From an uncultured Pseudomonadota bacterium (lineage in GTDB: Bacteria > Myxococcota_A > UBA796 > SXON01), in NCBI GenBank assembly GCA_903900265.1, contig CAIUMM010000015.1:4036-68035 (forward strand): DNA of 64,000 bases, in the 5' to 3' direction. Numbering within the stretch: the stretch's first letter is position 1; each line of letters begins with the position of its first letter. The translations under genes and the position numbers were made by a program. This document shows positions 1 through 64,000 of this stretch, one piece after another. The notes beneath the pieces were generated by a model. The model was given only the letters and a program-made list of their open reading frames with translations. It was not told where the DNA came from and made no database searches.

Positions 1-1
1 G

Positions 2-2566
2 GCGGAGATCCGGCAGGCGGTGGACGACGCCGTCGCCCCTCGCCTACGCCGCGTGGACGGCGTGGCGGGCATGATCATCTCCGGGGGAGATGCCCGCGAG
101 GTGCACCTGCTCACGCGCCTCGACGCGCTCGCGGCGCGCGGGCTCGCGATCGCCGACGTGCTGACCACCTTGCCGCGGCAGGTGGTCAACAACCGCGGCG
201 GGCCGCTGTGGTTGGGCAAGCGTGAGTACACGCTGCGCACCCTCGCGCGCCCGGAGACCCTCGACGATCTCGGGGACATCGTGCTTCGGCGGGATGCGGG
301 GGGCATCGTGCACCTCGCGGACGTCGCGCAGGCGCAGATCGAGCCGGCGGTGGGCCAGACGATGATGCGCATGAACGGCGTGCCGGGCATCGCGCTCGGC
401 ATCCAGCGGCAGACCGGCGCCAACGTGCCGACCACCGCGTCCGGCGTGCAAGACGCCCTCGCTGAGCTGCGCCGCACCTTTGCGATCTCCGGCGTGCCCA
501 TCGACTTTACCGTGCTTTACTCCGAGACGACCTACATCGACGATGCGGTAGAGGGCGCGCTCGAAGACAGCTTGATCGGCGTGGCGCTCGCGGCGGTGGC
601 GCTGTTGATCGCGCTGCGCTCGCCCAAGGCAGTGCTGCTGGTGGCGGCGGTGCAGCCGCTCGCGGTGCTGTGCGTGTTCCCGGTGCTGTGGTTTTTGGGC
701 CGCTCGCTGAACATCATCACCCTCGCCGGGCTGGCGTTCGGGATCGGCATCACCATCGACAACGCCATCGTCGTCGTCGAGAACATCCACCGCCATCGGG
801 AGTCGGGCGCGAGCGTGGGCGACGCCGCGTGGAAGGGCTCGCGGGAGGTCGCCGGGGCGATGCTGGCCGCGACGATGACCAACGTGTGCGTGTTCGCGCC
901 GGTGATCTTCCTGCAAGGCGAGGCCGGCCAGATCTTCCGCGACCTCGCGATCGGCATCTCGGTGGCGGCGATCGGCAGCTTGGTGGCGGTGCTGACGGTG
1001 ATCCCGGCGGCGGCGGCGCTGATCGGCACCGGGAACGTCACGACGGTTTCGGGGGGAGGCGCGCTGGGGCGCGTGTACGGGCGCATCGTGGATGCGATCA
1101 CCGGGCGGACCTCGGTGCGGGCGCTGGTGCTGGTGGCGGCGCTGGGCGCTTCGGCGTTGGGGCTGTTTGCCGTGCCGTCGCCGAGCTACCTGCCGGAGGG
1201 AAACCGCAACCTGATCCTGACCTTTGCGCGTGCGCTCCCTGGGACTTCGGTCGAAGCCGCGGGCGAGCTGCTGGAGCCGATCGAGCAGTCGCTGCTCGCC
1301 GATCCGCGCGTCGCCCGGACCTTTGTGGTGATGTCCTCGCGCTTTTCGGCGCTGGGGATGACGCTGACCGACGAAAACGCCGCTGCGGGGCCGTTCTCGG
1401 CGTTCCTCGGTGAGCTGCGCGGTCGGGTCGCGACCGTCCCCGGCTTCCGGTTCTTGTTCCCGCGCCGGGCGAGCATCTTCCAGGATCCCGGCAAACAGTT
1501 TGAGGTCTCGATCTCCGGTCCGGACCTCGATCAGCTCACGACGCTGGCGGGTGCGGTGCAAGGCAAGCTCCGCGCCTTGGACGGCGTGGTCAGCGTGCGG
1601 TCGAACTTTGAGAGCGGCAATCCCGAGCTTCAGGTGGTGCCGGATCGCACCGCGCTCGCGACCTTGGGCATGACGCCGCTTGAGGTCGCCAACGCCGTCG
1701 AGGTCGCTGTAGGCGGGCGTCGCGTCGGCACCTTCCTCGACGAGGGCCGCGAGCTCGACGTCGTGCTCATCGGCGAGGACCGCTACCGTCACGATCCGGC
1801 GGCGCTCAAGTCCCTGTTGGTGCGCCCCGGCGTGCCGCTCGACGCGGTGGCCGATGTACAAGAGGCGCTGGGTCCGGTCGCCATCCCGCACCTCGATCAG
1901 GCGCGCGCGATCACGCTCTCGGTCAGCCTCGACGAGACCGCCGCGCTCGGCGGCGTGCTCGCCACCTGCGAGTCTACCGTGCTCGACCCGCTGCGCGTGA
2001 GCCTGCCCGCCGGCTACCTGCTGACCACCGGCGGCTCTGCGGATCGCCTGACCGAGACCTTCAACGGCCTGCTGTCGTCCTTCGGCTACGCGCTGGTGAT
2101 CATCTACCTGCTGCTGGTCGCGCTGTACCGCTCGTGGTCGCAGCCGCTGGTGATCCTGACCGCCGTGCCGTTGGGCGTATGCGGCGCGTTGCTGTCGCTG
2201 GCGGCGGTGCATTGGGTCGCGCCGGTGGAGTTCGACACCATCGCGATGCTCGGCATGATCCTGCTCGCCGGGGTGGTGGTCAACACCAGCATCCTCATCG
2301 TCAGTCAGGCCGAAGAGCTGCTCGCGCAAGGGCTGGCGCCGCGGGACGCGCTGCGGGAGGCTGCGGCGTCGCGGCTGCGGCCGATCTTGATGAGCGTGAT
2401 CACCAGCGTGATCGGGATGCTGCCGCTCGCGGCGGGGCAGGGCAGCGGGTCCGAGCTGTACCGCGGGCTCGGCGTGGTGATGGTGGGCGGCATGGTTCTG
2501 TCCACGCTGTTCGTGCCGATCGTGGTGCCGGCGCTGCTGGCGACGCGGGCGCGCTGGCGGGGGTGA
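2..2566 (+). CDS. RND (AcrB/HAE1-type) efflux transporter permease, 5'-partial at window edge
   Basis: The frame is open from nt 2 (AEIRQAVDDAV... precedes the first Met of the 20..2566 ORF). It gives 848+ aa with the alternating periplasmic and multi-TM architecture typical of AcrB-like pumps. Conserved C-terminal block RLRPILMSVITSVIGMLPLAAGQGSGSELYRGLG. High GC3. The start codon lies outside the window. Confidence 0.9.
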   Translation, partial: AEIRQAVDDAVAPRLRRVDGVAGMIISGGDAREVHLLTRLDALAARGLAIADVLTTLPRQVVNNRGGPLWLGKREYTLRTLARPETLDDLGDIVLRRDAGGIVHLADVAQAQIEPAVGQTMMRMNGVPGIALGIQRQTGANVPTTASGVQDALAELRRTFAISGVPIDFTVLYSETTYIDDAVEGALEDSLIGVALAAVALLIALRSPKAVLLVAAVQPLAVLCVFPVLWFLGRSLNIITLAGLAFGIGITIDNAIVVVENIHRHRESGASVGDAAWKGSREVAGAMLAATMTNVCVFAPVIFLQGEAGQIFRDLAIGISVAAIGSLVAVLTVIPAAAALIGTGNVTTVSGGGALGRVYGRIVDAITGRTSVRALVLVAALGASALGLFAVPSPSYLPEGNRNLILTFARALPGTSVEAAGELLEPIEQSLLADPRVARTFVVMSSRFSALGMTLTDENAAAGPFSAFLGELRGRVATVPGFRFLFPRRASIFQDPGKQFEVSISGPDLDQLTTLAGAVQGKLRALDGVVSVRSNFESGNPELQVVPDRTALATLGMTPLEVANAVEVAVGGRRVGTFLDEGRELDVVLIGEDRYRHDPAALKSLLVRPGVPLDAVADVQEALGPVAIPHLDQARAITLSVSLDETAALGGVLATCESTVLDPLRVSLPAGYLLTTGGSADRLTETFNGLLSSFGYALVIIYLLLVALYRSWSQPLVILTAVPLGVCGALLSLAAVHWVAPVEFDTIAMLGMILLAGVVVNTSILIVSQAEELLAQGLAPRDALREAAASRLRPILMSVITSVIGMLPLAAGQGSGSELYRGLGVVMVGGMVLSTLFVPIVVPALLATRARWRG

Positions 2567-2590
2567 GGGGGGCGGCGCCCTCCGGCGAAT

Positions 2591-3004
2591 TCACCCGGCC
2601 TTTCGTCCCGGCTCCGACAGCAGCTGGCGCAGGAACTCCCCGCGCGGGCGGTCACCCCGGAGGGTGTCGAGGCGCTCGGCCTCTGCGGGGGTCAGCAGCA
2701 CGGGCACCCTCACGCTGCGCTGATCCTCGGGGCGCCGGGCCCGCAGCGCGGCGGGCATGGGTTCTCCGAAGCGCTGCTGCCATGCCCCCGCGGCTTGGGT
2801 TTCCTCCCAAGCCATCAGCTCCAGCGTGGAGAATTGGTAGGGCGTAGAGCCGTCCGCCGGATCGACGCAGCCGGACGGGCACTGCCAGACGAAGCCGTCG
2901 AAGGCCAGTACGCGCTCTCCGCGGCGGAAGCGGGTCACCTTGGAGACCGGGAGGGCTTGCGCGCCGCAGCCGGAGCAGGACGGGGGATGCAGGTTTGGCT
3001 TCAT
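2591..3004 (-). CDS. Zn-ribbon (YgiT/MqsA-like) protein with C-terminal ribbon-helix-helix-like segment; possible orphan antitoxin/regulator
   Basis: 137-aa ORF with paired Cys motifs (CSGC ... CPSGC) in the N-terminal 45 aa, as in MqsA/YgiT zinc ribbons. C-terminal segment VRVPVLLTPAEAERLDTLRGDRPRGEFLRQLL resembles an RHH strand-helix. Good GC3 bias. Function is inferred from motifs only. Confidence 0.6.
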   Translation of the reverse strand: MKPNLHPPSCSGCGAQALPVSKVTRFRRGERVLAFDGFVWQCPSGCVDPADGSTPYQFSTLELMAWEETQAAGAWQQRFGEPMPAALRARRPEDQRSVRVPVLLTPAEAERLDTLRGDRPRGEFLRQLLSEPGRKAG

Positions 3005-3253
3005 GGTTCACCGTCGTCGACCGCACGTCGAAGGCGTAGGAGGAAGGCGGCGAGAAGCGCAGCGGCTGGGGGCACACGCACTCTATATGCTCATGTTGCG
3101 TGTTTGGGCAAGCGGCGCGAGTTTGTGACAATGGTAGCTGGGCATTCTGCCATCGTTCGATGATCGATGTCGGAGGATCAGCGTCGCTTAAGAACGCTGC
3201 GGCGTCCCCCAACCATGGGAAACCACGAGATCCAGCCACTCCGTGCGTCCGCG

Positions 3254-3808
3254 CTACGCGATCGTGGTGCGGGGGCCGAACACCGCGTCGAGGATGCGCT
3301 CGTGCAACCAACCGGTCTGCGGGTCGTCGAGCCAACCGAACTGCCCGTTGGAGTTCACTTCGAGGAATTCGAAGTGGCCGGCGTCGTCGACGATGAAGTC
3401 GAGTCGCCCGTAGTGTAGCCGTGCGTCCGCCATCAGGGCGCGGATGCCGGCGGCTACGTTGTCCGGCAGGGTGAGCGGCTCCCAGGTGTCGGCCTGCGGC
3501 GTGTTGATGTACTCCCGCCAGTCGGTCGGGCCGTCTTGCCGCGCCCGCCGAACGCGGAAGCCGTAGCAGTCACCGGCCACGTACACCACGGTTGCGTCGT
3601 GGCTGCCGGATGCAGGCGTTTGCAGCAACCAAGGGTAGCGCGCGTCCAGACGCTCGGCCTCGACGATGGAGGTGTAGAGGAAGCGCATCCGTTCGTGGTG
3701 GAGGGGTTCGGCGATCAGCGCCTTCACCGCCCGTGTTCCCGGGGTCGGGCCGGCGCCGAATGTGTACTCCCAAGCCGGCACGTTCAAGTGGCGGGCGGCC
3801 ATGGTCAT
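3254..3808 (-). CDS. ATP-grasp domain protein, probably N-terminally truncated
   Basis: 184-aa ORF ending with the ATP-grasp C-terminal signature (GRLDFIVDDAGHFEFLEVNSNGQFGW). The frame is closed by a stop only 10 codons upstream of the Met (at 3839-3841). The ORF abuts the RND-remnant junction at 3826. The usual pre-ATP-grasp N-domain (about 100 aa) is absent. Confidence 0.6.
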   Translation of the reverse strand: MTMAARHLNVPAWEYTFGAGPTPGTRAVKALIAEPLHHERMRFLYTSIVEAERLDARYPWLLQTPASGSHDATVVYVAGDCYGFRVRRARQDGPTDWREYINTPQADTWEPLTLPDNVAAGIRALMADARLHYGRLDFIVDDAGHFEFLEVNSNGQFGWLDDPQTGWLHERILDAVFGPRTTIA

Positions 3809-3825
3809 CTGCGCGAGTTTGTTCA

Positions 3826-4050
3826 GCCGGGGTGGTGGTCAACACCAGCGGCCGATCGGGATGAGCGTGATCACCAGCGTGATCGGGATGCTGCCGCGGG
3901 CGGCGGGGCAGGGCAGCGGTTCAGAGCTGTACCGCGGGCTCGGCGTGGTACACGCTGTTCGTGCCGGCGCTGTTGCCGGCGCTGTTGCCGGCGCTGTTGC
4001 CGGCGCTGTTGCCGGCGCTGCTGGCGAAGCGTGCGCGCTGGCGGGGGTGA
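3826..4050 (+). pseudogene. Decayed duplicate of the RND permease 3' end (gene remnant)
   Basis: Nucleotide-level copy of 2267-2566. Identical runs include gccggggtggtggtcaacaccagc, gatgagcgtgatcaccagcgtgatcgggatgctgccgc and gagctgtaccgcgggctcggcgtggt. It ends in the same ...gcgcgctggcgggggtga stop. Two internal deletions (about 91 and 25 nt) and a 12-nt expansion break it into three frames. Confidence 0.85.
3963..4022. repeat. 12-bp tandem repeat gccggcgctgtt x4 plus one variant unit (encodes PALL repeats in the remnant frame)
   Basis: Read directly from the sequence. Units are at 3963, 3975, 3987, 3999 and 4011 (last unit gccggcgctgct). The intact gene has a single copy at about 2528-2540. 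Confidence 0.95.
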
Positions 4051-4123
4051 GGAGGCGGTGGTTACTGTTTCGGATGTTGCGAATGAGCCGTGCGGTGGCT
4101 ATAATTCTTCAGCGAGGTTCGTC

Positions 4124-4561
4124 ATGTTCGATGTCACCACCCCAACCGCCGAGTCTGCGCGCGTCGCGGAGACAGCGCTGCGCACCCTTACCGGGCACCC
4201 CGTCGGCGGTGCGTCGCTGCACGTTTGTGAGGACGGCAAAGACACGGCGGTAGCGTTGCCCGATGAGGTGTTGTCGCTGCTCGTACACGTGCTCGGGCAG
4301 ATGGCGAACGGCAACGGGGTTCGTGTGGTGCCCGTTCACGCAGAGCTCACCACGCAACAAGCCTCGGACATCCTGAATGTCTCGCGGCCGCATTTCGTCA
4401 AGCTCGTCGAGAGCGGAGCGATGCCGTTCCACTGGGTCGGCACGCATCGGCGCATCAAGCTTGGCGATCTACTGGTTTACAAGGCGCGCTTTGAGGCCCA
4501 GCAGGACGCATGCCTGGCCGAGTTGACGGCTGAGGCACAGAAGCTGAACCTCGGCTACTGA
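4124..4561 (+). CDS. Type II antitoxin, excisionase-family helix-turn-helix DNA-binding protein
   Basis: Internal ATG at 4124 of the 3536..4561 ORF; the upstream part of that ORF is the RND remnant read out of frame. C-terminal TTQQASDILNVSRPHFVKLVESGAMPFHWVGTHRRIKLGDLLVY matches the excisionase/MerR-type HTH. The stop lies 3 nt before the PIN gene start. Confidence 0.8.
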   Translation: MFDVTTPTAESARVAETALRTLTGHPVGGASLHVCEDGKDTAVALPDEVLSLLVHVLGQMANGNGVRVVPVHAELTTQQASDILNVSRPHFVKLVESGAMPFHWVGTHRRIKLGDLLVYKARFEAQQDACLAELTAEAQKLNLGY

Positions 4562-4564
4562 ACG

Positions 4565-5125
4565 ATGGCCAATGTAGCGATCTTCGATGCTTGCGTGCTG
4601 TACTCCGCACCGTTGCGGGATTTTTTACTCCGGCTTGGACGGGCGGGCGTAGTACAGCCTCGTTGGTCAGACCTGATCCTCGACGAATGCTTCCGTAGCA
4701 TCCTACAGAACCGGCCCGATCTCTCCGAAGCGTCGCTTGCGCGCACGCGCACGGTCATGAACGTTGCGTTCCCCAGCGCTCTGGTTGAGGGCTTTGAGCA
4801 GCTCATCGCCGCGAGCGCGTTGCCGGACGCGGATGACCGCCACGTCCTCGCGGCCGCGCTGCATTCTCATGCTTCCACGATTGTGACCTTCAACCTGAAA
4901 GACTTCCCGGCGAGCGTCCTCGAGCCTCTCGGTGTGGCCGCCGTACACCCAGACGACTTCGTTCTGGAACGGATCGCCGATGGCCTCGGACCGGTTCAGG
5001 CTGCGATCGCCAAGCAGGCCGCCGATCTCACGCGACCCCCCGGGACGATCCATGACGTGCTTGAACGTCTCCAGGACTGCGGCCTGCCGCGAAGCGTCGC
5101 TAAGCTCCGAGCTGAAATGGCCTGA
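4565..5125 (+). CDS. PIN-domain toxin (VapC-like ribonuclease)
   Basis: 186 aa. Acidic PIN residues appear in the expected order (FDACVLY, ILDECF, DADDRHVLAAAL, TFNLKDF). Immediately downstream of the HTH antitoxin, a typical two-gene TA layout. Confidence 0.85.
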   Translation: MANVAIFDACVLYSAPLRDFLLRLGRAGVVQPRWSDLILDECFRSILQNRPDLSEASLARTRTVMNVAFPSALVEGFEQLIAASALPDADDRHVLAAALHSHASTIVTFNLKDFPASVLEPLGVAAVHPDDFVLERIADGLGPVQAAIAKQAADLTRPPGTIHDVLERLQDCGLPRSVAKLRAEMA

Positions 5126-5156
5126 GATGGCGGGCGCGGCACCGCACAGGGTCTGG

Positions 5157-5287
5157 TACTGTCGGATTTTGATTCGGATTGCTCCTCGCCTGCGGTTCCG
5201 TGGCTGGTTGCTGCGCTTCAGGTCCGACCCTACCCACCGGCGGTGTACCCGTGATCCACCGAGCGAACGATGATCGAGACCTTAGTA
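5157..5287. repeat. MITE/REP-like intergenic repeat, degenerate copy A (homologous to 26296-26455)
   Basis: tactgtcggattttgattcggattgctcctcgcctgcgg matches taccgtcggatcttgattcggattgttcctcgcctgcgc at 26297 (about 34/38). Further similarity runs to ...gtgatccacc... near the right end. It starts 32 nt after the PIN stop codon. Confidence 0.7.
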
Positions 5288-5740
5288 CGAGCGCGGTGCG
5301 CCGCCGCGATCCCCCTCGCGGAAGCGATGGTGCGTGCGTTGCGGGAGCTGCCGGGGCCCCGACGGGTGGATGAGGAGGCCTGGTATGCCGAGGCCTGTTG
5401 GGCGCGGGCCGCCATCGCGCACGGGATGTCCGACCTTCCCGAGATACCGGAGACCGTAGCGGCGCTGCGCGCTGCGCCGCTGGTGCCGGGCGAGCCGGTC
5501 GGGCTGTGGGGGTTGCGCGTGGCCCGCGACCTCGCCCCCGTGCGGCTCGTCTACCTCCTCGAGATCGTCGCCCGGCTGCGGACAGGCGACTATCCGTCGC
5601 GGGTGCCGCGAACGGCGAGCCGGGCGGCACGGACCGAGGTCGCCGATTGGATGCAACGACGCGCGTGGTGTGAGGGCATGTTGTACGGACTTGGACCCGC
5701 TGAGGCCTACGTGGCGGCGGCGGTGCTTCCGGGCGCGTAA
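5270..5740 (+). CDS. Hypothetical protein
   Basis: 156-aa ORF with strong GC3 bias. The overlapping 261-aa minus-strand ORF is Arg/Pro-rich shadow-like. No recognisable motif. The start codon lies inside repeat copy A. Confidence 0.6.
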   Translation: MIETLVRARCAAAIPLAEAMVRALRELPGPRRVDEEAWYAEACWARAAIAHGMSDLPEIPETVAALRAAPLVPGEPVGLWGLRVARDLAPVRLVYLLEIVARLRTGDYPSRVPRTASRAARTEVADWMQRRAWCEGMLYGLGPAEAYVAAAVLPGA

Positions 5741-5940
5741 ACGCGCGAGCCCATGGGAGCAAACCGCCGCTCGCGTGAGGGGGCGTCACCCGAAGGGCCG
5801 AGACCGCAGGTCTCGGTCGGGAGGCGTGCGCGCCGACCGATAGCACCCGGCCGGCGCAGCCGGCGCGCCCACGAACGCAGGCCAACCGGACGGGATGCGA
5901 CAGGGAGCCCGATAGGGCGGGCCGGGGGTATGCTGTACCG

Positions 5941-6516
5941 GTGCCCCTGAACGACCCGGCTCCGACGTCCGATCCGCGGGTGCCCGTTTTTCCGCGAGTG
6001 ACGGGCGCCGATCTGGCGCGTGCCCGGGCGTTTGCGAGCGCCGAGCTGGCGCGGCCCAGGACGGGCTCGGAGTGGCGCGGGGAGCTGCTTGACTGCGGCT
6101 TGTTGGTGGATCTGGGCGCTGCGGACGACGACGGCGAGCCGCTCCGGGGCGTGCAGCGGGCGTTGACCGCGCTGCTTCGGGCCGAGGATGCGCTGGTCGC
6201 GGTGGATCAGCCGTCGCCGTGGTCGGTGGGGGAAGCCCCGCTTGCGGCGTGGGCCATCCTGTTTGGCACGTGGTTCGTGCTGACGACGGTTTGGAACCTG
6301 CTGGTGGGGATCTGCGGCGGCGCCGTTCTGCTCGGCGCGGTCGCGATCCTCGGGTTGCTCCGCCACGCCTACACGGCGCGGGAGACCGCGCAGCAGGTGC
6401 TCGCGGCGCGGGAGCAGGTCGCTACCGCCGGCGGGCTGCTGCGGGCGCGGATCCTAAGCCTGCACGCGGGCGCGTTCCCTGTGCTGACCGCGAGCGTGCG
6501 CGTCGAGGCGAGGTGA
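5941..6516 (+). CDS. Hypothetical membrane protein (two predicted TM helices)
   Basis: 191-aa ORF with a GTG start and high GC3. Hydrophobic stretch AAWAILFGTWFVLTTVWNLLVGICGGAVLLGAVAILGLL. No known motif. Confidence 0.6.
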   Translation: MPLNDPAPTSDPRVPVFPRVTGADLARARAFASAELARPRTGSEWRGELLDCGLLVDLGAADDDGEPLRGVQRALTALLRAEDALVAVDQPSPWSVGEAPLAAWAILFGTWFVLTTVWNLLVGICGGAVLLGAVAILGLLRHAYTARETAQQVLAAREQVATAGGLLRARILSLHAGAFPVLTASVRVEAR

Positions 6517-6584
6517 GCATGGGCGAGAGCAGGAGTCAGCGTTCTTATGCGCCGTTGTGGTACGGTGGCCGCTCCGGAGCGCAC

Positions 6585-6980
6585 ATGATCCTTCTCCTCC
6601 TCGCCACGTTGCCCGCTTGTGTCCCCGCTCCAGGATCGGGTGCGGGCGAGTCGGAGGCCCTCGCGTTCGAGCCCGTGGAGGGCGGATGGAGCGCTGCGAT
6701 TGACGCCGTCGGGCTCGTTGGCCGCTTCGATGGCGGGGGAGCTACGTTTTTCGCCGGCTCGACGCAGTTTGCGGTTGGCGGACAGGGCGGCTGGGTGGAA
6801 GGGGCGTGCGCGTCCATCGCGGCGCGGGCGCCCGACGGAAGCTGTGCTCGCCGGCGAGGTCGACACGCAGGCGGTGCTCCGGCTCGCTTCGCGGATGGGT
6901 CGAGTGCGCGGCCTACGGGTGGAGTGGCTCGCGGACACCGTGCTCGCGTGGCGCCGACCTCGCGGCGCCGACCGGGATAA
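6585..6980 (+). CDS. Putative lipoprotein, possibly frameshifted near 6835
   Basis: Internal ATG gives MILLLLATLPAC, a lipobox-like signal. GC3 bias is good to about 6835, then collapses. From there the 6619..7020 frame shows the better bias (EAVLAGEVDTQAVLRLASRMGRVRGLRVEWLADTVLAW...). Confidence 0.35.
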   Translation: MILLLLATLPACVPAPGSGAGESEALAFEPVEGGWSAAIDAVGLVGRFDGGGATFFAGSTQFAVGGQGGWVEGACASIAARAPDGSCARRRGRHAGGAPARFADGSSARPTGGVARGHRARVAPTSRRRPG

Positions 6981-6985
6981 TTCGC

Positions 6986-8047
6986 CTAACGGGACTCGAA
7001 GCCGTTGGCGTTGCTCTTGAAAAGCGCGTTTTCCTCGTCGAGGAACGACACCGTGAAGCTGCGGGACACGGTCTCGCCGAACGCGACGACGTAGCCGTCC
7101 GCGCCTTCGACGGAGCTCTGCTCTGTGCCGGTCGGGCTGTTCCCGACGAGCACAACGAAGCGGTTTCCTTCGCGCTGCTGCCACAGCATGAGCGAGGGGT
7201 GTCCTGTGCTGCCGGGGAGGAGCGTGTACGTGACGGTGTAGGTGCCCTCGACGATGCGGAAGTCGGAGTAGGCGGTCTGGTGGTTGTTGCCGCGGTCGGT
7301 CTCCCGGCTGTTCTCGGCGAGGCTGACGTGCACCGCGCCCTCCTCGTCGTGGTAGCGGAAGAGCGTGCGGGACGACGAGTCGGTGAGGGCGAACTCGCTG
7401 AACATCAGCAAGTCCCTATTGAAGTTGGCGATCGACCAGGTGTGGAGGTCGATCGGCATCATCCGGCGGGCCGCGTCGCGGCCACCGCTCTCGATCTTCT
7501 CGAAGACGTCGGGGATGGGCTGGTATTCCACGTAGCTGGCGCCGGACTCGTAGAGGCGCACCATCGGCTCGGTGGTGGCGCCGCACCGGACCGTGCCGGT
7601 GCCGATGGTGGCGCCGAGGCCGGTGGCGGGGTCGAGGGCCTCGACCCCGAAGCTGTGGGACCCGCCGTCTTCAAGCTCGGTCGGGATCGTGATGTCGAAG
7701 CCGTGAAAGCAGGGATCGCCGCCGCAGACGTCGGGGCGGGGTTGGTCCGCGGTGGCGGACGCGGTGGCTCCGGTGTCGAAGGTCGCGCGGACGCTGAGCG
7801 AATGATCGGGCGCGTCGTCATCGATCGTCCAGCCCCAGAGCCCGTCGCAGTCGGCGTGATCGAGGAAGCCCCGCGGCGCGACGGTGTCAGGGAGGCCGGT
7901 ATCGACCACCACGCCGGTGTCGCCGGTGTCGTCTGCGCCGGTGTGCTCCCCACCGGTTTCCTCGCCTGCGGGGGCCTTCAAGGGCGTGGGGTCAGGGGTG
8001 CCGTCCGCGAAGCGGGACGAGCATGCGAGGAGAATTAGCAGTGTCAT
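6986..8047 (-). CDS. Lipoprotein, unknown function
   Basis: 353 aa. N-terminus MTLLILLAC (lipobox) followed by an Asp/Thr/Gly-rich linker (GADDTGDTGVVVDTG). High GC3. No catalytic motif recognised. Confidence 0.8.
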   Translation of the reverse strand: MTLLILLACSSRFADGTPDPTPLKAPAGEETGGEHTGADDTGDTGVVVDTGLPDTVAPRGFLDHADCDGLWGWTIDDDAPDHSLSVRATFDTGATASATADQPRPDVCGGDPCFHGFDITIPTELEDGGSHSFGVEALDPATGLGATIGTGTVRCGATTEPMVRLYESGASYVEYQPIPDVFEKIESGGRDAARRMMPIDLHTWSIANFNRDLLMFSEFALTDSSSRTLFRYHDEEGAVHVSLAENSRETDRGNNHQTAYSDFRIVEGTYTVTYTLLPGSTGHPSLMLWQQREGNRFVVLVGNSPTGTEQSSVEGADGYVVAFGETVSRSFTVSFLDEENALFKSNANGFESR

Positions 8048-8347
8048 GGGCGCGCCTCTGGCCAGACGCTGCGCCTATCGGGTGGGGCTCGGACGCGCAC
8101 CGCGCGGGGCACTCTGCAGCTGCTCGAAAGCGATCCTAACGGGTGGATTTTACCCGAAGCTCTCCCGGCTGGCCTACCGCTTGGTGGGTGTGTGAGGAGG
8201 GTGGAGGGGCTTGGGCGAGCGCTCGACGCGCGCGCCTCGGCCGAGCTCCTCGCCGAGATCGCAGCGGCGCGTGACGGGGCCGCTTCGCGCGCGGGTCCCG
8301 GAGCGTCGTCATTGCTGCGGAGGACGGGCCGGGTGTATGCTCCTCGG

Positions 8348-10006
8348 ATGGTCTTTAGGAATACGGTGCTTTGCTTCCTGCTCGCGGGGTGTCACTCGGG
8401 AGATGTCCGGCTCGGCGCCGAGGCTCAGGGCGCGCCTTCGTCCGAGATGGAGGTCGTCCCGCAGGCGGATCCGGGGGACACTGCGGCCGAGGAGGGGGAG
8501 TCCGACGCCGTCTTTGACTTGGGCGCTGTGCATCGGATCGACCTCGTGATGGCGGACTCCGACTGGGTGCAGGTGCGGGACAATCCGTCCACGGAAGTGT
8601 GGTACACCGCCGACTTTGAGTGGGATGGCGAGCCGATGTCGAACATCGGGGTCCGCGCCTTCGGCCAGGGTTCAGTTGTGGCTGGAAAGCCGCCCATAAA
8701 GCTTGACTTTGACCGTTACGAGCCCGGGGCGCAGTGGCGCGGGCTCGAACAGATCAAGCTCGACAGCTCCGTGCAGGACGCCGGCTTTCTCAATGAGGCG
8801 GTAGGGACGCGTGCCCTACGCGAGCTTGGCCTGCCGGCCGCGCGGACCGGCTGGGCGCAGCTGTACGTGAACGGGTCGCTCGCCGGTCTGTTCGTTGTGT
8901 TGGAGTCCATCGACGATCGGTTCCTGAAGCGCTGGTACGGCGACGACAGCGGGCCGCTCTATGGGATGGGCACTTGGATGTACGGGCAGGGGCTCAATCC
9001 GATCGCTTGGGGCACGGTGCTCGATTGGTTCGAGCCCCAGACCTCAGTTGGGGGCGATGGGAGCGAGATCCTCGCGGCGATCGAAGCCACCGCGTCCGGC
9101 ACAGACGCGGATTTTGCGTCGGCGGTGGACGTCGACACGTTCACCCGCATCGCCGTGACCCGATCGGCGATGGGGGCGATCGACCAGTTTGCCGCAGACG
9201 GCAACAACTTCTACCTGTACGTCGACCAAGGCCGCATCACGCCGATCGCCTGGGACCTCGACGCCGACCTCGGATACCCCTACTACTTCACCAACGCGCT
9301 CGACATGGGCTTGGAAGAACCTTGGTTGTGGTCGCACGCCCGCTACAACCCCGTCACCGGCGCCCTCTACTCCGACCCTGTGCACGCCCGGGCCGTGGCG
9401 GCGGGTTGGGACGTCGATGGTTGGCTCGACACGCTGCTCGCCGGGCCGCTGGACTGGAGCACGCTCGATGCACAAACCGCTGGATATGCTTCGGTGATCC
9501 ACGATGCGGCGTGCGCCGACACGTACATCTCCTGCGCCAGCTTCGAGCACCGGGTGGTCGACCTTCGCTTCTTCCTGCACACGCGGTTGGCGCGCCTCGC
9601 GGGCGCGGAGGTCGCCCGTTGTGACGCCGCTCCCGACTGGGAGGTCACGCCCTTGCAAGGCGTCACAACCGTGGGCGGCAGTGATTGGGGGCCCGGCTTC
9701 ATGGTCGGCGGTGTGCACGCCTGCGATGGCATCTACGCGCCGGCGCCGAGCCGCGTGGCCCTGACCGTCCATGCCGGAACCTTGTCCGGCGCCGCGGGCG
9801 TCCACGATCGCAACATGAACGCCTCCGCGGGCATACGCTTCGCGATCCTCCAAAATGGAGTCACCTTGTGGGAGGACACCGTGCTCGCCTACGAGGCCGC
9901 GGCGCCGTTCGCCGTGCCGGTGAGCGAGGGCACGGTCCTGCTCGTCGCGTTGGGCAGCACGCCTGCGGAAGATGGCGCGTCTTGGGTAGGTCTTACGGTT
10001 CCTTGA
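8348..10006 (+). CDS. CotH-family (atypical kinase fold) lipoprotein
   Basis: Internal ATG at 8348 gives MVFRNTVLCFLLAGC (lipobox). The central region (KLDFDRYEPGAQWRGLEQIKLDSSVQDAGFLNEAVGTRALRELGLPAARTGWAQLYVNGSLAGLFVVLESIDDRFLKRWY) matches the CotH family pattern. Confidence 0.8.
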   Translation: MVFRNTVLCFLLAGCHSGDVRLGAEAQGAPSSEMEVVPQADPGDTAAEEGESDAVFDLGAVHRIDLVMADSDWVQVRDNPSTEVWYTADFEWDGEPMSNIGVRAFGQGSVVAGKPPIKLDFDRYEPGAQWRGLEQIKLDSSVQDAGFLNEAVGTRALRELGLPAARTGWAQLYVNGSLAGLFVVLESIDDRFLKRWYGDDSGPLYGMGTWMYGQGLNPIAWGTVLDWFEPQTSVGGDGSEILAAIEATASGTDADFASAVDVDTFTRIAVTRSAMGAIDQFAADGNNFYLYVDQGRITPIAWDLDADLGYPYYFTNALDMGLEEPWLWSHARYNPVTGALYSDPVHARAVAAGWDVDGWLDTLLAGPLDWSTLDAQTAGYASVIHDAACADTYISCASFEHRVVDLRFFLHTRLARLAGAEVARCDAAPDWEVTPLQGVTTVGGSDWGPGFMVGGVHACDGIYAPAPSRVALTVHAGTLSGAAGVHDRNMNASAGIRFAILQNGVTLWEDTVLAYEAAAPFAVPVSEGTVLLVALGSTPAEDGASWVGLTVP

Positions 10007-10294
10007 GGCTCAGCCAGTGGCGGAACCAACCCGCAGGTCTCCCTGTCGGCGTCGTCTGAGATGTCCCCGGCGGGGAGGCGGAGCCACTTTTCAGACGCCT
10101 CGGAGGAGCGTGACGGGGAGCGATTGGCGAGGCCAGTGCAGGAGTATTCTTGAACGTGCGCGCCTGGGGTTCATGGCTACGCCGTAAAATGCCCGCTGGA
10201 GGCTCTGCGCCGATCGAGCCTGCTTTCCATTTCCAGCTATACCCTTGACGCGTCATCACTTTCCCTGTACCCTGTCAGGGTCAGGAGTCCGTTT

Positions 10295-11293
10295 ATGGAT
10301 CGCGTCGCACGCCGCATGGAACTGTTCAAACTCCGCAGGGACTCGGCGTTTGATCCCGAGCACGTGCACGTCGAAGGCGCGCTGCGTGGCCGTACGGCGC
10401 GCAAGGTGCGCAACCAGCTGCGTCGCTTGGAGCCGGTGGCGCTGCTCACGCCGCGCTGGACTTCGCCTCAGGCCTTTTTGGAAGACATCGCTCTGGATCT
10501 GGCGGTGGGCGAGCCTTCGATGGGCTGCCGGACCATCTCGTTCCGTCCGTTGATGGGTCGTAGTACGCCCGAGGCTTGGAATTTCATCCTCCGTGTGCTG
10601 GCGGAGCTTAGCGGCAAGGAGTTCAACGCCGTCCCGATGGTGATGAACCGCCGGGCTTTTCACATCGCGGCCGCCGACCTCCTCGACACTGCGCATGAAC
10701 ACTCGCCGCACCCGGTCGCGTTGCTCGCGCATGGCGCCCACAACCTGCCGATTGAAGTGTTGACCGACATCGCCGATGTGTGGTCGAGCTACGCCCAGCG
10801 CGCGCGGGCCGATCGTCGCTGCGTGGTGCTGCTCGCCGGCGCGGTCGCGACCCCGGCTCTGGACGTCGGGAACGCCGCTCGTGTCGACCTCGCTGACTTC
10901 GGAGAGGCTGAAGCTGCTGCCAGCTTCTTAAGGCACATCGGCGGCTTGCCCTTCCCGATCTTGCAGCGCGTCAGCCGCTTTTCAGGAGGCGTCCCGGCGA
11001 TCGTCGAGGCGCTGTCCTCGGGGGCCTCGAACCTCGGTCATGTGCCGATGCAGGCGGGTGACCTTTTCCGGTTGATGGGCCCCGTCGCCGAAGATGTGCG
11101 CGGCGCAGTGTCGATGGCGATGACCTCGGCGTCGCACGCAGAGCGCTTGCTCAACCTCGCCAACGGCGAGGCGCTCGCGGAAGACCCTGAGGTGGATGAT
11201 CAGCTGATGATGGCAGGTTTGATCCGCCGTTCGCGGGTCACCGGCGTGCCGCATGTCGAGCTGCGCGCCCCTGCGTTGGCGGCCGCGCTGTAG
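10295..11293 (+). CDS. Hypothetical protein (possible degenerate AAA/STAND-like NTPase fold)
   Basis: 332-aa ORF with high GC3 and AGGAG 8 nt upstream of the ATG. The strand-loop patterns VALLTPRWTSPQAF, VALLAHGAHNL and CVVLLAGAVATP are spaced like Walker A / Walker B / sensor-1 but lack the canonical residues. Confidence 0.65.
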   Translation: MDRVARRMELFKLRRDSAFDPEHVHVEGALRGRTARKVRNQLRRLEPVALLTPRWTSPQAFLEDIALDLAVGEPSMGCRTISFRPLMGRSTPEAWNFILRVLAELSGKEFNAVPMVMNRRAFHIAAADLLDTAHEHSPHPVALLAHGAHNLPIEVLTDIADVWSSYAQRARADRRCVVLLAGAVATPALDVGNAARVDLADFGEAEAAASFLRHIGGLPFPILQRVSRFSGGVPAIVEALSSGASNLGHVPMQAGDLFRLMGPVAEDVRGAVSMAMTSASHAERLLNLANGEALAEDPEVDDQLMMAGLIRRSRVTGVPHVELRAPALAAAL

Positions 11294-11362
11294 GGCGGGC
11301 GTTGCCATCCCGCGGGGGCAGGTTACCCCCGGGAGGCTCTTTACATCTCCTACGCAACGTTC

Positions 11363-11547
11363 AGGTGCCGCGCATCGCGCGGTGAAACGGGAAGCTGGTG
11401 AAAATGCCAGCACGGCCCCCGCCACTGTAGTCGGAAACGACGCTTTCAACGTGCCAGCAGCTCCAAAGAGCGCGCAGGTACAAGCCACTGGTTCACACCG
11501 GGAAGGCGAAAGCGCGTGAGGATTCCGAGAGTCAGGAGACCGGCCTG
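11363..11547 (+). promoter_or_regulatory. Cobalamin (B12) riboswitch
   Basis: Diagnostic conserved blocks read directly: ggtgaaacGGGAAgctGGTGaaAAtgCCagcaCGGcCCCCGCCACTGTAg, then aGCCACTGgttcacaccGGGAAGGCg, then the B12 box AGtCAGGAgACCgGCC. It lies about 100 nt upstream of a TonB-dependent receptor gene. Confidence 0.9.
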
Positions 11548-11650
11548 TACGTTCTTTGCCGCCGTCCTTCGGGGTGCGTGATGGGGCGTTCCATGCTCGA
11601 TTTTTGTCGACTCTGGTACGTCCCTCACCACAGGGACTGCCGGATCGTTC

Positions 11651-13801
11651 ATGTTTTTTCTGCTGCTGTCTCTCGCGCACGCTGCCCCGGTTGGGGATGG
11701 CGGAGCTGCGCCTGAGGGGGCGCCCGAAGTCCCGGTAGCGCCGGTAGCGCCGGTAGCGAGGGACGACGCGCCCGACGGCCGCGCCGCGGTGGACGTCACC
11801 GCGCAGATCGCGAGCCCAGACGGTTCCCCGGCCACGTTGACGGTGGTGCCGCTGGGCGTCGAAGTCGCGGGGGAGACCGATCTCGCCGGCGTGCTCGACC
11901 GCGTGCCGGGAACGACCATCCGTCGCCTCGGTGGACTCGGGGATTTTGCGGGGGTGCGGCTGCGCGGCTCGACCTTCCAACAGGTCGAGTTCTTCCTCGA
12001 TGGGGTGCCGTTGAACCCCAACGGCGACACGGTGGTGGACCTGTCGAGCCTGCCGGTGTCGCTGTTCTCGGACATGCTGGTGTACCGCGGCTTCGCGCCG
12101 GCGCGCTACGGATCGTCGGCGATGGGCGGCGTGGTCGATCTGCTCACCACGGCCACCGCCCCGGCGGCGCTCGGGGTCTCCGGCGGTTCCTGGGGCACGG
12201 TGCACAGCTGGGGCGCGACGCAGCGCTGCCTCGGCCAGACCGACGCGCTGCTCACCTTCGATCAGCTGCACACCGACGGCGACTGGTCGTATTTCGACGA
12301 TCAAGGCACGGACTTCAATCGCTTCGACGATCGGACCCCGGTGCGGGAGCACAACCGCATCGACCGGGCGAGCGGACTCGCGCGGCTGCGCACCCGCTTC
12401 CCGGGGCTGACGCTCTCGTGGATGGATGCGCCCGGGTGGGTGTCGCAGGAGCTGACCGGCACCATCGCGAACCCGTCCAAGAGCGCGACCTGGGACAGCA
12501 TCCGCAACCTCGCCGTCGTCACCGCCGACGCCAGCGGCGGCTCTGCGTTGCCGTGGCGGCTGCGTCCCCGGGCGTGGTGGTTGCACCGCGACGAGACGAC
12601 GCAGGATCTCGAAGCCGAGCTTGGGGTCGGAAACTCGTGGACCCGCGGCGTCTGGAACACCGCCGGGGTGCAGTTGGACGCCACGTTGCTGCCGGCGCGC
12701 TGGTTGTCCACGAGTCTGCTCCTGCGCGGGCGCGAGGACGTGTTTCAGCCGTTCAACCTGCTCGCTGACGATGCGGGTACGAAAGACGGCAGCCGCCTTC
12801 GGCGCGGGTTGTCGGCCGCGCTCTCCTCCGACGCGTGGATCCAGCCGGGCCTCGGGACGCTCACGCTCTCGCCGGTGGTGCAGCTCGATGTGCTCGACAA
12901 CCACCTCTTGGGCGATGTGCCGTTCGAGGACATGCCGGTCTCGCCCGGCACCGAGGATCTCCAGGTCTTTGTCATGCCGCGCGCAGGGGCAAACTGGGCG
13001 ATCGTCGGGCCGCTAAGCGTGCGCGCAAACGCCGGCTGGTACGCGCGCGCCCCCGATCTCACCGAGCTCTTCGGCGATCAAGGCGTGGTCACTGGCAACA
13101 CCGATCTCGTCGCCGAGCGCGGGTTTGGGTTCGAGGCGGGCGCGCACCTCGCCGAGTCCCGCCTCGGCGTGTTCACCATCGGCGCGGACGCCGCCTACGC
13201 CCGCCAGCGCGTGCACGATCTCATCACCTACGTGCCCAACTCGCAGCTCACCGAGCACGCCGTCAACCTCGGCGAGGCGTACTTCCGCAGCCTCGAGGGT
13301 GCGCTGCATCTGGGGCTCGACGGTCAACTTGGCGCGGTGCACCTCGGCATTGGCTCGGACTCGGGGGTGACGCAGATCCTCTCCCGCAACCTCGACACCG
13401 ACCGCACCTATTCGGACAACCAACTCCCGAATGTCCCACCGCTCGATGTGACACAGACCACCGTCTTGTCCATGTCTGCGCCATGGTTGGACAGCGTGAC
13501 GTTGTCCCATACGTGGTCCTACACCGCGGCGACCTACACCGACGCGGCCAACCAGAACGCGTCGGCGCCACGGGATCTGCACGCGGTGGCGCTCTCCGTG
13601 CGCCCCGGCCGGGACCTTCCAACGCTGCAGGCGAGCGTGCTCAACCTCTTCGATGTCCGCGGAATGGCGGTGGATCGCAACCCGTTGGACGCCGACGACA
13701 ACGCGCTCGTCGTCAAACCCCTCACTGATTTTGTAGGCTACCCTTTGCCTGGTCGCACGGTGATGATCACCGTACGCTGGGAAGAATCACCCCCGGAGTA
13801 G
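11651..13801 (+). CDS. TonB-dependent receptor (BtuB-like outer-membrane corrinoid transporter)
   Basis: 716 aa with a signal peptide MFFLLLSLAHA, a TonB-box-like VDVTAQ, and a plug domain (DLAGVLDRVPGTTIRRLGGLGDFAGVRLRGSTFQQVEFFLDGVPLN). A long beta-barrel region follows. It sits directly behind the B12 riboswitch. Confidence 0.9.
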   Translation: MFFLLLSLAHAAPVGDGGAAPEGAPEVPVAPVAPVARDDAPDGRAAVDVTAQIASPDGSPATLTVVPLGVEVAGETDLAGVLDRVPGTTIRRLGGLGDFAGVRLRGSTFQQVEFFLDGVPLNPNGDTVVDLSSLPVSLFSDMLVYRGFAPARYGSSAMGGVVDLLTTATAPAALGVSGGSWGTVHSWGATQRCLGQTDALLTFDQLHTDGDWSYFDDQGTDFNRFDDRTPVREHNRIDRASGLARLRTRFPGLTLSWMDAPGWVSQELTGTIANPSKSATWDSIRNLAVVTADASGGSALPWRLRPRAWWLHRDETTQDLEAELGVGNSWTRGVWNTAGVQLDATLLPARWLSTSLLLRGREDVFQPFNLLADDAGTKDGSRLRRGLSAALSSDAWIQPGLGTLTLSPVVQLDVLDNHLLGDVPFEDMPVSPGTEDLQVFVMPRAGANWAIVGPLSVRANAGWYARAPDLTELFGDQGVVTGNTDLVAERGFGFEAGAHLAESRLGVFTIGADAAYARQRVHDLITYVPNSQLTEHAVNLGEAYFRSLEGALHLGLDGQLGAVHLGIGSDSGVTQILSRNLDTDRTYSDNQLPNVPPLDVTQTTVLSMSAPWLDSVTLSHTWSYTAATYTDAANQNASAPRDLHAVALSVRPGRDLPTLQASVLNLFDVRGMAVDRNPLDADDNALVVKPLTDFVGYPLPGRTVMITVRWEESPPE

Positions 13802-15025
13802 ATGATGTCCAGAATCCCTTTTTCGTTGAACATGGTGTGGAGCCACACCCCGGCGGTGGCTACGCTCGCTGCGGTCTCTGCGGTCTCGCTGCTTTCGGCG
13901 TGTGACCCCAAGGTGGCCGATGACACGGGCACCGGTGACACCGACGCGGACACGGACACCGACACGGACACCGACACGGACACCGACACGGACACCGACA
14001 CGGACACCGACGCGGATGTCAATTACACCATTGTTGCTACCACCACCGACTACTCGGTCGGCGCGTTGGTCACGATCTCCAAAGACGGCGTATTGAGCGA
14101 CAATGTGGCGCCGGCTTCGTCCGACGCGGGCGTGCGCTCGGTCGCGGGTCGAGTCTACGTGATGAACCGCTCGGGCGAAAACACCGTCCAGCGCTTTGAA
14201 GAGATGGACTTCTCTGCTCCAACCCTCGAATTCTCCACCGGCGATGGCTCCAACCCGCACGACGTCGCTGAGTGCGGCGGCGCCATTGTGGTGTCGCTGT
14301 ACGCTGGGGATTCGCTGATGGTCGTGGACGGTAGAACCGGCTTGCAGACGGCCTCCGTCGACCTGTCGGCGTTCAACGACTCTGATGGCAGCCCTGAGCC
14401 CGACGGCATGTACGTCGCGCCGAACGGCTATTTGTACCTCGCGATGAACCAGCTCGAATCCTATGTCTCTGCCGACGGCAGCGGCACCATCGCCAAGATC
14501 GACTGCAGCTCGTGGCAGGTGGTTGGGTCTTGGGACGTCGGTCCCAACCCGTTCTTTCAGGTCGATCCTACCAACCCGGCGCGCCTCGCGGTGACCGGCG
14601 GTGACTACTACAACAGCGACTATTCGGGCCCGGAGCTGGACGGCGCGCTCTCGTACTTCGACACCACCGACGACTCGTTCACCACGACGGAGTTCACCGA
14701 GGTCTCGCTGGGGATGAACCTCGGCGCGGTCACCGGCACGCCCGACGGCTACCGGATCGCGACCTTGGACGATGGCTATACGTGGTCGTTGCTCTGCATC
14801 GCCCCCGACGGCACCACGACGATGTCGGATGTCGGCGAGGCCTACATCGGCTCGATGGAGGCGACCCCCGACGGCAAGGTTTGGGCCAGCATCGGCGCCG
14901 GCTACGGCATGGGCACGCCGCCCACGACGGGCTTCACGCCCCTCGATCCGGTCGCGTGCTCCGCAGGCAACGCGGTCAGCGCCGCCCTTGGGCCCAGCTC
15001 GATCACCGTGGCGATCATCCCGTGA
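13802..15025 (+). CDS. Surface/periplasmic lipoprotein with (Thr-Asp)n linker and beta-propeller-like body
   Basis: 407 aa. Lipobox LLSAC followed by GDTDADTDTDTDTDTDTDTDTDTDTDAD, then repeated beta-rich segments (YncE/propeller-like). The start abuts the receptor stop (TAG ATG). Confidence 0.85.
   Translation: MMSRIPFSLNMVWSHTPAVATLAAVSAVSLLSACDPKVADDTGTGDTDADTDTDTDTDTDTDTDTDTDTDADVNYTIVATTTDYSVGALVTISKDGVLSDNVAPASSDAGVRSVAGRVYVMNRSGENTVQRFEEMDFSAPTLEFSTGDGSNPHDVAECGGAIVVSLYAGDSLMVVDGRTGLQTASVDLSAFNDSDGSPEPDGMYVAPNGYLYLAMNQLESYVSADGSGTIAKIDCSSWQVVGSWDVGPNPFFQVDPTNPARLAVTGGDYYNSDYSGPELDGALSYFDTTDDSFTTTEFTEVSLGMNLGAVTGTPDGYRIATLDDGYTWSLLCIAPDGTTTMSDVGEAYIGSMEATPDGKVWASIGAGYGMGTPPTTGFTPLDPVACSAGNAVSAALGPSSITVAIIP
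13949..14008. repeat. Perfect 12-bp tandem repeat gacacggacacc x5 (codes for (DT)n linker)
   Basis: Read directly from the sequence. Units are at 13949, 13961, 13973, 13985 and 13997, flanked by imperfect units. Confidence 0.95.
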
Positions 15026-15027
15026 AA

Positions 15028-15333
15028 ATGCTGCGCGCGCTTGGATTTCTGCTGCTGTCCTCGGGCTGTGCCCCGGAGGACAGCTGTGTGTCCTTGTGCG
15101 CGCACGCGCACGCCAAGTTTGCGTCTTGCCTCGAGGAGCGGGACGCCGATTGGGGCACCTCCGTGGGGTTCAGCTCCGCGGCGGACTTTGATGATTGGTG
15201 CTCCACTTTTGTATGGGAGGAGCGCGAGCTTGGCACCGCCGCCTCGGGCGACCTGACCTGCGCGGACCGACAGGCGATCATCGACGACGGCGACTGCAAC
15301 GCGTGGTACACCGCGTGGGGAGAGGCTCCCTGA
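15028..15333 (+). CDS. Small Cys-rich lipoprotein
   Basis: 101 aa. MLRALGFLLLSSGC lipobox plus six further Cys. The start is 2 nt after the upstream stop. Good GC3. Confidence 0.7.
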   Translation: MLRALGFLLLSSGCAPEDSCVSLCAHAHAKFASCLEERDADWGTSVGFSSAADFDDWCSTFVWEERELGTAASGDLTCADRQAIIDDGDCNAWYTAWGEAP

Positions 15334-15350
15334 ACCTGAACTTGAATCGA

Positions 15351-16847
15351 ATGGTCGCATTGGCCTTGGTCTTCGGCTGCCAACCGGCGGCCGAGGCGAC
15401 TAACGCTTCCGTGCACTTCCTCCGCGGCGCGGTGGAGCGGGGCGGCACCATCGAGGTGCGCTCCTATCAGCCGGGGGAGACCGTCGACGGCGTGGTCGCG
15501 CCCCACGCCCCAGAGTGCAGGTCTCAGCTGGTGATTCCCTTGGAAGACCGCCGCGCCGACGCGGAGCAGGGCGCGCCACCTGCGGGCGCTGCGCTGGCCT
15601 TCTCCCCCGACAGTACGACCCTCGCGATTGGCTCGGTGGAAGGCGCGATCAAGGTGGTTCGGGTGCCTTCGGGCGCGGTGGTCGCTGAAAAGCAGCTCGC
15701 CGAAGGCTCGGTCAAGCAGGTGGCCTATAGTCATGATGGAAACACGATTTATGTGGGCGAGCAGTCGCCGGATGCCTACGTGTATGCGCTGGATGCGGCG
15801 ACGCTGACCGAGCGTTGGAAGGTACGTCTGGCGGATGACATCGCGTCGAGCGCCCTGCCCGCAGACGATACGATGTACGGGCGGTTCTCTTTGCCGGGCG
15901 CCTACGCGGTGCAGGTGCTGCGTGACGGTCGCGTGCTGGTCGCTGGCGCGCACGGCTGGGTCACCGGGGAAGGCCGCCAGAATCGAGCCCGCCTGTATGT
16001 CCTAAGCGCCGCTGGAGCGCAGCTCGCCGCGTATCCACCTGCCGGGGCCGCAGATGGGATTTTCCTCTTTCCATCGGTGTATGAGCCCGAAGATGGTCCC
16101 GGCGATGTATTGCTCGGCGTCGCGCGGTCCGCCGATGGACCGGCGCCGGACGCCCTGCCGGTGGGCGGATTGCTCGATCTGTCGTCCTCCGACCTTTCGA
16201 TGCGATGGAGCTCTATTTTCCCGCCGTTGACGCCCTGGTTCAAGGATGTCTATTTCTGGGAGGCGGTGGTGCGCGGGCCGGGCTTCGCGTTCGCGGGTCT
16301 CGGGGACGGTCGGGCGTTTGTGCTCGATGGAACTGGGAAGTCGACCGCTACGCTTCAGCCAGGGATCCCGGTGCTGACCGGAGGCGTGCCGATCGGGGTG
16401 GGCGTCGGCTTTGCCACCGCGAGCCCCCAAGGCATCTGGTACCTCACGACCAGCACCAACATCCCCTGGGGCAGCGCCGATCCCGCCGCCCGTCCGCCCT
16501 CGGCGCATCCTGCTGAGAACACCGTACACGCGGTCAAACCCGACGGTACGCCGCGTTGGGACCGCCAGCTTCACGAGGCCGTGGCTGGCGTTGTGCTCTC
16601 CCCGGACGGCTCCGCGCTGCTCGTAGGGGCGGGGCCACGGGAGTCCGACACCCGCACCGATCTGTTCGGCGCCGTCGTTCTCGACGCCGCGACCGGCAAG
16701 ACGATCACCACGTGCAGCACCGTCGCGCCTACCGATTTCCGACCGGTTTTTGCGCCCGACGGAGGGTGGATCGCGGTCACCGAGGCGCCGTTCAAGACCG
16801 GGGACGGATCCGTCGCCGGGGCCTACCAGGTCACGGTTTTTCGATGA
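15351..16847 (+). CDS. WD40/PQQ-like beta-propeller lipoprotein
   Basis: Internal ATG gives MVALALVFGC (lipobox). WD40-like blades are present (LAFSPDSTTLAIGSVEGAIKVVRVPSG..., VAYSHDGNTIYVG, VLSPDGSALLVG, FAPDGGWIAVT). Confidence 0.8.
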   Translation: MVALALVFGCQPAAEATNASVHFLRGAVERGGTIEVRSYQPGETVDGVVAPHAPECRSQLVIPLEDRRADAEQGAPPAGAALAFSPDSTTLAIGSVEGAIKVVRVPSGAVVAEKQLAEGSVKQVAYSHDGNTIYVGEQSPDAYVYALDAATLTERWKVRLADDIASSALPADDTMYGRFSLPGAYAVQVLRDGRVLVAGAHGWVTGEGRQNRARLYVLSAAGAQLAAYPPAGAADGIFLFPSVYEPEDGPGDVLLGVARSADGPAPDALPVGGLLDLSSSDLSMRWSSIFPPLTPWFKDVYFWEAVVRGPGFAFAGLGDGRAFVLDGTGKSTATLQPGIPVLTGGVPIGVGVGFATASPQGIWYLTTSTNIPWGSADPAARPPSAHPAENTVHAVKPDGTPRWDRQLHEAVAGVVLSPDGSALLVGAGPRESDTRTDLFGAVVLDAATGKTITTCSTVAPTDFRPVFAPDGGWIAVTEAPFKTGDGSVAGAYQVTVFR

Positions 16848-18514
16848 TCTGGCTGCTGGCGTGCGCGGCCCCGCCGCCAGCAGAGCTGAACCTGCGTTGG
16901 GCGGGCGATGGGATCGAGGTCCGCTCGACGGCGCCTGTGTCTTCCATTGCAGTGTTGAATGCGCTCGATGAACCTGTACTTCGGCGCGACCTTGCGGTGC
17001 CGGAGACCGAGTTTTTCGTCACCGTAGACGCTGCGCCGGGCACGCTGCATGTGCAGACGCAGGGGCCGAACGGCGGGGCCGTCGGCGAGTTGACGGTGCC
17101 TGTTGCGAGTCCGTTTGTCGCGGAGGTGCAGCCTGCGCCGGGTGCGGGTTGGGTGCCGGCGCGGGGGCGCGTGGAGGTGCCGCTTTGGGGAGACCGCGCC
17201 TCGATCTTCTTGCGCGTCACCGCTGGTCCGGCTCCGATCGACGTCCCCACGGACATCGGTGTGGCGCACCTCCCGGCGCCGGGGAGTCGCGCGCTGCTGC
17301 CGGTGCAGCTCTCCCAGTCGCGCACGGTGCAGGTGGGATCGGATGCGGTGGAGCTGGTGCTGGTCCCCCGGGACCCCGCGCAGGTCAAGGCTGACCTTCG
17401 TCTGGGGACAGCGATTTTTCCGGCGTCCCCCGATGGCGATCGGGATCTGGGCCGTCCCGCTGACGCCGTCGTCTTGCCGTCGCCGCTTTGGGAGTCGGGG
17501 TTGGCCGCGGCGGGCTGGGGCACGAGGATGCGCGCCGCCGAGGAGCCCTGGGCGAGCGTGACCGTGCCGGTGGAGAACCACGGCGCGGTGCCGCTGGACC
17601 TCGTTGTGTCGGCGACGGTGTCGGGCGTAGACGGCGCGGCTGCTCCGGCGTTCCTGCCTCGTTTGCGCTCCGCGGACGGCGGGACGGACCGGGTTGTGGC
17701 CTTGCTACGCGTGCCCGCCGGTGCGACGGGTCGTGCGGTGCTGCCGGTGTTTGTCGATGTGCGCACGGTGACGGCTGGGCCGTACACGCTCCACACCGAG
17801 ATCACGCCGTTAGGCGCACCCGCGGTGCTCGCGGCGTCGGAGCAGACGCTGGTCGTTCGACGCGGCGATGGGGTGGTCTCGGTTGGGTTTTTGCTGACCT
17901 TGCTGACCAGCGTCGCCGGGCTGCTGTGGACCGCGACGACGCTCCCGGTGTGGCTACGACGCGCCTCCACCACCGACTTGATGGTGAACGCGCTGTTTGG
18001 CACGGCCTTGTTCGTCGTGTCTTCGGCCACCGACGTGCTGGCGATGAGCGTCGGCGCGATGCTCGGGCCGTTCTCCTCGTTGTTCTCGGGGGTGCTCTAC
18101 GACGCGGGTCGTACGGTGCTGCTCGCGACGCTCCTGCAGCTACAGCCGCGCCCGGGCACGATCGCGCTCTCCATCCTGTGTTCGTGGCTGGGCCGTGGCG
18201 TGCTGCTGGGCTCGATCGGCCTGCCCGACCTCATCCACACCGGGGCGGCCATCGCGCTGGGCGAGGGCTTCGCGTGGTGGGCTGGCCTGACGCGCGGCAA
18301 GCCGCTGAGCCGCGTGCGCTTGTCGCTGGCCTTTGGGCTCTCCACCGCCCTGCTGACGCTCTGCGGGCTCTGGCTGCACATGGTCTTGTATCGGTTGAGC
18401 TTCGCCGGCTGGTACATCGGGATGCAGGTGGGTTTACCTGGCTTTTTGTACGTCGTGCTCGCGTGTCAGCTCGCGGTGCCGTTCGCCCGCAGCCTGCGTG
18501 AGGTGGACGCATGA
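16844..18514 (+). CDS. Membrane protein: about 410-aa extracytoplasmic beta-rich domain + about 7 TM helices (candidate substrate-capture/S-component of the downstream ECF-like module)
   Basis: ATGA overlap with the upstream stop. N-terminus MIWLLACAAPP. The C-terminal 230 aa form consecutive hydrophobic helices (VGFLLTLLTSVAGLLW..., ALFGTALFVVSS..., IALSILCSWLG..., LSLAFGLSTALLTLCGLWL..., VGLPGFLYVVLACQLAV). The role is inferred from context. Confidence 0.75.
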   Translation: MIWLLACAAPPPAELNLRWAGDGIEVRSTAPVSSIAVLNALDEPVLRRDLAVPETEFFVTVDAAPGTLHVQTQGPNGGAVGELTVPVASPFVAEVQPAPGAGWVPARGRVEVPLWGDRASIFLRVTAGPAPIDVPTDIGVAHLPAPGSRALLPVQLSQSRTVQVGSDAVELVLVPRDPAQVKADLRLGTAIFPASPDGDRDLGRPADAVVLPSPLWESGLAAAGWGTRMRAAEEPWASVTVPVENHGAVPLDLVVSATVSGVDGAAAPAFLPRLRSADGGTDRVVALLRVPAGATGRAVLPVFVDVRTVTAGPYTLHTEITPLGAPAVLAASEQTLVVRRGDGVVSVGFLLTLLTSVAGLLWTATTLPVWLRRASTTDLMVNALFGTALFVVSSATDVLAMSVGAMLGPFSSLFSGVLYDAGRTVLLATLLQLQPRPGTIALSILCSWLGRGVLLGSIGLPDLIHTGAAIALGEGFAWWAGLTRGKPLSRVRLSLAFGLSTALLTLCGLWLHMVLYRLSFAGWYIGMQVGLPGFLYVVLACQLAVPFARSLREVDA

Positions 18515-20685
18515 CCCCCCGGATTCAGCTCGAACAGTGTCAATACACCTTCCCATCGGGTCGCGTCGTCGGTCCGTTGGATCTGCAGGTCGCCGCCGGG
18601 GAGCTCGTGGTGTTGGCGGGGGAGACGGGCGCGGGCAAGTCGACCTTTGCGCGGATGATCGTCGGCCTCTCCCAGCGGCATGGGCATGGGCGCGTGGGTG
18701 GAACGGTGCGGCTGGGAGGGGTGGATCCTGGCACGTTGAGCGGTGCGGCGCGCGTACGCGCCGTCGGGTTCGTTGGGCAAGAGGTGGACGACTGTGTGCT
18801 CTCGGGCACCTGCGCCGGTGAGGTGGCGTTCGCGCTCGAGAGCGCGGGGCTGCCCCCGAGCGGGGTCGCCGGCGCGCTCGAGAGGGTGGGACTCGCCGGC
18901 TTTGAGGAGCGCGATCCGCTCGCGCTCTCCGGCGGGGAGCGGCAACGTCTGGTCATCGCGGCGGCGCTGGCGGCCCAGCCGACCGCGCTCGTGCTGGACG
19001 AGCCGCTCAGTCAGCTGGACCCTGCTGGAGCGCAGGAGATGGTTGAATTGCTTCGGGCGATCGCCCATCAAGGCGTCGCAGTGCTGGTCGTGGAGCACCG
19101 CCTCTCCCTGCTTGGATGTGCCGATCGGGTGGTGTGGCTGGGAGAGCCCGCCGTTCCCGTCCTCCCCCCGGAGCGTTCCACGTGGAACAAACACGCGGGC
19201 GAAGTGCTCCGCGTGGATGGTGCGACCTGCTTGCATCCGGGCGGTCGTGGCGTTCAGGATCTGTGCTTCTCCATCGCCGCGGGGGAGCGCGTCGCGATTG
19301 TCGGTGGGAACGGCGCGGGGAAGTCGACGTTGATCGGCGTTCTATCGGGTAGGCTGGCCACCTCTACCGGGCGTGTTGCCCGTGCAGGGCGCGTGATGGA
19401 GGTGCCGCAAAACGCCGATCTCGTCCTGTTTTCGGACACCGCGGCGGCAGAGGTACGGTACGGGCCGACTGAGTTCGGGCGGGAGGTCGACGCGACGGTG
19501 CTGTTGTCGGACTTCGGCCTCGCTGGTGTAGACCCCCGCCCTCCGCAGGCGCTCTCCCGTGGGCAGCGCCTGAGGCTCGCCGTTGCCGCGACCCTCGCTT
19601 GTGGGCCCGAGGTGCTGGTTTTGGACGAGCCGGGGAGCGGTCAGGACATGCAGAACCTGCATCGCTTGTTCGACACGGTCGATCGCGTGGCTCCTTCGGT
19701 GGTTTTTTCGAGCCACGATCCCGAGCTCGTGCGCTGCTGGGCCACGCGGGTGATCTGGTTGGAGTCGGGTCGCATCCGCGAGGACCAGCCGGTCGGTGAG
19801 AGCCTGTGGCTGGATCAACCTCCGAGGTCGCACCGATCTCCGATGATTCCTTCCGTCCTCACGGTCGCGGGGTTGGACCCACGGCTGCGCTTGTTGTTGG
19901 TGCTCTTGCTGGGACTGACGGTGGTGCTGCTCGACAGTGCGTGGAGTTTATCTGCGTTGGCCCTTGCTCTTGTCGCTGCTGCGTTGATTCACCCGTCGGT
20001 CCGGCCCTGGCGGCGGGCGCTTTTGCTCGGGGCGCTCGCGATGGCCTGGTCGACCGCGCTCTCGCAGTCCTTGTTCTGGCTGGACTGGCCTAGGACGCCG
20101 ATGTTCGCCCTGGGGCCGCTCACCTTTTGGCGCGAAGGCGCGGTGAACGGGCTTGCCCAGTCTACACGCTTCATCGCGCTGTCCGCGGCGGGGCTGCTGC
20201 TCGCAGCATCGACGCCCACGGACCGCATGGTGACCGCGCTACGATCCAGCTTGTTTGGGAAGAAGATCCCGATCTCGATGGTGCTGATGGTCGCGGCCAT
20301 GGTCCGCTTTGTCCCGCTGGTCGCGAGCGAGTGGGCCGAGGTGCGCGGGGCACGGCGTGCGCGAGGGCGCGCCGCTTGGCGGCGCTGGCCCGCGGCGTGG
20401 CTCACGTTGGAGATCAATCTGCTGCGTCCAGTGGTCGCGAGGTGCATCCGCCGCGCCCGGATGCTGGCCGAGTCCTTGGATACGCGTGGCTTTGATGCCG
20501 ACGCGCCCCGCGGCGTCGCTCACCCGCTGCTCTGGCGGCGCACGGATAGCTTCGTTCTGTTTGGAGCGGGACTCGCGGTGCTCTGCCTGTCGGTGTCCCG
20601 AGCCTTATACGCTTTATACGCCGCGGATATCTGGTATCACTCGGCCTTGCGCCCGCTCTATGGGGTGGTTCGAGCTTGGCTTTAG
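18511..20685 (+). CDS. Fused ABC ATPase-ABC ATPase-EcfT/CbiQ-like transmembrane protein (ECF-type energising module in one polypeptide)
   Basis: 724 aa. Cassette 1: GETGAGKST, LSGGERQRL, LVLDEP. Cassette 2: GGNGAGKSTL, LSRGQRLRL, LVLDEPGSG. The C-terminal 280 aa are multi-TM with CbiQ/EcfT-like character (RFIALSAAGLLLAASTPTDRMVTALRS...VPLVASEWAEVRGARRARG). ATGA overlap with the upstream gene. Confidence 0.85.
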   Translation: MTPRIQLEQCQYTFPSGRVVGPLDLQVAAGELVVLAGETGAGKSTFARMIVGLSQRHGHGRVGGTVRLGGVDPGTLSGAARVRAVGFVGQEVDDCVLSGTCAGEVAFALESAGLPPSGVAGALERVGLAGFEERDPLALSGGERQRLVIAAALAAQPTALVLDEPLSQLDPAGAQEMVELLRAIAHQGVAVLVVEHRLSLLGCADRVVWLGEPAVPVLPPERSTWNKHAGEVLRVDGATCLHPGGRGVQDLCFSIAAGERVAIVGGNGAGKSTLIGVLSGRLATSTGRVARAGRVMEVPQNADLVLFSDTAAAEVRYGPTEFGREVDATVLLSDFGLAGVDPRPPQALSRGQRLRLAVAATLACGPEVLVLDEPGSGQDMQNLHRLFDTVDRVAPSVVFSSHDPELVRCWATRVIWLESGRIREDQPVGESLWLDQPPRSHRSPMIPSVLTVAGLDPRLRLLLVLLLGLTVVLLDSAWSLSALALALVAAALIHPSVRPWRRALLLGALAMAWSTALSQSLFWLDWPRTPMFALGPLTFWREGAVNGLAQSTRFIALSAAGLLLAASTPTDRMVTALRSSLFGKKIPISMVLMVAAMVRFVPLVASEWAEVRGARRARGRAAWRRWPAAWLTLEINLLRPVVARCIRRARMLAESLDTRGFDADAPRGVAHPLLWRRTDSFVLFGAGLAVLCLSVSRALYALYAADIWYHSALRPLYGVVRAWL

Positions 20686-20716
20686 CTGGACGGGCGCTGA
20701 CACATACTGATACGTA

Positions 20717-21127
20717 TCAGGTGCCCGACAGCAGCGCGTCCACGGTCTGCTGGTCGGCGCCCGGGAAGGGATACTGCCCGAAGGCGTCGGGTCGAACCCA
20801 GCGAATTTGATGGACGTTTGCGGCGCGAGGCGCGCCCACGAGCGCGCAGCGATACACGATCATGTCGAGAGCGTACTTGTCGTAGGTGTGGGTCACGTGC
20901 AGGACGCGATGGCCGACCTGCACGCCGACGTCGAGCCGGTGACGAATGCTGCGGCGCAGCGCGTCGGAGTCGCTCTCGCCCTCTTGCACCCGTCCGCCCG
21001 GAAACTCCCACAACAACGGCAGCGCAGACTCTGGCCGGCGCTGGGTGATCAGATATTCGCCGTTCTGCTCGATCTCGGCAGCGACGACGCGAATATGGGG
21101 CAGGTTGGAATTCGGGTTGGGTGTCAT
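20717..21127 (-). CDS. Nudix-fold protein, MutT-like but with degenerate Nudix box
   Basis: 136 aa. LLWEFPGGRVQEGESDSDALRRSIRHRLDVGV aligns to the MutT segment LEFPGGKIEMGETPEQAVVRELQEEVGI. The positions of the RE..EE glutamates read S, H and R. Confidence 0.8.
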   Translation of the reverse strand: MTPNPNSNLPHIRVVAAEIEQNGEYLITQRRPESALPLLWEFPGGRVQEGESDSDALRRSIRHRLDVGVQVGHRVLHVTHTYDKYALDMIVYRCALVGAPRAANVHQIRWVRPDAFGQYPFPGADQQTVDALLSGT

Positions 21128-21258
21128 GACGGCTCCATCTATGCGATATCCCGTTGGGCCCCCGCTTCGCTAAGGATCAGACTGCGTAGCGCGTCAGCGG
21201 GCTTACACCTGAGCTTGAGCGATGGCGCTACAATAGGAGTTGACGTGCTGGAGGCATA

Positions 21259-21774
21259 GTGATTCGTTCTGCGTTGAAGCGTGGCATCAAGAAGGCGTTT
21301 GGAATGGAGGCGGCGCCGGTCGTGGCCCCCGTGCCCGCACCGGTGTGGAAGGCCCCTGTCGCTGCGCAGGCGGTGGCTCCCGTGGTCACTCCCGCAGAGG
21401 CCCCTGCACCTGCTGTGGAGGCCGCTCCCGTCGAACCCAAGCCTGTGGTCGATGCGGCTCCCGCACCCGCGCCAACGACGGATGACGTCGCTGCGAAGGC
21501 TCCCTCCCCGGTCGTGGACTCGGATGACACCGCGGGCGCGGCGTTCACCTTTGAGGCCGTTCAGGAGATCATGGACGAGATGGTCCGGCCAGCGCTTCAG
21601 GGCGACGGCGGCGACATCACGCTGCTTCGCATTGAAAACAACGACATCTACGTCAAGCTCGTGGGGTCATGCTCTACGTGTCCCTCCTCCATCCTTACGA
21701 TGAAGATGGGCGTCGAGGCGTTGCTGAAAGAAGAGTTCCCCGCGATGAACAGCCTCATTCAGGTCGACGGGTAG
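21259..21774 (+). CDS. NifU-like (Nfu-type) Fe-S cluster scaffold domain protein with Ala/Pro-rich N-terminal extension
   Basis: 171 aa with a GTG start and GGAGG upstream. C-terminal domain EIMDEMVRPALQGDGGDITLL...VKLVGSCSTCPSSILTMKMGVEALLKEEFP carries the CxxC NifU C-terminal signature. Confidence 0.85.
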   Translation: MIRSALKRGIKKAFGMEAAPVVAPVPAPVWKAPVAAQAVAPVVTPAEAPAPAVEAAPVEPKPVVDAAPAPAPTTDDVAAKAPSPVVDSDDTAGAAFTFEAVQEIMDEMVRPALQGDGGDITLLRIENNDIYVKLVGSCSTCPSSILTMKMGVEALLKEEFPAMNSLIQVDG

Positions 21775-22834
21775 CCCACAGCGCAGGGACCTTCCCGGGG
21801 ACGATGAGCCCCTCGGCCAGCCACTCCGCGACCGGGTGGTGGATCGCGACCTTGCCGACGTACACGTGGTTCAGGTCCCCGCCGTTCGCGCGCCAGCGCT
21901 GTACTGCGGCCCATCCCAAGCCGTACACGGCGTCCTTCGCGTACACCCCAGGCTTTCCAGGATCGAGCAGGCCTCGCTTCAAGCGGAGCGTCACCGAGAA
22001 CGCGCCCTGAGGTCCGTAGGTGCCGCGCAGCCGCTCCCAGAGCTCTCGAAAGCCCATTTGCCGCGCGAGCACGATGGCGCTGCGGATCTGCGCTTGCCGC
22101 GCCATTGCGCCAGGCACGAGGGTGCCCGCCTGTTCTTCGGCGGCGACGGCCAGACCCTCCTCCGTTTGCAGATTTCCGGGCAATCCTGTGGAGAACAGCC
22201 GCAGCGACTGCCTTTTTCCATTCTCCGCACGGGTGACGTGCACGTCGATCTCGTGCGCTACGAGCCTGCGAACGTCGCTTTGGCGGAAGGTCGCGCGGGG
22301 GTTGACGCGGATCTGTTGCTGTGTGGATTCGACCAGGACGCGGGCGCTCATGATCTCGTCCCGGACGACCTGCCAGCCGGTCAGACCGCGCGCGTGGATA
22401 GCGGCTTCGAGGGCTTGTCCCATGCCCGCCGCCCCTAGCACGGGTTCGGGTTCGGATGGCGTTTGAACCTGCGTGGTCGGCACCGATGCGTCGCCGCGCT
22501 CCCATCCTTCGAGGATCGCCCAACGCTCAAAGTGCTCGGCGGTGCGGTACCGAAGCGCGTTCGCCATCGCGTCGAAGGAGCTCAGCGCGTCCTTCAGCAG
22601 GGCGCTGAACGGGTGCAGCTGGGGCAGGACCATCCCATGCAGGCGCTCCTGCCATTCCGGCAGCGCCGCGGAGGCCCCGTACCGAAACGGCGGATGCGGT
22701 GCTCCTGCAAAGAACGCAGCTTGGGCCTCGCTCACGTTGATCGGATTGAGCAGATGAGCGGGGTCAAGCGCGTGGTTCGCGGCAAAGAGCGCGTCGTCGA
22801 AGGCGCGCACTTCATCCGGCAGCGACGGCGCCAC
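21755..22834 (-). CDS. DUF1704-family protein (QEGLA-motif / putative carboxypeptidase-like)
   Basis: 359 aa. HEIDVHVTRAENG and LQTEEGLAVAAEEQ motifs are characteristic of the DUF1704 family. It overlaps the NifU-like gene 3' end by 20 nt (convergent). Confidence 0.75.
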   Translation of the reverse strand: MAPSLPDEVRAFDDALFAANHALDPAHLLNPINVSEAQAAFFAGAPHPPFRYGASAALPEWQERLHGMVLPQLHPFSALLKDALSSFDAMANALRYRTAEHFERWAILEGWERGDASVPTTQVQTPSEPEPVLGAAGMGQALEAAIHARGLTGWQVVRDEIMSARVLVESTQQQIRVNPRATFRQSDVRRLVAHEIDVHVTRAENGKRQSLRLFSTGLPGNLQTEEGLAVAAEEQAGTLVPGAMARQAQIRSAIVLARQMGFRELWERLRGTYGPQGAFSVTLRLKRGLLDPGKPGVYAKDAVYGLGWAAVQRWRANGGDLNHVYVGKVAIHHPVAEWLAEGLIVPGKVPALWATRRPE

Positions 22835-22837
22835 GGC

Positions 22838-23341
22838 TCAGTGGTTCGGTCGACGGATGTCTTTGAGGCTCGGCTGGCGGTTGCGGAGCGGCCGATGGGG
22901 CGCGACCGGCGCGGGGGCTTCGGCCGGCGTCGCTTCTGCGGGTGCCGCGGGGGCTTCGATTCCTGCCGCTGCGGGAACGGGCAGGGCGGTGGGGGCCGCG
23001 GCAGGCGCTGCGCCAGGGCAGGTCGGGGGCATGTTGGCCAGAGCGGCGATGCACCCCGGCTTCAGGCTCTCCGCGCCGGTGGGGCTGGAGGCCGTCAGGA
23101 TCCAGGCGGCGTGCGTCGCATTGTACGCAGCTTCGAACTGTGTCTTCATCGCCGGATCCATACTGCCCAGGCAGGCTTCCATCTTACGGACATATTCGTC
23201 GCATTCGGGCACGCCGATGTGCGTCGCGGCCGCGGGCTGGGAGGCCGCGGGGGCCTCCGGCGCGGGGGCGCTACCGCCCGAACAAGCGAGCGCAAAGCCG
23301 AGGGTCAGGGAGATCGTGGGCAGAAGGATGGATGTCTTCAT
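22838..23341 (-). CDS. Lipoprotein, Ala/Pro-rich C-terminus
   Basis: Internal ATG of the 584-aa shadow-extended ORF gives MKTSILLPTISLTLGFALAC (lipobox). 167 aa. The remaining upstream ORF is antisense to the oxidoreductase gene. Confidence 0.75.
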   Translation of the reverse strand: MKTSILLPTISLTLGFALACSGGSAPAPEAPAASQPAAATHIGVPECDEYVRKMEACLGSMDPAMKTQFEAAYNATHAAWILTASSPTGAESLKPGCIAALANMPPTCPGAAPAAAPTALPVPAAAGIEAPAAPAEATPAEAPAPVAPHRPLRNRQPSLKDIRRPNH

Positions 23342-23509
23342 GGGATGGCCTCGATGTGCGGCAGCATGGGAGAAGGTTGGGTGTCCGCGGGAACAGAAAC
23401 GAACAGGAAATCGAAAACGACCGAGAAATCTTGGAGGTGTAGCGTAGCGGCGTGGGATCACGCGGTCAATACTTGGGGCGGGCGTAGCAGTCGGGTTAGC
23501 CGACACCGC

Positions 23510-26296
23510 ATGAAGTCCATCCTCCCCCTTCAGATCAACGGTGCGTTGGTCGAGCTCGCGGTTCACGATCACTGGACCCTCCTTGAAGCCATCCGCTACG
23601 AAGCGCGACTGACTGGCACAAAGCAGGGGTGTGACAAGGGCGATTGTGGGGCTTGTACGGTGCTGGTAGACGGCAAGCCGACCTTGTCGTGTCTGACCTT
23701 GGCGCACGCGTGCACGGACCGGGAGATCTGCACCGTAGAAGGCCTCGCGACGGCGGACGGCCCCGATCCCATCCAGCGTGCGTTCGACGTTTGCGGCGCG
23801 TTGCAGTGCGGCTTTTGCCAACCCGGCATGCTGCTGTCGGCCCGCGCGCTGCTGAACCGCGACCCCCATCCTTCGGACGAGTCCATCCGTACGGCGCTCT
23901 CTGGGAATCTCTGCCGTTGTACCGGGTACACCAAGATTTTTGACGCCGTGCGCCTCGCAGCGAATGGCATCGACCGCCACGTGCCCGTCAAATTCGGGAC
24001 CGCCGCTGAGGGCTTCAACGTCATTGGCGCTCGGATGCGCAAGGCGGACAGCATTCAGAAGGCCACCGGCGAGGCGATCTACGCGGATGACCTCGCGCCC
24101 CCGCGTATGGCGCACGGGAAGATCCTGCGCTCGCCGCACGCACACGCCCGAATTGTATCGATTGACACATCGGCGGCATCGGCGTTGCCCGGTGTTTTTG
24201 CGGTGATGACCGGGGCGGATTTGCCCACCCCGTATTGTGTCATTCCTTGGACGCCCGACGAGACCGCGCTTGCGACCGATAAGGTTCGATACATCGGGGA
24301 GGGTGTCGCCGCGGTCGCTGCGGTGGACGAAGAGACGGCGAACCGCGCGCTCGCTGCCATTGTCGTGGTCTACGATGTGTTGCAGGCGGTGTTGGATCCG
24401 CAGGTCGCGGCTACGCCCGGCTCTCCGCTGATCCACGATGTGGACTGGAAGGGGCGCGAATGGGACTCCAACATCTGCAAGGAGGTCGACCTCGTGTTCG
24501 GCTCGGTCGATGCGGGCTTCGAGGCCTCTGCAGCCGTGACCGACGACGTCTGGTTCTATGAAGGCTCCAATCACGCGGCGATTGAGCCCCACTGCGCGCT
24601 CGCGAGCTGGTCATCGGATGGCCAGCTCACCGTCTGGTCCGCGAGTCAGGTCACGCATTATCTGCACCGGGAGCTCGCCAAGGTCATCGGCATCCCCGAA
24701 GAGAAGGTACGCGTCATTCAGCCGGTGATCGGCGGTGCCTTCGGCGGCAAGTCCGAGCCCTTCGACCTCGAATTCTGCGTGGCTGTCCTGTCGCGCAAGG
24801 CGGGGCGTCCGGTGAAGATCCTCTACACGCGCGAGGAGGTCTTCTACAGCCACCGCGGTCGCCATCCGATGGAGATGCGCTTCAAGGTGGGCTGCGATGC
24901 CGAAGGCAAGGTCAAGGCGGTCGAGAGCGATATCCTCATCGACGGCGGCGCCTACCACTCCTTCGGCTTGGTCACGACCTACTACTCCGGGCAATTGCTC
25001 GCTGGGCCGGTCGCTTTTGAGAACTACCGGTTTCGCTCGCGGCGGGTGTACACCAACAAGCCCTGCTGTGGTCCGAAGCGCGGGCACGGTTCGGTGCAGC
25101 CGCGCTTTGCCTTTGAGTGTGCGTTGGATGATGTCGCGCACAAGTTGAACATCGATCCCATCGAGATCCGACGCCGCAACGCGATGACCTCGGGGCAAAC
25201 CACGGTCAACGGCATGGTGTTGCCGTCGACCGGCTTGCTCGCCTGCCTCGATTCGGTGGCCAAAGCTTCCGGTTGGGACGAGCGGCGCGGCACGCTTGGG
25301 CGCGGCCGCGGGCTTGGCGTCGCCTGCTCGATGTACATCTCGGGCACCGCCTACCCGATCTACCCCAACGACATGCCCCAGTCTGGCGTGTTGCTGCGGG
25401 CGGATCGCAGCGGCAAGATCACCGTGTTCTGCGGCGCCAATGACATCGGTCAGGGCTCCGACGGCATGTTGGCGACGATCGTCGCCGAAGAGACCGGCGT
25501 GCTCCCCGACGACATCGCGGTGATCTCCGGAGATACCGAGCTTACTCCTGTCGACCTCGGTAGCTACAGCTCGCGCGTCACCTACATGTGCGGCCTCGCT
25601 GCGCAGGAGGCGGGCCGCGCGATGCGCGCTCAGATGGTCGCGGCGGTCGCCGCCAAGTGGGGAGTCCCCGACGCTCAGGTCGGCGTGGCGCTTGGATTCT
25701 TGTTTGACCGGGCGGACTCGGGTCGTCAGGTCGGAGCCCGGGAAGCGCTGATCCTCGCCGAAGTGCGTGCGGGTACGCCGCTCTCTGCGGCGGGCGGGTA
25801 CCGCACCCGCAAGGTCGGCGGCGCGTACCGGGGCGGCACCATCGGCGCCTCGCCGGCGTACTCCACCACCGCGCACGTCGCCGAGGTCTCGGTCGATCCC
25901 GACACCGGCATCGTGCGTGTCGAGCGCGTTTGGGCCGCGCATGACTGCGGCCGCGCCCTCAATCCGCAGCTGGTCGAGGGCCAGATCGAAGGCAGCGTCT
26001 ACATGGGCTACGCCGAGGCGTTGATGGAGGCGCACACCTTCGACGAGCGCGGCTTGCACACCGGGCCGAACCTGCTGGACTACCGCATCCCGACCAGCCT
26101 CGAATGTCCGGACTTCTTCGCCAAGATCATCGAGAGCATCGATCCAGGCGGACCCTACGGCGCCAAGGAGGCGGGCGAAGGCCCGTTGCACCCGATCATC
26201 CCGGCGATCGGCAACGCCATCTTCGACGCGGTCGGGGTTCGGATGCGGCGTATGCCCTTCACCCCGGAGCGGGTGCTGGCCGCGATCCGGGGGTAA
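23510..26296 (+). CDS. Molybdopterin-dependent aldehyde oxidoreductase/xanthine dehydrogenase-family enzyme with fused N-terminal 2x[2Fe-2S] domain (MOP-like, no FAD domain)
   Basis: Internal ATG at 23510 (MKSILPLQINGA...). The [2Fe-2S] motifs are CDKGDCGACTV and CGFCQPGMLLSA...GNLCRCTGY. These are followed by the Ald_Xan_dh large-subunit region (GEAIYADDL...HGKILRSPHAHARIVSID ... GGAFGGK ... AKEAGEG). 928 aa. Confidence 0.9.
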   Translation: MKSILPLQINGALVELAVHDHWTLLEAIRYEARLTGTKQGCDKGDCGACTVLVDGKPTLSCLTLAHACTDREICTVEGLATADGPDPIQRAFDVCGALQCGFCQPGMLLSARALLNRDPHPSDESIRTALSGNLCRCTGYTKIFDAVRLAANGIDRHVPVKFGTAAEGFNVIGARMRKADSIQKATGEAIYADDLAPPRMAHGKILRSPHAHARIVSIDTSAASALPGVFAVMTGADLPTPYCVIPWTPDETALATDKVRYIGEGVAAVAAVDEETANRALAAIVVVYDVLQAVLDPQVAATPGSPLIHDVDWKGREWDSNICKEVDLVFGSVDAGFEASAAVTDDVWFYEGSNHAAIEPHCALASWSSDGQLTVWSASQVTHYLHRELAKVIGIPEEKVRVIQPVIGGAFGGKSEPFDLEFCVAVLSRKAGRPVKILYTREEVFYSHRGRHPMEMRFKVGCDAEGKVKAVESDILIDGGAYHSFGLVTTYYSGQLLAGPVAFENYRFRSRRVYTNKPCCGPKRGHGSVQPRFAFECALDDVAHKLNIDPIEIRRRNAMTSGQTTVNGMVLPSTGLLACLDSVAKASGWDERRGTLGRGRGLGVACSMYISGTAYPIYPNDMPQSGVLLRADRSGKITVFCGANDIGQGSDGMLATIVAEETGVLPDDIAVISGDTELTPVDLGSYSSRVTYMCGLAAQEAGRAMRAQMVAAVAAKWGVPDAQVGVALGFLFDRADSGRQVGAREALILAEVRAGTPLSAAGGYRTRKVGGAYRGGTIGASPAYSTTAHVAEVSVDPDTGIVRVERVWAAHDCGRALNPQLVEGQIEGSVYMGYAEALMEAHTFDERGLHTGPNLLDYRIPTSLECPDFFAKIIESIDPGGPYGAKEAGEGPLHPIIPAIGNAIFDAVGVRMRRMPFTPERVLAAIRG

Positions 26297-26455
26297 TACC
26301 GTCGGATCTTGATTCGGATTGTTCCTCGCCTGCGCCCGACGCGTCTGGCTTCGTTGGTTTTCCTCGCCTGCCTCGGCAGGCTTCGTCAAATCCGCCTTGC
26401 CAGCCACGCCGGGCTCTACGGCGATCCACCCATCCGAATCATCGACCGACGGTAT
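26296..26455. repeat. MITE/REP-like intergenic element with 24-bp imperfect terminal inverted repeats, copy B
   Basis: Left end ataccgtcggatcttgattcggat (26296-26319). Right end atccgaatcatcgaccgacggtat (26432-26455). 20 of 24 positions are complementary. There is an internal direct repeat of ttcctcgcctgc. It is homologous to 5157-5287 and begins at the last base of the oxidoreductase stop codon. Confidence 0.75.
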
Positions 26456-26468
26456 AACTTCTCGCTCG

Positions 26469-26498
26469 CCGCAGGGGAGCCACGCGGGCTCCCTGCGG
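26469..26498. terminator. GC-rich hairpin between convergent genes (candidate bidirectional terminator)
   Basis: ccgcaggggagcc-acgcg-ggctccctgcgg forms a 12-bp stem with one bulged G and a 5-nt loop. It lies 8 nt downstream of the lpdA stop. No U-tract, so intrinsic-terminator status is uncertain. Confidence 0.4.
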
Positions 26499-26505
26499 TG
26501 CGGGA

Positions 26506-27912
26506 TCAGACGGCGTTCATCACGTGGATGGCTTCGCCGAGGGCCGCTTTGGCGGCCTCCATGATGCCTTCGCTGAGCGTCGGGTGGGGGTGGATCGAGA
26601 GCCCGATGTCGTTGAGCTCGCACTCCATCTCGACCGCCAGCACGCACTCGCTGATCAAGTCCGACGCGTGCGGTCCGACGATGGTGACGCCGAGGACGCG
26701 GTTGTCCTTCTTGTTGGCGATGACCTTGATGAACCCGTCGGTCTCGTTGGTGGTCAGCGCGCGTCCAATCGCCGCGAAAGGCACCTTGCCGACCTTCAGC
26801 TCGTAGCCCGCGGCCCGCGCCTCGTGCTCCTGCAAGCCGGCCGTCGCGATCTCGGGGTCGGTGAACACCACGGCGGGCACGGTCTTGGCGTCGTTGTAGA
26901 CCTTGTGGCCGGCGATCACCTCGGCGCAGACTTCGCCGTCGTGCGTGGCTTTGTGCGCGAGCATCAGGCCGGTGGTGCAGTCACCGATCGCGTAGAGGCC
27001 AGGCACGCTGGTCTTGAGCTGCTTGTCGGTCTCGACGAAGCGGCCGGTCATCTTGACGCCGGTCTTCTCGAGGTCCACCTGATCGGTGTTCGGGCGGCGT
27101 CCTACGGTGACGAGGATGTAGTCTACGGTGATGGACTTCTCGCCTTCCGGCGTCTTGAACTTCAACACCGCGCCGCCGTCGCCTTCCTCCCAGCCCAGCG
27201 CCTGCGACTTCAGCTGCACGGTGACGCCGGACTTCTTGAGCTTGCGGTCGATGAGCTTGACCACGTCCGGATCAAAGCCCGGCAGCACCTGATCGGCCAT
27301 CTCGATCACCGTCACTTCGCTGCCCAGCTTGCGGTACATGCTGCCCATCTCGAGGCCGATGTACCCGCCGCCGATCACCGCGAGGCGCTTGGGGACTTCG
27401 GTCAACGCCAGCGCCTTCGTGGAGTCCAGGATTCGGGCGTCCTTGAAGGAGAAGCCGGGGACTTCGATGGGGCGCGAGCCGGTGGCGATGACGACGTGGT
27501 CGGCGCTGACGCGCTTCGGGCCGTCCTTGGTCTGGACCTCCAGCTCCTTGGGCCCGACGAAGCGTGCGGCGCCTTCCATCATCTCGACCTTGTTGCCCTT
27601 CAGCAGCGTACGGACACCGCCGGACAGCTTGCCGGTGACGGTGCTTTTCCAGGCCTGAAGCTTGGTCATGTTGACGCGCACGTCCCCGCTGACCTCAATG
27701 CCCATCGCGTCGGCGTGGGCGATCTCTTCCATCCGCTTACCGGCGGTGATCAGCGCCTTGGACGGGATGCAGCCTACGTTCAGGCAGACGCCGCCCCAGT
27801 ACTCCCGCTCGATGACCAAGGTCTTGATTCCAAGCTGGCCGAGGCGGATGGCACAGGGGTAGCCGCCGGGGCCGGCTCCGAGAACGATGGCCTGATAGTG
27901 GGCTGCAGACAT
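26506..27912 (-). CDS. lpdA: Dihydrolipoyl dehydrogenase (E3 component)
   Basis: MSAAHYQAIVLGAGPGGYPCAIRLGQLG...GGVCLNVGCIPSKALI (redox-active disulfide motif) plus NAD and interface domains. ATG at 27912 is preferred over the TTG at 27924 because GGAG lies 6 nt upstream. Confidence 0.93.
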   Translation of the reverse strand: MSAAHYQAIVLGAGPGGYPCAIRLGQLGIKTLVIEREYWGGVCLNVGCIPSKALITAGKRMEEIAHADAMGIEVSGDVRVNMTKLQAWKSTVTGKLSGGVRTLLKGNKVEMMEGAARFVGPKELEVQTKDGPKRVSADHVVIATGSRPIEVPGFSFKDARILDSTKALALTEVPKRLAVIGGGYIGLEMGSMYRKLGSEVTVIEMADQVLPGFDPDVVKLIDRKLKKSGVTVQLKSQALGWEEGDGGAVLKFKTPEGEKSITVDYILVTVGRRPNTDQVDLEKTGVKMTGRFVETDKQLKTSVPGLYAIGDCTTGLMLAHKATHDGEVCAEVIAGHKVYNDAKTVPAVVFTDPEIATAGLQEHEARAAGYELKVGKVPFAAIGRALTTNETDGFIKVIANKKDNRVLGVTIVGPHASDLISECVLAVEMECELNDIGLSIHPHPTLSEGIMEAAKAALGEAIHVMNAV

Positions 27913-27976
27913 GTAGAGCTCCAAGCGTCAGCACGCGGGAGCGTGCATGCGCGCGGGGGGCTTATCGTGTCTATCT

Positions 27977-28012
27977 GCGGTCTGCCCGCGGTCTGCCCGC
28001 GGTCTGCCCGCG
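27977..28012. repeat. 11-bp tandem repeat gcggtctgccc x3 (+gcg)
   Basis: Read directly from the sequence. It lies in the 100-nt spacer between the DUF1015 stop (28013) and the lpdA start. Confidence 0.9.
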
Positions 28013-29224
28013 CTACTCGAGCTCGTGCATCGCGACGGCGTCCCGCAGCTTCGGCTCGAACCACGTGGATTTCGGGGGCATGACCTCGCCCGCATCGGCG
28101 ACGGCGAGCAGCTGGTCCATCGAGGTCGCGTGCAGATGGAACGCGACCGCATGGGAGCCGGAGTCGACGAGCTTCTTCAGCTCCTGCCAGCCGCGAATCC
28201 CGCCGATGAAGTCGATGCGCTTGTCCGTACGTGGATTTTCGATGCCGAGCAGCGGGCGGAGCACGCGATCCTGAAGCATCGACACATCGAGGCGTGCGAC
28301 GGGATCTTCTGGGATGTTCCTTGCCTTGAGTGAGTACCATGTGTTGTTCAGGTACATCGTGTACAGTCCGCGGTCTGCGGGAACCGGCGTGGTCGTCGGC
28401 GTTACGTCAAAGTGCGCGCGTACCGCCGCGAGCAGGGATTCGGGCGTGTGGCCGAACAGGTCTTTGACGGCGCGGTTGTATGCGAGGATCTGCAGCGCCG
28501 AAGCGGGAAAGAGCCCGGCGAGGAACCAGCCGTGACGGCCGGGCTTGCCCGCGCGCATCCGGTGGACGATGGAGGCTGCGGCAGAGCGGTGATGCCCGTC
28601 GGCCACGTAGGTGGCGGGCAGCTCGGCGGCTGCGGCGGTGATCGCCGCGACGTCCGCGGGCGCGGAGACGCGCCACAGCGTGTGCTCCACGTCGTCTTCG
28701 GTGGTCACCTTCCATTCGGGAGCCTGCGCGCTGCAACGGGCGATGAGGCCGTTCAACGCCTCGGTGTCCCGGTACGCCAGAAACACCATGCCGGTCTGGG
28801 CGTTGGAGCCGTCGATGTGCTCGACGCGGTCTTTCTCCTTGTCGGGACGCGTGAACTCATGCTTCTTGATCAGGCCTTCGTCGTACTCCTCGCAGGAGAA
28901 GGTCGCGACCAGACCGACCTGAAAGTGCTCGCCCATCTTTTGGCCGTACAGGTAGTAGCTCTCTTCGGCGTCCTGAATGAGCAGACCCGCGGCCTTCATG
29001 CCATTGTACTCGGTGCGCACCGTGTCGTACGCCAGACGGCTGTGCGAGTCCGTGCCGGCCGGAAGCACCGACTCGGGGCGACTCACGCGCACGAAAGAGC
29101 GGGGATTGTCGCTGACGATCGCGCGGGCTTCTGCCTCGCTCATGACGTCGTAAGGGGGCGCGATAACCTGCGCGGCGACTGCGTTGGGAGCACGAACAGC
29201 ACGAAACGGGCGAATCTTGGACAT
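28013..29224 (-). CDS. DUF1015-family protein
   Basis: Internal ATG at 29224 gives MSKIRPFRAVRAPNAVAAQVIAPPYDVMSEAEAR..., the typical DUF1015 N-terminus. YVADGHHRSAAA motif present. 403 aa. Confidence 0.85.
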   Translation of the reverse strand: MSKIRPFRAVRAPNAVAAQVIAPPYDVMSEAEARAIVSDNPRSFVRVSRPESVLPAGTDSHSRLAYDTVRTEYNGMKAAGLLIQDAEESYYLYGQKMGEHFQVGLVATFSCEEYDEGLIKKHEFTRPDKEKDRVEHIDGSNAQTGMVFLAYRDTEALNGLIARCSAQAPEWKVTTEDDVEHTLWRVSAPADVAAITAAAAELPATYVADGHHRSAAASIVHRMRAGKPGRHGWFLAGLFPASALQILAYNRAVKDLFGHTPESLLAAVRAHFDVTPTTTPVPADRGLYTMYLNNTWYSLKARNIPEDPVARLDVSMLQDRVLRPLLGIENPRTDKRIDFIGGIRGWQELKKLVDSGSHAVAFHLHATSMDQLLAVADAGEVMPPKSTWFEPKLRDAVAMHELE

Positions 29225-29293
29225 CGGATCTCCAGCTTCGCAACCTAACGCAGTGTCCGACCAACATGCCCCGTTCTGCGATAAGCTGAATTC

Positions 29294-30433
29294 ATGCTCT
29301 CGCTCCAAGACGAACTTGCCCTGTTGCCCTTGTTTCAACGGATGCCTCCGGCGGCGATGCGTGCCACCGCGGGGTTGTGGACGCTGCAGGAGCTGCCGAC
29401 CGGCGCGGTGCTGTGGCGAGCAGGCGCTCCGGTGGAGGATGTAGGTATCCTTCTCGGCGGCGACCTCCGCGCCATCGTCAACGAGGTCGAGGTCGGCCGC
29501 GTGCTCCCGGGCGAGCTGATCGGCGAGGCTGCGGGCTTTTTCGTAGGCAGCACGCGTACGGTGTCGCTCGTGGCGCACGGACCTTCCAAGGTCGCGGTGT
29601 TGACGGTCAATTCCCTACGCACGCTGCGTTGGCAACGCAGCCCGCTCTACACTCTGCTGCTGGACGCTGCGTTGACGACGCTCGCCAAGCGCATCCAAAC
29701 CGTGAACCAGAAGATCGCCGGCGGCGCGGTCGGTCGGGAGGCCGCTCCGGTGCGCTCAGAGCCAGCATTGCTCGCCCGTTTGTGGCGCGCGCTGGTGCCG
29801 GGCGGGCCGTCCACGCCGTGTCCGGATCTCGCGCCGCTGCTTCGCGCCCTCCCCGGTCTACAGGACGCGGAGGACGCCGATCTCCAGCCGTTGCTCAGCG
29901 CGTTCGTCGCTGAGCCGATGACCGAAGGCAAGCAGATCTTCCTCGAAGGCGACTCGGCGTCCAGCGCCTTTTTGATCGCGGAGGGTACGGTCGACGTGCT
30001 CCGCAACGTGCGCGGGGACCGCGCCGAGCGCCTCGCCTCGCTGGACGCTGGCGATCTGCTTGGCATCAACACCTTGATTCAGCCCGGGCCACGCACCGCG
30101 AGCTGCGTCGCCGAAGGGCGGGGCTGGCTGTACCGGATGGACGCTTCGGCTTACGAAGCGCTCGATGGCGAGGCGCGCTTGCTGTGGCGGGAGAGCATGT
30201 TGGCGGCGTTGGCCGCGCAGATTCGCCTGTCCAACAACGCGAGCCGTCGGGATGCCGGCCGCCCGCTCCCTGCGACCGCGTTGGCGACCGGCCCGATCGA
30301 GTCCGTCGAGGATTTCGAGTCGATGCTCCGCGCCTCTGGCTTCCTCGAGGGCTTGCCGATGAGCGAGGGCGGACTTGCGGACATCGAAGTCGTGATCACC
30401 GAGGATCAGAAGCGGAATCCCCGTCGTCGTTGA
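29294..30433 (+). CDS. Tandem cyclic-nucleotide-binding (CAP-ED) domain protein
   Basis: 379 aa. Two cNMP-binding-like modules: LFQRMPPAAMRA...GELIGEAAGF and LQPLLSAFVAEPMTEGKQIFLEGDSASSAFLIAEGTVDV...GDLLGINTLIQPGPRTASCVA. No recognisable output domain. Confidence 0.8.
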   Translation: MLSLQDELALLPLFQRMPPAAMRATAGLWTLQELPTGAVLWRAGAPVEDVGILLGGDLRAIVNEVEVGRVLPGELIGEAAGFFVGSTRTVSLVAHGPSKVAVLTVNSLRTLRWQRSPLYTLLLDAALTTLAKRIQTVNQKIAGGAVGREAAPVRSEPALLARLWRALVPGGPSTPCPDLAPLLRALPGLQDAEDADLQPLLSAFVAEPMTEGKQIFLEGDSASSAFLIAEGTVDVLRNVRGDRAERLASLDAGDLLGINTLIQPGPRTASCVAEGRGWLYRMDASAYEALDGEARLLWRESMLAALAAQIRLSNNASRRDAGRPLPATALATGPIESVEDFESMLRASGFLEGLPMSEGGLADIEVVITEDQKRNPRRR

Positions 30434-32738
30434 CGGGCGCGCTCGCCAGCACCCAGACCGTCCCAGACTGGCCGTCGATCATCAGCTCGTCGCCGGTGCG
30501 CAGCCTGCGGGTGGCGCCCATGACGTTCGCCACCGCCGGGATCCGGTACTCGCGGGCGACGACCGCGCCATGCGATAGCTGGCTCCCCAACTCCAAGACC
30601 AACCCTGCGGCGCGCGCGTAGAGCGGCGTCCACGCCGGATCGGTGGAGGGCGTGACGAGGATCTCCCCTGCGCGGAGCATCGGTGCGTCGTCGTAGCGCG
30701 TCAGGACGCGTGCCGTTCCCCTCGCCGTGCCGGGCGACACGCCGAGCCCTTGAAGCCGCGTTCTGGAGGAGGGCGGCGCGACGGGTTGGTCTCCGCGTAA
30801 GAAGTCCGGAGGCCCCGGATCCGGCGGGATCGCGCGGCGCAGCGCAGCCCTTCGGCGACCATCGACGGGCGGGTCGCACAGCTCGCTCACCGACAACCAC
30901 GGAATATCGGCTTCCGCCAAGCCAAGTTCGGGAGCGAGCGCGCAGAGCCTCTGCTTCAGACGCCAGAAGATCAAGTCCAAGTAGTAGCGCTGCTCTTCGC
31001 GGAGCCGAAAGTACTCGCTGCCCAAGTGTGCGAGCTTTCGGTGGTCGGCGCGGAGCTGGGCGACGGCGGCTGCGGTCTCCCGCGCCTCGCCTTCGATGTC
31101 CGGAGGGTCGGCTGCAGCGAGCGCGGCGGCTAAGGCTCGCGTGCCCGCCGGATCCTCTGCGAGCCGCGGGGCCCAGATCTCCCAGCTCGATCGAGACCGA
31201 TGCCCATGTTCGAGCAGGAAGCTCTCCAGCGTCCGCGACCCACGCCCGACCTCCCCGAGCGCGACGTCCACCTTGCGGGTGATCGAGCCTCCCCACGGCC
31301 GCAGAATCAGCCCTCGCTGCGCCTCGGTCAAGCCCGGCGAGAGCAGCTCCCACAGGATGTTCGCGAACAACAGCGAAGTCACGTGGATCTTGATGTACGC
31401 GCGCAGGATCGTGTCTGTCCGGGCCAGCGCCTGAGCAGCGCTGTCCGTTTCGAGGGGCGCGAGCGCGGCGGGCAAGGAGGACCGAAACGCGTCCCAGGCG
31501 CGGACGTTGGTCAGCGGGTTCCAGCGAAACCGGCGCCATCGTCGTTCTTTGAAGGTGGTGCGGAAGATGCTGGCGTAGACCGCGAGGTCTGGCAACGCCG
31601 CGCGTCGGCCCAGCCACCGCTGCTCCTCTTCTGGTGGAAAGAAGTCCAGCATGAACCGTGGAGGCGCGGCGCCGGGGAGCTTGAACGCGAGGTGTCGAAA
31701 CACGGTCACGTTCGCGTACGGGTGGCCGTTCACCACCTGAAAAGGGGGATCCCCGCCGAGATACACGCGAGATGTGTCCGGGTACGCGATGAAGTAGTCC
31801 AGCGCGGGCCCCACCAGCGACCACGTCAGCGGGGTGACGCCGCCCGGGAACCGTTCACCGATGAAGCGACGGGTCCAGAGCGTGGCCTCGCCGCGGGGAA
31901 GCCGCTGCTGGGTGGTGATCGGGCGGGCCTGCAGGACGTGCACAACGCCGGCTCGGTCCTGCACCCACTCGATGTCCTGTGGCGCGCCTCGCTTCCCTTC
32001 GATGAGCAGCCCAAGCTCTCCGAGCGCCACTAGGTCGTCCCTCAGGAGCTTGCGTGCATTTGCGGCATCGGTAGCGCAGGTTTTCAACGTGCCGTGATCG
32101 AGGACCTGCTGCGTCCGTTGGGCGCGCACCTCTTCGAGGACGACCGTTGGGGATTTGCGGTTCCCGAGCCGTCGGTCGCGGGAGAGGACGTATCGGTCCG
32201 GTACGATCGCGCCGCTGACCAGCTGCTCCCCCAGCCCCCAGACCGCCTCGACGATCATCTCCGACCAGCTCCCGCTCACCGGATTGGTGGTGAACAGCAC
32301 GCCGGCGACGCGCGCGTCGATCATCTCCTGAACGAGGACCGTCATGCCGTCCAAGGGCTGCCCTTCGGGCCTCGCGATCACCCAGCTCGCCCACACGCGC
32401 CGTACGGCGGCCTCAAACCCCGGCGCGTCCACCGCCAGCACCGTGGCATAGCGCCCTGCGGCAGAGGTTCGTGCCCCGTCTTCATCGGCGCCGCTCGAGC
32501 GTACCGCCACGCATGGGGCCGGGCACACCAGCGGCGTGGGCATCGGGGCGTCCAGCACGCGCTCCATTAGATCAGCGCGCTCGGCGGTAAGCTGGTTTGA
32601 CTGGAGGAATGCTCCAAAAGTCGAGGTCGGGATGATCCAGGCGCGCGGCACGCGCACCCCGTCGCGCATCAGGTCGGACAGCGCCGCGGCTTTCGCGCCG
32701 GGACGCTCCGACTTTCCGAGCGGAAGGGGCCGCATCAT
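30396..32738 (-). CDS. PEP-utilising enzyme family phosphotransferase (PpsA/PPDK N-terminal ATP-grasp + C-terminal swivel-His domain; RPH-like architecture)
   Basis: 780 aa. N-terminus GKSERPGAKAAALSDLMRDGVRVPRAWIIP (PPDK_N type). C-terminus GVSPGTARGTARVL...GEILVTPSTDPAWTPLYARAAGLVLELGSQLSHGAVVAREYRIPAV (PEP-utilisers mobile domain with the phospho-His). Confidence 0.85.
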   Translation of the reverse strand: MMRPLPLGKSERPGAKAAALSDLMRDGVRVPRAWIIPTSTFGAFLQSNQLTAERADLMERVLDAPMPTPLVCPAPCVAVRSSGADEDGARTSAAGRYATVLAVDAPGFEAAVRRVWASWVIARPEGQPLDGMTVLVQEMIDARVAGVLFTTNPVSGSWSEMIVEAVWGLGEQLVSGAIVPDRYVLSRDRRLGNRKSPTVVLEEVRAQRTQQVLDHGTLKTCATDAANARKLLRDDLVALGELGLLIEGKRGAPQDIEWVQDRAGVVHVLQARPITTQQRLPRGEATLWTRRFIGERFPGGVTPLTWSLVGPALDYFIAYPDTSRVYLGGDPPFQVVNGHPYANVTVFRHLAFKLPGAAPPRFMLDFFPPEEEQRWLGRRAALPDLAVYASIFRTTFKERRWRRFRWNPLTNVRAWDAFRSSLPAALAPLETDSAAQALARTDTILRAYIKIHVTSLLFANILWELLSPGLTEAQRGLILRPWGGSITRKVDVALGEVGRGSRTLESFLLEHGHRSRSSWEIWAPRLAEDPAGTRALAAALAAADPPDIEGEARETAAAVAQLRADHRKLAHLGSEYFRLREEQRYYLDLIFWRLKQRLCALAPELGLAEADIPWLSVSELCDPPVDGRRRAALRRAIPPDPGPPDFLRGDQPVAPPSSRTRLQGLGVSPGTARGTARVLTRYDDAPMLRAGEILVTPSTDPAWTPLYARAAGLVLELGSQLSHGAVVAREYRIPAVANVMGATRRLRTGDELMIDGQSGTVWVLASAPVNDDGDSASDPR

Positions 32739-34138
32739 TCGGGCTTGCGGCTCAGCCCGAGGGCGTCGGCGATCGGGGCGAACGGCGCGCTCTTAGCGGC
32801 CTCCAAGGCTTCGAACGCCGCGCTGTAATCCGCGATGTTGTCGTGATCGGTCTCCAGCATGTGTTCGATCGCACGCCGCTTCAGCTCCGCTTCGGGGGCT
32901 TGCAACGGGCCCAAGCGATGAAGCTCGCGTTGTAGGGCGTCCGAGAGGCTGTGAGCCGCGGCGATGCGCTCCGGCAGGGTGTGGGCCTGCGTTGCGGTGA
33001 GGGTGGCCTGCTCGATCTGCGCCGGCTGCGCCCCCCAAAGAATCAGCTGTTTGCCTGCGTCTATTTGTTGTTGCAGGTCGGTCGCGACTGCGGTCTCGGC
33101 GAGCTGCGCGGCAGCGCGGGCGCGTGTGAGCGGCGCCGCTGTTACGTAGGCGCCGATGTACAGGATGCCTCCCACGCCAAGCAGCGGCGCGAGGATGAAC
33201 TGGGTGACACGTCGCACGGCTCTTAGGGTTGGGTCGGGCCGCTCCTGATCGTAGGCGATTCCGTGCGCGGCCGGCTCCGGAGCCGGCGGCTCGGGTGCGT
33301 GAGGCGCGGGAGCGACGCCCAAGAGCGCGTCTGCCAGCTGCGACAGGTCGGAGTAGCGGTCCCCGGGCTTGCTCGCCACGGCGCGCTCGATCGCGGCTGC
33401 CACGAAGGGCGGGCAGCCGTCTACTTCGCGAAAGAGCGCGGCTTCGGAAGGGTTTGCCCCGTAGGCTGCGGTGTAGCGCGGTTGACCGGTGAGCATCTCG
33501 TACAGGATGCAGCCCAACGCGTAGATGTCCGCTCTTGCGTCCGGTTCGGGCTCATCCCACGCGAGCTCCGGTGCGCTGTATCGATCGCCTTCGCGACCGT
33601 AGCGCAGCGCGCGCCCGAGCCCGAAGTTCGCGACGCGGGCCGCGATCCGGTCGGTTTGTTCGCACAGGTAGATGTCGTCGGGGGTGAGCGCCCAGTGCAC
33701 CACACCGGCGTCATGGGCCGCCTGCACCGTGCTTCGGATCTGATCGAACACCAAGACCGCCTCGGCGAAGTCCATGCGGGTGCCGTCGCCCAAAACCTCG
33801 CGCAGGCATGGGCCCTCCACGAGCGCGTGTACGACGCCAAAGCACGCGCCATCCGACACGATCGCCGTCAAAGGGACGAGGTGTGGATGGGAGAACGAGC
33901 GTTGGAGGAGCAGCTCCCTCTCGAGGCCCGCGCGGCACTCGGTATCGCGCACCGGCAGCACCTGCAGCAACTGGTCGCTGGGGTCTCCGGGACCGCGGAC
34001 GGCGTACAACGGTCCCCACCGTCCGTCGCCTCGTGGCTCCCGCACCTTGAACCCGCCGACGGTCGCTCCCGGTTGCAGTAGGGTCGGTCTGCCGGGCTCA
34101 GGCGCCTTCAGGACGCCTCCTCGTCGGTCTCGCTCCAC
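32735..34138 (-). CDS. Receptor-like Ser/Thr protein kinase homolog lacking catalytic residues (predicted pseudokinase) with one TM helix and helical C-terminal domain
   Basis: 467 aa. Kinase-fold landmarks GDGRWG (G-loop), SAPE and DIYALGCILYEML are present. HRDLKPxN reads HWALTPDD, DFG reads NFG, and no beta3 Lys is seen in a VAIK-like context. TM segment FILAPLLGVGGILYIGAYVTAA. ATGA overlap with the downstream PEP-utilising gene. Confidence 0.8.
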   Translation of the reverse strand: MERDRRGGVLKAPEPGRPTLLQPGATVGGFKVREPRGDGRWGPLYAVRGPGDPSDQLLQVLPVRDTECRAGLERELLLQRSFSHPHLVPLTAIVSDGACFGVVHALVEGPCLREVLGDGTRMDFAEAVLVFDQIRSTVQAAHDAGVVHWALTPDDIYLCEQTDRIAARVANFGLGRALRYGREGDRYSAPELAWDEPEPDARADIYALGCILYEMLTGQPRYTAAYGANPSEAALFREVDGCPPFVAAAIERAVASKPGDRYSDLSQLADALLGVAPAPHAPEPPAPEPAAHGIAYDQERPDPTLRAVRRVTQFILAPLLGVGGILYIGAYVTAAPLTRARAAAQLAETAVATDLQQQIDAGKQLILWGAQPAQIEQATLTATQAHTLPERIAAAHSLSDALQRELHRLGPLQAPEAELKRRAIEHMLETDHDNIADYSAAFEALEAAKSAPFAPIADALGLSRKPE

Positions 34139-34323
34139 CGCTCAAACAAGGGATCGAAGCGCGCCCCCGCGAGCTCCCATCCGGCCCCGACGATGCACAG
34201 CACCTCGTGAATTCCCAGCCAGATCCAGCCTCGCCAACCCAGCCTTGGGCCGATCAGCACGAGCAGCGAGGCCCCGACCACCAGCCAGGCGAGCGCGAAC
34301 ACCTTCATTGGCCGTATACCCAT
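34108..34323 (-). CDS. Small membrane protein (two TM helices)
   Basis: 71 aa with high GC3. Hydrophobic segments VFALAWLVVGASLLVLIG and IWLGIHEVLCIVGAGW. The 3' end overlaps the kinase-like gene start by 31 nt. Confidence 0.6.
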   Translation of the reverse strand: MGIRPMKVFALAWLVVGASLLVLIGPRLGWRGWIWLGIHEVLCIVGAGWELAGARFDPLFERWSETDEEAS

Positions 34324-34392
34324 GCTGATTTTGCACCTGTACCTCCACCATTATCTTCTTTGCCGAGGATAGCCGGGGTCAGGAGTCTTTGT

Positions 34393-35430
34393 GTGAGCGA
34401 CGACGTGCAGCATCCCCACCGGGTTCTTGTGGTAGGACCACGTGGATCTGGCCGTCGAATCGACGCGTATCTGGCGCTTCGGTTCTCGGATTGGTCGCGC
34501 GCGCAGTTTGTGCGCTGGATTCGACTAGGGATGGTGCGGTCGGATCTGCGCACCTTGAAGCCCTCCAGCACCATCGCAGACGGCGAGGTCATTCGCATCT
34601 ACGTGCCGGGCATCGCCCCCGATGGCGCCCCGCCGCCGATGCCGCCGATCCTGTACGAGGACGAGCACCTGCTCGCGCTCGACAAGCCCGCGGGCTTGCT
34701 GATGCACGCGGTCGGTCAACGCTGGTCGTACAGCGTCGTGGGGCTGGCCCGGGACGCACGGCCGGAATGCGAGGTCGATCTTGCGCATCGCCTCGATCGG
34801 GAGACGTCCGGCGTCGTCATCCTCGTCAAGTCGGTGGAGGCCAACCGCCGGATGCGCGACCTGTTCCAGGACCGATACGTGAGCAAGACGTATCAAGCGA
34901 TCGTCTACGGCTCGCCGGAGTGGGAGACCAACGTGTGCGAGGCGCCGTTGGGGTCGATTCATCCGAAGGACGAGTCGGTGGTGGCCTCTGGAAAGCCCGA
35001 GACCGTCGAGCTGCGTCAGGGCTACGTCGCCGATGGTTCGAGCGCGCGCACGGGGTTCTCGGTGCTCTCCCGCTTCGGGGCCTTCAGCCTCGTGGAGTGC
35101 TACCCTGAGACCGGGCGGACCCATCAGATCCGCGCGCACTTAGAGGTCCTCGGCTTCCCCATCCTCGGCGACAAGCTGTACGGTCAGCCAGACGACGTTT
35201 TTTTGGAGAGCTTGCGACAAGGTCCGACGGACCGCGTGCGCGCCGCCTTGCGGTTTCCGCGTCACTGCCTGCACGCGCGCTCCATCGCGTTTCCCCATCC
35301 GTTCACGGGGCAAACGCTGCGCGTGACCGCGCCGCTCGCCGCAGATATGCAGGCGATCGTCGACGGCGCGGAGCCCATCTGGCCAACGGCCGATGGGCCT
35401 ACGGTGGAGCCCGAAGACTCCCCCGAATGA
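34393..35430 (+). CDS. RluA-family pseudouridine synthase (RluD-like, with S4 domain)
   Basis: GTG at 34393 with AGGAG 7 nt upstream. Motifs RIDAYLA (S4-like), LLALDKPAGLLMH and HRLDRETSGVVILVKS (catalytic Asp), plus KTYQAIVYG. Confidence 0.88.
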   Translation: MSDDVQHPHRVLVVGPRGSGRRIDAYLALRFSDWSRAQFVRWIRLGMVRSDLRTLKPSSTIADGEVIRIYVPGIAPDGAPPPMPPILYEDEHLLALDKPAGLLMHAVGQRWSYSVVGLARDARPECEVDLAHRLDRETSGVVILVKSVEANRRMRDLFQDRYVSKTYQAIVYGSPEWETNVCEAPLGSIHPKDESVVASGKPETVELRQGYVADGSSARTGFSVLSRFGAFSLVECYPETGRTHQIRAHLEVLGFPILGDKLYGQPDDVFLESLRQGPTDRVRAALRFPRHCLHARSIAFPHPFTGQTLRVTAPLAADMQAIVDGAEPIWPTADGPTVEPEDSPE

Positions 35431-35431
35431 C

Positions 35432-35737
35432 CTACTGCCCGTTGTCGCCGATGGCTTCGACGGGACAGTTTTCCATCGCTTCATTGCACTGCGAGAGCTC
35501 TTCGTCGTTCTCGGGTTGCTTGAAGCAAATGTCGTGATCTTCAGCGTCCGACATGCGGAAGTTCGCCGGAGCAGCATCGGAGCACACGGAGCACAGGATG
35601 CACTCCTTGTCTACGTAGAAGCCGACCTTCTTCCCACCGATCACGTTCGTTCCGCCGGTGTTGTCTTCCCAACGATTCTTCCAATCTGCCACGTTGAACT
35701 CCAAAAGAGTGCGCACGGTATCCCCGCTTGCCGTCAC
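35432..35737 (-). CDS. Single-cluster ferredoxin
   Basis: CILCSVC (CxxCxxC) plus a distal CP (ENCPVEAI). An alternative GTG start at 35692, with GGAG 6 nt upstream, would give 86 aa and seems at least as likely. Confidence 0.75.
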   Translation of the reverse strand: MTASGDTVRTLLEFNVADWKNRWEDNTGGTNVIGGKKVGFYVDKECILCSVCSDAAPANFRMSDAEDHDICFKQPENDEELSQCNEAMENCPVEAIGDNGQ

Positions 35738-35796
35738 TGCGCAACCAGTGGTTTTCGGGTTCGCACTTCATCGCGAGCTTGCATACAACATCCGGC

Positions 35797-36357
35797 ATGG
35801 CCGTCCTCCATGTCGCCCGAATGGGCAATCCTGTGCTGCGTGAGATCGCGCAGCCCGTTCCCCCCGACAGCATCCGCTCCAAGGCGTTTCAGCAGTTCTG
35901 CGAAGACCTGCTTGAAAGCATGATTGAGCACGATGGCACCGGCCTCGCAGCGCCGCAGGTCCACGAGAGCGTGCGGGTCGTCGTGTTCAGCATCGACGGC
36001 GGTGACCCGATCTTCCTGATCAACCCGGTCATCACGCCGCTCGGTCCGGAGACCGCGGAGGGCTACGAGGGCTGCCTCTCGGTGCCGAATCTACGCGGCA
36101 AGGTGCAGCGCTGGTCGCACATCCGGGTGGACGCCCTGAATCGCGCGGGCAAGTCCTTTGCGTTCGAGGCCCACGGCTGGCCGGCGCGCGTCGTACAGCA
36201 CGAATGCGACCATTTGGACGGCGTGCTCTACGTCGACCGAGCGGATCCAAAGTCTCTGGCCTTTTTGGGCGAGTATCGGCGCTTCGGGCCTCCGGTTCCG
36301 CTGCCGGAGAAAGACCGCGAAGACGAAGACGAAGACGCCGACGAGGGCGAAGAGTAG
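35797..36357 (+). CDS. def: Peptide deformylase
   Basis: All three PDF motifs are present: GTGLAAPQV, EGCLSVP and HECDHLDG. There is an acidic C-terminal tail. ATG at 35797 is internal to the 35728 ORF. Confidence 0.93.
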   Translation: MAVLHVARMGNPVLREIAQPVPPDSIRSKAFQQFCEDLLESMIEHDGTGLAAPQVHESVRVVVFSIDGGDPIFLINPVITPLGPETAEGYEGCLSVPNLRGKVQRWSHIRVDALNRAGKSFAFEAHGWPARVVQHECDHLDGVLYVDRADPKSLAFLGEYRRFGPPVPLPEKDREDEDEDADEGEE

Positions 36358-36391
36358 CGTAGGCCGGTCGCTGCGCGAAGCGGCGTGACGC

Positions 36392-36616
36392 TTATTCGCC
36401 GACCCGCCGCACGAGCGGCGCGAGCCCTCTGGACTCCAGCAGCTCGACCAGCGCCTTTACGCGCGCGGGGTCCACGACAAGCTCGGTGTCGGAGATGCGC
36501 CCGATGATGAAGTCGTCGATCGACACGAGCAGCGCCATCTCGCGGAGCGCGTCGGCGTCGCTGACGCGCAGCACCGCCACGTTCTTGTGGACGACGGGCG
36601 TGCGTTCATCACTCAT
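36392..36616 (-). CDS. Hypothetical 74-aa acidic protein translationally coupled to XPB helicase
   Basis: ATGA overlap with the helicase stop. High GC3. No recognisable motif. Confidence 0.65.
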   Translation of the reverse strand: MSDERTPVVHKNVAVLRVSDADALREMALLVSIDDFIIGRISDTELVVDPARVKALVELLESRGLAPLVRRVGE

Positions 36617-38283
36617 GCGGCGCTCTCAATCCGGTATGCGTAACCCTGCTCGGTGAGGAACAGCTGGCGACGCTCGCCGTAGGTCTGCTCGATGGTGTCA
36701 CGGGTGATGATCGTGTAGAAGCTGGCTTTGTTGGAGCCGGTCTTCGGACGCAGGATGCGTCCGAGGCGCTGCGCTTCTTCTTGACGGCTGCCCCACGTGC
36801 CGCTGATCTGGATCGCGACGTTGGCGTCGGGCAGGTCGACCGAGAAGTTCCCGACCTTGGACACGACAAGCACCTTGTCGTCCCCGCGACGGAATCGCTC
36901 GTAGAGCTCGTCCCGCTGGCGCTGCGGGGTGCGGCCGTCGATGATCGGCAGGTTCAGCTTATGCGCCATGAACTCGAGCTGGTCGATGTACATACCGAGG
37001 ATGAGCACGCGGTCGCCGTCGTGCTGGGCGAGCAAGCGCTCCACGATCGGGGTCTTCATCGCGTTGCAGCTCGCGACGCGGAACTTTTCACGATCGTCGG
37101 CGGTGGCGTAGCGCAGACGATCTTCGTCGGTGAACCCGCAGCGAATCTCGGTGCAGGACGCCTGCGCGATCCAACCCTGATGCTCGAGGTCCTTCCAGGG
37201 CACGTCGAAGCGCTTGGGGCCGATCAAGGAAAATACATCTTCCTCTTTTCCGTCTTCGCGTACCAGCGTGGCGGTGAGGCCGAGACGGCGGCGCGCCTGA
37301 AGATGGGCGACGGCGCGGAAGATCGGCGCCGGGAGCAGGTGGACCTCATCGTAGACGACGAGGCCCCAGTTCTCCCGGTCGAAGATGCCGAAGTGAACGA
37401 AGATGTCGTTCTTGGACTTGCGGAACGTGATGATCTGGTAGGTCGCCAGGGTCACCGGGCGAATGTCCTTGGTCTCACCCGAGTACTCGCCGATTTGATC
37501 CTCGGTGATGCTGGTGCGCTCGAGGATCTCCGCTCGCCATTGGCGGAGCGCCGTAACGTTGGTGCCGAGGATCAACGTACGCATCCCCAGCTTGGCCATG
37601 ACGGCGATGCCGACCATGGTCTTCCCCGCGCCGCAAGGAAGCACGATGACGCCGGAGCCGCCGTGGACCACGCCGTCGCCGTAAAACGCGTCTACGGCCT
37701 GGGTTTGGTAGTCGCGAAGCGCCCATGGCGTGCCGCTCTTGGTCTCGGGCAGCATGTGCAGGTCGAGGTGGTCACCGTCCCGGTAGCCCGCGAGATCCTC
37801 TACCGGATGACCGGCGTGGGTGAGGGTCATCTTCAGGTCGCCGCGATGTGCGGGGTCGACCAGCACCTCGGTGGGCGAGATCTTCGTGCCGAGGAACGGG
37901 ATGACCGGCTTCAGACCGCAGACCTCGGTCATCAACACCGGTTCGTCGGCTTCGAGGCGAAGGCCGCGCGGATCCTTGTACAGCTTCAGCCTGCCGTAAC
38001 GACCCATCGTCTCTCGAATCGAGACGGGCACGTTGGGCGGGACGTCGTATTTCGCCCACTGATTGAGCGAATCGACGACGTCTTGAACGCTCATCCCCGC
38101 GCTGGCTGCGTTCCACAACGACAGCGGCGTGACCTTGTAGGTGTGGATGTAGTCGGGCGACTTCACGAGCTCGGCGAAGCGCACCAGCGCATCGCGAGCT
38201 TCGCGGAAGTGAACGCTCATCGTCTCCAGCAAAAGGGTGTGGTCGGACTGGACGATCAGCGGGTTTTCAGGGACGTAGTGCAT
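36613..38283 (-). CDS. XPB/ERCC3(Rad25)-like SF2 DNA helicase
   Basis: 556 aa with an N-terminal damage-recognition-like domain. Helicase motifs VLPCGAGKT (I), VYDEVHLLPA (II) and LGLTATLVREDGKEED (III + RED motif). C-terminal RecA2 domain with VSKVGNFSVDLPDANV. Confidence 0.9.
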   Translation of the reverse strand: MHYVPENPLIVQSDHTLLLETMSVHFREARDALVRFAELVKSPDYIHTYKVTPLSLWNAASAGMSVQDVVDSLNQWAKYDVPPNVPVSIRETMGRYGRLKLYKDPRGLRLEADEPVLMTEVCGLKPVIPFLGTKISPTEVLVDPAHRGDLKMTLTHAGHPVEDLAGYRDGDHLDLHMLPETKSGTPWALRDYQTQAVDAFYGDGVVHGGSGVIVLPCGAGKTMVGIAVMAKLGMRTLILGTNVTALRQWRAEILERTSITEDQIGEYSGETKDIRPVTLATYQIITFRKSKNDIFVHFGIFDRENWGLVVYDEVHLLPAPIFRAVAHLQARRRLGLTATLVREDGKEEDVFSLIGPKRFDVPWKDLEHQGWIAQASCTEIRCGFTDEDRLRYATADDREKFRVASCNAMKTPIVERLLAQHDGDRVLILGMYIDQLEFMAHKLNLPIIDGRTPQRQRDELYERFRRGDDKVLVVSKVGNFSVDLPDANVAIQISGTWGSRQEEAQRLGRILRPKTGSNKASFYTIITRDTIEQTYGERRQLFLTEQGYAYRIESAA

Positions 38284-38325
38284 AGGGCCGGCCGCTTATC
38301 ACCGGCATGCGCTTGCGGCCCGGTT

Positions 38326-39075
38326 TCAGCGCGCGCTTGAGGGCTCGGGGATCAGCGGCAGGATGACGACTTCGGGCACCATGTGTCGAACGCTGGTGGT
38401 CGCCGCCTCCCAGACGCGCTCGGCGACCTCTTCGGGGCTCAGGAAGTCCCGCTCGGGGTCGATGTGATCGGGGAAAGGATAGCGATCCATGGTCCTCCAG
38501 AACGGGGTGTTGATGCCGCCGGGGCAGATCGTCGTCACGTGCACGCCCCAGCGGGTGGCCTCCATCTGAAGGGTCCCTGAGAAGCCTTGGAGTCCCCATT
38601 TGGAGGCGCAATACACGGATTCATTCGGTAAAAGTCGCTTCCCCGCAATCGAAGAGATGTTGATGATACGTCCGTTGCGTTGCTGCTTCATCACCCGATA
38701 TGCGGCGAGACTCCCGTAGATCGCACCCTTCAAGTTGGTGTCGATCATGCGGTCGATCTCGGCAGGGGTGACATCCTCCGCGGGACCATACGCCGCGACT
38801 CCGGCGTTGTTGATCATGACGTCAATGCGGGAGAATTCCGCGACGGTAGCGTCGATCAGTCGCTCGCACTCGTTCGCGACGCGTACGTCGGTCTGCACCG
38901 CGAGCGTCGCCACACCCTCGGCCGTCAACTCCTCAGCGAGCTGGTCGATCTCGGGCGCCGTTTGTGCGGCGAGCACCACGTCGAAACCTCCGCGCGCGAA
39001 GCGACGCGCGAGCGCCGCGCCCAATCCGCGGCCGGCACCGGTGATACATACGACGGGTCGGGATGTGTCATTCAT
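38326..39075 (-). CDS. SDR-family oxidoreductase
   Basis: 249 aa. TGAGRGLG cofactor motif, NNAG, and catalytic YCASKWG (YxxxK). Confidence 0.9.
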   Translation of the reverse strand: MNDTSRPVVCITGAGRGLGAALARRFARGGFDVVLAAQTAPEIDQLAEELTAEGVATLAVQTDVRVANECERLIDATVAEFSRIDVMINNAGVAAYGPAEDVTPAEIDRMIDTNLKGAIYGSLAAYRVMKQQRNGRIINISSIAGKRLLPNESVYCASKWGLQGFSGTLQMEATRWGVHVTTICPGGINTPFWRTMDRYPFPDHIDPERDFLSPEEVAERVWEAATTSVRHMVPEVVILPLIPEPSSAR

Positions 39076-39190
39076 GCGGGCTCCAGGAGCGTGCGGAGGG
39101 GGGTGTACAAGTTCGACAGCTGCAGATGGTTACAATTTGTGACAGCGTGGCATGTGGATTTTTTCGTCCGGTGCGTTCATCCGGCGACCG

Positions 39191-40036
39191 TCAGGCGTAG
39201 GTCCCGACCTCGAAGCCCGCCGCGCGCGCCTGTGCCGCGATCTGCTCGAGCTGCGCCAGCGAGAGGCGAGCTACCCGGTCCGAGCTTGGGGTTCGGACCA
39301 CGGTGTAGACTTGGACGGCCTCGATGGCGCCTCCGGCGTCACGGATCGCGCAGAGGCGCCCTACCCACGCCTCAATCTCTGCGGGGCTCGGACCTTGTCC
39401 GTCCAACGTCAGAAACATGCATTGGAGGGTGATCGGACGCGCTTTCGCGAGCGCCGTCAGGTTCTTGAGGATGCGCTCGAAGGGAAAGGTGGTGCCGTCG
39501 ACCTTCGCAAACCACTCGGGGGTTCCAGCGTCGAGCTTGGCCCAGATGGAGTCGATGTCCTTCAACCCGGCTTGTACGCCCGCGCGGTGCAGCAAGGTGG
39601 CGTTGGTGAGCAACCGGATCGGTGTTTGAAGGCCGTGCTGGTCACGCACCGCTCGGACTGCGGCTGCGGCTGCGGCGAACGCACGGGACGAGGTGGGCTC
39701 GCCGTCTCCCGCGAACGCGAGGTCGATGACGCGGCGGTGCTCGGGCGCTGCCGTGTCGAACGGGGCGCGCGTCCAGAGCGAGCCGTCCTTTACCCACGCG
39801 AGGAGCCCATCGAGCTCCGCCGTCAGGCGAGCGACATCGACGCCGCGCGTGAGGTTTTCTAAACCCTTGGGCGTGCGATCCACCTGACAATAGGGGCAGT
39901 CAAAGTTGCAGACTTTGTCGGGGTTGAGATTGAGACCGATGGAGAGGCCCCCGGCTCGCCTCGACACCACCGCGTAGACGTAGCGGTTGTCCCCGAGCTC
40001 TCGACGGTGGTCACGAAAATCGAGTTGGCGCGTCAT
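39191..40036 (-). CDS. Radical SAM protein (COG0731-like, unknown substrate)
   Basis: 281 aa. CNFDCPYC (Cx3Cx2C) cluster motif, plus GDGEPT and LLTNATLL elements. Confidence 0.85.
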   Translation of the reverse strand: MTRQLDFRDHRRELGDNRYVYAVVSRRAGGLSIGLNLNPDKVCNFDCPYCQVDRTPKGLENLTRGVDVARLTAELDGLLAWVKDGSLWTRAPFDTAAPEHRRVIDLAFAGDGEPTSSRAFAAAAAAVRAVRDQHGLQTPIRLLTNATLLHRAGVQAGLKDIDSIWAKLDAGTPEWFAKVDGTTFPFERILKNLTALAKARPITLQCMFLTLDGQGPSPAEIEAWVGRLCAIRDAGGAIEAVQVYTVVRTPSSDRVARLSLAQLEQIAAQARAAGFEVGTYA

Positions 40037-40671
40037 GGTGTGGCTCCGCTTATCCGTCGATCGGGATCGGGCGCGTCAGTTTCTTCGATGCCGTCGCCTT
40101 CGGCGCCATCCTCGCCGTGCCGCTCAGCCCGCAACAAGCCTGCTTGAGCCTCGTCTTTGAGCAGCGGATCGTCGATCAGCGGCAGCGCGACGCTCCACGC
40201 GGTGGCGGCGTCCTGCCAATCGCCGTTTCGCGCAAAGTAGCGTGCGGTGTCTACGGCCGCGTCCACCGAGCCGGTCTCGGCTGCGGTCGCGCGGAGCACC
40301 TCGGCGGCACGGCGGAAATCGCCAAAGCGCGTGGCGTAGACCGTCGCGAGCGCCTGACGACGGCGGGTTTTTTCGGTGCCGTCCGACAGGTTGATCGCGG
40401 TGCGTAACCAGCGTACAGCGTGCACATTTTCGTTGCGACGCAGCTCTAACCAGCACGCGCGCTCCGCCGCGTCGGCGCGGGTCGCGCGGGGAAGCCAGCC
40501 GCTCGCGATCTGCTGGTAGATCGTGCTCGCTCCTTCGATATCCCCGGCGAGGTACGCGGTGTTCGCGCGGTCTTGGGCGAACGGGGAGGTGGAGTTCCAC
40601 GCGAGCAGGCTCGCCGCTCCGGCCACGAGCAGCCCGAGGAGCGTCCTGCGGGCTGCGCTCCCGCGCATCAT
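40033..40671 (-). CDS. TPR-like helical-repeat protein with N-terminal signal/anchor
   Basis: Start at the MMRGSAARRTLLGLLVAGAASLLAW Met (ATGA overlap with the GT2 stop). Helical-repeat character (YLAGDIEGASTIYQQIA..., ARYFARNGDWQDAATAW). The upstream 57 codons of the ORF overlap the GT2 gene and were rejected. Confidence 0.7.
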   Translation of the reverse strand: MMRGSAARRTLLGLLVAGAASLLAWNSTSPFAQDRANTAYLAGDIEGASTIYQQIASGWLPRATRADAAERACWLELRRNENVHAVRWLRTAINLSDGTEKTRRRQALATVYATRFGDFRRAAEVLRATAAETGSVDAAVDTARYFARNGDWQDAATAWSVALPLIDDPLLKDEAQAGLLRAERHGEDGAEGDGIEETDAPDPDRRISGATP

Positions 40672-41873
40672 CCGGAGCGTTCGGGGTCGGAGAGCGCCTT
40701 TCCATCGTGAAAGACGCGGCCTTTCCACGAGCTTCGCACCGCGGTCAACGCGCGGAACAGAACGACGCCCAAGACGATGTTGCCTAACGGATGCATCCAC
40801 GCCAGCGCGCCCGAGCGGCCTTCGACGCGCTCGAGTCGCCACCGCAAGCCGATAGGCAGCGCGCAGTTCAGCGCCAGCCAGGCCAGCCAGAAGCGGGGTT
40901 CACCCAGCGCATTGTGCAGGAGCGTCGTATCGGCGAGTCCTACAGACAGCGCGACCCAGGGGGCGCCGAGGGTGACGAACAGGAACAACAGGGCGATGAT
41001 CGCTACGTGCGGCTTGCGATCCATGCCCTCGTAGAGGTTCTTGCCGTATCCGGCGACGATCTCGCCGAGACCCCGGTAGAGCCGCACCGAGAAAAGCTCG
41101 GGTGCAAAGTATAAGCCGAGGGTGTACGCACGTTTTTTCATCGCCCGCGCGAGGCGTACGTCATCGAGCACCTCAGCCTGCACCGCGGCATGACCGCCGA
41201 TGGCCTCGTAGGGTCCGCGACGGACCAGGATAAATTGCCCATTGGCGAACGCCTCGGGCCGACCGGGGAGGTTTACCGCCTCGATGTGAATCGCGCCTCG
41301 GATGAACCAGCCGATCACCGGGATGGCCGCGCGCTCCCAGAAGCTGTCGAGGCGCCAAGTACCGAAGCCGCTCAGTAGATCGAGAGCTCGCCCTTCAAGC
41401 ACCTTCGCAGCCGACAGCGCCGCCTCGGGGTTGAGCTGCACATCGGCGTCGATGAACAGCAGGTGAGACCCGGTCGCCAGCTGCGCGCCTTGTTGGCACG
41501 CCCACGGCTTCCCGGCCCACCCCGTAGGGAGCGCAGCGCCGGTGTGCACGCGCACGCGAGGGTCTCCCGCGGCCGCTTGGACCGCGAGGCGCGCGGTGCC
41601 ATCGGTAGAGCTGTCATCGACGACGATGACCTCGAGGTTGGGGTGGGTGCTCGCCAGCGCGGCGCGCACGCAGGTCTCGATGTTCAGTGCTTCGTTGCGC
41701 GCCGGGATGATCACCGACAAGCGCGGCAGGTCGCCGGTCCAAGCGGCATCCGGTAGGCGGAACTTTGTTTTCCATTGGGAGACCCCAAGCAAAAGCCCGG
41801 TCCACAGCAGGGAGAGCATGCCGAGGTAGCCGCCAAACAGCAGCTGCGAGAGCATGGGTTCTCCCCACTTCAT
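40668..41873 (-). CDS. Family 2 glycosyltransferase, membrane-integrated
   Basis: Start at MKWGEPMLSQLLFGGYL (ATGA overlap with the upstream stop). LSVIIPARNEALNI, VIVVDDSSTDGT, LLFIDADV and ANGQFILVRR motifs, with a multi-TM C-terminus. The 253-codon N-terminal extension in the track is Arg-rich shadow. Confidence 0.85.
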   Translation of the reverse strand: MKWGEPMLSQLLFGGYLGMLSLLWTGLLLGVSQWKTKFRLPDAAWTGDLPRLSVIIPARNEALNIETCVRAALASTHPNLEVIVVDDSSTDGTARLAVQAAAGDPRVRVHTGAALPTGWAGKPWACQQGAQLATGSHLLFIDADVQLNPEAALSAAKVLEGRALDLLSGFGTWRLDSFWERAAIPVIGWFIRGAIHIEAVNLPGRPEAFANGQFILVRRGPYEAIGGHAAVQAEVLDDVRLARAMKKRAYTLGLYFAPELFSVRLYRGLGEIVAGYGKNLYEGMDRKPHVAIIALLFLFVTLGAPWVALSVGLADTTLLHNALGEPRFWLAWLALNCALPIGLRWRLERVEGRSGALAWMHPLGNIVLGVVLFRALTAVRSSWKGRVFHDGKALSDPERSG

Positions 41874-43030
41874 TGGGCCACCAGGCCGCCGTGCGCGGCG
41901 TACGCGCGCACGGTCCCTGCCGGCAGCTCGGTTCGGCTCACGATGCTCTCCGGATCGGCGACGACGGTGAGGCCGGGGGCTACGGTGCGTCCTGCGGCGA
42001 TGCGCACGCCGCTGCCGATCATCGCTCCCGGGCCTACGCAGACGCCGATCATGCCGTGCGGCGCGTCGCGTAGCTCTTCCTGCAGCTCTTCTCGCAGCTC
42101 TTCTCCCAGCGCGTGGCTGGGGGCGCGCGGCACGCGCACGCGCACCGACTTGCCGAAGGCCTGGTCCATCAGCACGGCCCCGTGCTTGACGGTCGCGCCG
42201 GCGCCGATCACCGCGAGCTGTTGGATACCGGCTGCGAACGCCCGTTCCTCGACGAGGCTGTACTTCACCATCGCGAGGCGCTGTACGCATGCGCCGGCCC
42301 CGAGCACGCTGCCTTCGACCAACGCGAGGTCTTCGATGTGTGCTCCGGCGCCAACGATGCAACCGCGCACCACCGCGCCGGCCCCGATGCGCGCGCCGGG
42401 CCCGATCACCGATCCTTCTACGGTCGCGTTCGGATGAACCTGACAGCCCTTCCCATAGGTGTTGACGTGCATCGCGAGCCGGTAGGGAGCGAGGCTCCCG
42501 CTGCGCATCGCCGCCCACGACAGGCGGGCTGCCCCGGAGACCCCGGCGCCGAGCGCCTCCCAGAGCGCGGGACCAAGGCCAAGCAGGTTCGCCCACAGCA
42601 GCTGGGCCCAATGGCCGACCGGGAACGCCCATTCGTCCACCACAGTGAGCGGTCCGGTGGGGAGGTCGAACCCGGGGATGGGGGTCTCTTTGACCCGAAT
42701 CGACAGGGTTTGGGTCCCGGACGAGGCGTTTGGGCCCCGCTGGTAGTGAAAGCCAGGGCTCTCCCCGGTGAGCGCGGCGATGTGCGCGAGCACCGGGGAT
42801 TCAAGGACCACGCGCACGTCGTCGCCTGCGGCGCGTGCTTCGCGGAGCACGCGCGTGAGCGCCGCGTCGGAGAACGCGAGATTTTCAGGGAAGTGGAGCG
42901 CTTCGTCGGGCTTCAGCCGCGCACGCGCCGCGTAATGAACGGCGCGTAGGCTGCGGTGCAGGACGAGGCGCTCGGGGAGCGGCCCCAGACCGGTGCACAC
43001 CGCCTCGGCGCTTGGGCGCTCGTCAGGCAC
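41870..43030 (-). CDS. Left-handed beta-helix (hexapeptide-repeat) protein with unknown N-terminal domain
   Basis: The C-terminal half has an isoleucine-patch periodicity (VEGSVIGPGARIGAGAVVRGCIVGAGAHIEDLALVEGSVLGAGACV...). The proposed GTG start at 43030 shares 1 nt with the upstream TAG. The start is uncertain because no ATG occurs before residue about 200. Confidence 0.65.
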   Translation of the reverse strand: MPDERPSAEAVCTGLGPLPERLVLHRSLRAVHYAARARLKPDEALHFPENLAFSDAALTRVLREARAAGDDVRVVLESPVLAHIAALTGESPGFHYQRGPNASSGTQTLSIRVKETPIPGFDLPTGPLTVVDEWAFPVGHWAQLLWANLLGLGPALWEALGAGVSGAARLSWAAMRSGSLAPYRLAMHVNTYGKGCQVHPNATVEGSVIGPGARIGAGAVVRGCIVGAGAHIEDLALVEGSVLGAGACVQRLAMVKYSLVEERAFAAGIQQLAVIGAGATVKHGAVLMDQAFGKSVRVRVPRAPSHALGEELREELQEELRDAPHGMIGVCVGPGAMIGSGVRIAAGRTVAPGLTVVADPESIVSRTELPAGTVRAYAAHGGLVAQ

Positions 43031-45240
43031 TACTCGACCGGCGAGTTCAGGAAGACATACGCGCGGCCCGCTCCGGAGCCGTAGTCGGGATCTCCGGTGA
43101 CGATGTCCATGTCGCCGTCCCCGTCGACGTCGCCCGACACCGCGCTCTGGCCGTAGCCGAGGTTGGCGTTGTCGTCGTCCGACGTGCCCAACAGGCTCGC
43201 GTTCATCGTGCTGCGTTCGAGGTAGGTGCCCGCCGCGATCTCGCTGCTGAACATCTCCGAGCGACCATAGCTGCCCGCGGCGTCTTCCGACACCACGAAG
43301 ATGTCGTCGAGGCCATCGCCGGTCCAATCGCCCACGTTCCGGATCTGGTCTACGTCCGGGGAGCTGCTGCCCCACGTGTAGGTGATCGTCGCGCTGGTCT
43401 CGGGATCGAAGGCGGCGCGCCGCGAAGGTCCGCCCAGCACTTCGTACAGCGCGCTGCCTCCGGAGCTGTAGATCCACAGCTCCTGGGCGCCGTCGCCGTT
43501 GAGGTCGCCGCCGAGGCCGACGGCCCACGCGTTGCCCTCGCTGGTAGACGACCCCGAGGCGAGCACGGTGGCCGTGCCCTCGATGTCTTCGGCGCTGCTC
43601 GTGGCGTAGCTTGTAGGCTGACCAAACAGGGCCCAGAGCGCGCCATTGTCGGTGTAGCCGCCGTAGTCCGCCGCGCCGTCGGCGAGCAAGAGATCGCCGT
43701 AGCCGTCACCGTCGAGGTCGCCGCCCACCGGCGCGTTTCGGTAGAACGCGGACTCGGCCCCATCGGTGGTGTAGTTCGCATCGGCCGCGGTGATCGCGAC
43801 CGTGCCGGAAGCCGGGCCGTAGACGATCGCGACCGCGTTGCTGGAGCCGTTCGCGTAGGCCACCACGAGGTCGTAGACGCCGTCGCCGTTCAGGTCCACG
43901 TCGGATCCGAGGCCGCGCCCGGCCGCGTTGCTGGATGCGCCGGTGAGCGTGAACACGGCGGTGCTGGTGTCGCCGCCTGACGCGGCGTCTTCGCCCGACA
44001 GCACGTAGACCGCGCCGGCGCCCGAGCTGTAGCCCGTGGCGCTGAACGCGATGTCGTCACCGCCGTCGCCGTCAAAGTCGCCGACGCGGGCCACGGCCGC
44101 GCCCAGCAGGTCGCCGAGCGTCGCGCTGCGGAAGTAGTTGTCAGCGTCGCCCACCTCGGTGCCGCTCGCCGCCAGCGGACCAGCGAGGAACACCGAGATC
44201 GCGCCTTTGCCGCTCGCCGACGGGCCCGGGGCGCCGGTGTAGGCCGAGCCCACGATCACGTCGTCGCGGCCGTCTCCGTCTACGTCCGCGAGCGCGGTGG
44301 CGTACCCGGCGCGGTCGTAGGTCCCGGTCGCGTCGTAGATGTACGCGGCGCCGGCGCCTGAGGCGCCGATGTCGATCACCCCGTCGCAATCGTCGTCTTT
44401 GGCGTTGAGGGTCTCTACGCCGTTGGTGTTTACGGTCGCGTCGCTGTCGTCACAGTCCGTGCCGGAGCCATACGCATCCGAACGGGAACCATCGCCGTCG
44501 GCGTCGTAGTCGTCCTGCCCGTCGCAGTTGGTGTCGCGGTTGTCGTAGGGCGCGTCTTCCGCGCTCGGGTTGTATTCGACCTTGAGGTCCTGACAGTCGC
44601 CTCCGCCGGCGTTGGGATCGGTGTTGTGGGCGTCGGTCTCGTAGCCGTCCCCGTCCTGGTCCCAATCCGAGGAGCCATCGCAGTTCTCGTCGACGTTGTC
44701 GTACCAGATCTCCGTAGCCCCTGGGTACGCGTTGGGGTCTTCATCGTCGCAGTCGTCGCCGCCTGCCGCGACAAGGGCGTGTCCGTCTCCATCGGCGTCG
44801 GTGATGGCGCTGACGCTGACGGTGAACGTGGCGCTGGGCGTGTCCGGGTCATTGGAAGCGAAGGTGACCGCGCTGGTGTGCGGCAGGTAGTCGGAGACCT
44901 CGACAGTGACGGTGACCGTGGAGTTTCCGCCGCCGACGACGCTGACCAGCCCCTGACTCACGGTGAACGGCGCATCCACGGTGACCGACGAGATCTGCAG
45001 CTCCTCCGAGCCGCGGTTGTCTACGGTGACGGTCGTGGAGACGCGCTCGCCTACCGCGAGCGTGCCAAAGTCATACGACGATGCGCTCAAATAGATGTCA
45101 GGAGGGGTGCCTTCGACCGGAGGCTGGGTGTCGGAGTCTTTCTCGATGTTTTTGATCGTGCCGCCGCATCCGGCCAGCGCTCCAACAGCGAGGAGCAAGA
45201 GCGCGGGGCGTAGAAACGGGGACGAAGGGCGACCAGTCAT
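43030..45240 (-). CDS. FG-GAP/VCBS (integrin-alpha-like) repeat lipoprotein with Cys-rich MopE-type motifs
   Basis: Start at MTGRPSSPFLRPALLLLAVGALAGC (lipobox). N-terminal Ig-like region. Cys-rich motifs DGDGHALVAAGGDDCDDEDPNAYPGATEIWYDNVDENCDG. More than 6 FG-GAP calcium-binding loops (VGDFDGDGGDDI, DLNGDGVYDL, GGDLDGDGYGDL, GDLNGDGAQEL, DWTGDGLDDI, GDVDGDGDMDI). Confidence 0.88.
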   Translation of the reverse strand: MTGRPSSPFLRPALLLLAVGALAGCGGTIKNIEKDSDTQPPVEGTPPDIYLSASSYDFGTLAVGERVSTTVTVDNRGSEELQISSVTVDAPFTVSQGLVSVVGGGNSTVTVTVEVSDYLPHTSAVTFASNDPDTPSATFTVSVSAITDADGDGHALVAAGGDDCDDEDPNAYPGATEIWYDNVDENCDGSSDWDQDGDGYETDAHNTDPNAGGGDCQDLKVEYNPSAEDAPYDNRDTNCDGQDDYDADGDGSRSDAYGSGTDCDDSDATVNTNGVETLNAKDDDCDGVIDIGASGAGAAYIYDATGTYDRAGYATALADVDGDGRDDVIVGSAYTGAPGPSASGKGAISVFLAGPLAASGTEVGDADNYFRSATLGDLLGAAVARVGDFDGDGGDDIAFSATGYSSGAGAVYVLSGEDAASGGDTSTAVFTLTGASSNAAGRGLGSDVDLNGDGVYDLVVAYANGSSNAVAIVYGPASGTVAITAADANYTTDGAESAFYRNAPVGGDLDGDGYGDLLLADGAADYGGYTDNGALWALFGQPTSYATSSAEDIEGTATVLASGSSTSEGNAWAVGLGGDLNGDGAQELWIYSSGGSALYEVLGGPSRRAAFDPETSATITYTWGSSSPDVDQIRNVGDWTGDGLDDIFVVSEDAAGSYGRSEMFSSEIAAGTYLERSTMNASLLGTSDDDNANLGYGQSAVSGDVDGDGDMDIVTGDPDYGSGAGRAYVFLNSPVE

Positions 45241-45340
45241 GATTCCTCGAAACAGAGCGCCATTGTAGCTGAGATTCAAGCCGGCGGCAGCGATGTCGCC
45301 GACATTCGCGCCGCGATACGCGTGCGCTTTGGAGCTTCCC

Positions 45341-45670
45341 ATGGCTGAGACTTCCCGGTTGCAAGCGGCGCAGGCCTATGTGCTCAAGAAGCCCGATGAC
45401 CGCTTCGGTTTGTACACGCTCGCGATGGAGCTGCGCAAGGTGAAGGAATGGACAGCGTGCTTCAGCACGTTTCAGCGCTTGTTGGCGCTGAATCCCGGCT
45501 ACGGCGCGGGCTGGTACCACTACGGAATGGCCACGCGCGAGTCCGGCGATCGTGCCGGATGCATCTCGATCTTGCGCTCAGGTTTGGCCGCCACCGAACA
45601 GAGCGGCGACAAACACGCGCACGCCGAGATCGAGAGCGCGCTCGAAGAGGCGTTGGACGAGCAGGACTGA
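45341..45670 (+). CDS. Small TPR-repeat protein
   Basis: 109 aa from the ATG at 45341, with GGAG 6 nt upstream. TPR-like helices (FSTFQRLLALNPGYGAGWYHYGMATRESGDRAGCISILRSGL). Confidence 0.7.
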   Translation: MAETSRLQAAQAYVLKKPDDRFGLYTLAMELRKVKEWTACFSTFQRLLALNPGYGAGWYHYGMATRESGDRAGCISILRSGLAATEQSGDKHAHAEIESALEEALDEQD

Positions 45671-45686
45671 CGGCGCGCGGCGCGGA

Positions 45687-46877
45687 TCAGCCCCGATAGG
45701 CCTGCAACCCGGCGCCAAGCACCGCGACCGCGCGACGGAGCTGGCTCTCTTCGCGGACGGCGGCGAGGCGGATCTCGTCGCGGCCCTTGGACGGGTCGGC
45801 GTAGAAGCCCGGACCGGGCGCGACCACGACCGACTCGGGGCGCCCCGACGTGGTGTCGCGGAATTCTTCGACCAACCAGCGCGCGAAGCGCTCGGTGTCG
45901 GGCACGGGCAAGCGCACCATCGAGTAGAACGCGCCCTCGGGTCGATGAAAGGACACGCCAGGGATCTGCGCGAGCGCGTCCATCATCGCGTCCACGCGCG
46001 CCCGGTAGATGTGGCGCACCTCTTCGTAGTAGCTGTCCGGCAGGTTCAGCGCAGCGATGGCAGCGCGCTGCCCGCGCGGCTGCGGTCCCAGCCGTGCTTG
46101 TCCGAGCCGCTCCACGCGCTCCATCAGCGTGAGGTTGCGCGAGATCAAGAAGCCGACCCGCAGCCCGCAGGCCGAGAAGGTCTTGGACGTCGAATCCACG
46201 ATGATCACGTGGTCTTCATGGTCTTTGAGGTTGAGCGCCGAGAGCGGGGGCTCGTTGAACCAGATCGCCCGGTACACTTCATCGGCGACCAGCCAAAGGC
46301 CGCGGCGTTTGGCCCAAGCCGCGACGCGGCGCAGCTGGTCTGCTCCGTAGACGGCGCCGGTCGGATTTCCAGGGTTCGCGAACAGGAAGATGCGCGTCCT
46401 TGGTGTGACCAGCGTGTCGAGCACGTCGTCTTCGGGGATCGCGAAGCCTTGATCGAGGTGCGTGGGAACCGGGACCACGCGGGCGCCAGCGAAGGTCGCG
46501 AAGCCGTTGTAGTTGGTGTAGTACGGCTCGGGCACGAGGATCTCGTCCCCCGGGTCACAGAGCGCGACCATCGCGAACAGCAGCGCTTCTGAGCCGCCTT
46601 GCGTCACGACGACATGCTCGCGGGTCAGGCCGGGGCTGGTGCGGCTATGAAACGCGGCTGCGGCGTCGCGGCACTCCAAGAGGCCAGAAGCGGGGCCGTA
46701 GGCGAGCACCGGTCCGTCGGCGGCGGCCAGCGCTGCGAGCACGGCCGCGGGGGTTGGCACATCGGGTTGCCCGATGTTCATGCGGTGGAAGTGCACCTCG
46801 GGGAAGCGATTGACGGCCGCGTCCAGCTTGCGGATGGCGGATTCCTGAATCGAGCGTGCGCGTTCGGACAAGTGCAT
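45687..46877 (-). CDS. Class I/II PLP-dependent aminotransferase (aspartate/aromatic type)
   Basis: Start at MHLSERARSIQESAIRKL. NIGQPD, NPGNPTG and the STSKTFSACGLRVG (PLP-Lys) motifs are present. Confidence 0.9.
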   Translation of the reverse strand: MHLSERARSIQESAIRKLDAAVNRFPEVHFHRMNIGQPDVPTPAAVLAALAAADGPVLAYGPASGLLECRDAAAAFHSRTSPGLTREHVVVTQGGSEALLFAMVALCDPGDEILVPEPYYTNYNGFATFAGARVVPVPTHLDQGFAIPEDDVLDTLVTPRTRIFLFANPGNPTGAVYGADQLRRVAAWAKRRGLWLVADEVYRAIWFNEPPLSALNLKDHEDHVIIVDSTSKTFSACGLRVGFLISRNLTLMERVERLGQARLGPQPRGQRAAIAALNLPDSYYEEVRHIYRARVDAMMDALAQIPGVSFHRPEGAFYSMVRLPVPDTERFARWLVEEFRDTTSGRPESVVVAPGPGFYADPSKGRDEIRLAAVREESQLRRAVAVLGAGLQAYRG

Positions 46878-47042
46878 TTCAGCCTCGGGGACAGCCGCCG
46901 GTCTAATGCGAAAATCGGCTCCATGTCGGGCGCTGCAGGCGGGGAGCGTGGTGGGGGTGCTGCGCCGTTCCACGTGGAACGTTGGGGGTGCGCTGGGCGT
47001 TCATGTACGTTTTCTGAGGGGGGTTTTTGTGGTTTTTTTGGC

Positions 47043-47825
47043 TCATCGCCGCGTAGCATCATTGTGAGTTGTGACATCGTGGGGCGTGCGGGCCCACTCC
47101 CACATTCCACCGTCATAGTTGGCAACTGTGTCAATGTTTGCATTTCGTAACAATAGGTACGCCATGCCGCTGCGCACCCCGCCGGTGCAGGTCACGACGA
47201 TGGGGCCAACCCCGCTCGCGGGCACGTCGGTGAGCAGCTGGCGCCATGGGATGTTCACGGCTCCGGGGATGTGGCCGCCGCGACTCTCGCCGTAGGGTGT
47301 CGCACCGCCGAACTCGCTGGCTTCGCGCACGTCCCACACCCGCGGCGGTGACGGGGACGCGAGCGATGCGGCGAGCTGGGCGGTAGAGACCCGTTTTGCG
47401 GAGTCCGGGTCCGCCACAAAGTCGCCCGCAGAGGCGGTCCAGGTGGACAGGGTGCTTCTGGGGCCGGTCCATGCGCGCATTCCGCCCTTCAGCACGTGCA
47501 CGTCTTTGTGCCCGAGGTACTCAAGGTCCCAGAAAATTCGTCCTTCTTCGCCCCACCCCGCGTCCCAGTCTCCGACGATCAGGACCGGCAGGTGCTTTCG
47601 GACCCCGAGCGCCGCGAAGGCCGCTGCGGCGGCGTCGACCGCTCCCAGACTGCCGTCCGACGGGCTCCCGCTGGTGCCGATTCGCCACCCCACCCGGACC
47701 GCGGTGGGCAGGTGGCCATCGGCGTAGAAGTGCAGCGTCGAGCGTGCGTCGAGCACGATCGCGCCTGCGGCGAGCAGCTGTTGCGCTTCGGTGGAGTTGA
47801 CGAGGGGGGGCATCAAAGCGAGCAT
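47043..47825 (-). CDS. Two-domain rhodanese-family sulfurtransferase
   Basis: 260 aa. The second domain carries an active-site loop CTGGVRS. The N-terminal domain is rhodanese-like without Cys. Confidence 0.85.
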   Translation of the reverse strand: MLALMPPLVNSTEAQQLLAAGAIVLDARSTLHFYADGHLPTAVRVGWRIGTSGSPSDGSLGAVDAAAAAFAALGVRKHLPVLIVGDWDAGWGEEGRIFWDLEYLGHKDVHVLKGGMRAWTGPRSTLSTWTASAGDFVADPDSAKRVSTAQLAASLASPSPPRVWDVREASEFGGATPYGESRGGHIPGAVNIPWRQLLTDVPASGVGPIVVTCTGGVRSGMAYLLLRNANIDTVANYDGGMWEWARTPHDVTTHNDATRR

Positions 47826-47854
47826 AGGTCAGGGTACCCCGATAGAAGCGTTTT

Positions 47855-48313
47855 GTGATTGATGGCGTCCTCATCCGGCCACTCTTGTGGCACTCAGACC
47901 AGCGCGGCTCGCTTGCCGAGCTGGTGCGTGCCGATGATCCCGAGCTGATGTCGGTGCCCTTCGGGCAAGTCTACGTGACGACGCTCTACCCGGGTGTGGT
48001 CAAAGGCTGGCATCTGCATCGGGAGCAGTGGGATCGCATGGCCTGCTTGCGGGGGCGCGTGCTGTTGGGTCTCGTGGACAGTCGCCCGGATTCGCCGACG
48101 TGCGGCGAGCAGATGCGCATCGTGCTGGGCGACCGCAACTTCGTGCTGGTGCGTGTTCCGGCCGGGGTTTGGCACGGTCTCAAGAACATCGCGGGTGAAG
48201 AAGCGATGGTGGTCAACGTGGTCAGCCATCCGTTCAACGCCGCAGACCCGGATGAAGTGCGCGTCGCGCCGCACGGCGTGCTTGATTTCGATTGGGAACG
48301 GCACGACGGATGA
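47855..48313 (+). CDS. dTDP-4-dehydrorhamnose 3,5-epimerase-related cupin (short SpsL-like form)
   Basis: 152 aa. SDQRGSLAELV and VKGWHLHREQWDRMACLRGRVLLGLVD correspond to the RmlC-family motifs. Upstream of and overlapping rfbB. Confidence 0.8.
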   Translation: MIDGVLIRPLLWHSDQRGSLAELVRADDPELMSVPFGQVYVTTLYPGVVKGWHLHREQWDRMACLRGRVLLGLVDSRPDSPTCGEQMRIVLGDRNFVLVRVPAGVWHGLKNIAGEEAMVVNVVSHPFNAADPDEVRVAPHGVLDFDWERHDG

Positions 48314-49218
48314 GGGTGCTGCTGACCGGTGGCGCCGGCTTCATGGGGTCTGCGGTCGCGCGGCAGCTTTTGGAGGAGGGGCACGCGGTCACGGTGTTGG
48401 ACGCGCTGACCTACGCCGGATCCCGGGCGCACTTGAGCGGTGTGAACGTCGACTTTGTGGAAGGCGATGTCTGTGATGCATCGCGCGTCGCAGCGCGTGT
48501 GGCTGCGGTCGATCTGGTCGTGCACATGGCCGCTGAGACGCACGTGGAGCGCTCGTTGCAGGACGCCGCTCCGTTTGTGCGCACCAACGTCGAAGGCGCG
48601 CGCGTCGTGCTCGACGCATGCCGTCATGCGTCGGTGCGGCTCATTCATGTGTCGACCGACGAGGTCTTTGGCGCTGCAGCGCCGGACGTGGCTTTTCAGG
48701 AGGAGGATCCTCACGCCCCCGGTAATCCCTATGCGGTCACAAAATCGGCGGCTGAAGGGCTGATTCGGGTGTGGGAGCGCTGCTACGGATATTCGGCGAG
48801 CATCGTGCGTTGCGTCAACAACTACGGGGCGCGGCAACACGAAGAAAAAGCGGTCGCGGGATGGGTTCGACGCGCGGTTCTCGGCCATCCGTTGAACGTG
48901 CACGGCGCAGGGGGCGCCGTTCGGGACTGGCTCCACGTCGAGGACTTTGCGCGTGGGATGGGCCGCGTCGTTGCGTACAACGGGCCGCGCAAGGTCTTTC
49001 ACCTCGCCGCCCAATGCCACCGCACGAACCTTGAAATGGCCACGCGCATCGCCGAGCTGAGCGGGGGGGCCGCGGTGCGCTGCGTGGAGGACCGGCCGGG
49101 CCAGGACGCCCGCTACGCGCTGGACGACGCCGCGACGCGCGTAGACATCGGCTGGCAACCTCAAGTCTCGCTGGACGATGGGCTGCGGCGATTGATCGTC
49201 GAGGCCCGGCTGCGTTGA
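48310..49218 (+). CDS. rfbB: dTDP-glucose 4,6-dehydratase (NAD-dependent epimerase/dehydratase)
   Basis: MRVLLTGGAGFMGS Rossmann motif, STDEVFG and YAVTKSAAE (YxxxK). ATGA overlap with the upstream gene. Confidence 0.88.
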   Translation: MRVLLTGGAGFMGSAVARQLLEEGHAVTVLDALTYAGSRAHLSGVNVDFVEGDVCDASRVAARVAAVDLVVHMAAETHVERSLQDAAPFVRTNVEGARVVLDACRHASVRLIHVSTDEVFGAAAPDVAFQEEDPHAPGNPYAVTKSAAEGLIRVWERCYGYSASIVRCVNNYGARQHEEKAVAGWVRRAVLGHPLNVHGAGGAVRDWLHVEDFARGMGRVVAYNGPRKVFHLAAQCHRTNLEMATRIAELSGGAAVRCVEDRPGQDARYALDDAATRVDIGWQPQVSLDDGLRRLIVEARLR

Positions 49219-50150
49219 TCCTCGACCGCTGGCGTCCGCAGCAATTCGCGGAAGCGCTGCGGACCGGGGAGCCCGTTGACTTGCGAATCACCGCGTGCGG
49301 GGATTGGCTGCCTGCGGAGGTGGCGCCGTTGTGTCACACCGTGCCTGCGGAGTGGGCGCGATGGTCCGCCCCGGCTGCGCGGCCTGCGGGTCGAACGTCT
49401 CCTCGGGTGACGGTGGTGATCCCGGCGATGCGAGGGGCGCCGATCGGAATTCGAAGCTTGTGCGCTCAGGATGAGCCGGTGGCGATACGGGTGCTTTGGA
49501 ACGGGCCGAAGGCGGCGCCGATCCTGCCCGAAGCGAGTGTTTCCCGGGTTCGTTGGCGCGGACATGGTCCCACGCGTCAGGACAGCATCGCCGACATTGA
49601 CACAGAGTATGTGTTGTTCACCGTCGACGATGCGTTGCCGCTTGGGGCCGGGTTTGTGCGCACCTTGGTGGAGCACCTTGAACGGTCGAGCGCGGACGCG
49701 GTGTGGGCGCGACAGATCCCTTGGCCGGATGCGGGTCGCCGCACGCGCGATCGTCTTCGCGCGTGGTGTCCGATATCCGGTGAGGTGCCCGCGACCCGAC
49801 TCGATCACGTCTGCGCACTGCACCGCACGGACGCGCTGCGCGCGGACCCGCTGGACGCTGCGCCGATCGCGGAGGATTGGCTGTGGGGCCAGCGTCACCG
49901 ATGTGCGTTGGTGGTGGACGCTCCGGTGCTACACAGCCATCCTCCCGCGCTTCGAGCCAGCTTTCAGCGTACGCAGCAGCTGCATCGCGTGATGATGCAG
50001 TCGGGCGCTGCGCCGACGGTGCCTACCGCAGCGACCCTGCTGCGCGCGTTGCCCGGGGTGATCGGAGACCGGGATGCGCTCGGCGAGCTGCTCGGGCAGT
50101 ATGCGGCGCGCGGGGCGTCAGGCGTAACGACGGGATCGGCCAGGTCGTAG
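49215..50150 (+). CDS. Glycosyltransferase-like protein (GT2-type fold, divergent)
   Basis: 311 aa with a TTG start overlapping the rfbB stop. VTVVIPAM and a FTVDDALP DxD-like motif. Assignment is weak. Confidence 0.6.
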   Translation: MILDRWRPQQFAEALRTGEPVDLRITACGDWLPAEVAPLCHTVPAEWARWSAPAARPAGRTSPRVTVVIPAMRGAPIGIRSLCAQDEPVAIRVLWNGPKAAPILPEASVSRVRWRGHGPTRQDSIADIDTEYVLFTVDDALPLGAGFVRTLVEHLERSSADAVWARQIPWPDAGRRTRDRLRAWCPISGEVPATRLDHVCALHRTDALRADPLDAAPIAEDWLWGQRHRCALVVDAPVLHSHPPALRASFQRTQQLHRVMMQSGAAPTVPTAATLLRALPGVIGDRDALGELLGQYAARGASGVTTGSARS

Positions 50151-50987
50151 CCATCCGACGAGGCTGCAACCGCTTTGCTGAGCCACTTCCACCGCCAGCG
50201 TGGTCGGCGCTCCGACGGTGCACACCAACGCCACGCCCACGGTGATCGCCTTCTGGACCACCTCAAAGCCCGCTCGGCTGGTCACCACCAGCCCGATGTG
50301 GTCGAACTCGCTCTCGGGGCGCTGCCGCAACCAAGCGCCGATCACCTTGTCTACGGCGTTGTGGCGCCCGACGTCTTCACGTATACACAGGATGTTTCCC
50401 TGCGGATTGAACAGCGCTGCGGCGTGCATGCAGCCGGTGGTGCGGGTGTGAACCTGAGCGGCGTCGAAGGTCTCGGTGAGACGTATCAGTAGTGTATCGG
50501 TCGGGACAAGCGGTATCAACGGCGTGGAGCGTCCTCGAAGGATTCGGTCTGTGCTGGCTTTGCCGCAGATGCCGCAGGAGCTGGTCGCGAACAGCGCGCG
50601 ATCGGCGGAGCGCGCTCGGGCGGGTGACACGCCGTCCGCGAGGCGCACATCGACGACGTTGTCGGAGATCTGGGCGATCGCGGCGACGTCATCGAGGGCG
50701 TCCTCTGGGCCGATCACCCCTTCGGTGGTCAGGAAGCCGATGGTGAGGTCGAGATCGTGGCCCGGCGTGCGCATGGTCACGGCTGCGGCGATGCCTTCGA
50801 CGCGAATCTCGAGCGGCTCTTCCACCGCGAGCGTGTCCTCGCCGTCCGGCAAGGGCACGACGCGCACGGAGCGTGCGCTGTCGGAGACTGCGGGGAGGCT
50901 TGCGGGCGGGGACGGGTTCAAGGTGCGGCCGGGTGAACGAGCGGGGTAGTATCCCTTGGCCTCCGGATGCCGCTGCTCGATGCTCAC
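50118..50987 (-). CDS. fdhD: Formate dehydrogenase accessory sulfurtransferase FdhD
   Basis: EEPLEIRVEG...MRTPGHDLDLTIGFLTTEGVI and SSCGICGKAS motifs. The GTG start at 50987 is uncertain. Confidence 0.88.
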   Translation of the reverse strand: MSIEQRHPEAKGYYPARSPGRTLNPSPPASLPAVSDSARSVRVVPLPDGEDTLAVEEPLEIRVEGIAAAVTMRTPGHDLDLTIGFLTTEGVIGPEDALDDVAAIAQISDNVVDVRLADGVSPARARSADRALFATSSCGICGKASTDRILRGRSTPLIPLVPTDTLLIRLTETFDAAQVHTRTTGCMHAAALFNPQGNILCIREDVGRHNAVDKVIGAWLRQRPESEFDHIGLVVTSRAGFEVVQKAITVGVALVCTVGAPTTLAVEVAQQSGCSLVGWLRPGRSRRYA

Positions 50988-51564
50988 CTCGTCTGTACGC
51001 TTTGCGCCCTACCTCGCGCATTTTTTGTTCTGGTTGCCCTACTTGATTCGGGGGCAGGTCGATCGTATGCGCGGGCGCGTCGATGGTCCCCCGGTGCACG
51101 CGGCCCCAGGCGCGCGCGCGCTGATCGTTCGTCACAGCGTGGCGACGTTGGGGATGTATCTGGGCATTGGTGCTGGCGTATTTTCCACGCCGACCGGGGT
51201 GCTGACGGGCCCGATGGCGTGGTCGGGATTGGCGATGATCGGGATCGGCGGGCTGCTTTCCATGTGGACCTTGTGGGTTTTTCGCTCCTGGAAGCTGCGC
51301 GCCGAGCTGCATGATGCGCACGAGCTGTGCCTCGACGGACCGTTCCGGGTGGTGCGGCATCCGATCTACACGGCGATGATCGTGCTGGCGTTCGGCACGT
51401 TCCTGTGGATTCCGAACGGCCTGACGCTCGGCGGTATGCTCGGGATCGCCTGGGTGGGCGATCAACGCGCCCGCGCCGAGGAGCAGATCCTGCTCGCGGC
51501 GTTCGGGGAGCGCTATTCGACGTTCATGGCCTCCACCAAGCGCTTCTTTCCCGGCGTGTACTGA
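50980..51564 (+). CDS. Isoprenylcysteine carboxyl methyltransferase (ICMT)-family membrane methyltransferase
   Basis: GPFRVVRHPIYTAMIVLAFG...ARAEEQILLAAFGERY motif with a multi-TM N-terminus. The start is either ATG 50980 or TTG 50956. Confidence 0.8.
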   Translation: MLTSSVRFAPYLAHFLFWLPYLIRGQVDRMRGRVDGPPVHAAPGARALIVRHSVATLGMYLGIGAGVFSTPTGVLTGPMAWSGLAMIGIGGLLSMWTLWVFRSWKLRAELHDAHELCLDGPFRVVRHPIYTAMIVLAFGTFLWIPNGLTLGGMLGIAWVGDQRARAEEQILLAAFGERYSTFMASTKRFFPGVY

Positions 51565-51590
51565 CCCGAGCACGGAGGTTAGGCAGTGGC

Positions 51591-52331
51591 ATGGTTGATC
51601 CGTACGCCCAGATTCCAGCTTTCTACGACGTGGAATTTGCGGCAGCAACCGCGGATATCTCCACCTACTTTCGGGATTTGTCCGGCGCGCGACGGGTGCT
51701 GGTGTTGGGCTGTGGCACGGGCCGGGTGAGCGACGGGCTCGTGGGGCCCGACCGGGAGGTCGTCGGGGTGGACCTGTCTGGGCCGATGATCGCCCGCGCT
51801 CAGGCCGCGCGACGGGACGGAGTCGCGCGGTATGTGGTCGGCGATATGTGCAGGTTGGCGGAGCTTTCGCTTGGGTTCTTCGACGCGGTCGTGATTCCAA
51901 ACGCTGCGTTTTCGTTCCTCCCTTCGCGGCGCGAGCAGCTGCAGTGCCTGCAGCAGGTGCGCGCGTTGCTCCGGGATGGACCGCTCTGGATCGATGTCCC
52001 GATGCCGGACTTTGGTCTGATGGGAACCCCGCACAGCCCCGAGGCGCCGGCTTGGCGCGGGCTCGTGGGCGAGCTTGACGTGCGGCGCACCCGGGAGGTG
52101 TTTCGGACCCCGGTGGCCCAGCGCTTGCTCCTCCGTGACCGTTACTACACCGGGGACGAAGCGGGCTCTCAGCCGATCTGCGTGTCTGACCTGCATCTCC
52201 GGCTGATTTTTCCCGCCGAGCTGGAATGGCTGCTCGAGTCTGCGGGCTTTTACGCAGACGCCTTGTATGGCAATCACGCGGGTGGGGCGTTGGCCGACGG
52301 CTGCGACCGCCTGCTGTGTCGCGCGCTGTGA
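51591..52331 (+). CDS. Class I SAM-dependent methyltransferase
   Basis: Internal ATG at 51591. RVLVLGCGTGRV (motif I) and DAVVIPNAAFSFL are present. The upstream part of the 51327 ORF overlaps the ICMT gene out of frame. Confidence 0.85.
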   Translation: MVDPYAQIPAFYDVEFAAATADISTYFRDLSGARRVLVLGCGTGRVSDGLVGPDREVVGVDLSGPMIARAQAARRDGVARYVVGDMCRLAELSLGFFDAVVIPNAAFSFLPSRREQLQCLQQVRALLRDGPLWIDVPMPDFGLMGTPHSPEAPAWRGLVGELDVRRTREVFRTPVAQRLLLRDRYYTGDEAGSQPICVSDLHLRLIFPAELEWLLESAGFYADALYGNHAGGALADGCDRLLCRAL

Positions 52332-52373
52332 GCCCCTCGGTTTCTTGATAGCTTCGGACTGCTTGGAGAGCTC

Positions 52374-53798
52374 ATGTCGTCGGATACGCAACGCGCCGCT
52401 CACGATCCCGTAAACCCCGAAGCCCTGCTGAAGTTCATGACGCAGCGTTGGGCTCGTCCGCGTCGCCAGCGGGGGCAGGTCAAGGCCGCTCGTGCCCATC
52501 GCGCGCGTCGGGTCGCCCTGTCGCAGGCCTTTCCGGGCGACGTGCTGATCATCCCGACGGGGCACGAGAAGGTGCGCGCCAACGATACGAACTTTCGTTT
52601 TCGACCGGGAACGGATTTTTTCTACCTGACCGGCAGTCACGAGCCGGACAGCGTGTTGGTGCTGCTGCCAGAGGGCGACGGACATCGGCATGTGCTGTTT
52701 GTTGAGCCCAATCCCGGCAAATCGAACGCGACGTTCTTCACGGACCGCGTGAAAGGCGAGCTGTGGGTCGGTGCGCGTCGGGGCATCCCGGAGAGCCAGT
52801 CTTGGTTTGGGGTGGATGAAGGGCGGTCGTTGACCGACCTCTCCGAGTTCCTGACCCAGCTCGCCGCGCCTTTCCGTGTCCTTCGCGGTTTGTCCGCACG
52901 GGTGGACGGTTTACTCGCCTTGCAGGCGGCTCGCGACGATGCGTTCGCGCAGGTGCTCGGGGAGATGCGGCTGATCAAGGATGCTGCGGAGGTCGCCGAG
53001 CTCTCGGCGGCGATCGCCTCGACGCGCCGCGGGTTTGAGGACGTGATCACCCGGTTGGCGGTGGCGCGCAGCGAGCGTGAGATTGAAGGCGTGTTCGGGC
53101 TTCGCGCCCGCGTAGAGGGCAACGACGTCGGCTACAGCACGATCGCCGCCTGTGGAAGTCATGCGTGCATCCTGCATTGGTCTCGAAACAACGGAAAGGT
53201 GAACCCCGAGGACTTGCTGCTCCTCGACGCCGGCGTGGAGGGCAACTCGCTCTACACCGCGGACATCACCCGCACCCTGCCGATCTCGGGCACCTACTCG
53301 CCTGAGCAGCGCGAGGTGGTGCAGCTCGTGCATCGCGCCCAACGCGAAGGCATCGCTGAAGTGCGTCCCGGTAACGATTTTCTGGCTCCCAACCGGGCGG
53401 CGATGCGCGTGTTGGCGTTGGGGCTGCAGCGGATGGGGATCCTCGCGGATGCAGAAGAAGCGTTGCGCGAGGACCGGCAGTTGTATCGGCGATACACGCT
53501 TCACAATGTATCGCACATGCTCGGGCTGGACGTGCATGACTGCGCGAGAGCCCGCGAAGAAACCTATAAGTTCGGCAAGCTGCGCGCTGGAATGGTGCTC
53601 ACGGTGGAGCCTGGTTTGTACTTCCAGCCCGATGACCTTACTGTGCCGGCGAAGTATCGGGGTATCGGCGTGCGTATCGAAGACGACATCCTCGTCACCG
53701 AGAGCGGCTCTCGGAATCTCTCACGCAGCCTCCCCAGCGAGCCGGCTGCGGTGGAGCGCTGGATGCGTCGGGTCTGGCAGGATGCCGCGCGGGGCTGA
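52374..53798 (+). CDS. Xaa-Pro aminopeptidase (M24B, PepP-like)
   Basis: 474 aa with the N-terminal AMP_N domain. Metal ligands appear in LLDAGVEGNSLYTADITRT, HNVSHMLGLDVHD, LTVEPGLY and IRIEDDILV. Confidence 0.9.
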   Translation: MSSDTQRAAHDPVNPEALLKFMTQRWARPRRQRGQVKAARAHRARRVALSQAFPGDVLIIPTGHEKVRANDTNFRFRPGTDFFYLTGSHEPDSVLVLLPEGDGHRHVLFVEPNPGKSNATFFTDRVKGELWVGARRGIPESQSWFGVDEGRSLTDLSEFLTQLAAPFRVLRGLSARVDGLLALQAARDDAFAQVLGEMRLIKDAAEVAELSAAIASTRRGFEDVITRLAVARSEREIEGVFGLRARVEGNDVGYSTIAACGSHACILHWSRNNGKVNPEDLLLLDAGVEGNSLYTADITRTLPISGTYSPEQREVVQLVHRAQREGIAEVRPGNDFLAPNRAAMRVLALGLQRMGILADAEEALREDRQLYRRYTLHNVSHMLGLDVHDCARAREETYKFGKLRAGMVLTVEPGLYFQPDDLTVPAKYRGIGVRIEDDILVTESGSRNLSRSLPSEPAAVERWMRRVWQDAARG

Positions 53799-53865
53799 AC
53801 GACGGATGTGCTGAGCGTGCCACCTTCGGTCGCGCTATTTTCTTACCCTTTGACTCGGAGCTGCG

Positions 53866-54603
53866 TTGTCCCTGCTTTCCACTGCGCTTTTGTGGTGTGC
53901 GTCCCTCGCTTTTGCAGGATCGCCATTTCCGACGTCCACGACCGTAAAGACCTCGGACGGGCTCTCGCTGCAGGCCAGCTTTGGACAGCCCGTAAAGGCC
54001 AGCTCGAACGGGGTGGTCTTTGTGCCCGCAAACGGGCGCTCGAAGGAAGATTGGGTTGGCGTCGCCGAGGCGTGCTGGCGATCGGGCACCTGGGTGGTCG
54101 CCGTGGATCTGCGTGGCATGGGCGCCAACGTCGCGGTCGGTACGACGCCATTGGCTGCTACTCCGGACGACTACCAGCGGATGTCCGAGGACGTAAAGGC
54201 CGCCGTTGCCTTCCTGAAGTCCAAAGGGGTGACCAAGGTCACGCTGGTGGGCGCGGAGCTGGGCGCAAACCTCGCGATCAACGTCGCCGCGGACGACGCG
54301 GCGGTGGTGGATGTGGTGCTTTTATCCCCGGGGCTGGAGCAGAAGGGGGTGATCGCCACCGACGCGGTCAAGCGGTACGGTGCACGTCCGCTGCTGATGG
54401 CGGCCAGTCAGGATGATGCGTACGGCGCGCTTTCGGTCACTCGGCTCGAGGCGCTCGCCACCGGGGACAAGCGGGTCGAAATGTTTGAAGTCGCCGGAAA
54501 GGGGACGCGCATGCTGAATCGGGCCCCCGAGCTGGAGGGCAATGTGGTGGGATGGATCAACACGCACTGGATCCCGCCCACGGTGCCGTCGCCCGCACGA
54601 TAG
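53866..54603 (+). CDS. Secreted alpha/beta-hydrolase-fold protein with non-canonical nucleophile elbow
   Basis: 245 aa with a TTG start and signal peptide LLSTALLWCASLAFAG. The fold pattern is VVFVPANGRSKEDW...VAVDLRGMG...VTLVGAELGAN. The elbow reads G-A-E-L-G instead of GxSxG. Confidence 0.65.
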   Translation: MSLLSTALLWCASLAFAGSPFPTSTTVKTSDGLSLQASFGQPVKASSNGVVFVPANGRSKEDWVGVAEACWRSGTWVVAVDLRGMGANVAVGTTPLAATPDDYQRMSEDVKAAVAFLKSKGVTKVTLVGAELGANLAINVAADDAAVVDVVLLSPGLEQKGVIATDAVKRYGARPLLMAASQDDAYGALSVTRLEALATGDKRVEMFEVAGKGTRMLNRAPELEGNVVGWINTHWIPPTVPSPAR

Positions 54604-54615
54604 CACCGCCACGCC

Positions 54616-55707
54616 ATGAATCTGCTCGGCCTGCTCCCTACCGACCTCTCCGCGCTGCTTCATGCAGCAGGCGTTCCCGCACCGGAGGGCGACGCCCGAC
54701 GGGTCCTCGCCCGGCTGATCAGCGAGGGGCGCAGCGATGTCGTTCCCCGGGGTGGGTTGCGTCGGGTGGTCGTCGACGCGCTCGCCGCGCATTCGTGGAG
54801 CCGCCCGACCGTGGTGGAGCGCGTGCCCGACTCCGACGGGGGCTTGCGCTACGTGTTTCAAGCGGACGACGGCGCGCTGTTCGACGTCGTACGCATCCCG
54901 CTCCATGTATCGGGTCGATACAGCGTGTGTCTCTCGTCCCAGGTCGGTTGCGCGATGCAGTGCGCCTTTTGTGCTACGGGAAAGCTGGGTTTGACGCGGA
55001 ACCTGGGCGCTGCGGAGATCATCGGCGCGTTTCTGGCAGTGCGCGACGAGCTGCGCGACGCGGAGCCGGAGTCAAGGGTGACCGGTGCGGTGTTCATGGG
55101 CCAGGGCGAGCCGCTACACAACTACGACGCGGTTCTGCAAGCTGCGCATGTGTTGCGCGACCCGTGCGGGGGGCGCATCGCGTCCGAGGCGATCAGCATC
55201 TCCACGGTAGGGCTGGTGCCGGCCATTCGTAGGTTCGCTGCGGAGAGACAACCGTTCCGACTGATTCTCTCGTTGACGTCTGCCGATCCTACGGTGCGTC
55301 GGCGGTTGCTCCCTGTAGCAGGACGCCATGATTTGGCGGAGCTCGCGGAGGCTTTGAGCCTCGTGCACGAGGCGCAGGGCGATCGGGTGACGCTCGCCTG
55401 GGTGCTGCTTGGCGGGGTCAACACCGATCCGGCCGAAGTGGAGCGCATTCGGGCGGCGTTTGGGCACCTCCCGCTGAGGATCAACCTCATCGATGTCAAC
55501 GCAAACCCTGTGTCACCGGGTGGCGAGACCTCCGGCGAGACGTTCCGGCGAGCGACTGACGAGGAGCGCAACACATTTATGGATGCGTTGCAGGTGTTGA
55601 AGTCCCCGGTCGTGCGTCGCTACTCGGTAGGCCGCGACCAAAACGCCGCGTGTGGCATGTTGGCAGCGCGTACGGCTGTGGAGCCGGACACGGCATCGTG
55701 CCCGTGA
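54616..55707 (+). CDS. rlmN: 23S rRNA/tRNA (adenine-C2)-methyltransferase RlmN (radical SAM)
   Basis: SSQVGCAMQCAFCATG cluster motif, GQGEPL, the ISTVG region, and the C-terminal Cys in DQNAACGML. Confidence 0.92.
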   Translation: MNLLGLLPTDLSALLHAAGVPAPEGDARRVLARLISEGRSDVVPRGGLRRVVVDALAAHSWSRPTVVERVPDSDGGLRYVFQADDGALFDVVRIPLHVSGRYSVCLSSQVGCAMQCAFCATGKLGLTRNLGAAEIIGAFLAVRDELRDAEPESRVTGAVFMGQGEPLHNYDAVLQAAHVLRDPCGGRIASEAISISTVGLVPAIRRFAAERQPFRLILSLTSADPTVRRRLLPVAGRHDLAELAEALSLVHEAQGDRVTLAWVLLGGVNTDPAEVERIRAAFGHLPLRINLIDVNANPVSPGGETSGETFRRATDEERNTFMDALQVLKSPVVRRYSVGRDQNAACGMLAARTAVEPDTASCP

Positions 55708-55733
55708 AGCACGCTGAGGAAGCCGGAGCACCG

Positions 55734-56273
55734 ATGCGGGTGCACGACCTCTGGACGCCTGCGGGCGCGTTGACGACGGTACGCTTGGTTTTTGCGGGCA
55801 CGCTCCCCTTCGCGTTGTCTACGCATTTTGTGCTTCCGCTGTACTTGTTCGCGGTGTGGACCGACGTGGCGGATGGCGTGGTCGCGCGGCGGTTTGGACA
55901 CGCGACGCGCGCGGGTGCAGCCTACGATGCGTGGGTCGATAAGTCGCTGCATGTCAATCTGGGATGGGCCATCGCCTTGTCGGACCGCGTGCCGGATTGG
56001 TACATGCTGTGTTGGTTTTCACGAGAGCTCATTCAGCTTCCGATGCACTTTTTTTTGATGCATCGCTTCCGAACCGCCAATGCGCCGCCGCCGCGTACAA
56101 GCGCTTGGGGCCGCGCGACGGCGCTGTCCCTCGCGCTGGCCTTTGTTGGTGTGCTGGGGGGCTGGCCGCAGTCGGCCGGCGTGCTCGTCTTGACCCTACT
56201 TACGGGCGTCTTGGGGACCATCGCCAGCGTGGACTATGGATTGTTGTTTTTTGGTGTCAAAGCGAGGGCCTGA
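55734..56273 (+). CDS. CDP-alcohol phosphatidyltransferase family protein
   Basis: DVADGVVARRFGHATRAGAAYDAWVDK matches the family signature D(x)2DG(x)2AR...G(x)3D(x)3D. Multi-TM. ATG at 55734 has GGAG upstream. Confidence 0.85.
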   Translation: MRVHDLWTPAGALTTVRLVFAGTLPFALSTHFVLPLYLFAVWTDVADGVVARRFGHATRAGAAYDAWVDKSLHVNLGWAIALSDRVPDWYMLCWFSRELIQLPMHFFLMHRFRTANAPPPRTSAWGRATALSLALAFVGVLGGWPQSAGVLVLTLLTGVLGTIASVDYGLLFFGVKARA

Positions 56274-56309
56274 CTGGTTAGCTAGGCGCTGTACAATCGG
56301 AGTTCGTTG

Positions 56310-58988
56310 ATGACGCGCCTGCTGCTCTCCCCTTCTTATTTGCTCTCGGTTTTGGCCGTCTTGACGGTCGGTTGCACAGACAAGGGCAGCACCGACGATA
56401 CCGCGCCGAGCTCCGATCAGGACGCGGACGGCTACACGGCGAGCGAAGGGGACTGCGATGACAGCGATGCGTCGGTAAACCCCGCCGCGCCTGAGGTATG
56501 GTACGACGGCGTAGACCAGAATTGCGATGGTGCGAACGACAACGATCAGGATGGCGACACTGTAGAGGTGGACTCCGACTGTGATGACACCAACGCCGCG
56601 ATCAACCCCGACGCCTCCGAGGTCTGCGACGGCTTCGACAACAACTGTGACGGTGTCGTCGATGAAGGTTCGGGCGTGTTGGGCTGGGCCGACATGGACA
56701 ACGATGGCTACGGGGACGCGACCGCGCCGGTGACGACCTGCGGCGGCGACGACCCGCTGATCGTCGACAACGACGACGACTGCGACGACGCCAACGCCGA
56801 CATCCATCCCGGTGCGGTCGAAGACTGCGCGGACACCTTCGATAAGAACTGCGACGGCTCCTTCGGGACCATGGACAACGACGGCGACGGGGTCCTCGCG
56901 TGCGAGGAGTGCGATGACCGGGAAGCTTCGGTTTACCCGGGCGCGCCCGAGGTCTGTGACTTCCTGGACAACGACTGTGACGGTGCCGTTGACGTCGACG
57001 CGACCGACGCCACGTCTTGGTACGCCGATCAGGACGGCGACGGCTATGGGGTAGAAGACGACGTTCTCGCCGCCTGCGAGCAACCCGAAGGGTACGCGCC
57101 GTTCGACGGCGACTGTGATGACACGAATGCGGCGTACAATCCCGGGATCGTCGAGGATTGCTCCTCCACCGAAGACTTGAATTGCGACGGCTCGCTCGCC
57201 TACGAGGACGCCGACAGCGACGGTTTCGTAGCCTGCGAAGAGTGTGATGATGCGGATGCCACCGCCTTCCCCGGCGGGGTTGAGGTCTGCGACGGCGCCG
57301 ACAACGACTGCAACGGTCTCCCGGACGACGATGCCACCGACGCGAGCACGTTCTACGCGGACGCCGATGGTGACCACTACGGCTCCGAAGCTTCGCCGGT
57401 CGAAAGCTGTACGATCCCGTCTGGCTATGTCGAAAACGCGGACGATTGTGCGGACGATGCGTACGCGATCAACCCGGACGCTTACGACATCTGTGACCGC
57501 GTGGACAACGATTGCGATGGCGCTGTCGACGGTGATGCAAGCTATTACAGCACGTACTACGCCGATTTGGACTCCGATCTTTATGGAGATCCGACCAACG
57601 GATTGACCCAGTGCTTTGCGGACGCCGGCTACGTGACCGATGCCCGCGACTGTGACGACTCCGACAGTCTGATCAACCCCGATGGCACCGAGAGCTGTGA
57701 CGGCGCGGACAATGACTGCGACGGGACCGTAGACCTCGGCGCGGTCGACGAGACCGCTTGGTACGTGGACGGCGACTCGGACGGGGCCGGGGCTGGCGCC
57801 GCGACCATGGCGTGTGATGCCCCGGTTGGTACTTCGGCTACGGATGACGACTGCGATGACGGCGACAACAGCGCGTTCCCCGGTGCGCTTGAGACCTGCG
57901 ACGAGGTGGACAACGACTGCAACGGGCTGGTGGACGACTCCGCGATCGACGTGGGCACCTACTACTTGGACGCAGATGGCGACACCTTCGGCGACCTTGC
58001 GGTCTCGGTCTCGGTGTGTGGGGATGCGCCTGCGGGCTACGTCGCGGACTACACGGACTGCGACGATGACAGCAGCGCGGCCCATCCCGGCTTGACCGAG
58101 ACGTGTGACGGCCTCGACAATGACTGCGATGGCAGCACCGATGAGTTCGGGGCGACCGGAGAGTCCACGTTCTACGCGGACTCTGACGGCGATACGTATG
58201 GCGATGTATCCAGCACCATCTCCGCGTGTTCCGCTCCCGCTGGCTACGTCGTTAACACCACCGACTGCGACGACAGCGCGTCGACCGTCAACCCGGGCGC
58301 TGCTGAGACCGACAACCTCGTGGACGATGACTGCGACAAGTGGGTGGATGAAGACTTCGTGAGCTCCGGTGACATCATCGTCACCGAGATCACGCGGCAG
58401 GCCTACGTGGGGGGAACCAGCATCAACTCCAACGGCCAATGGTTCGAGGTCTACAACACCTCGAGCCGTACGGTGGATTTGTCCTATTGGTACATTCTGC
58501 GTACCAGCGGGGCGACCAGCGTCGACGCCTACTTTGTAGACCCCGCGGACGGCGTGACCGTGGCTCCCGGCGACTACGCGGTGTTCTGCAAGACCGACAA
58601 CTACGAGTCCGGATCGGGGGTCGGCTACCCGCTGGCCTGCGACTATATCTGGGGCGATGAAACCCAGAGCGGTTCGTACTCCGGCACCTACCACGACAAC
58701 ACCTTCAACCTCCAGCGCGACCTCGACCGCCTCGCGATGTTTGTCGAAGGCGGCTCCTCCACCGGGCGGTTGATCGACGACGTCACCTGGACCTACAGCT
58801 CGACCTCCGGCTACTGGCCGCGCGACGCGACCCGCTCGATGAGCTTGGATCCCGCCTTCCTCGATGGATCCTCCAACAACTCCCTCGCGAATTGGTGCTC
58901 GACGACGAATTCGGCCACCTACCAGTGGTGGGACGGCACGTACGACGATTACGGCAGCCCGGGCGGGGCCAACTACAACTGTCCGTAA
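56310..58988 (+). CDS. Large lipoprotein: about 11 Cys-rich MopE-type putative metal-binding repeats + C-terminal lamin-tail domain (LTD)
   Basis: MTRLLLSPSYLLSVLAVLTVGC lipobox. The repeated unit is Y.D.DGDG.G....C....GY.....DCDD.....PGA.E.CDG.DNDCDG. The C-terminal IIVTEITRQAYVGGTSINSNGQWFEVYNTSSRTVDLSYWYI...GDYAVFC resembles an LTD. Confidence 0.88.
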   Translation: MTRLLLSPSYLLSVLAVLTVGCTDKGSTDDTAPSSDQDADGYTASEGDCDDSDASVNPAAPEVWYDGVDQNCDGANDNDQDGDTVEVDSDCDDTNAAINPDASEVCDGFDNNCDGVVDEGSGVLGWADMDNDGYGDATAPVTTCGGDDPLIVDNDDDCDDANADIHPGAVEDCADTFDKNCDGSFGTMDNDGDGVLACEECDDREASVYPGAPEVCDFLDNDCDGAVDVDATDATSWYADQDGDGYGVEDDVLAACEQPEGYAPFDGDCDDTNAAYNPGIVEDCSSTEDLNCDGSLAYEDADSDGFVACEECDDADATAFPGGVEVCDGADNDCNGLPDDDATDASTFYADADGDHYGSEASPVESCTIPSGYVENADDCADDAYAINPDAYDICDRVDNDCDGAVDGDASYYSTYYADLDSDLYGDPTNGLTQCFADAGYVTDARDCDDSDSLINPDGTESCDGADNDCDGTVDLGAVDETAWYVDGDSDGAGAGAATMACDAPVGTSATDDDCDDGDNSAFPGALETCDEVDNDCNGLVDDSAIDVGTYYLDADGDTFGDLAVSVSVCGDAPAGYVADYTDCDDDSSAAHPGLTETCDGLDNDCDGSTDEFGATGESTFYADSDGDTYGDVSSTISACSAPAGYVVNTTDCDDSASTVNPGAAETDNLVDDDCDKWVDEDFVSSGDIIVTEITRQAYVGGTSINSNGQWFEVYNTSSRTVDLSYWYILRTSGATSVDAYFVDPADGVTVAPGDYAVFCKTDNYESGSGVGYPLACDYIWGDETQSGSYSGTYHDNTFNLQRDLDRLAMFVEGGSSTGRLIDDVTWTYSSTSGYWPRDATRSMSLDPAFLDGSSNNSLANWCSTTNSATYQWWDGTYDDYGSPGGANYNCP

Positions 58989-59041
58989 CGGGTCTGGCGT
59001 CGGCGGTGGCGGCATGATCCCCGCCGGACTACCGGGGGCGC

Positions 59042-60469
59042 ATGCTTGTTTCGCTGGTGTGGATCGCTCTGGCTCGCGCTGCTGGCTCTTCCGCAGACAT
59101 TGAGCTTGTCAACCCAAGCTTTGGGCAGGGCGCGCTCCCGGGCGTGGATGGCTCTTGGGCTGGGCTCCCGGGCAGCGTTCGTGCGGGGATGCTCGCGCAA
59201 TACGCGATGGATCCGTTGGTTTACCGCGAGGGCGACGTCGAGATTGGCGCTGCGGTCGGCGCGCGGCTGACGGGGCAGCTCGGTGTCTCTTGGGACATCT
59301 CCCGGCGGGTCGGTGCCTACGCGTTCCTCCCCGTTGCCACTCAATGGGGCGCAGCGGATGTGCAGTCTGCGGCGGTCGGCACAGGCTTAGGCGACCTCGG
59401 CGCGGGCTTGAAGGTGATCGTGTTTGCGCCGCGGGGTCCGCACTGGGACGCCGGCTTGGCGCTGCGCGGCGATGTGCGGCTCCCGAGCGGCACCGCGAAC
59501 GCCTGGCTGGGCGAGGACGCGCTGCGCGGCTCCTTTGGCCCGGGCTTCAGCGTGTCGGTGGGGCGGCTCGATGTGCTCACCGGGGTAGCGGTGAACGGGC
59601 GGCGGGTGGTGCAGACCGCCGATGATCTGACCTTTGGGGCCGAGCTCTCGGCCGATGCGGGCGTGCGGGTCAAGGTGATTCCCGCTCGCTTTTCCGTGTA
59701 CGTCGCCGCGGTGGGCCGAATGGGGGTCTCTCCGGATGCAAACACGGGTTCCATGCCTGCCGAGGCGCTGCTCGGCGTGCAGTGGTCACCGGTCGACGCC
59801 CTGAGCATCGACATCGGAGCCGGCCGCGGATTGACCGCCGGCTACGGCAGCGACCGCTTTCGGGGCGTGCTCGGCCTGACCTACCGGCATGTGCCGTCCG
59901 CGGACGTGCTGGTGGAGGCGGATCCGGAGCGACGACGTTTGGTATTGCCCGACGACGACTTGTTCGAGGCTGCGGACAAGCCGGATGTGGTGGTCGCGCC
60001 GGCGCCTTCCGCAGAGCCGACCTGGGAGCGCGGGGAGCTCGCCCGGGTCGAGAAGACTCAGATCGTGATCCGTGACCCGATCCAGTTTGAGAAAGCGACC
60101 GCGGTGATCCTCCCCAGTTCGCGCCCGATGCTGGACGCGATCGCGCAGCGGCTCACTGAGCACGCCGAGATCTTGCAGGTCGTTATTGAAGGACACTCCA
60201 GCGAAGAAGGTGATTTTGCCTTCAACTACGACCTCTCGATGATCCGCGCGACGGCGGTGTGCAAGGCGCTCGTCGAGGCGGGCGTCGACGCCCAGCGACT
60301 CTCGATTCGGGGCTTAGGCGAGGTTGTACCGGTCAGCGGGGACGCCGCCGCGAATCGTCGTGTGGTGTTTCACATCGTGGAGCGGGCGCAGGGCGTGCCC
60401 ACGGGGGTACCCACGACGCCGGTGCCATGGACGGGCGCTCAGCGCGCTGCTCCCGGAGGAAACAAGTGA
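59042..60469 (+). CDS. OmpA-family outer-membrane protein (N-terminal beta-barrel-like + C-terminal OmpA peptidoglycan-binding domain)
   Basis: Signal MLVSLVWIALARAAG. The C-terminal QFEKATAVILPSSRPMLDAIAQRLTEHAEILQVVIEGHSSEEGDFAFNYDLSMIRATAVCKALVEAGV...RRVVFHIV matches an OmpA_C domain. Confidence 0.88.
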   Translation: MLVSLVWIALARAAGSSADIELVNPSFGQGALPGVDGSWAGLPGSVRAGMLAQYAMDPLVYREGDVEIGAAVGARLTGQLGVSWDISRRVGAYAFLPVATQWGAADVQSAAVGTGLGDLGAGLKVIVFAPRGPHWDAGLALRGDVRLPSGTANAWLGEDALRGSFGPGFSVSVGRLDVLTGVAVNGRRVVQTADDLTFGAELSADAGVRVKVIPARFSVYVAAVGRMGVSPDANTGSMPAEALLGVQWSPVDALSIDIGAGRGLTAGYGSDRFRGVLGLTYRHVPSADVLVEADPERRRLVLPDDDLFEAADKPDVVVAPAPSAEPTWERGELARVEKTQIVIRDPIQFEKATAVILPSSRPMLDAIAQRLTEHAEILQVVIEGHSSEEGDFAFNYDLSMIRATAVCKALVEAGVDAQRLSIRGLGEVVPVSGDAAANRRVVFHIVERAQGVPTGVPTTPVPWTGAQRAAPGGNK

Positions 60470-61695
60470 GCCTACTCTCGTTGATCCCGCTGTTTCTACT
60501 TGCCAAGCTCGTCGGCGCCTCGCACGCGGCCGAGTGTCGCAACATGCTGTCCCAAGACCTCAACTGCAACACCGTCGACGCCAGCGTCGAGCTTCCGGTG
60601 GACCTTTCGGATCCGGTCTGTGCCGCGCTCGGGTTCACGAACGGCGACTGGTACTATGACTACTTTGCGTTCGGCTGCGCCTACCCGGTCGATGGCTACG
60701 ACGCCGACGGCGACGGGTTCTCCAACGGAACGCTGATCTTTCCGGAGGGGTCCACGGATCCCGATCTCGTGGTCTTGTTGGGCTGCGACAATTGCCCGAC
60801 GGTGCCGAACGCCGAGCAGGTGGACGCGGACTGTGACGATGTCGGCGACGCCTGCGACAACTGTCCCTCCACCGAGAACCTCGATCAGGCCGACGGCGAC
60901 GGCGATGGGCTTGGAGACGCTTGCGACGACTGCGCGCTGGTCAGCGACGCCGATCAGGCCGACAGCGACGGCGACGGCGCTGGGGACGCCTGCGACAATT
61001 GCGCGGGGTTGTTGAACCCCACTCAGGCTGACAGCGATCAGGACGGCGCGGGCGATGACTGCGACAACTGCCGCAACGTACAGAACGCCGATCAGGCCGA
61101 CGGCGACGGCGATGGCTTAGGCGACGTGTGTGACGATTGCCCCGCCGACGCCGCGCGCGAAGAGGGCACGGAGGCCGACGCCGACTCCGACGGCGTAGGC
61201 GACGCCTGCGACAACTGCATCGCGCTCTTCAACGTCGACCAGTCCGATGTCGACGGCGATGGTCTCGGCGACATCTGTGATCTGTGCCCCGACTCCTCCG
61301 ATCCTGAGGACGCAGATCAGGACGGCGACGGGCTCGGCGATGCCTGCGACTCCTGCGTCACGGTCATCAACCGCGATCAGCGCGACAGCGATCAGGACGG
61401 CGCAGGCGATGTGTGCGACACCTGTGCGGAGATCGCGAACCCCGATCAGGCGGACGGCGACGGCGACGGCGTGGGCGACGCCTGCGATGTGTGCCCGACG
61501 GTGACCGATCCGGAGCAGGCCGACCAGGACGGCGACGGCTTGGGCGATGCCTGTGACCGCGGGGCCCTTCGTGGCGGCGGTTGCGGGTGTGCGGCGGGGG
61601 ACGCGGAGCTCGGATCCGGCGCGCTCGGATCCGGCGCGCTGCTGCTTGTGGCTGCCGCGCTCCCGATGATGCGGCGTAGGCGGAGCCGCGGATGA
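60466..61695 (+). CDS. Thrombospondin type-3 repeat protein with MYXO-CTERM-type sorting tail
   Basis: GTG start with a GTGA overlap and GGAGGA upstream. About 11 DxDxDGxGDxCDxC repeats. The C-terminus RGGGCGCAAGDAELGSGALGSGALLLVAAALPMMRRRRSRG has a Gly-Cys, hydrophobic helix and Arg cluster. Confidence 0.85.
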   Translation: MSLLSLIPLFLLAKLVGASHAAECRNMLSQDLNCNTVDASVELPVDLSDPVCAALGFTNGDWYYDYFAFGCAYPVDGYDADGDGFSNGTLIFPEGSTDPDLVVLLGCDNCPTVPNAEQVDADCDDVGDACDNCPSTENLDQADGDGDGLGDACDDCALVSDADQADSDGDGAGDACDNCAGLLNPTQADSDQDGAGDDCDNCRNVQNADQADGDGDGLGDVCDDCPADAAREEGTEADADSDGVGDACDNCIALFNVDQSDVDGDGLGDICDLCPDSSDPEDADQDGDGLGDACDSCVTVINRDQRDSDQDGAGDVCDTCAEIANPDQADGDGDGVGDACDVCPTVTDPEQADQDGDGLGDACDRGALRGGGCGCAAGDAELGSGALGSGALLLVAAALPMMRRRRSRG

Positions 61696-62999
61696 GCCCG
61701 CTCCTGCTTGGGATGCTGCTCGGACCGCTCTTCGGGGCTCCCGATGCGCGCGCTGAGGCGCCGTCCTGGGAGCGGCTGCGAGTTGCGTTGGATTGTCAAT
61801 CACAGCAACGTGTGGACCTGTGTACCTATGTCCGTGGGACATTGGATGGTCTGACCGTCGTGTCTGTCGTCCCCCTCAGTCAAGCCCAGGTCGTGCTCCA
61901 CCTCAACGCGACCTCGGAGGCCAACACCGACTTCGTGCAGCTGCGCGCCGTCGCGGATGGAGCGAGCGGTGGGCTGTCCCTTTCCGGCGCGCCGGGGTGG
62001 TTTGAGCAGCGGGTGGACGTGGACTACCGGCTCCCGGTGGACGAGCAGCGGTCCCATCTGGAGGCGCCGCTTTTCCGGGTGCTCGCTCCCTATCTGTGCG
62101 TTGTCGTGCCGGACGCCGTGCGTGTCGCCGTCTCGCCGCCGGAAGGGGCACCAGCCGCGGCTACGCGCACCTCGCCGTGGGGATTTTCGGTGTGGGGCGG
62201 CGGCATGGGGATGTGGTCCCACAGCTACCGCAACCTCAGCGTCTGGACCGGCGCGTCGCTTTCCCGAAAAACCAACCAGAGCGCCCAGTCGATGTGGGTG
62301 AACTACGACCGCAGCATCACGCTACAACCTTCGTTGATCGTCGGATCCACCGAGGTGGAGCTGGCTTCGGACTCCAGCTCGGTGGTGGGGGCGATGACCG
62401 CGAGCTGGAACCTCGGCCCGCATTGGAGCGTCGGCGGCCTGCTGCGCGGCGGCCATGAAGACCCCGAGGGGCAATACTTAGGGACCGGTCGCGCCCACGT
62501 CGGCGTGGAGTACAACCTGTTTCCGTCCGACGATCCGCGCGGCAACGTGCTCGCGGTCGCGTGGTTGGTCGGCGGGCAAGGTGACTGGTACAATCAGGTC
62601 AATACGCTCGGACAAGCGTCCGCGATCTTCCCCAGCCAGATGCTCGTCGGCACCGGGTCGATGCGCGTAGACACGGTCTCGTTTACCGTCGACCTTTCCG
62701 CGCGCTCCCAGATCGTGCCCTTCCTGCAGCGCTACGTGCTGGGGGCCTCGCTCGAGACTGAGCTCACGCTGGGCGACCACGTGGACCTCTCGCTGGAATT
62801 CGAGGCCACCCAGCAAGCGATCCCTGGCCCGGCTTCCATCGACGCGTCCAGCTACGAGGAGGTCACCCGTGCCTCCTACGCGCAGCCGCTGGAGATGAAC
62901 GGCTACCTGACGCTGCGCTTCCACTGGGACAACACCAACAGCGCCCGCAACAACCGGTTCGACAACGTCGAGAACGTCGAGACGACAGGCGGCTTGTAG
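61692..62999 (+). CDS. Secreted hypothetical protein (possibly outer-membrane beta-barrel)
   Basis: 435 aa with an ATGA overlap with the upstream gene and a signal-like MSPLLLGMLLGPLFGAPDARA. The C-terminal two-thirds have an alternating beta-strand-like pattern. No known motif. Confidence 0.7.
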   Translation: MSPLLLGMLLGPLFGAPDARAEAPSWERLRVALDCQSQQRVDLCTYVRGTLDGLTVVSVVPLSQAQVVLHLNATSEANTDFVQLRAVADGASGGLSLSGAPGWFEQRVDVDYRLPVDEQRSHLEAPLFRVLAPYLCVVVPDAVRVAVSPPEGAPAAATRTSPWGFSVWGGGMGMWSHSYRNLSVWTGASLSRKTNQSAQSMWVNYDRSITLQPSLIVGSTEVELASDSSSVVGAMTASWNLGPHWSVGGLLRGGHEDPEGQYLGTGRAHVGVEYNLFPSDDPRGNVLAVAWLVGGQGDWYNQVNTLGQASAIFPSQMLVGTGSMRVDTVSFTVDLSARSQIVPFLQRYVLGASLETELTLGDHVDLSLEFEATQQAIPGPASIDASSYEEVTRASYAQPLEMNGYLTLRFHWDNTNSARNNRFDNVENVETTGGL

Positions 63000-63016
63000 G
63001 TCGGCGGCGGGGCCGC

Positions 63017-63979
63017 TCAGCGGTAGTAGAGCGCCCCAGTGCAGCGACGATTTGTCGTCGTGAGCGACTGCTCGAGGAAGTCGCAGCCGACGTCATCGGT
63101 CGCGTTGTCGGTGCCGCCAGCGAACGCCGTCTGGCCGTAGCCGCCGTCGTCGTCGAGGTTGAACGAACGTACGGTGCCGTAGGGCCCGTTCGCGTCCTGA
63201 TACCAGAAGTTGCGGCAATCACCGTCCGAGTCGATCTCGTTGTCGGCGTCACAGGCGTAGGGATTGGTGAGCGTTCGGCTGACGGCGCTCTGGCGCACCG
63301 GGTTCCAGGCGTCGAGGTGAAGATCCAGCTCGTAGGAGGACTGCTGGAGCTTCACAAAGGCGTTGTAGGCGCGTAGGCTGGTGCGGTTACTGGGGTCGAA
63401 GGTCCAGGTGGCCCAGTCGGTGCCGTCGAACGCGCGGAGCTCGTTGACGCTTGCGTCGGGGATGTGCGCAAAGCACGACTTTGCTGTGGTGCTGCAGTCG
63501 GCGAGGTCGCTGCCCAGCACGTCGCTCACCGTGCTCCAGTCTACGCTGCGATCGGCCAGAAACCACCACCACAGCGTCCAACCACCGCCGTCGGTGTCCA
63601 TGTCGCAGATGACGTCAAAGGGCGGCTTTCCAGCGGGACCGTCCGGATCGATGGTGTAGACGCCCGACATCGCCGAGGGCTCACGGGCCAGCAGATCGGC
63701 GCAGCTGGTCGGGTCGGTGGGAGGCGGCGGGGCCGTGTCGGTGTCGGCATCCGCGTCGGTGTCCGCGTCGGTGTCCGCGTCGGTGTCCGCGTCGGTATCG
63801 GTATCCGATTCGGCGTCGGTGTCGGCATCCGAGTCCGCATCGGTGTCGGCGTCCGCGTCGGGACGCGGCCGGCCGGTGTCCTCCCCCAGCTTGATGCTGG
63901 ACGGGGCGCAGCCGAGCGCCAACGGGAGCAGGACGGGGAGCAGGGTCGAGAGCGAGGGTCGGAGACGCGCGAGGTGCAT
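63017..63979 (-). CDS. Lipoprotein with Asp/Thr/Ala-rich linker and fibrinogen-related (FReD-like) domain
   Basis: LLPLALGC lipobox followed by a [41 protein letters not shown] linker. CADLL...[10 protein letters not shown]....[18 protein letters not shown] matches the conserved N-terminal core of fibrinogen C-terminal domains. Confidence 0.85.
63735..63860. repeat. Imperfect 6/12-bp tandem repeat array (gtcggtgtccgc x3 perfect at 63755-63790) encoding the acidic linker
   Basis: Read directly from the sequence. It is related in composition to the 13949-14008 array on the opposite coding strand. Confidence 0.9.
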
Positions 63980-64000
63980 GATGGGCCCGTTGGTGCCTCA

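Follow-up and report, generated by a model that had tools for sequence, protein, structure and literature searches.

Elements that integrate at gene 3' ends, as in Campbell's prophage insertion-site rule and in the islands that target tRNA and tmRNA genes, carry a replacement end for the gene. Bacterial pseudogenes undergo spontaneous deletions mediated by microhomology and tandem expansions caused by replication slippage. Orphaned 3' regions are also found at Rhs and T6SS loci, where displacement of the type caused by homology-facilitated illegitimate recombination (HFIR) is an established proposal (PMC5361080). The same origin has been proposed for the orphans of C-terminal displacement at Rhs/CDI/T6SS effector-immunity loci (PMC5361080, and Jackson et al. 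2009, PMC2935791, as cited in it).

The window analyzed here, a 64,000-nucleotide stretch of a contig from an uncultured Pseudomonadota bacterium, has an RND permease gene whose 3' end recurs, shortened, beyond a small accessory islet. As at the Rhs/CDI/T6SS loci, this 3'-end fragment has the orientation of the functional gene and is located 3' of it, beyond newly placed cargo. At its 5' edge, the orphan was joined illegitimately, with filler or microhomology (filler in the related contig L033), the functional end and the orphan appear to be different alleles in another relative (L038), and no integrase is present. The locus differs in that it involves an RND efflux permease, a non-toxin with a conserved C-terminus; in that there is a single orphan and not a string; and in that no polymorphic toxin/immunity logic would favor retention of the orphan, which is frame-broken and decaying. 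No variable, toxic C-terminus with an immunity gene of its own was found at this locus, nor any toxin/immunity relation to the RND pump. The copy is an ordinary, well-documented genomic scar and does not represent a new kind of system. The features of the window are as follows.

20..2566, plus strand: RND (AcrB-type) efflux permease (Pfam ACR_tran, E = 3.7e-162); gene cut by the window start
2267..2575, plus: true RND 3' end, source-type sequence of the repeat (alignment)
2591..3004, minus: 137-aa Zn-ribbon (CxxC...CxxxC) protein, putative MqsA-like antitoxin
3005..3081, minus: scar of a 242-bp deletion that took most of the gene for a 103-aa MqsR-like protein; about the first 23 codons left (3012-3081)
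3254..3830, minus: pseudogene left from a graspetide-type ATP-grasp RiPP maturase; residues 120-310 of 310
3826..3830, no strand: GCCGG microhomology, joint of a 1,282-bp deletion
3826..4058, plus: orphan copy of the RND 3' end, frame broken (233 nt; stop codon 4048-4050)
3962..4020, plus: 12-bp tandem array within the copy (TRF: period 12, 4.9 copies, 100% matches, unit TGCCGGCGCTGT)
4077..4105, plus: promoter-like site TTGCGA-17-TATAAT for the TA operon, just outside the copy
4124..4561, plus: HTH_17/excisionase-family DNA-binding protein, putative antitoxin (HTH_17, E = 4e-9; TIGR01764, E = 4e-12)
4565..5125, plus: PIN-domain protein (RSP_2648 family), putative toxin (PIN_3, E = 7e-10; NF046100, E = 2e-39)
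5157..5195, plus: short intergenic repeat, truncated copy; further occurrences at 26297-26334, in L030 and in L032
5270..5740, plus: p156, 156-aa conserved hypothetical gene, right flank of the variable interval

Structure of the copied RND 3' end

The RND permease is 1010 aa long on related contigs, and alignment with outgroups L012-L014 showed its C-terminus to be conserved to the last residue. An earlier note, made from the sequence alone, described 3826-4058 as a nucleotide-level copy of 2267-2575. Gapped alignment and blastn agreed (E = 1.6e-46 pairwise; E = 2.7e-43 for the copy against the whole window), and blastn revealed no third copy within the 64-kb window. The alignment consists of four collinear blocks. 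The first (2267-2290 and 3826-3849) is identical at 24 of 24 positions and is followed by an 88-nt deletion, with GC microhomology, that removed 2291-2378 from the copy. The second (2379-2476 and 3850-3947) is about 94% identical, and after 3947 the copy has a deletion of ~24 nt together with one additional A. The third (2500-2518 and 3948-3966) matches at 18/19 positions and the fourth (2523-2571 and 4007-4055) at 45/49; the latter covers the TGA stop (2564-2566 in the RND gene) and about 9-12 nt downstream. The earlier estimates of about 91 and 25 nt for the deletions, and of one to five copies for the 12-bp unit, were close to the values obtained here. The reported loss of a continuous frame was also borne out: RND-like peptides AGVVVNTS and TLFVPALL(PALL)n..AKRARWRG* share one frame of the copy, and MSVITSVIGMLP..LYRGLGVV occupies another. 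The 12-bp array is a product of slippage inside the copy; the unit grew from sequence with a pre-existing 12-nt periodicity, and its copy number is polymorphic, with one unit fewer in L033. The element at 3826-4058 is most likely a non-functional, orphaned fragment of the permease's own 3' end.

Haplotypes of the RND-p156 interval and two deletions

The comparison set, composed of metagenome contigs only (one of which, L031, is possibly chimeric at its left end), contains about nine haplotypes of the interval between RND and p156, and p156 is the common right flank in every haplotype with a contig reaching that side. In the intact order, RND is followed by minus-strand genes for the Zn-ribbon antitoxin-like protein, the MqsR-like protein, the 310-aa ATP-grasp protein and a 65-67-aa precursor, and then, on the plus strand, by HTH_31, the RND 3' copy, HTH_17/PIN and p156. 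An intact 23.6-kb contig carries AT and RND (plus), 137, ATP-grasp310 and 67aa (minus), and HTH_31, 417 nt, HTH_17, PIN and 156aa (plus). Among intact haplotypes, this one, with the 137-aa allele and the TA pair, is closest to that of the window. The DNA enclosed by the repeats is part of a strain-variable accessory islet at the pump gene 3' end, which bears out this side of the earlier interpretation. The related species L012-L014 keep the upstream aminotransferase-RND pair and have unrelated DNA downstream, with no islet and no repeat. No empty-site haplotype or species was found, the whole downstream region of the outgroups being non-syntenic, and the polarity of insertion among species is deduced from absent synteny alone.

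In L033, the copy starts at about true position 2180, right behind the HTH_31 terminator, and has the same 88-nt and 24-nt deletions as the window, with which it is collinear and 98.1% identical over 3826-4709. Its left junction reads ..TTTTTAGGTTCT, then the 11-nt filler CCCTTCCTGTG, then RND from ~2183. The complex 24-nt deletion with its extra A is common to the window copy and to those of L031, L037 and L038, whose genomes are 9-11% different from the window elsewhere. The copy is old, because it is common to diverged lineages and because a start at about 2180 and both deletions are already present in intact haplotypes. Its left edge varies by lineage (about 2180 versus 2293); L035 lacks the 24-nt deletion, yet has the same left edge as L037. 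In L037 and L038, the copy runs 75 nt beyond the stop into the 3' end of MqsA135, the islet's first gene, and this extension was seen in three assemblies.

The edge at 3826 was previously taken as an insertion or integration boundary. It is instead the joint of a later GCCGG deletion in an islet that already had the copy, as L033 does. L033rc reads GCCGG at both 1250 and 2532, and the window corresponds to L033 minus the 1,282 bp between these repeats, a size measured against a haplotype with the 135-aa allele, whereas the window has the 137-aa allele. Lost with this stretch were the first 119 ATP-grasp codons, the genes for the 67-aa precursor and for HTH_31, and ~86 nt from the start of the copy. 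None of the lost genes occurs elsewhere in the window, including the ATP-grasp 5' half for which a search had been proposed, and what was described as a 1.25-kb insertion is all that is left of a cassette once about 2.5-2.8 kb long. The ATP-grasp-side sequence at the joint was confirmed in L034 and L029, and the exact 35-nt junction sequence was found again in two independent assemblies (L002 from ENA and L003 from Logan). The deletion is later than the copy and, in this genome, left it joined to an internal part of a gene for a peptide-modifying enzyme. The 5-nt GCCGG repeats, and the GC microhomology of the 88-nt deletion, are typical of short-homology deletions; with the undeleted allele known, the 1,282-bp deletion and the slippage are textbook-type examples and nothing unusual.

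The ATP-grasp gene has been truncated independently in different haplotypes at residues 120, 193 and 205. A further loss affected the neighboring toxin-like gene: window 3012-3576 corresponds to L001 6070-5506, where L001 has 242 nt extra. The same 242-bp scar is present in L034, there with an intact ATP-grasp gene.

Origin of the copy

A history that accommodates these observations, and that we consider likely as a whole, places an orphan RND 3' fragment at the distal edge of a strain-variable islet between RND and p156. The ancestral islet would have had the order RND (plus), MqsA-like, MqsR-like, ATP-grasp and precursor (minus) and HTH_31 (plus), followed by an RND copy spanning about 2180 to beyond the stop and joined to the HTH_31 terminator by an illegitimate junction with 11-nt filler. 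The copy would have been born from recombination at the RND 3' end, more likely by HFIR with DNA of another strain that displaced the resident end, or alternatively by segmental (tandem) duplication trimmed by later deletion. The orphan then decayed through the 88-nt and ~24-nt deletions, slippage of the 12-bp unit from one to four or five copies and point changes, while gene conversion or recombination led to exchanges between it and functional alleles. In the lineage of this genome, the 242-bp deletion took out the MqsR-like toxin gene, and the 1,282-bp deletion then joined ATP-grasp codon 120 to orphan position 2267, destroying the graspetide-type cassette. The decay, the exchanges and the two deletions are seen directly in the aligned contigs; the ancestral islet and the recombinational origin of the copy are what we infer from them.

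All copies cluster with in-species RND alleles and not with the outgroups. Between the true end and the copy of L038, 11 of 61 codons differ, 10 of them synonymously and one non-synonymously (P = 2.7e-5), and the two thus appear to be different functional alleles. In the window's own clade, three of the four differences are synonymous (P = 0.07), a bias that is only suggestive of different alleles. Later allelic replacement could mimic such a signal, and the copies are mosaic, so they do not yield a simple tree of events; the left part of the copy resembles the allele of another clade. Since the L037/L038 repeat spans 75 nt of an islet gene, its template was chromosomal DNA in which that gene was already present, in contrast to a replacement end brought in on an attP. 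This extension, the synonymous differences and the lack of an integrase argue for strain-to-strain recombination (3'-end displacement) or segmental duplication, and against an att scar. The earlier view that foreign DNA inserted into, or recombined at, the pump gene 3' end therefore survives with respect to recombination, which the L038 alleles implicate, but not with respect to an integration boundary at 3826 or an integrase.

A tandem duplication within the genome, covering the RND 3' end through HTH_31, with the second copy then largely deleted, would require no foreign DNA and none from another strain. It is possible, if rather less probable than displacement. The junction between the HTH_31 terminator and RND ~2180 looks like a tandem-duplication joint, the L037/L038 copy continues into the MqsA135 tail, the same gene as that behind the true RND end, and the copies are of in-species origin. 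However, this explanation needs at least two events plus a later allelic replacement for the distinct L038 alleles (10:1), and it must explain the resemblance of the left part of the copy to another clade's allele. Granted the replacement, tandem duplication with internal deletion fits about as well as displacement.

The likeness to attL and attR sites is evident, in that accessory DNA lies between direct repeats of a gene 3' end and the functional gene has retained a complete end. An integrase scar, with an attP-borne replacement RND 3' end, the displaced original as attR and an element decayed to 1.25 kb, would also account for the G+C of the islet (0.62-0.68, against 0.70-0.75 in the flanks), its absence from related species and the different alleles of L038. 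It is nevertheless very improbable. Family profiles revealed no integrase or recombinase gene within +/-10 kb or among the islet genes of the roughly nine haplotypes, and the window has no tRNA gene. The repeats were rejected as an att core because they are not confined to the target gene end: they are at least 390 nt long and in L037/L038 extend into the islet's first gene, their left edges are lineage-specific, and their junctions show microhomology or, in L033, filler typical of illegitimate joining. The left edge in the window is itself a secondary deletion.

Even less credible is a decayed paralogue, a once complete second pump gene 3' of HTH_31 eroded to its last 100-130 codons. The copy does lie 3' of HTH_31 on the same strand in L033 and L037, like a regulated gene. 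However, in every haplotype it has an abrupt start (about 2180 or 2293) directly behind the HTH_31 terminator; copies are 94-98% identical to the adjacent true RND gene, compared with about 80-84% for orthologues; and in another lineage the HTH_31/precursor/ATP-grasp cassette (a 66%-identity orthologue) adjoins a non-RND gene. The earlier note had allowed for relatives with an intact second RND gene, but none of those compared has a full-length RND gene between HTH_31 and p156, and the longest copy in any haplotype is about 390 nt. The least plausible explanation is an assembly artefact, with repeats causing a chimeric join in the metagenome-assembled genome, for although short-read contigs L007-L009 begin inside the 12-bp array, where they break, and L031 may be chimeric, the exact junction recurs in L002 and L003 from different samples and assemblers, four further contigs have the same gene order, and the copy, with mutations of its own, is no collapsed duplicate.

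Cargo genes of the islet

As previously described, the repeats enclose a Zn-ribbon gene and an ATP-grasp gene. The 137-aa Zn-ribbon protein has no match in Pfam, NCBIfam or PDB; its CxxC...CxxxC motif and gene order are consistent with MqsA, and in other haplotypes its slot holds a 37%-identical 135-aa allele. Its partner in L001, L037 and L038 gives a weak match to Pfam MqsR_toxin, which for the 103-aa L001 protein spans 8-95/95 (E = 0.0028; 18.5 bits, cut-off 26.2); this protein has no PDB sequence match. The putative antitoxin is orphaned in the window because the gene for its toxin partner has been deleted.

Graspetide (omega-ester/amide peptide) cassettes combine an ATP-grasp maturase with a leader-core precursor (PMC8939145). 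In sibling haplotypes, the 310-aa ATP-grasp protein matches RiPP maturase models end to end (TIGR04187, an ATP-grasp RiPP-maturase model, positions 2-298/312, E = 7e-28, 97.7 bits against a cut-off of 350). A neighboring ORF of 65-67 aa, present in L030, L033, L034, L035 and L039, has an invariant leader and a variable core rich in Thr/Ser/Asp. The scores are far under the curated family cut-offs, and these proteins would therefore represent at best a distant, uncharacterized graspetide group. In the window, the enzyme is reduced to its C-terminal 191 residues and the precursor is missing. Its 184-aa ORF (3254-3808, minus strand) matches TIGR04187 at positions 162-298 only (E = 6e-24), and the remnant is 98% identical to full-length P0001. 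Homology to the 310-aa protein reaches residue 120 at about 3829-3830, seven codons 5' of the ORF Met, where about 10 had been estimated.

The downstream TA pair had been suggested to belong to the same islet and is indeed variably present, being absent from haplotypes L001, L032 and L037. HTH_17 is no integrase but only a DNA-binding domain of the excisionase type, with a PIN protein as its partner. The two genes are 3 nt apart and have the layout of a PIN toxin with an HTH antitoxin, scoring 40.1 bits for PIN_3 and 36.9 bits for HTH_17 (cut-offs 27 and 27); against NF046100, the PIN protein scores 135 bits, under the cut-off of 170.

A second, decayed copy of the RND 3' end

The interval between an AcrB-type RND permease gene and a conserved gene for a 156-aa protein (p156), referred to here as the islet, varies between strains and has the following features in the window.

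Features of the interval and its flanks
20-2566: AcrB-type RND permease, cut by the window start (Pfam ACR_tran, E = 3.7e-162)
2591-3004, minus strand: 137-aa CxxC...CxxxC (Zn-ribbon) protein, no family match
3254-3808, minus strand: ATP-grasp remnant (RiPP-maturase model TIGR04187, E = 6e-24, only 162-298 of 312, the C-terminal half)
4077-4105: promoter-like site of the HTH_17/PIN pair, the only notable signal in a terminator/promoter scan
4124-4561: HTH_17 gene, paired with the PIN gene
4565-5125: PIN (RSP_2648-family) gene, paired with the HTH_17 gene
5270-5740: conserved 156-aa gene (p156)

The duplication of the RND 3' end described in an earlier, sequence-only note was borne out by blastn (pairwise E = 1.6e-46; E = 2.7e-43 with the whole window as subject) and by gapped alignment of 2200-2620 with 3780-4110, and the figures in that note proved good approximations. 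The second copy (the RND copy, 3826-4058) is collinear with the true end of the gene (2267-2575).

Alignment of the RND copy with the true end
Block 1: 2267-2290 with 3826-3849, 24/24 identical
Gap 1: 88 nt missing, GC microhomology
Block 2: 2379-2476 with 3850-3947, about 94% identity
Gap 2: ~24 nt missing, one additional A
Block 3: 2500-2518 with 3948-3966, 18/19
Tandem array: 3962-4020, perfect, 12-bp unit TGCCGGCGCTGT, 4.9 copies (TRF)
Block 4: 2523-2571 with 4007-4055, 45/49, spanning the stop codon and about 10 nt after it

No third copy was found by blastn in the 64-kb window. The RND-like peptides of the copy are split over different reading frames, so it is unable to encode a continuous product; a 341-aa ORF at 3536-4561 was rejected as a separate gene, being an in-frame upstream extension of the HTH_17 gene across the copy. 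The copy number of the 12-bp array differs among haplotypes, and several short-read contigs (L007-L009) start inside it, identifying the array as an assembly break point. The RND copy is real and most probably a non-functional scar: an orphaned, decaying fragment bounding a strain-variable TA/RiPP islet on its distal side, fused by a later microhomology deletion to a half-deleted ATP-grasp gene. For annotation, 3254-3808 and 3826-4058 are pseudogene fragments and should not be called genes.

Intact haplotypes and deletions in this genome

Haplotypes were gathered by exact-protein look-ups and homologue searches of many freshwater metagenomes, and about nine were recovered for the RND-to-p156 interval; a metagenome contig scan with the 156-aa protein returned one short contig only, L032. 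The intact arrangement, on a 23.6-kb contig, has aminotransferase and RND genes in the forward direction, genes for the 137-aa protein, a 310-aa ATP-grasp protein and a 67-aa protein in reverse, and then, forward again, HTH_31 (129 aa), 417 nt, HTH_17, PIN and the 156-aa gene. The ATP-grasp remnant in the window corresponds to residues 120-310 of the full-length protein (98% identity). In L033, a locus of an intact haplotype, the HTH_31 terminator (..GCGCGTTTTTAGGTTCT) is followed by an 11-nt filler and then by the RND copy, starting from about true position 2180. This copy shares with the window both the 88-nt and the 24-nt deletion, as well as the 12-bp array, which has one unit fewer, and L033 is collinear with window 3826-4709 at 98.1% identity. 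Since both deletions are already present in the intact locus, the copy is older than the arrangement in the window, where its left edge (3826) arose secondarily.

The window matches the intact type except for the loss of 1,282 bp between two GCCGG pentamers (L033rc 1250 and 2532), and the sequence on the ATP-grasp side was confirmed in two further loci, L034 and L029. Position 3826, previously read as an integration boundary, is the joint of this deletion, and the supposed 1.25-kb insertion is what is left of a cassette of about 2.5-2.8 kb. Lost in the deletion were the precursor and HTH_31 genes, codons 1-119 of the ATP-grasp gene and ~86 nt from the start of the RND copy. The missing 5' half of the ATP-grasp gene, for which the note had advised a search of the genome, was removed by the deletion; neither it nor the precursor, HTH_31 or the MqsR-like gene occurs elsewhere in the whole window. 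The exact junction recurs in the independent assemblies L002 and L003 and so is no artefact of assembly. Before this, a 242-bp deletion had taken out a 103-aa gene, with a weak MqsR_toxin match (E = 0.003), upstream of the 137-aa gene, and its scar is also found in L034, where the ATP-grasp gene is intact. The position of the 137-aa protein is held in other haplotypes by a 37%-identical 135-aa allele; PDB sequence searches with the 137-aa and 103-aa proteins gave no match. The gene for the Zn-ribbon protein (2591-3081 region) is an orphan antitoxin-like gene, whose 103-aa partner was deleted. We regard this deletion history as practically certain. Because alleles without the deletions persist in this freshwater Myxococcota population, an apparent 3'-end duplication bracketing an insertion could be reconstructed step by step.

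Another locus, L031, is 100% identical to L037 over 4 kb and then diverges inside the MqsR-like gene (L031 3900-5136, locus coordinates), beyond which lie unrelated genes (DAO_C, BD-FAE-like). Its left end reflects a chimeric assembly or else another rearrangement; being possibly chimeric, as the 100% match to L037 starts only within the MqsR gene, it was set aside as an extra haplotype.

Age and origin of the RND copy

The L031, L037 and L038 genomes are about 9-11% diverged from the window's type at the ATP-grasp and 156-aa genes. The copies in these genomes and in the window and L033 nevertheless have in common a complex joint of GGCGTGGTA to CACGCTG (the 24-nt loss with the additional A), which argues for a single origin of the RND copy. 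The copies all cluster with RND alleles from within the species (2-9 differences/98 nt, versus 11-19 to outgroup orthologues), indicating that the source was the lineage's own gene, neither a foreign element nor a distant paralogue. In L037, L038 and the right-hand part of L031, the copy runs 75 nt beyond the stop into the 3' end of a 135-aa antitoxin-like gene. In the L037/L038 haplotype this gene lies behind the true RND end as well, so what was duplicated was chromosomal DNA already carrying the first gene of the islet.

In L038, 11 of 61 codons differ between true end and copy, and 10 of these differences are synonymous (28% synonymous expected by random change; P = 2.7e-5). On this codon pattern, the two are functional alleles in one genome and not a duplicate decayed in place, which implicates strain-to-strain recombination at the end of the RND gene. 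Exchange between strains might have taken place when the copy arose, with homology-facilitated illegitimate recombination (HFIR) displacing the resident RND 3' end; alternatively, a tandem duplication could have come first, with allelic replacement afterwards. HFIR is an existing proposal for how orphaned 3' regions arise at Rhs and T6SS loci (PMC5361080). The probability is shared, roughly, between HFIR-type displacement and tandem duplication with later exchange. The copy resembles the 3'-end displacement of Rhs/CDI loci, but the gene here is a non-toxin transporter; the case is a non-toxin example of similar appearance and a new instance of known event types, with no new mechanism or system.

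The earlier proposal, in which the direct repeat is the displaced end left by recombination at the pump gene 3' end, is plausible in spirit, but its integrative-element mechanism is not supported: no integrase was found within +/-10 kb, and an attP-borne replacement end would look different from the 75-nt extension. G+C falls to 0.62-0.68 across 2800-5200, versus 0.70-0.75 in the flanks. A tRNA/tmRNA scan of the window found none, Rfam searches of 2000-6000 (E <= 1) gave chance-level matches only, and PADLOC gave no relevant match.

The L037 copy is a mosaic, its left part like the window/L001 allele and its last 64 nt like its own genome's allele (seam 2476/2502), and the L035 copy has the same left edge as L037 (2293) but lacks the 24-nt deletion; gene conversion has thus acted on the copies. 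The apparently repaired L035 copy and the L037 seam raise the idea that the orphan is a recurrently renewed recombination anchor, kept close in sequence to the functional gene by gene conversion and forming with the true end direct homology arms for swapping, duplicating or excising whole cassettes (TA pairs, the graspetide unit) between strains. We consider this very improbable; if true, 3'-end displacement of the Rhs/CDI kind would also apply to a transporter gene of the ordinary housekeeping type. A site-specific process, suggested by two coinciding breakpoint pairs (2291/2293 and about 2501/2502), was dropped because simulation gave P = 0.17 for >= 2 such coincidences among about 10 breakpoints.

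Cassettes, TA modules and synteny at the RND 3' end

In sibling haplotypes, a 65-67-aa ORF adjoins the ATP-grasp gene. Its leader, KPVPAAGIPSMPAYDWKRQMRGDAAMQMAG, is invariant and its core varies around conserved Thr/Ser and Asp residues (xxTxNSxQTFxxxGQPxDxxxDxND), as would be expected for a graspetide precursor (for general background, see PMC8939145).

Graspetide-like cassettes and ATP-grasp remnants
Intact, outside the window: L033 1537-2726; L034 130-1319; L035 813-2002; L030 538-1721; L039 167-1414
Truncated: window 3254-3830; L037 3416-3748; L001 5508-5825

The intact cassettes comprise the 310-aa ATP-grasp protein, a divergent HTH_31 regulator and a 65-80-aa precursor whose leader is invariant and whose Thr/Ser/Asp core is hypervariable. 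They score far below curated graspetide family cut-offs and so may represent an uncharacterised group. In L039, from another lineage, a 66%-identical HTH_31/precursor/ATP-grasp unit has a non-RND gene as its neighbour, indicating that the cassette is portable and leaving a decayed second RND paralogue unsupported. The ATP-grasp gene lost its 5' end in three separate events, at residues 120 (window), 193 (L037/L038) and 205 (L001), which suggests recurrent cassette loss in the population. Other haplotypes have different TA-like modules within this slot or adjoining it: L032 (413-1283) carries a HipA-like pair, made up of a weakly HipA-like ORF and a 101-aa ORF, and L037 (1465-1960) carries CcdA/CcdB, near its 158-aa gene. 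The roughly nine haplotypes, the three separate truncations of a single RiPP enzyme gene and the several TA modules in one slot mark this core-gene 3' end as a hotspot of recombination and indels.

A genome contig scan with the RND protein recovered outgroups at 61-82% identity. In three outgroup species (L012-L014; RND 77-82% identity), the upstream aminotransferase-RND pair is kept at 83-86% identity, the RND end is not duplicated, and the downstream genes are unrelated, none being present in the 64-kb window; in L012, a convergent DEAD-box helicase gene begins 32 nt past the RND stop. By gene order, the RND 3' end is a species-level synteny breakpoint. The segment is absent from these species, but the whole downstream region is unrelated and offers neither conserved synteny nor a clean empty site that would show insertion polarity. 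In L012, a 33-nt hairpin over the RND stop (12540-12572) recurs inverted 3.9 kb downstream (16461-16493, 97% identity).

A short intergenic repeat with a TCGGATYTTGATTCGGATTG core occurs in the window at 5157-5195 (truncated) and 26297-26334 (long form to about 26385, with two copies of TTCCTCGCCTGC), in L032 at 1340-1430 and in L030; it is possibly a small, REP/MITE-like dispersed element.

Follow-up and report, generated by a model that had tools for sequence, protein, structure and literature searches.

Gene organization and the leader

Six same-strand open reading frames, headed by a cobalamin riboswitch, form a tight array in an uncultured Myxococcota bacterium (Table 1). They lie in a 64-kb window, the whole stretch of DNA that was analysed. 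ORF2 follows ORF1 with a gap of 0 nt, ORF3 follows ORF2 after 2 nt and ORF4 follows ORF3 after 17 nt, while the ORF4-ORF5 and ORF5-ORF6 junctions are each an ATGA overlap. These coordinates and junctions, from -4 to +17 nt, are as the original prediction had them. The same six genes are recovered by independent gene calling on public contigs of identical sequence, and GC3 lies between 0.78 and 0.86 in all of them.

Table 1. Features of the operon, in window coordinates
Feature	Position	Strand	Basis
Cobalamin riboswitch aptamer (RF00174), operon leader	11346..11562	+	107.5 bits, full model 1-189, E 5.9e-26
Expression-platform region, aptamer to first start codon	11563..11650	+	Hairpin search and fold z-score
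ORF1, 716 aa, BtuB-like TonB-dependent outer-membrane receptor	11651..13801	+	Pfam Plug and TonB_dep_Rec_b-barrel
ORF2, 407 aa, lipoprotein, YVTN/YncE-type beta-propeller	13802..15025	+	Lipobox LSAC, family profile
ORF3, 101 aa, small lipoprotein	15028..15333	+	Lipobox SSGC in translation
ORF4, 498 aa, WD40-type beta-propeller lipoprotein	15351..16847	+	Sub-threshold Pfam, PDB profile search
ORF5, 556 aa, candidate ECF S-component of a new family	16844..18514	+	AF2 model, Foldseek
ORF6, 724 aa, EcfA-EcfA'-EcfT fusion	18511..20685	+	Pfam, NCBIfam, motifs

The cobalamin riboswitch, which had been predicted from its conserved blocks, is matched over its full length, with a score far above the RF00174 gathering score of 31.5 bits. 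It is the sole Rfam match within the window, and the B12 box AGUCAGGAGACCGGCC and the other blocks of the prediction lie inside the alignment. A riboswitch on the same strand is present in or beside the cluster at 22 of the 25 assessable loci, being absent from L023, L026 and L032, and orthologous copies are found in 21 related loci. Downstream of the aptamer and ahead of ORF1, the search gave a single weak hairpin resembling a terminator (11584-11598), with GATTTTTGTC after it, and the fold z-score of this part of the leader is only -1.5.

The receptor and the lipoproteins

The plug and the start of the barrel of ORF1 have E. coli BtuB as their best PDB relative (E 1e-14), while the best relatives of the C-terminal barrel are B. 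thetaiotaomicron BtuB3 (1e-5) and BtuB2 (1e-4). ORF1 scores far under the NCBIfam BtuB equivalog cutoff (72.8 versus 836 bits). In ORF2, the lipobox is followed by an (Asp-Thr)n linker and a beta-propeller. The ORF2 family profile matches the BtuG2, BtuG3 and BtuG1 chains in the PDB (PMC10404256) with an E-value of 6e-5 for 16 sequences and 2e-9 for 41 sequences, in an alignment of about 200 co-linear residues. Because the same profile ranks 1L0Q, an S-layer propeller of the generic YVTN type, first in the PDB, the homology to BtuG is at the superfamily level. ORF2 has no Pfam match, the likeness to BtuG being seen at the profile level only, and it appears to be a remote BtuG homologue. In related loci it always comes after the TonB-dependent receptor (TBDR) gene, as btuG does after btuB. 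ORF3, which has six Cys residues beyond its lipobox and no Pfam or NCBIfam match, is kept after ORF2 in most related loci and is absent from L016 and L019.

Both propeller lipoproteins had originally been compared with BtuG. The comparison holds for ORF2 but not for ORF4, which has sub-threshold WD40/PQQ matches in Pfam and whose profile finds solely WD40 proteins in the PDB; ORF4 was therefore rejected as a BtuG-like propeller. Wherever a locus has enough sequence, its ORF4 homologue shares a cluster with an ORF5 homologue, in most cases just upstream of it, and look-ups begun from ORF4 show the same linkage. ORF4 is an obligate partner of ORF5. Its invariant residues are C56, H201, H386 and C455.

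ORF5, the ECF module and related loci

ORF5 consists of a lipobox Cys (Cys7), three beta-sandwich domains (about residues 15-340), an extra transmembrane helix (343-373) and a six-helix core (376-555). Its AF2 models, with pLDDT values of 88.6 and 89.7, have seven transmembrane helices with the N-terminus outside. The extracytoplasmic part, originally put at about 410 aa, is in fact about 335 aa long (residues 8-340); membrane helices take up the next 215 aa or so. The lipobox Cys is conserved in 41 of 44 sequences, an RR motif follows TM0 and the cytoplasmic loops are basic, features that fit an outside-facing ectodomain. The matches of the ectodomain folds are limited to generic Ig/MG/FnIII domains.

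ORF5 has no sequence match in Pfam, NCBIfam or the PDB, and its profile matches include no CbrT, BtuM, BtuF or other known inner-membrane-side corrinoid binder. The core has an S-component fold, in agreement with the original suggestion. Its top PDB match in Foldseek is YkoE (5EDL; probability 1.00, TM 0.65/0.72, rmsd 3.4 Å over 184 columns), and TmRibU is the only other real fold match among the top 50, from which the NikM, CbiM and BtuM structures are absent. Position 387 in the family is S/T/A, with V/L at +4 and V at +5, a pattern that mirrors the S/AxxxI/VV motif in helix 1 of YkoE. At 50% identity the family falls into 438 clusters, almost all of which have the long N-terminal domain, and the models are best read as those of a new S-component family with no sequence match to known S-components.

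The domain content that had been predicted is recovered by Pfam both in ORF1, as plug and barrel, and in ORF6, as two ABC_tran domains followed by a CbiQ/EcfT domain (CbiQ, 68.7 bits, residues 454-663). The best NCBIfam matches of ORF6 are ECF_ATPase_1/2 and cbiO. Walker A motifs are located at 40 and 268, Walker B motifs at 162 and 371, the signature LSGGE at 139, a degenerate LSRGQ at 348, and the Arg motifs of the T-component, ARG and RGF, at 617 and 659. In about 24 loci the ECF module (EcfAA' and EcfT) comes directly after ORF5, with codons that often overlap. The single A-A-T chain had been regarded as an unusual architecture; the fusion is present but lineage-specific, with about eight loci fused and about 17 having AA and T split. 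What is both conserved and unusual is the S-component with its ectodomain, together with the propeller that obligately accompanies it, not the triple fusion.

About 30 related MAG loci contain the cluster, whose invariant core is the ORF4-ORF5 pair. In the window, and likewise in about 15 further loci, the six genes make up a single operon whose stop and start codons overlap. In L017, L018, L020, L021, L024 and L025, ORF4-ORF5(-ECF) has its own riboswitch and no TBDR. In L029, a distant member, cbiZ comes after the ORF5 homologue and CbiQ in a run of overlapping genes, and further corrinoid-salvage genes, cobS, cobT, cobU and cobC, lie 6-9 kb off. MetH and CobQ are close to the cluster in L021.

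Proposed pathway, alternatives and known systems

Taken together, the computed riboswitch, domain and fold identities and gene linkage support the original reading of a BtuB-like receptor, propeller lipoproteins and an ECF-like importer for corrinoid uptake, a system of which no prior description was found in the literature. The operon probably encodes a full, B12-repressed route for the uptake of a corrinoid (cobalamin or cobinamide-type) across the diderm envelope. The riboswitch would permit expression at low intracellular B12. The BtuB-like receptor and the BtuG-like propeller lipoprotein would capture and import the corrinoid at the outer membrane, perhaps together with the small Cys-rich ORF3. 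In the periplasm, it would be received, and perhaps bound, by two lipid-anchored parts, the WD40-type propeller of ORF4 and the triple beta-sandwich ectodomain of ORF5. The six-helix core of ORF5 would then carry it inward across the inner membrane, powered by a dedicated group-I ECF module that hydrolyses ATP, here the ORF6 fusion.

We infer a corrinoid rather than cobalt as the substrate. Cobalt uptake, the chief rival, is unlikely: an elaborated CbiMNQO-like ECF metal transporter would import cobalt, as free ion or chelate, for B12 synthesis, and the TBDR and lipoproteins would handle a metal complex at the outer membrane. Cobalt importers are likewise under B12 riboswitches, the names CbiQ and CbiO stem from the cobalt system, and CbiM and NikM, like ORF5, have seven transmembrane helices with the N-terminus outside. 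Neighbouring genes also hint at metal, since a Cation_efflux (CDF) gene lies directly 3' of ORF5 in the two sibling loci L020 and L021, and the genes in L024 are placed after ChlD/ChlI and close to CobN (cobaltochelatase genes); however, cobalt genes are not more widely enriched in a survey of 130 flanking genes. ORF5 has no CbiM/NikM match in Pfam, its closest folds are YkoE and RibU, and its N-terminus is a lipobox followed by beta-sandwiches, not a metal-ligating His motif. Among solved structures ORF1 is closest to BtuBs, and ORF2 beside it is BtuG-like. In L029, cbiZ is co-operonic; it encodes adenosylcobinamide amidohydrolase, a salvage enzyme, and this linkage points to cobinamide or a cobamide as the imported species.

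It is very unlikely that the outer-membrane half alone handles complete corrinoids while the ECF part carries another B12-related molecule, such as alpha-ribazole, DMB or an early metal-free corrin. Alpha-ribazole and DMB are lower-ligand precursors and proposed substrates for CblT, and riboswitch-controlled ECF S-components for such precursors exist. The TBDR-free loci with their own riboswitch and the CobN/ChlID adjacency in L024 are consistent with this division, but the arrangement of the six genes in one operon argues for a single substrate, a small diffusible base would scarcely call for a large periplasmic ectodomain and propeller, and the cbiZ linkage speaks for cobinamide or a cobamide. 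A non-translocating role for ORF5, as a membrane-anchored receptor or scaffold beside an ABC/CbiQ protein of other function, is most improbable: the S-component fold does serve receptors, as in 5TMR sensor kinases (PMC11109136), the extra helix and lipid-anchored ectodomain might hinder the proposed toppling of an S-component, and L020 and L021 have no adjacent ECF module, but ORF5 has no cytoplasmic signalling domain, its chain stopping about five residues past helix 6, it retains the YkoE-like helix-1 motif, and EcfAA' and EcfT usually follow it directly.

Corrinoid uptake by this operon can be compared with several known systems. ECF-CbrT of Lactobacillus delbrueckii, a characterised ECF-type cobalamin/cobinamide importer, belongs to a monoderm and combines a plain S-component, about 20 kDa in size, with a group-II module that seven other S-components also use (PMC5997447). 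Both are ECF-type ABC importers (EcfA, EcfA', EcfT and an S-component) identified through B12-related genomic context, with B12 uptake shown for ECF-CbrT and predicted here. ORF5, in contrast, has no detectable sequence similarity to CbrT, bears the ectodomain and the extra helix, has a dedicated group-I module and an always paired propeller lipoprotein, and sits behind an outer-membrane BtuB/BtuG-like pair.

BtuCDF of E. coli is the canonical Gram-negative inner-membrane B12 importer. It has the same presumed job, ATP-driven transfer of corrinoids from periplasm to cytoplasm downstream of BtuB, possibly also with a periplasmic binding partner, but belongs to an unrelated class, a type II ABC transporter with a FecCD permease and a cluster-A binding protein; Pfam and NCBIfam find no BtuCDF-type domains within this operon. 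CbiMNQO and NikMNQO, group-I ECF systems often under B12 riboswitches, have an S-component with an extra N-terminal helix and an outward N-terminus, and accessory extracytoplasmic CbiN or NikK/L. Their N-terminus is a metal-ligating peptide, whereas that of ORF5 is a folded beta-sandwich array, and ORF5 matches CbiM/NikM in neither sequence nor fold.

BtuM of Thiobacillus denitrificans (PMC6072759), which was found via co-localisation with btuB and transports B12 in Gram-negatives as a solitary protein, likewise has the S-component fold and is proposed for inner-membrane uptake in diderms. It is about 22 kDa and lacks an ECF module, whereas most loci here have a dedicated one, and it resembles ORF5 neither in sequence nor among the top fold matches. 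YkoEDC of Bacillus subtilis, a group-I ECF transporter for thiamine precursors (PMC5037267), shares riboswitch control and a dedicated module, with a fused AA ATPase, and YkoE, which the ORF5 core matches best in structure, has similarly long helices 1 and 2. It differs in its TPP riboswitch, its substrate, its 18% identity to ORF5 in the structural alignment, its occurrence in Gram-positives and its lack of an ectodomain, extra helix and periplasmic partner.

The outer-membrane half resembles BtuB-BtuG of Bacteroides, where a TonB-dependent receptor under riboswitch control precedes a beta-propeller lipoprotein (PMC6143338, PMC10404256), and the profile matches of ORF2 and the ORF1 barrel are to proteins of this system. 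BtuG has been reported as exclusive to Bacteroidetes, whereas ORF2 is from Myxococcota, its likeness is remote and at profile level, and surface exposure and femtomolar B12 binding would be putative for it. Bacteroides BtuBG works with BtuFCD, whereas in this operon the corresponding partner is an ECF importer.

The riboswitch and the six-gene operon

The six same-strand genes ORF1 to ORF6 stand behind a cobalamin riboswitch, and the in-silico evidence on this candidate system is solid and consistent. The riboswitch match, RF00174, scores 107.5 bits against a gathering score of 31.5 (E = 5.9e-26), spans model positions 1-189, which is the full aptamer, and is the sole Rfam match in the whole 64-kb window. 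It covers the sequence blocks on which the original prediction had based the riboswitch, including the B12 box, which is aligned in the covariance-model match. The aptamer lies 89 nt upstream of ORF1 on the same strand. In the leader, only one weak terminator-like hairpin was found, and the fold z-score is -1.5. The gene coordinates were reproduced, as were the tight junctions: gaps of 0, 2 and 17 nt, followed by two ATGA overlaps. Identical public contigs carry the same six gene calls, and the observation of a riboswitch-led six-gene operon is confirmed. GC3 is 0.78-0.86 in each of the six genes, and the G+C content of the window is about 67%.

Coordinates of the riboswitch and of the six genes of the operon in the window
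Feature	Position	Strand	Source
Cobalamin riboswitch aptamer RF00174	11346-11562	+	Rfam scan
ORF1	11651-13801	+	ORF call
ORF2	13802-15025	+	ORF call
ORF3	15028-15333	+	ORF call
ORF4	15351-16847	+	ORF call
ORF5	16844-18514	+	ORF call
ORF6	18511-20685	+	ORF call

The relatives of the window are Myxococcota MAGs, mostly lake-derived. The genome scan comprised 23 loci found with the narrower alignment A2, alignment A1 being too divergent, and look-ups added seven. Public records title five of the related loci (L007, L012, L014, L015 and L018) Klebsiella pneumoniae, Bifidobacterium breve or Enterobacteriaceae even though they are Myxococcota-like; these titles look like placeholder or erroneous taxonomy. 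A same-strand RF00174 element lies in or adjoins the cluster in 22 of the 25 clusters with enough upstream sequence and was not found in L023, L026 and L032; the score above the gathering score and the conserved 5' leader placement among orthologous loci mark the element as a member of this riboswitch family.

L003-L013 and L031 have all six genes in the order of the window. In some loci the cluster is in two parts, one with the riboswitch, the TonB-dependent receptor gene, ORF2 and sometimes ORF3, and another with ORF4, ORF5 and the ECF genes. In L017, L018, L020 and L021 the riboswitch directly precedes ORF4-ORF5; the order is different in L024 and L025, where a shorter ORF5 leads and ORF4 stands last. 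In L024 (61-9329), which belongs to a Sandaracinaceae MAG, two cobalamin riboswitches point away from each other. The one on the plus strand (6093-6322) heads ChlD-ChlI-ORF5-A-A-T-ORF4-CN_hydrolase; behind the one on the minus strand (5808-5996) come an ADH-like gene and one resembling TrpD/glycosyltransferase-3. CobN lies upstream. In the distant member L029 (633-12555), the genes for an ORF5-like protein, CbiQ and CbiZ overlap, and CobS, CobT (DBI_PRT), CobU and CobC lie 6-9 kb off; no riboswitch was found in the L029 sequence examined.

Among 130 flanking genes surveyed with Pfam in 26 loci, no function was enriched, B12 and cobalt included, which indicates that the cluster is self-contained. 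In the window as far as it is annotated (21-42 kb only partly), no cob or btu genes were found. Downstream of the operon (20717-22834) lie genes for a NUDIX protein (20717-21127, minus), NifU (21259-21774, plus) and a bacterial homologue of the microtubule-associated tyrosine carboxypeptidase MATCAP (PF08014; 21755-22834, minus), and this trio also adjoins the operon in three to four related loci. A CotH-domain protein (8192-10006), just upstream of the operon region, and a large protein with Cu-binding MopE and lamin-tail domains at 56.2-59.0 kb appear unrelated to the B12 operon. L031 carries a group I intron match (RF00028, 65 bits; 1426-1658, minus) about 3.5 kb upstream of its riboswitch, flanked by the genes for a Ser/Thr kinase-WD40 protein and for a SAVED-domain protein.

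The outer-membrane pair and the small lipoprotein

ORF1 has the Pfam plug (PF07715) and barrel (PF00593) domains, that is, the plug and 22-strand barrel architecture of the TonB-dependent receptors to which BtuB belongs. Its scores are below the curated BtuB equivalog cutoffs (72.8 versus 836 bits for NF007926; 63.3 versus 599.7 for TIGR01779). Among solved structures its best relative is E. coli BtuB, which accounts for the top six PDB matches (E 1e-14) through the plug and the first strands, and the C-terminal barrel is best matched in the PDB by BtuB3 (1e-5) and BtuB2 (1e-4) of B. thetaiotaomicron. ORF1 is BtuB-like in that its nearest characterised relatives are BtuBs and its gene is under a B12 riboswitch. 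Near its N-terminus, a 9-nt unit repeated three times (11732-11758) encodes (PVA)3.

ORF2 is a lipoprotein. Its lipobox, LSAC, is closely followed by an (Asp-Thr)n linker, for which a tandem repeat of six nucleotides codes, (GACACG)x13 at 13937-14016. The lengths of this repeat and of the 9-nt repeat of ORF1 could differ between strains. ORF2 has no Pfam match. A profile of 16 family sequences matches only BtuG chains among PDB sequences at E<=1e-3, and a 41-sequence profile, A6, aligns with BtuG2 (8BMX, 8BMY, 8BN0 and 3DSM) at E of about 2e-9 over some 200 co-linear residues, with BtuG1 at 2.6e-7 and with BtuG3 at 7e-7; the PDB codes matched are those of BtuG (PMC10404256). Against the 41-sequence profile, BtuG is slightly outscored by 1L0Q, a generic S-layer propeller of the YVTN type, through the repeated blades of the latter; the homology of ORF2 to BtuG is therefore at the superfamily level. 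No base separates the gene from the stop codon of ORF1, and its adjacency to the receptor gene is conserved among related loci, an arrangement that mirrors the btuB-btuG gene order. ORF2 combines homology to the seven-bladed propeller of BtuG with a lipoprotein gene beside a btuB-like gene. These are two of the features by which BtuG is recognised, beside high-affinity corrinoid binding, surface exposure and a complex with BtuB. BtuG has been reported to be exclusive to Bacteroidetes (PMC6143338).

ORF3 is a lipoprotein of 101 residues with six further cysteines; no relatives were detected outside the cluster loci, and the Pfam and NCBIfam searches returned no match.

The propeller lipoprotein, the S-component and the ECF module

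ORF4 is a lipoprotein of 498 residues whose Pfam WD40/PQQ matches are sub-threshold. A BtuG-like identity was rejected, because its profile matches only WD40 proteins in the PDB; it is a propeller of another kind, and the expectation that both propeller lipoproteins would resemble BtuG holds for ORF2 and fails for ORF4. Wherever a locus has enough sequence, ORF4 and ORF5 are both present, usually as neighbours, and this is so also in look-ups that start from ORF4.

Searches with the full ORF5 protein against Pfam, NCBIfam and the PDB sequences gave no match, and the profile of its TM domain gives 0 matches at E<=10 against all PDB sequences. Judged by sequence, the family falls in no described S-component family (CbrT, BtuM, CbiM, YkoE, RibU and others). 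The full-length AlphaFold model, built on 44 homologues (pLDDT 88.6), predicts three β-sandwich domains at residues ~15-340, followed by helices at 343-373, 376-433, 439-455, 460-479, 490-515 and 522-555, of which 376-433 is read as a hairpin turning at the invariant G408-P409. Because the ectodomain dominates this model, its structural matches are only generic Ig/MG/FnIII proteins. When residues 338-556 are modelled alone (pLDDT 89.7, pTM 0.85), Foldseek returns 5EDL from the PDB with a probability of 1.00 (TM 0.65/0.72, rmsd 3.4 Å, 184 columns), followed by TmRibU 5KBW (TMt 0.57), every other match having TM <0.3. The modelled core therefore has the six-helix fold of an ECF S-component, in agreement with the original prediction of an S-like TM domain. 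5EDL is the structure of YkoE, which serves as S-component in YkoEDC, a group-I transporter under riboswitch control whose ATPase YkoD is likewise an AA fusion (PMC5037267), and the S/AxxxI/VV motif in helix 1 of YkoE is mirrored in the ORF5 family by a conserved S/T/A-x3-V/L-V pattern.

Three features bear on the topology: the lipobox Cys7, kept in 41 of 44 sequences, an RR motif behind the first helix, and basic cytoplasmic loops. Together they indicate that the ectodomain is probably periplasmic and that the six-helix core has the usual in-in topology, with the extra helix as a connector. The TM-domain profile detects 438 clusters at 50% identity in a set of 1.84 billion representatives. 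Of the 150 best matches, nearly all are 540-660 residues long with the TM domain at the C-terminus, and fusion to an ectodomain is thus the hallmark of the family. Four of 29 ORF5-family TM domains (17855-18511 in the window, and homologues) match Pfam DUF5862 weakly (best E 2.6e-4), a family of unknown function that might link them by sequence to further uncharacterised proteins resembling S-components.

In ORF6, two ABC_tran domains precede a CbiQ domain (PF02361, 68.7 bits, residues 454-663), as predicted, and the two conserved Arg-containing coupling motifs of the T-component occur as ARG at 617 and RGF at 659. The sequence motifs of the two ATPase domains were located as well. The best NCBIfam matches, ECF_ATPase_1/2 and cbiO, are all below their equivalog cutoffs because of fusion and divergence. 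The single A-A-T chain had been taken as a distinctive feature, but it is found only in the window, L003-5, L007, L014, L031 and one more contig, while AA and T are separate genes in about 17 loci; the triple fusion is therefore a lineage-specific variant, not a defining feature. The genes of ORF5 and ORF6 overlap in the window and S-T-A linkage is repeated in about 24 loci, as in a dedicated module. The exceptions are the sibling Myxococcota MAGs L020 and L021, in which EcfA/T was not found within 10 kb. There (L020 10737-13346, L021 11676-14369), the genes after riboswitch-ORF4-ORF5 encode a Cation_efflux (CDF) protein and a protein of 540 residues.

Substrate and comparison with known systems

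The operon probably serves corrinoid uptake. The BtuB-like and BtuG-like outer-membrane pair argues for this substrate, as do the neighbours of related genes: in L029 the ORF5 homologue and CbiQ are followed by an overlapping cbiZ, with the salvage genes for CobS, CobT, CobU and CobC near, and in L021 MetH and CobQ lie near the cluster. The corrinoid model leaves the CDF-for-ECF arrangement of L020 and L021 unexplained.

That the system imports cobalt is improbable. B12 riboswitches control cobalt importers too, a cation-efflux gene follows ORF5 in L020 and L021, which lack the ECF module, the L024 genes follow ChlD/ChlI with CobN nearby, and the seven-helix N-out topology of ORF5 recalls that of CbiM and NikM. 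However, no match to CbiM or NikM was found by sequence or by fold: Pfam CbiM is matched neither by ORF5 at E<=0.1 nor by the family TM domains among matches at E<=10, and NikM/CbiM structures are not among the top Foldseek matches of the ORF5 TM model. The N-terminus of ORF5, moreover, has a lipobox and a β-sandwich instead of a metal-ligating motif.

If corrinoid is the substrate, low B12 would open the operon through the riboswitch, and the BtuB-like receptor and BtuG-like lipoprotein would carry corrinoid across the outer membrane. In the periplasm it would pass to two modules held at the inner membrane by lipid anchors, the ORF4 propeller and the ectodomain of ORF5, and the ORF5 core, powered by the EcfAA'T module, would move it across that membrane.

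Many B12-dependent Gram-negative bacteria have BtuB without BtuCDF, and inner-membrane passage of B12 is an acknowledged gap (PMC6072759). For this gap the operon is a concrete and widely distributed candidate (the 438 clusters come mostly from freshwater and soil Myxococcota MAGs). All carriers are uncultured, and the complete gene set can be cloned. The BtuG-like ORF2 places a device for B12 piracy, so far regarded as confined to Bacteroidota, in a further phylum, a point of relevance to models of competition for B12 in lakes and soils.

In the textbook view, ECF transporters use no binding protein, and their S-component topples freely. It is conceivable, though somewhat doubtful, that the operon encodes the first ECF transporter to rely on extracytoplasmic capture modules: the lipid-anchored WD40 propeller and the triple β-sandwich ectodomain, which an extra TM helix tethers to the S-component, would pass corrinoid on from a BtuB/BtuG-type outer-membrane complex directly to the S-component. 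If so, both textbook rules would be broken, and diderms would have a third inner-membrane B12 route, with BtuG-type capture beyond Bacteroidota. The ectodomain and the propeller bear on the first rule, and a doubly anchored S-component with a folded periplasmic array bears on the toppling model.

No description of the architecture of this system was found in the literature searched, the genomic survey in which ECF transporters and CbrT were first predicted (Rodionov et al. 2009) standing outside that search. A survey of the S-component fold (PMC11109136) discusses, as fused domains, the signalling and NRAMP domains of receptors, and no mention of an N-terminal or extracytoplasmic domain was matched in it. 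BtuCDF is an inner-membrane route of another class, which the domains of ORF1-ORF6 do not match: FecCD permease, BtuD ATPase and Peripla_BP_2 were not found in the six products with Pfam and NCBIfam. CbiMNQO has CbiN and a CbiM-type S-component (PF01891) with a metal-ligating N-terminus, and no CbiM match was found for ORF5. BtuM is a solitary S-component (PMC6072759), unlike ORF5 with its ECF module, while ECF-CbrT (PMC5997447) is alike in predicted function, the putative S-component ORF5 belonging to no described family. With group I ECF transporters, ORF5 and ORF6 share the S fold, a T domain with two Arg motifs, two ATPase domains and linked genes. By definition the S-component of an ECF transporter binds the substrate alone, with no extracytoplasmic module, whereas ORF5 has an ectodomain of ~335 residues and always occurs with a propeller lipoprotein; with these extracytoplasmic modules the system deviates from the ECF definition.
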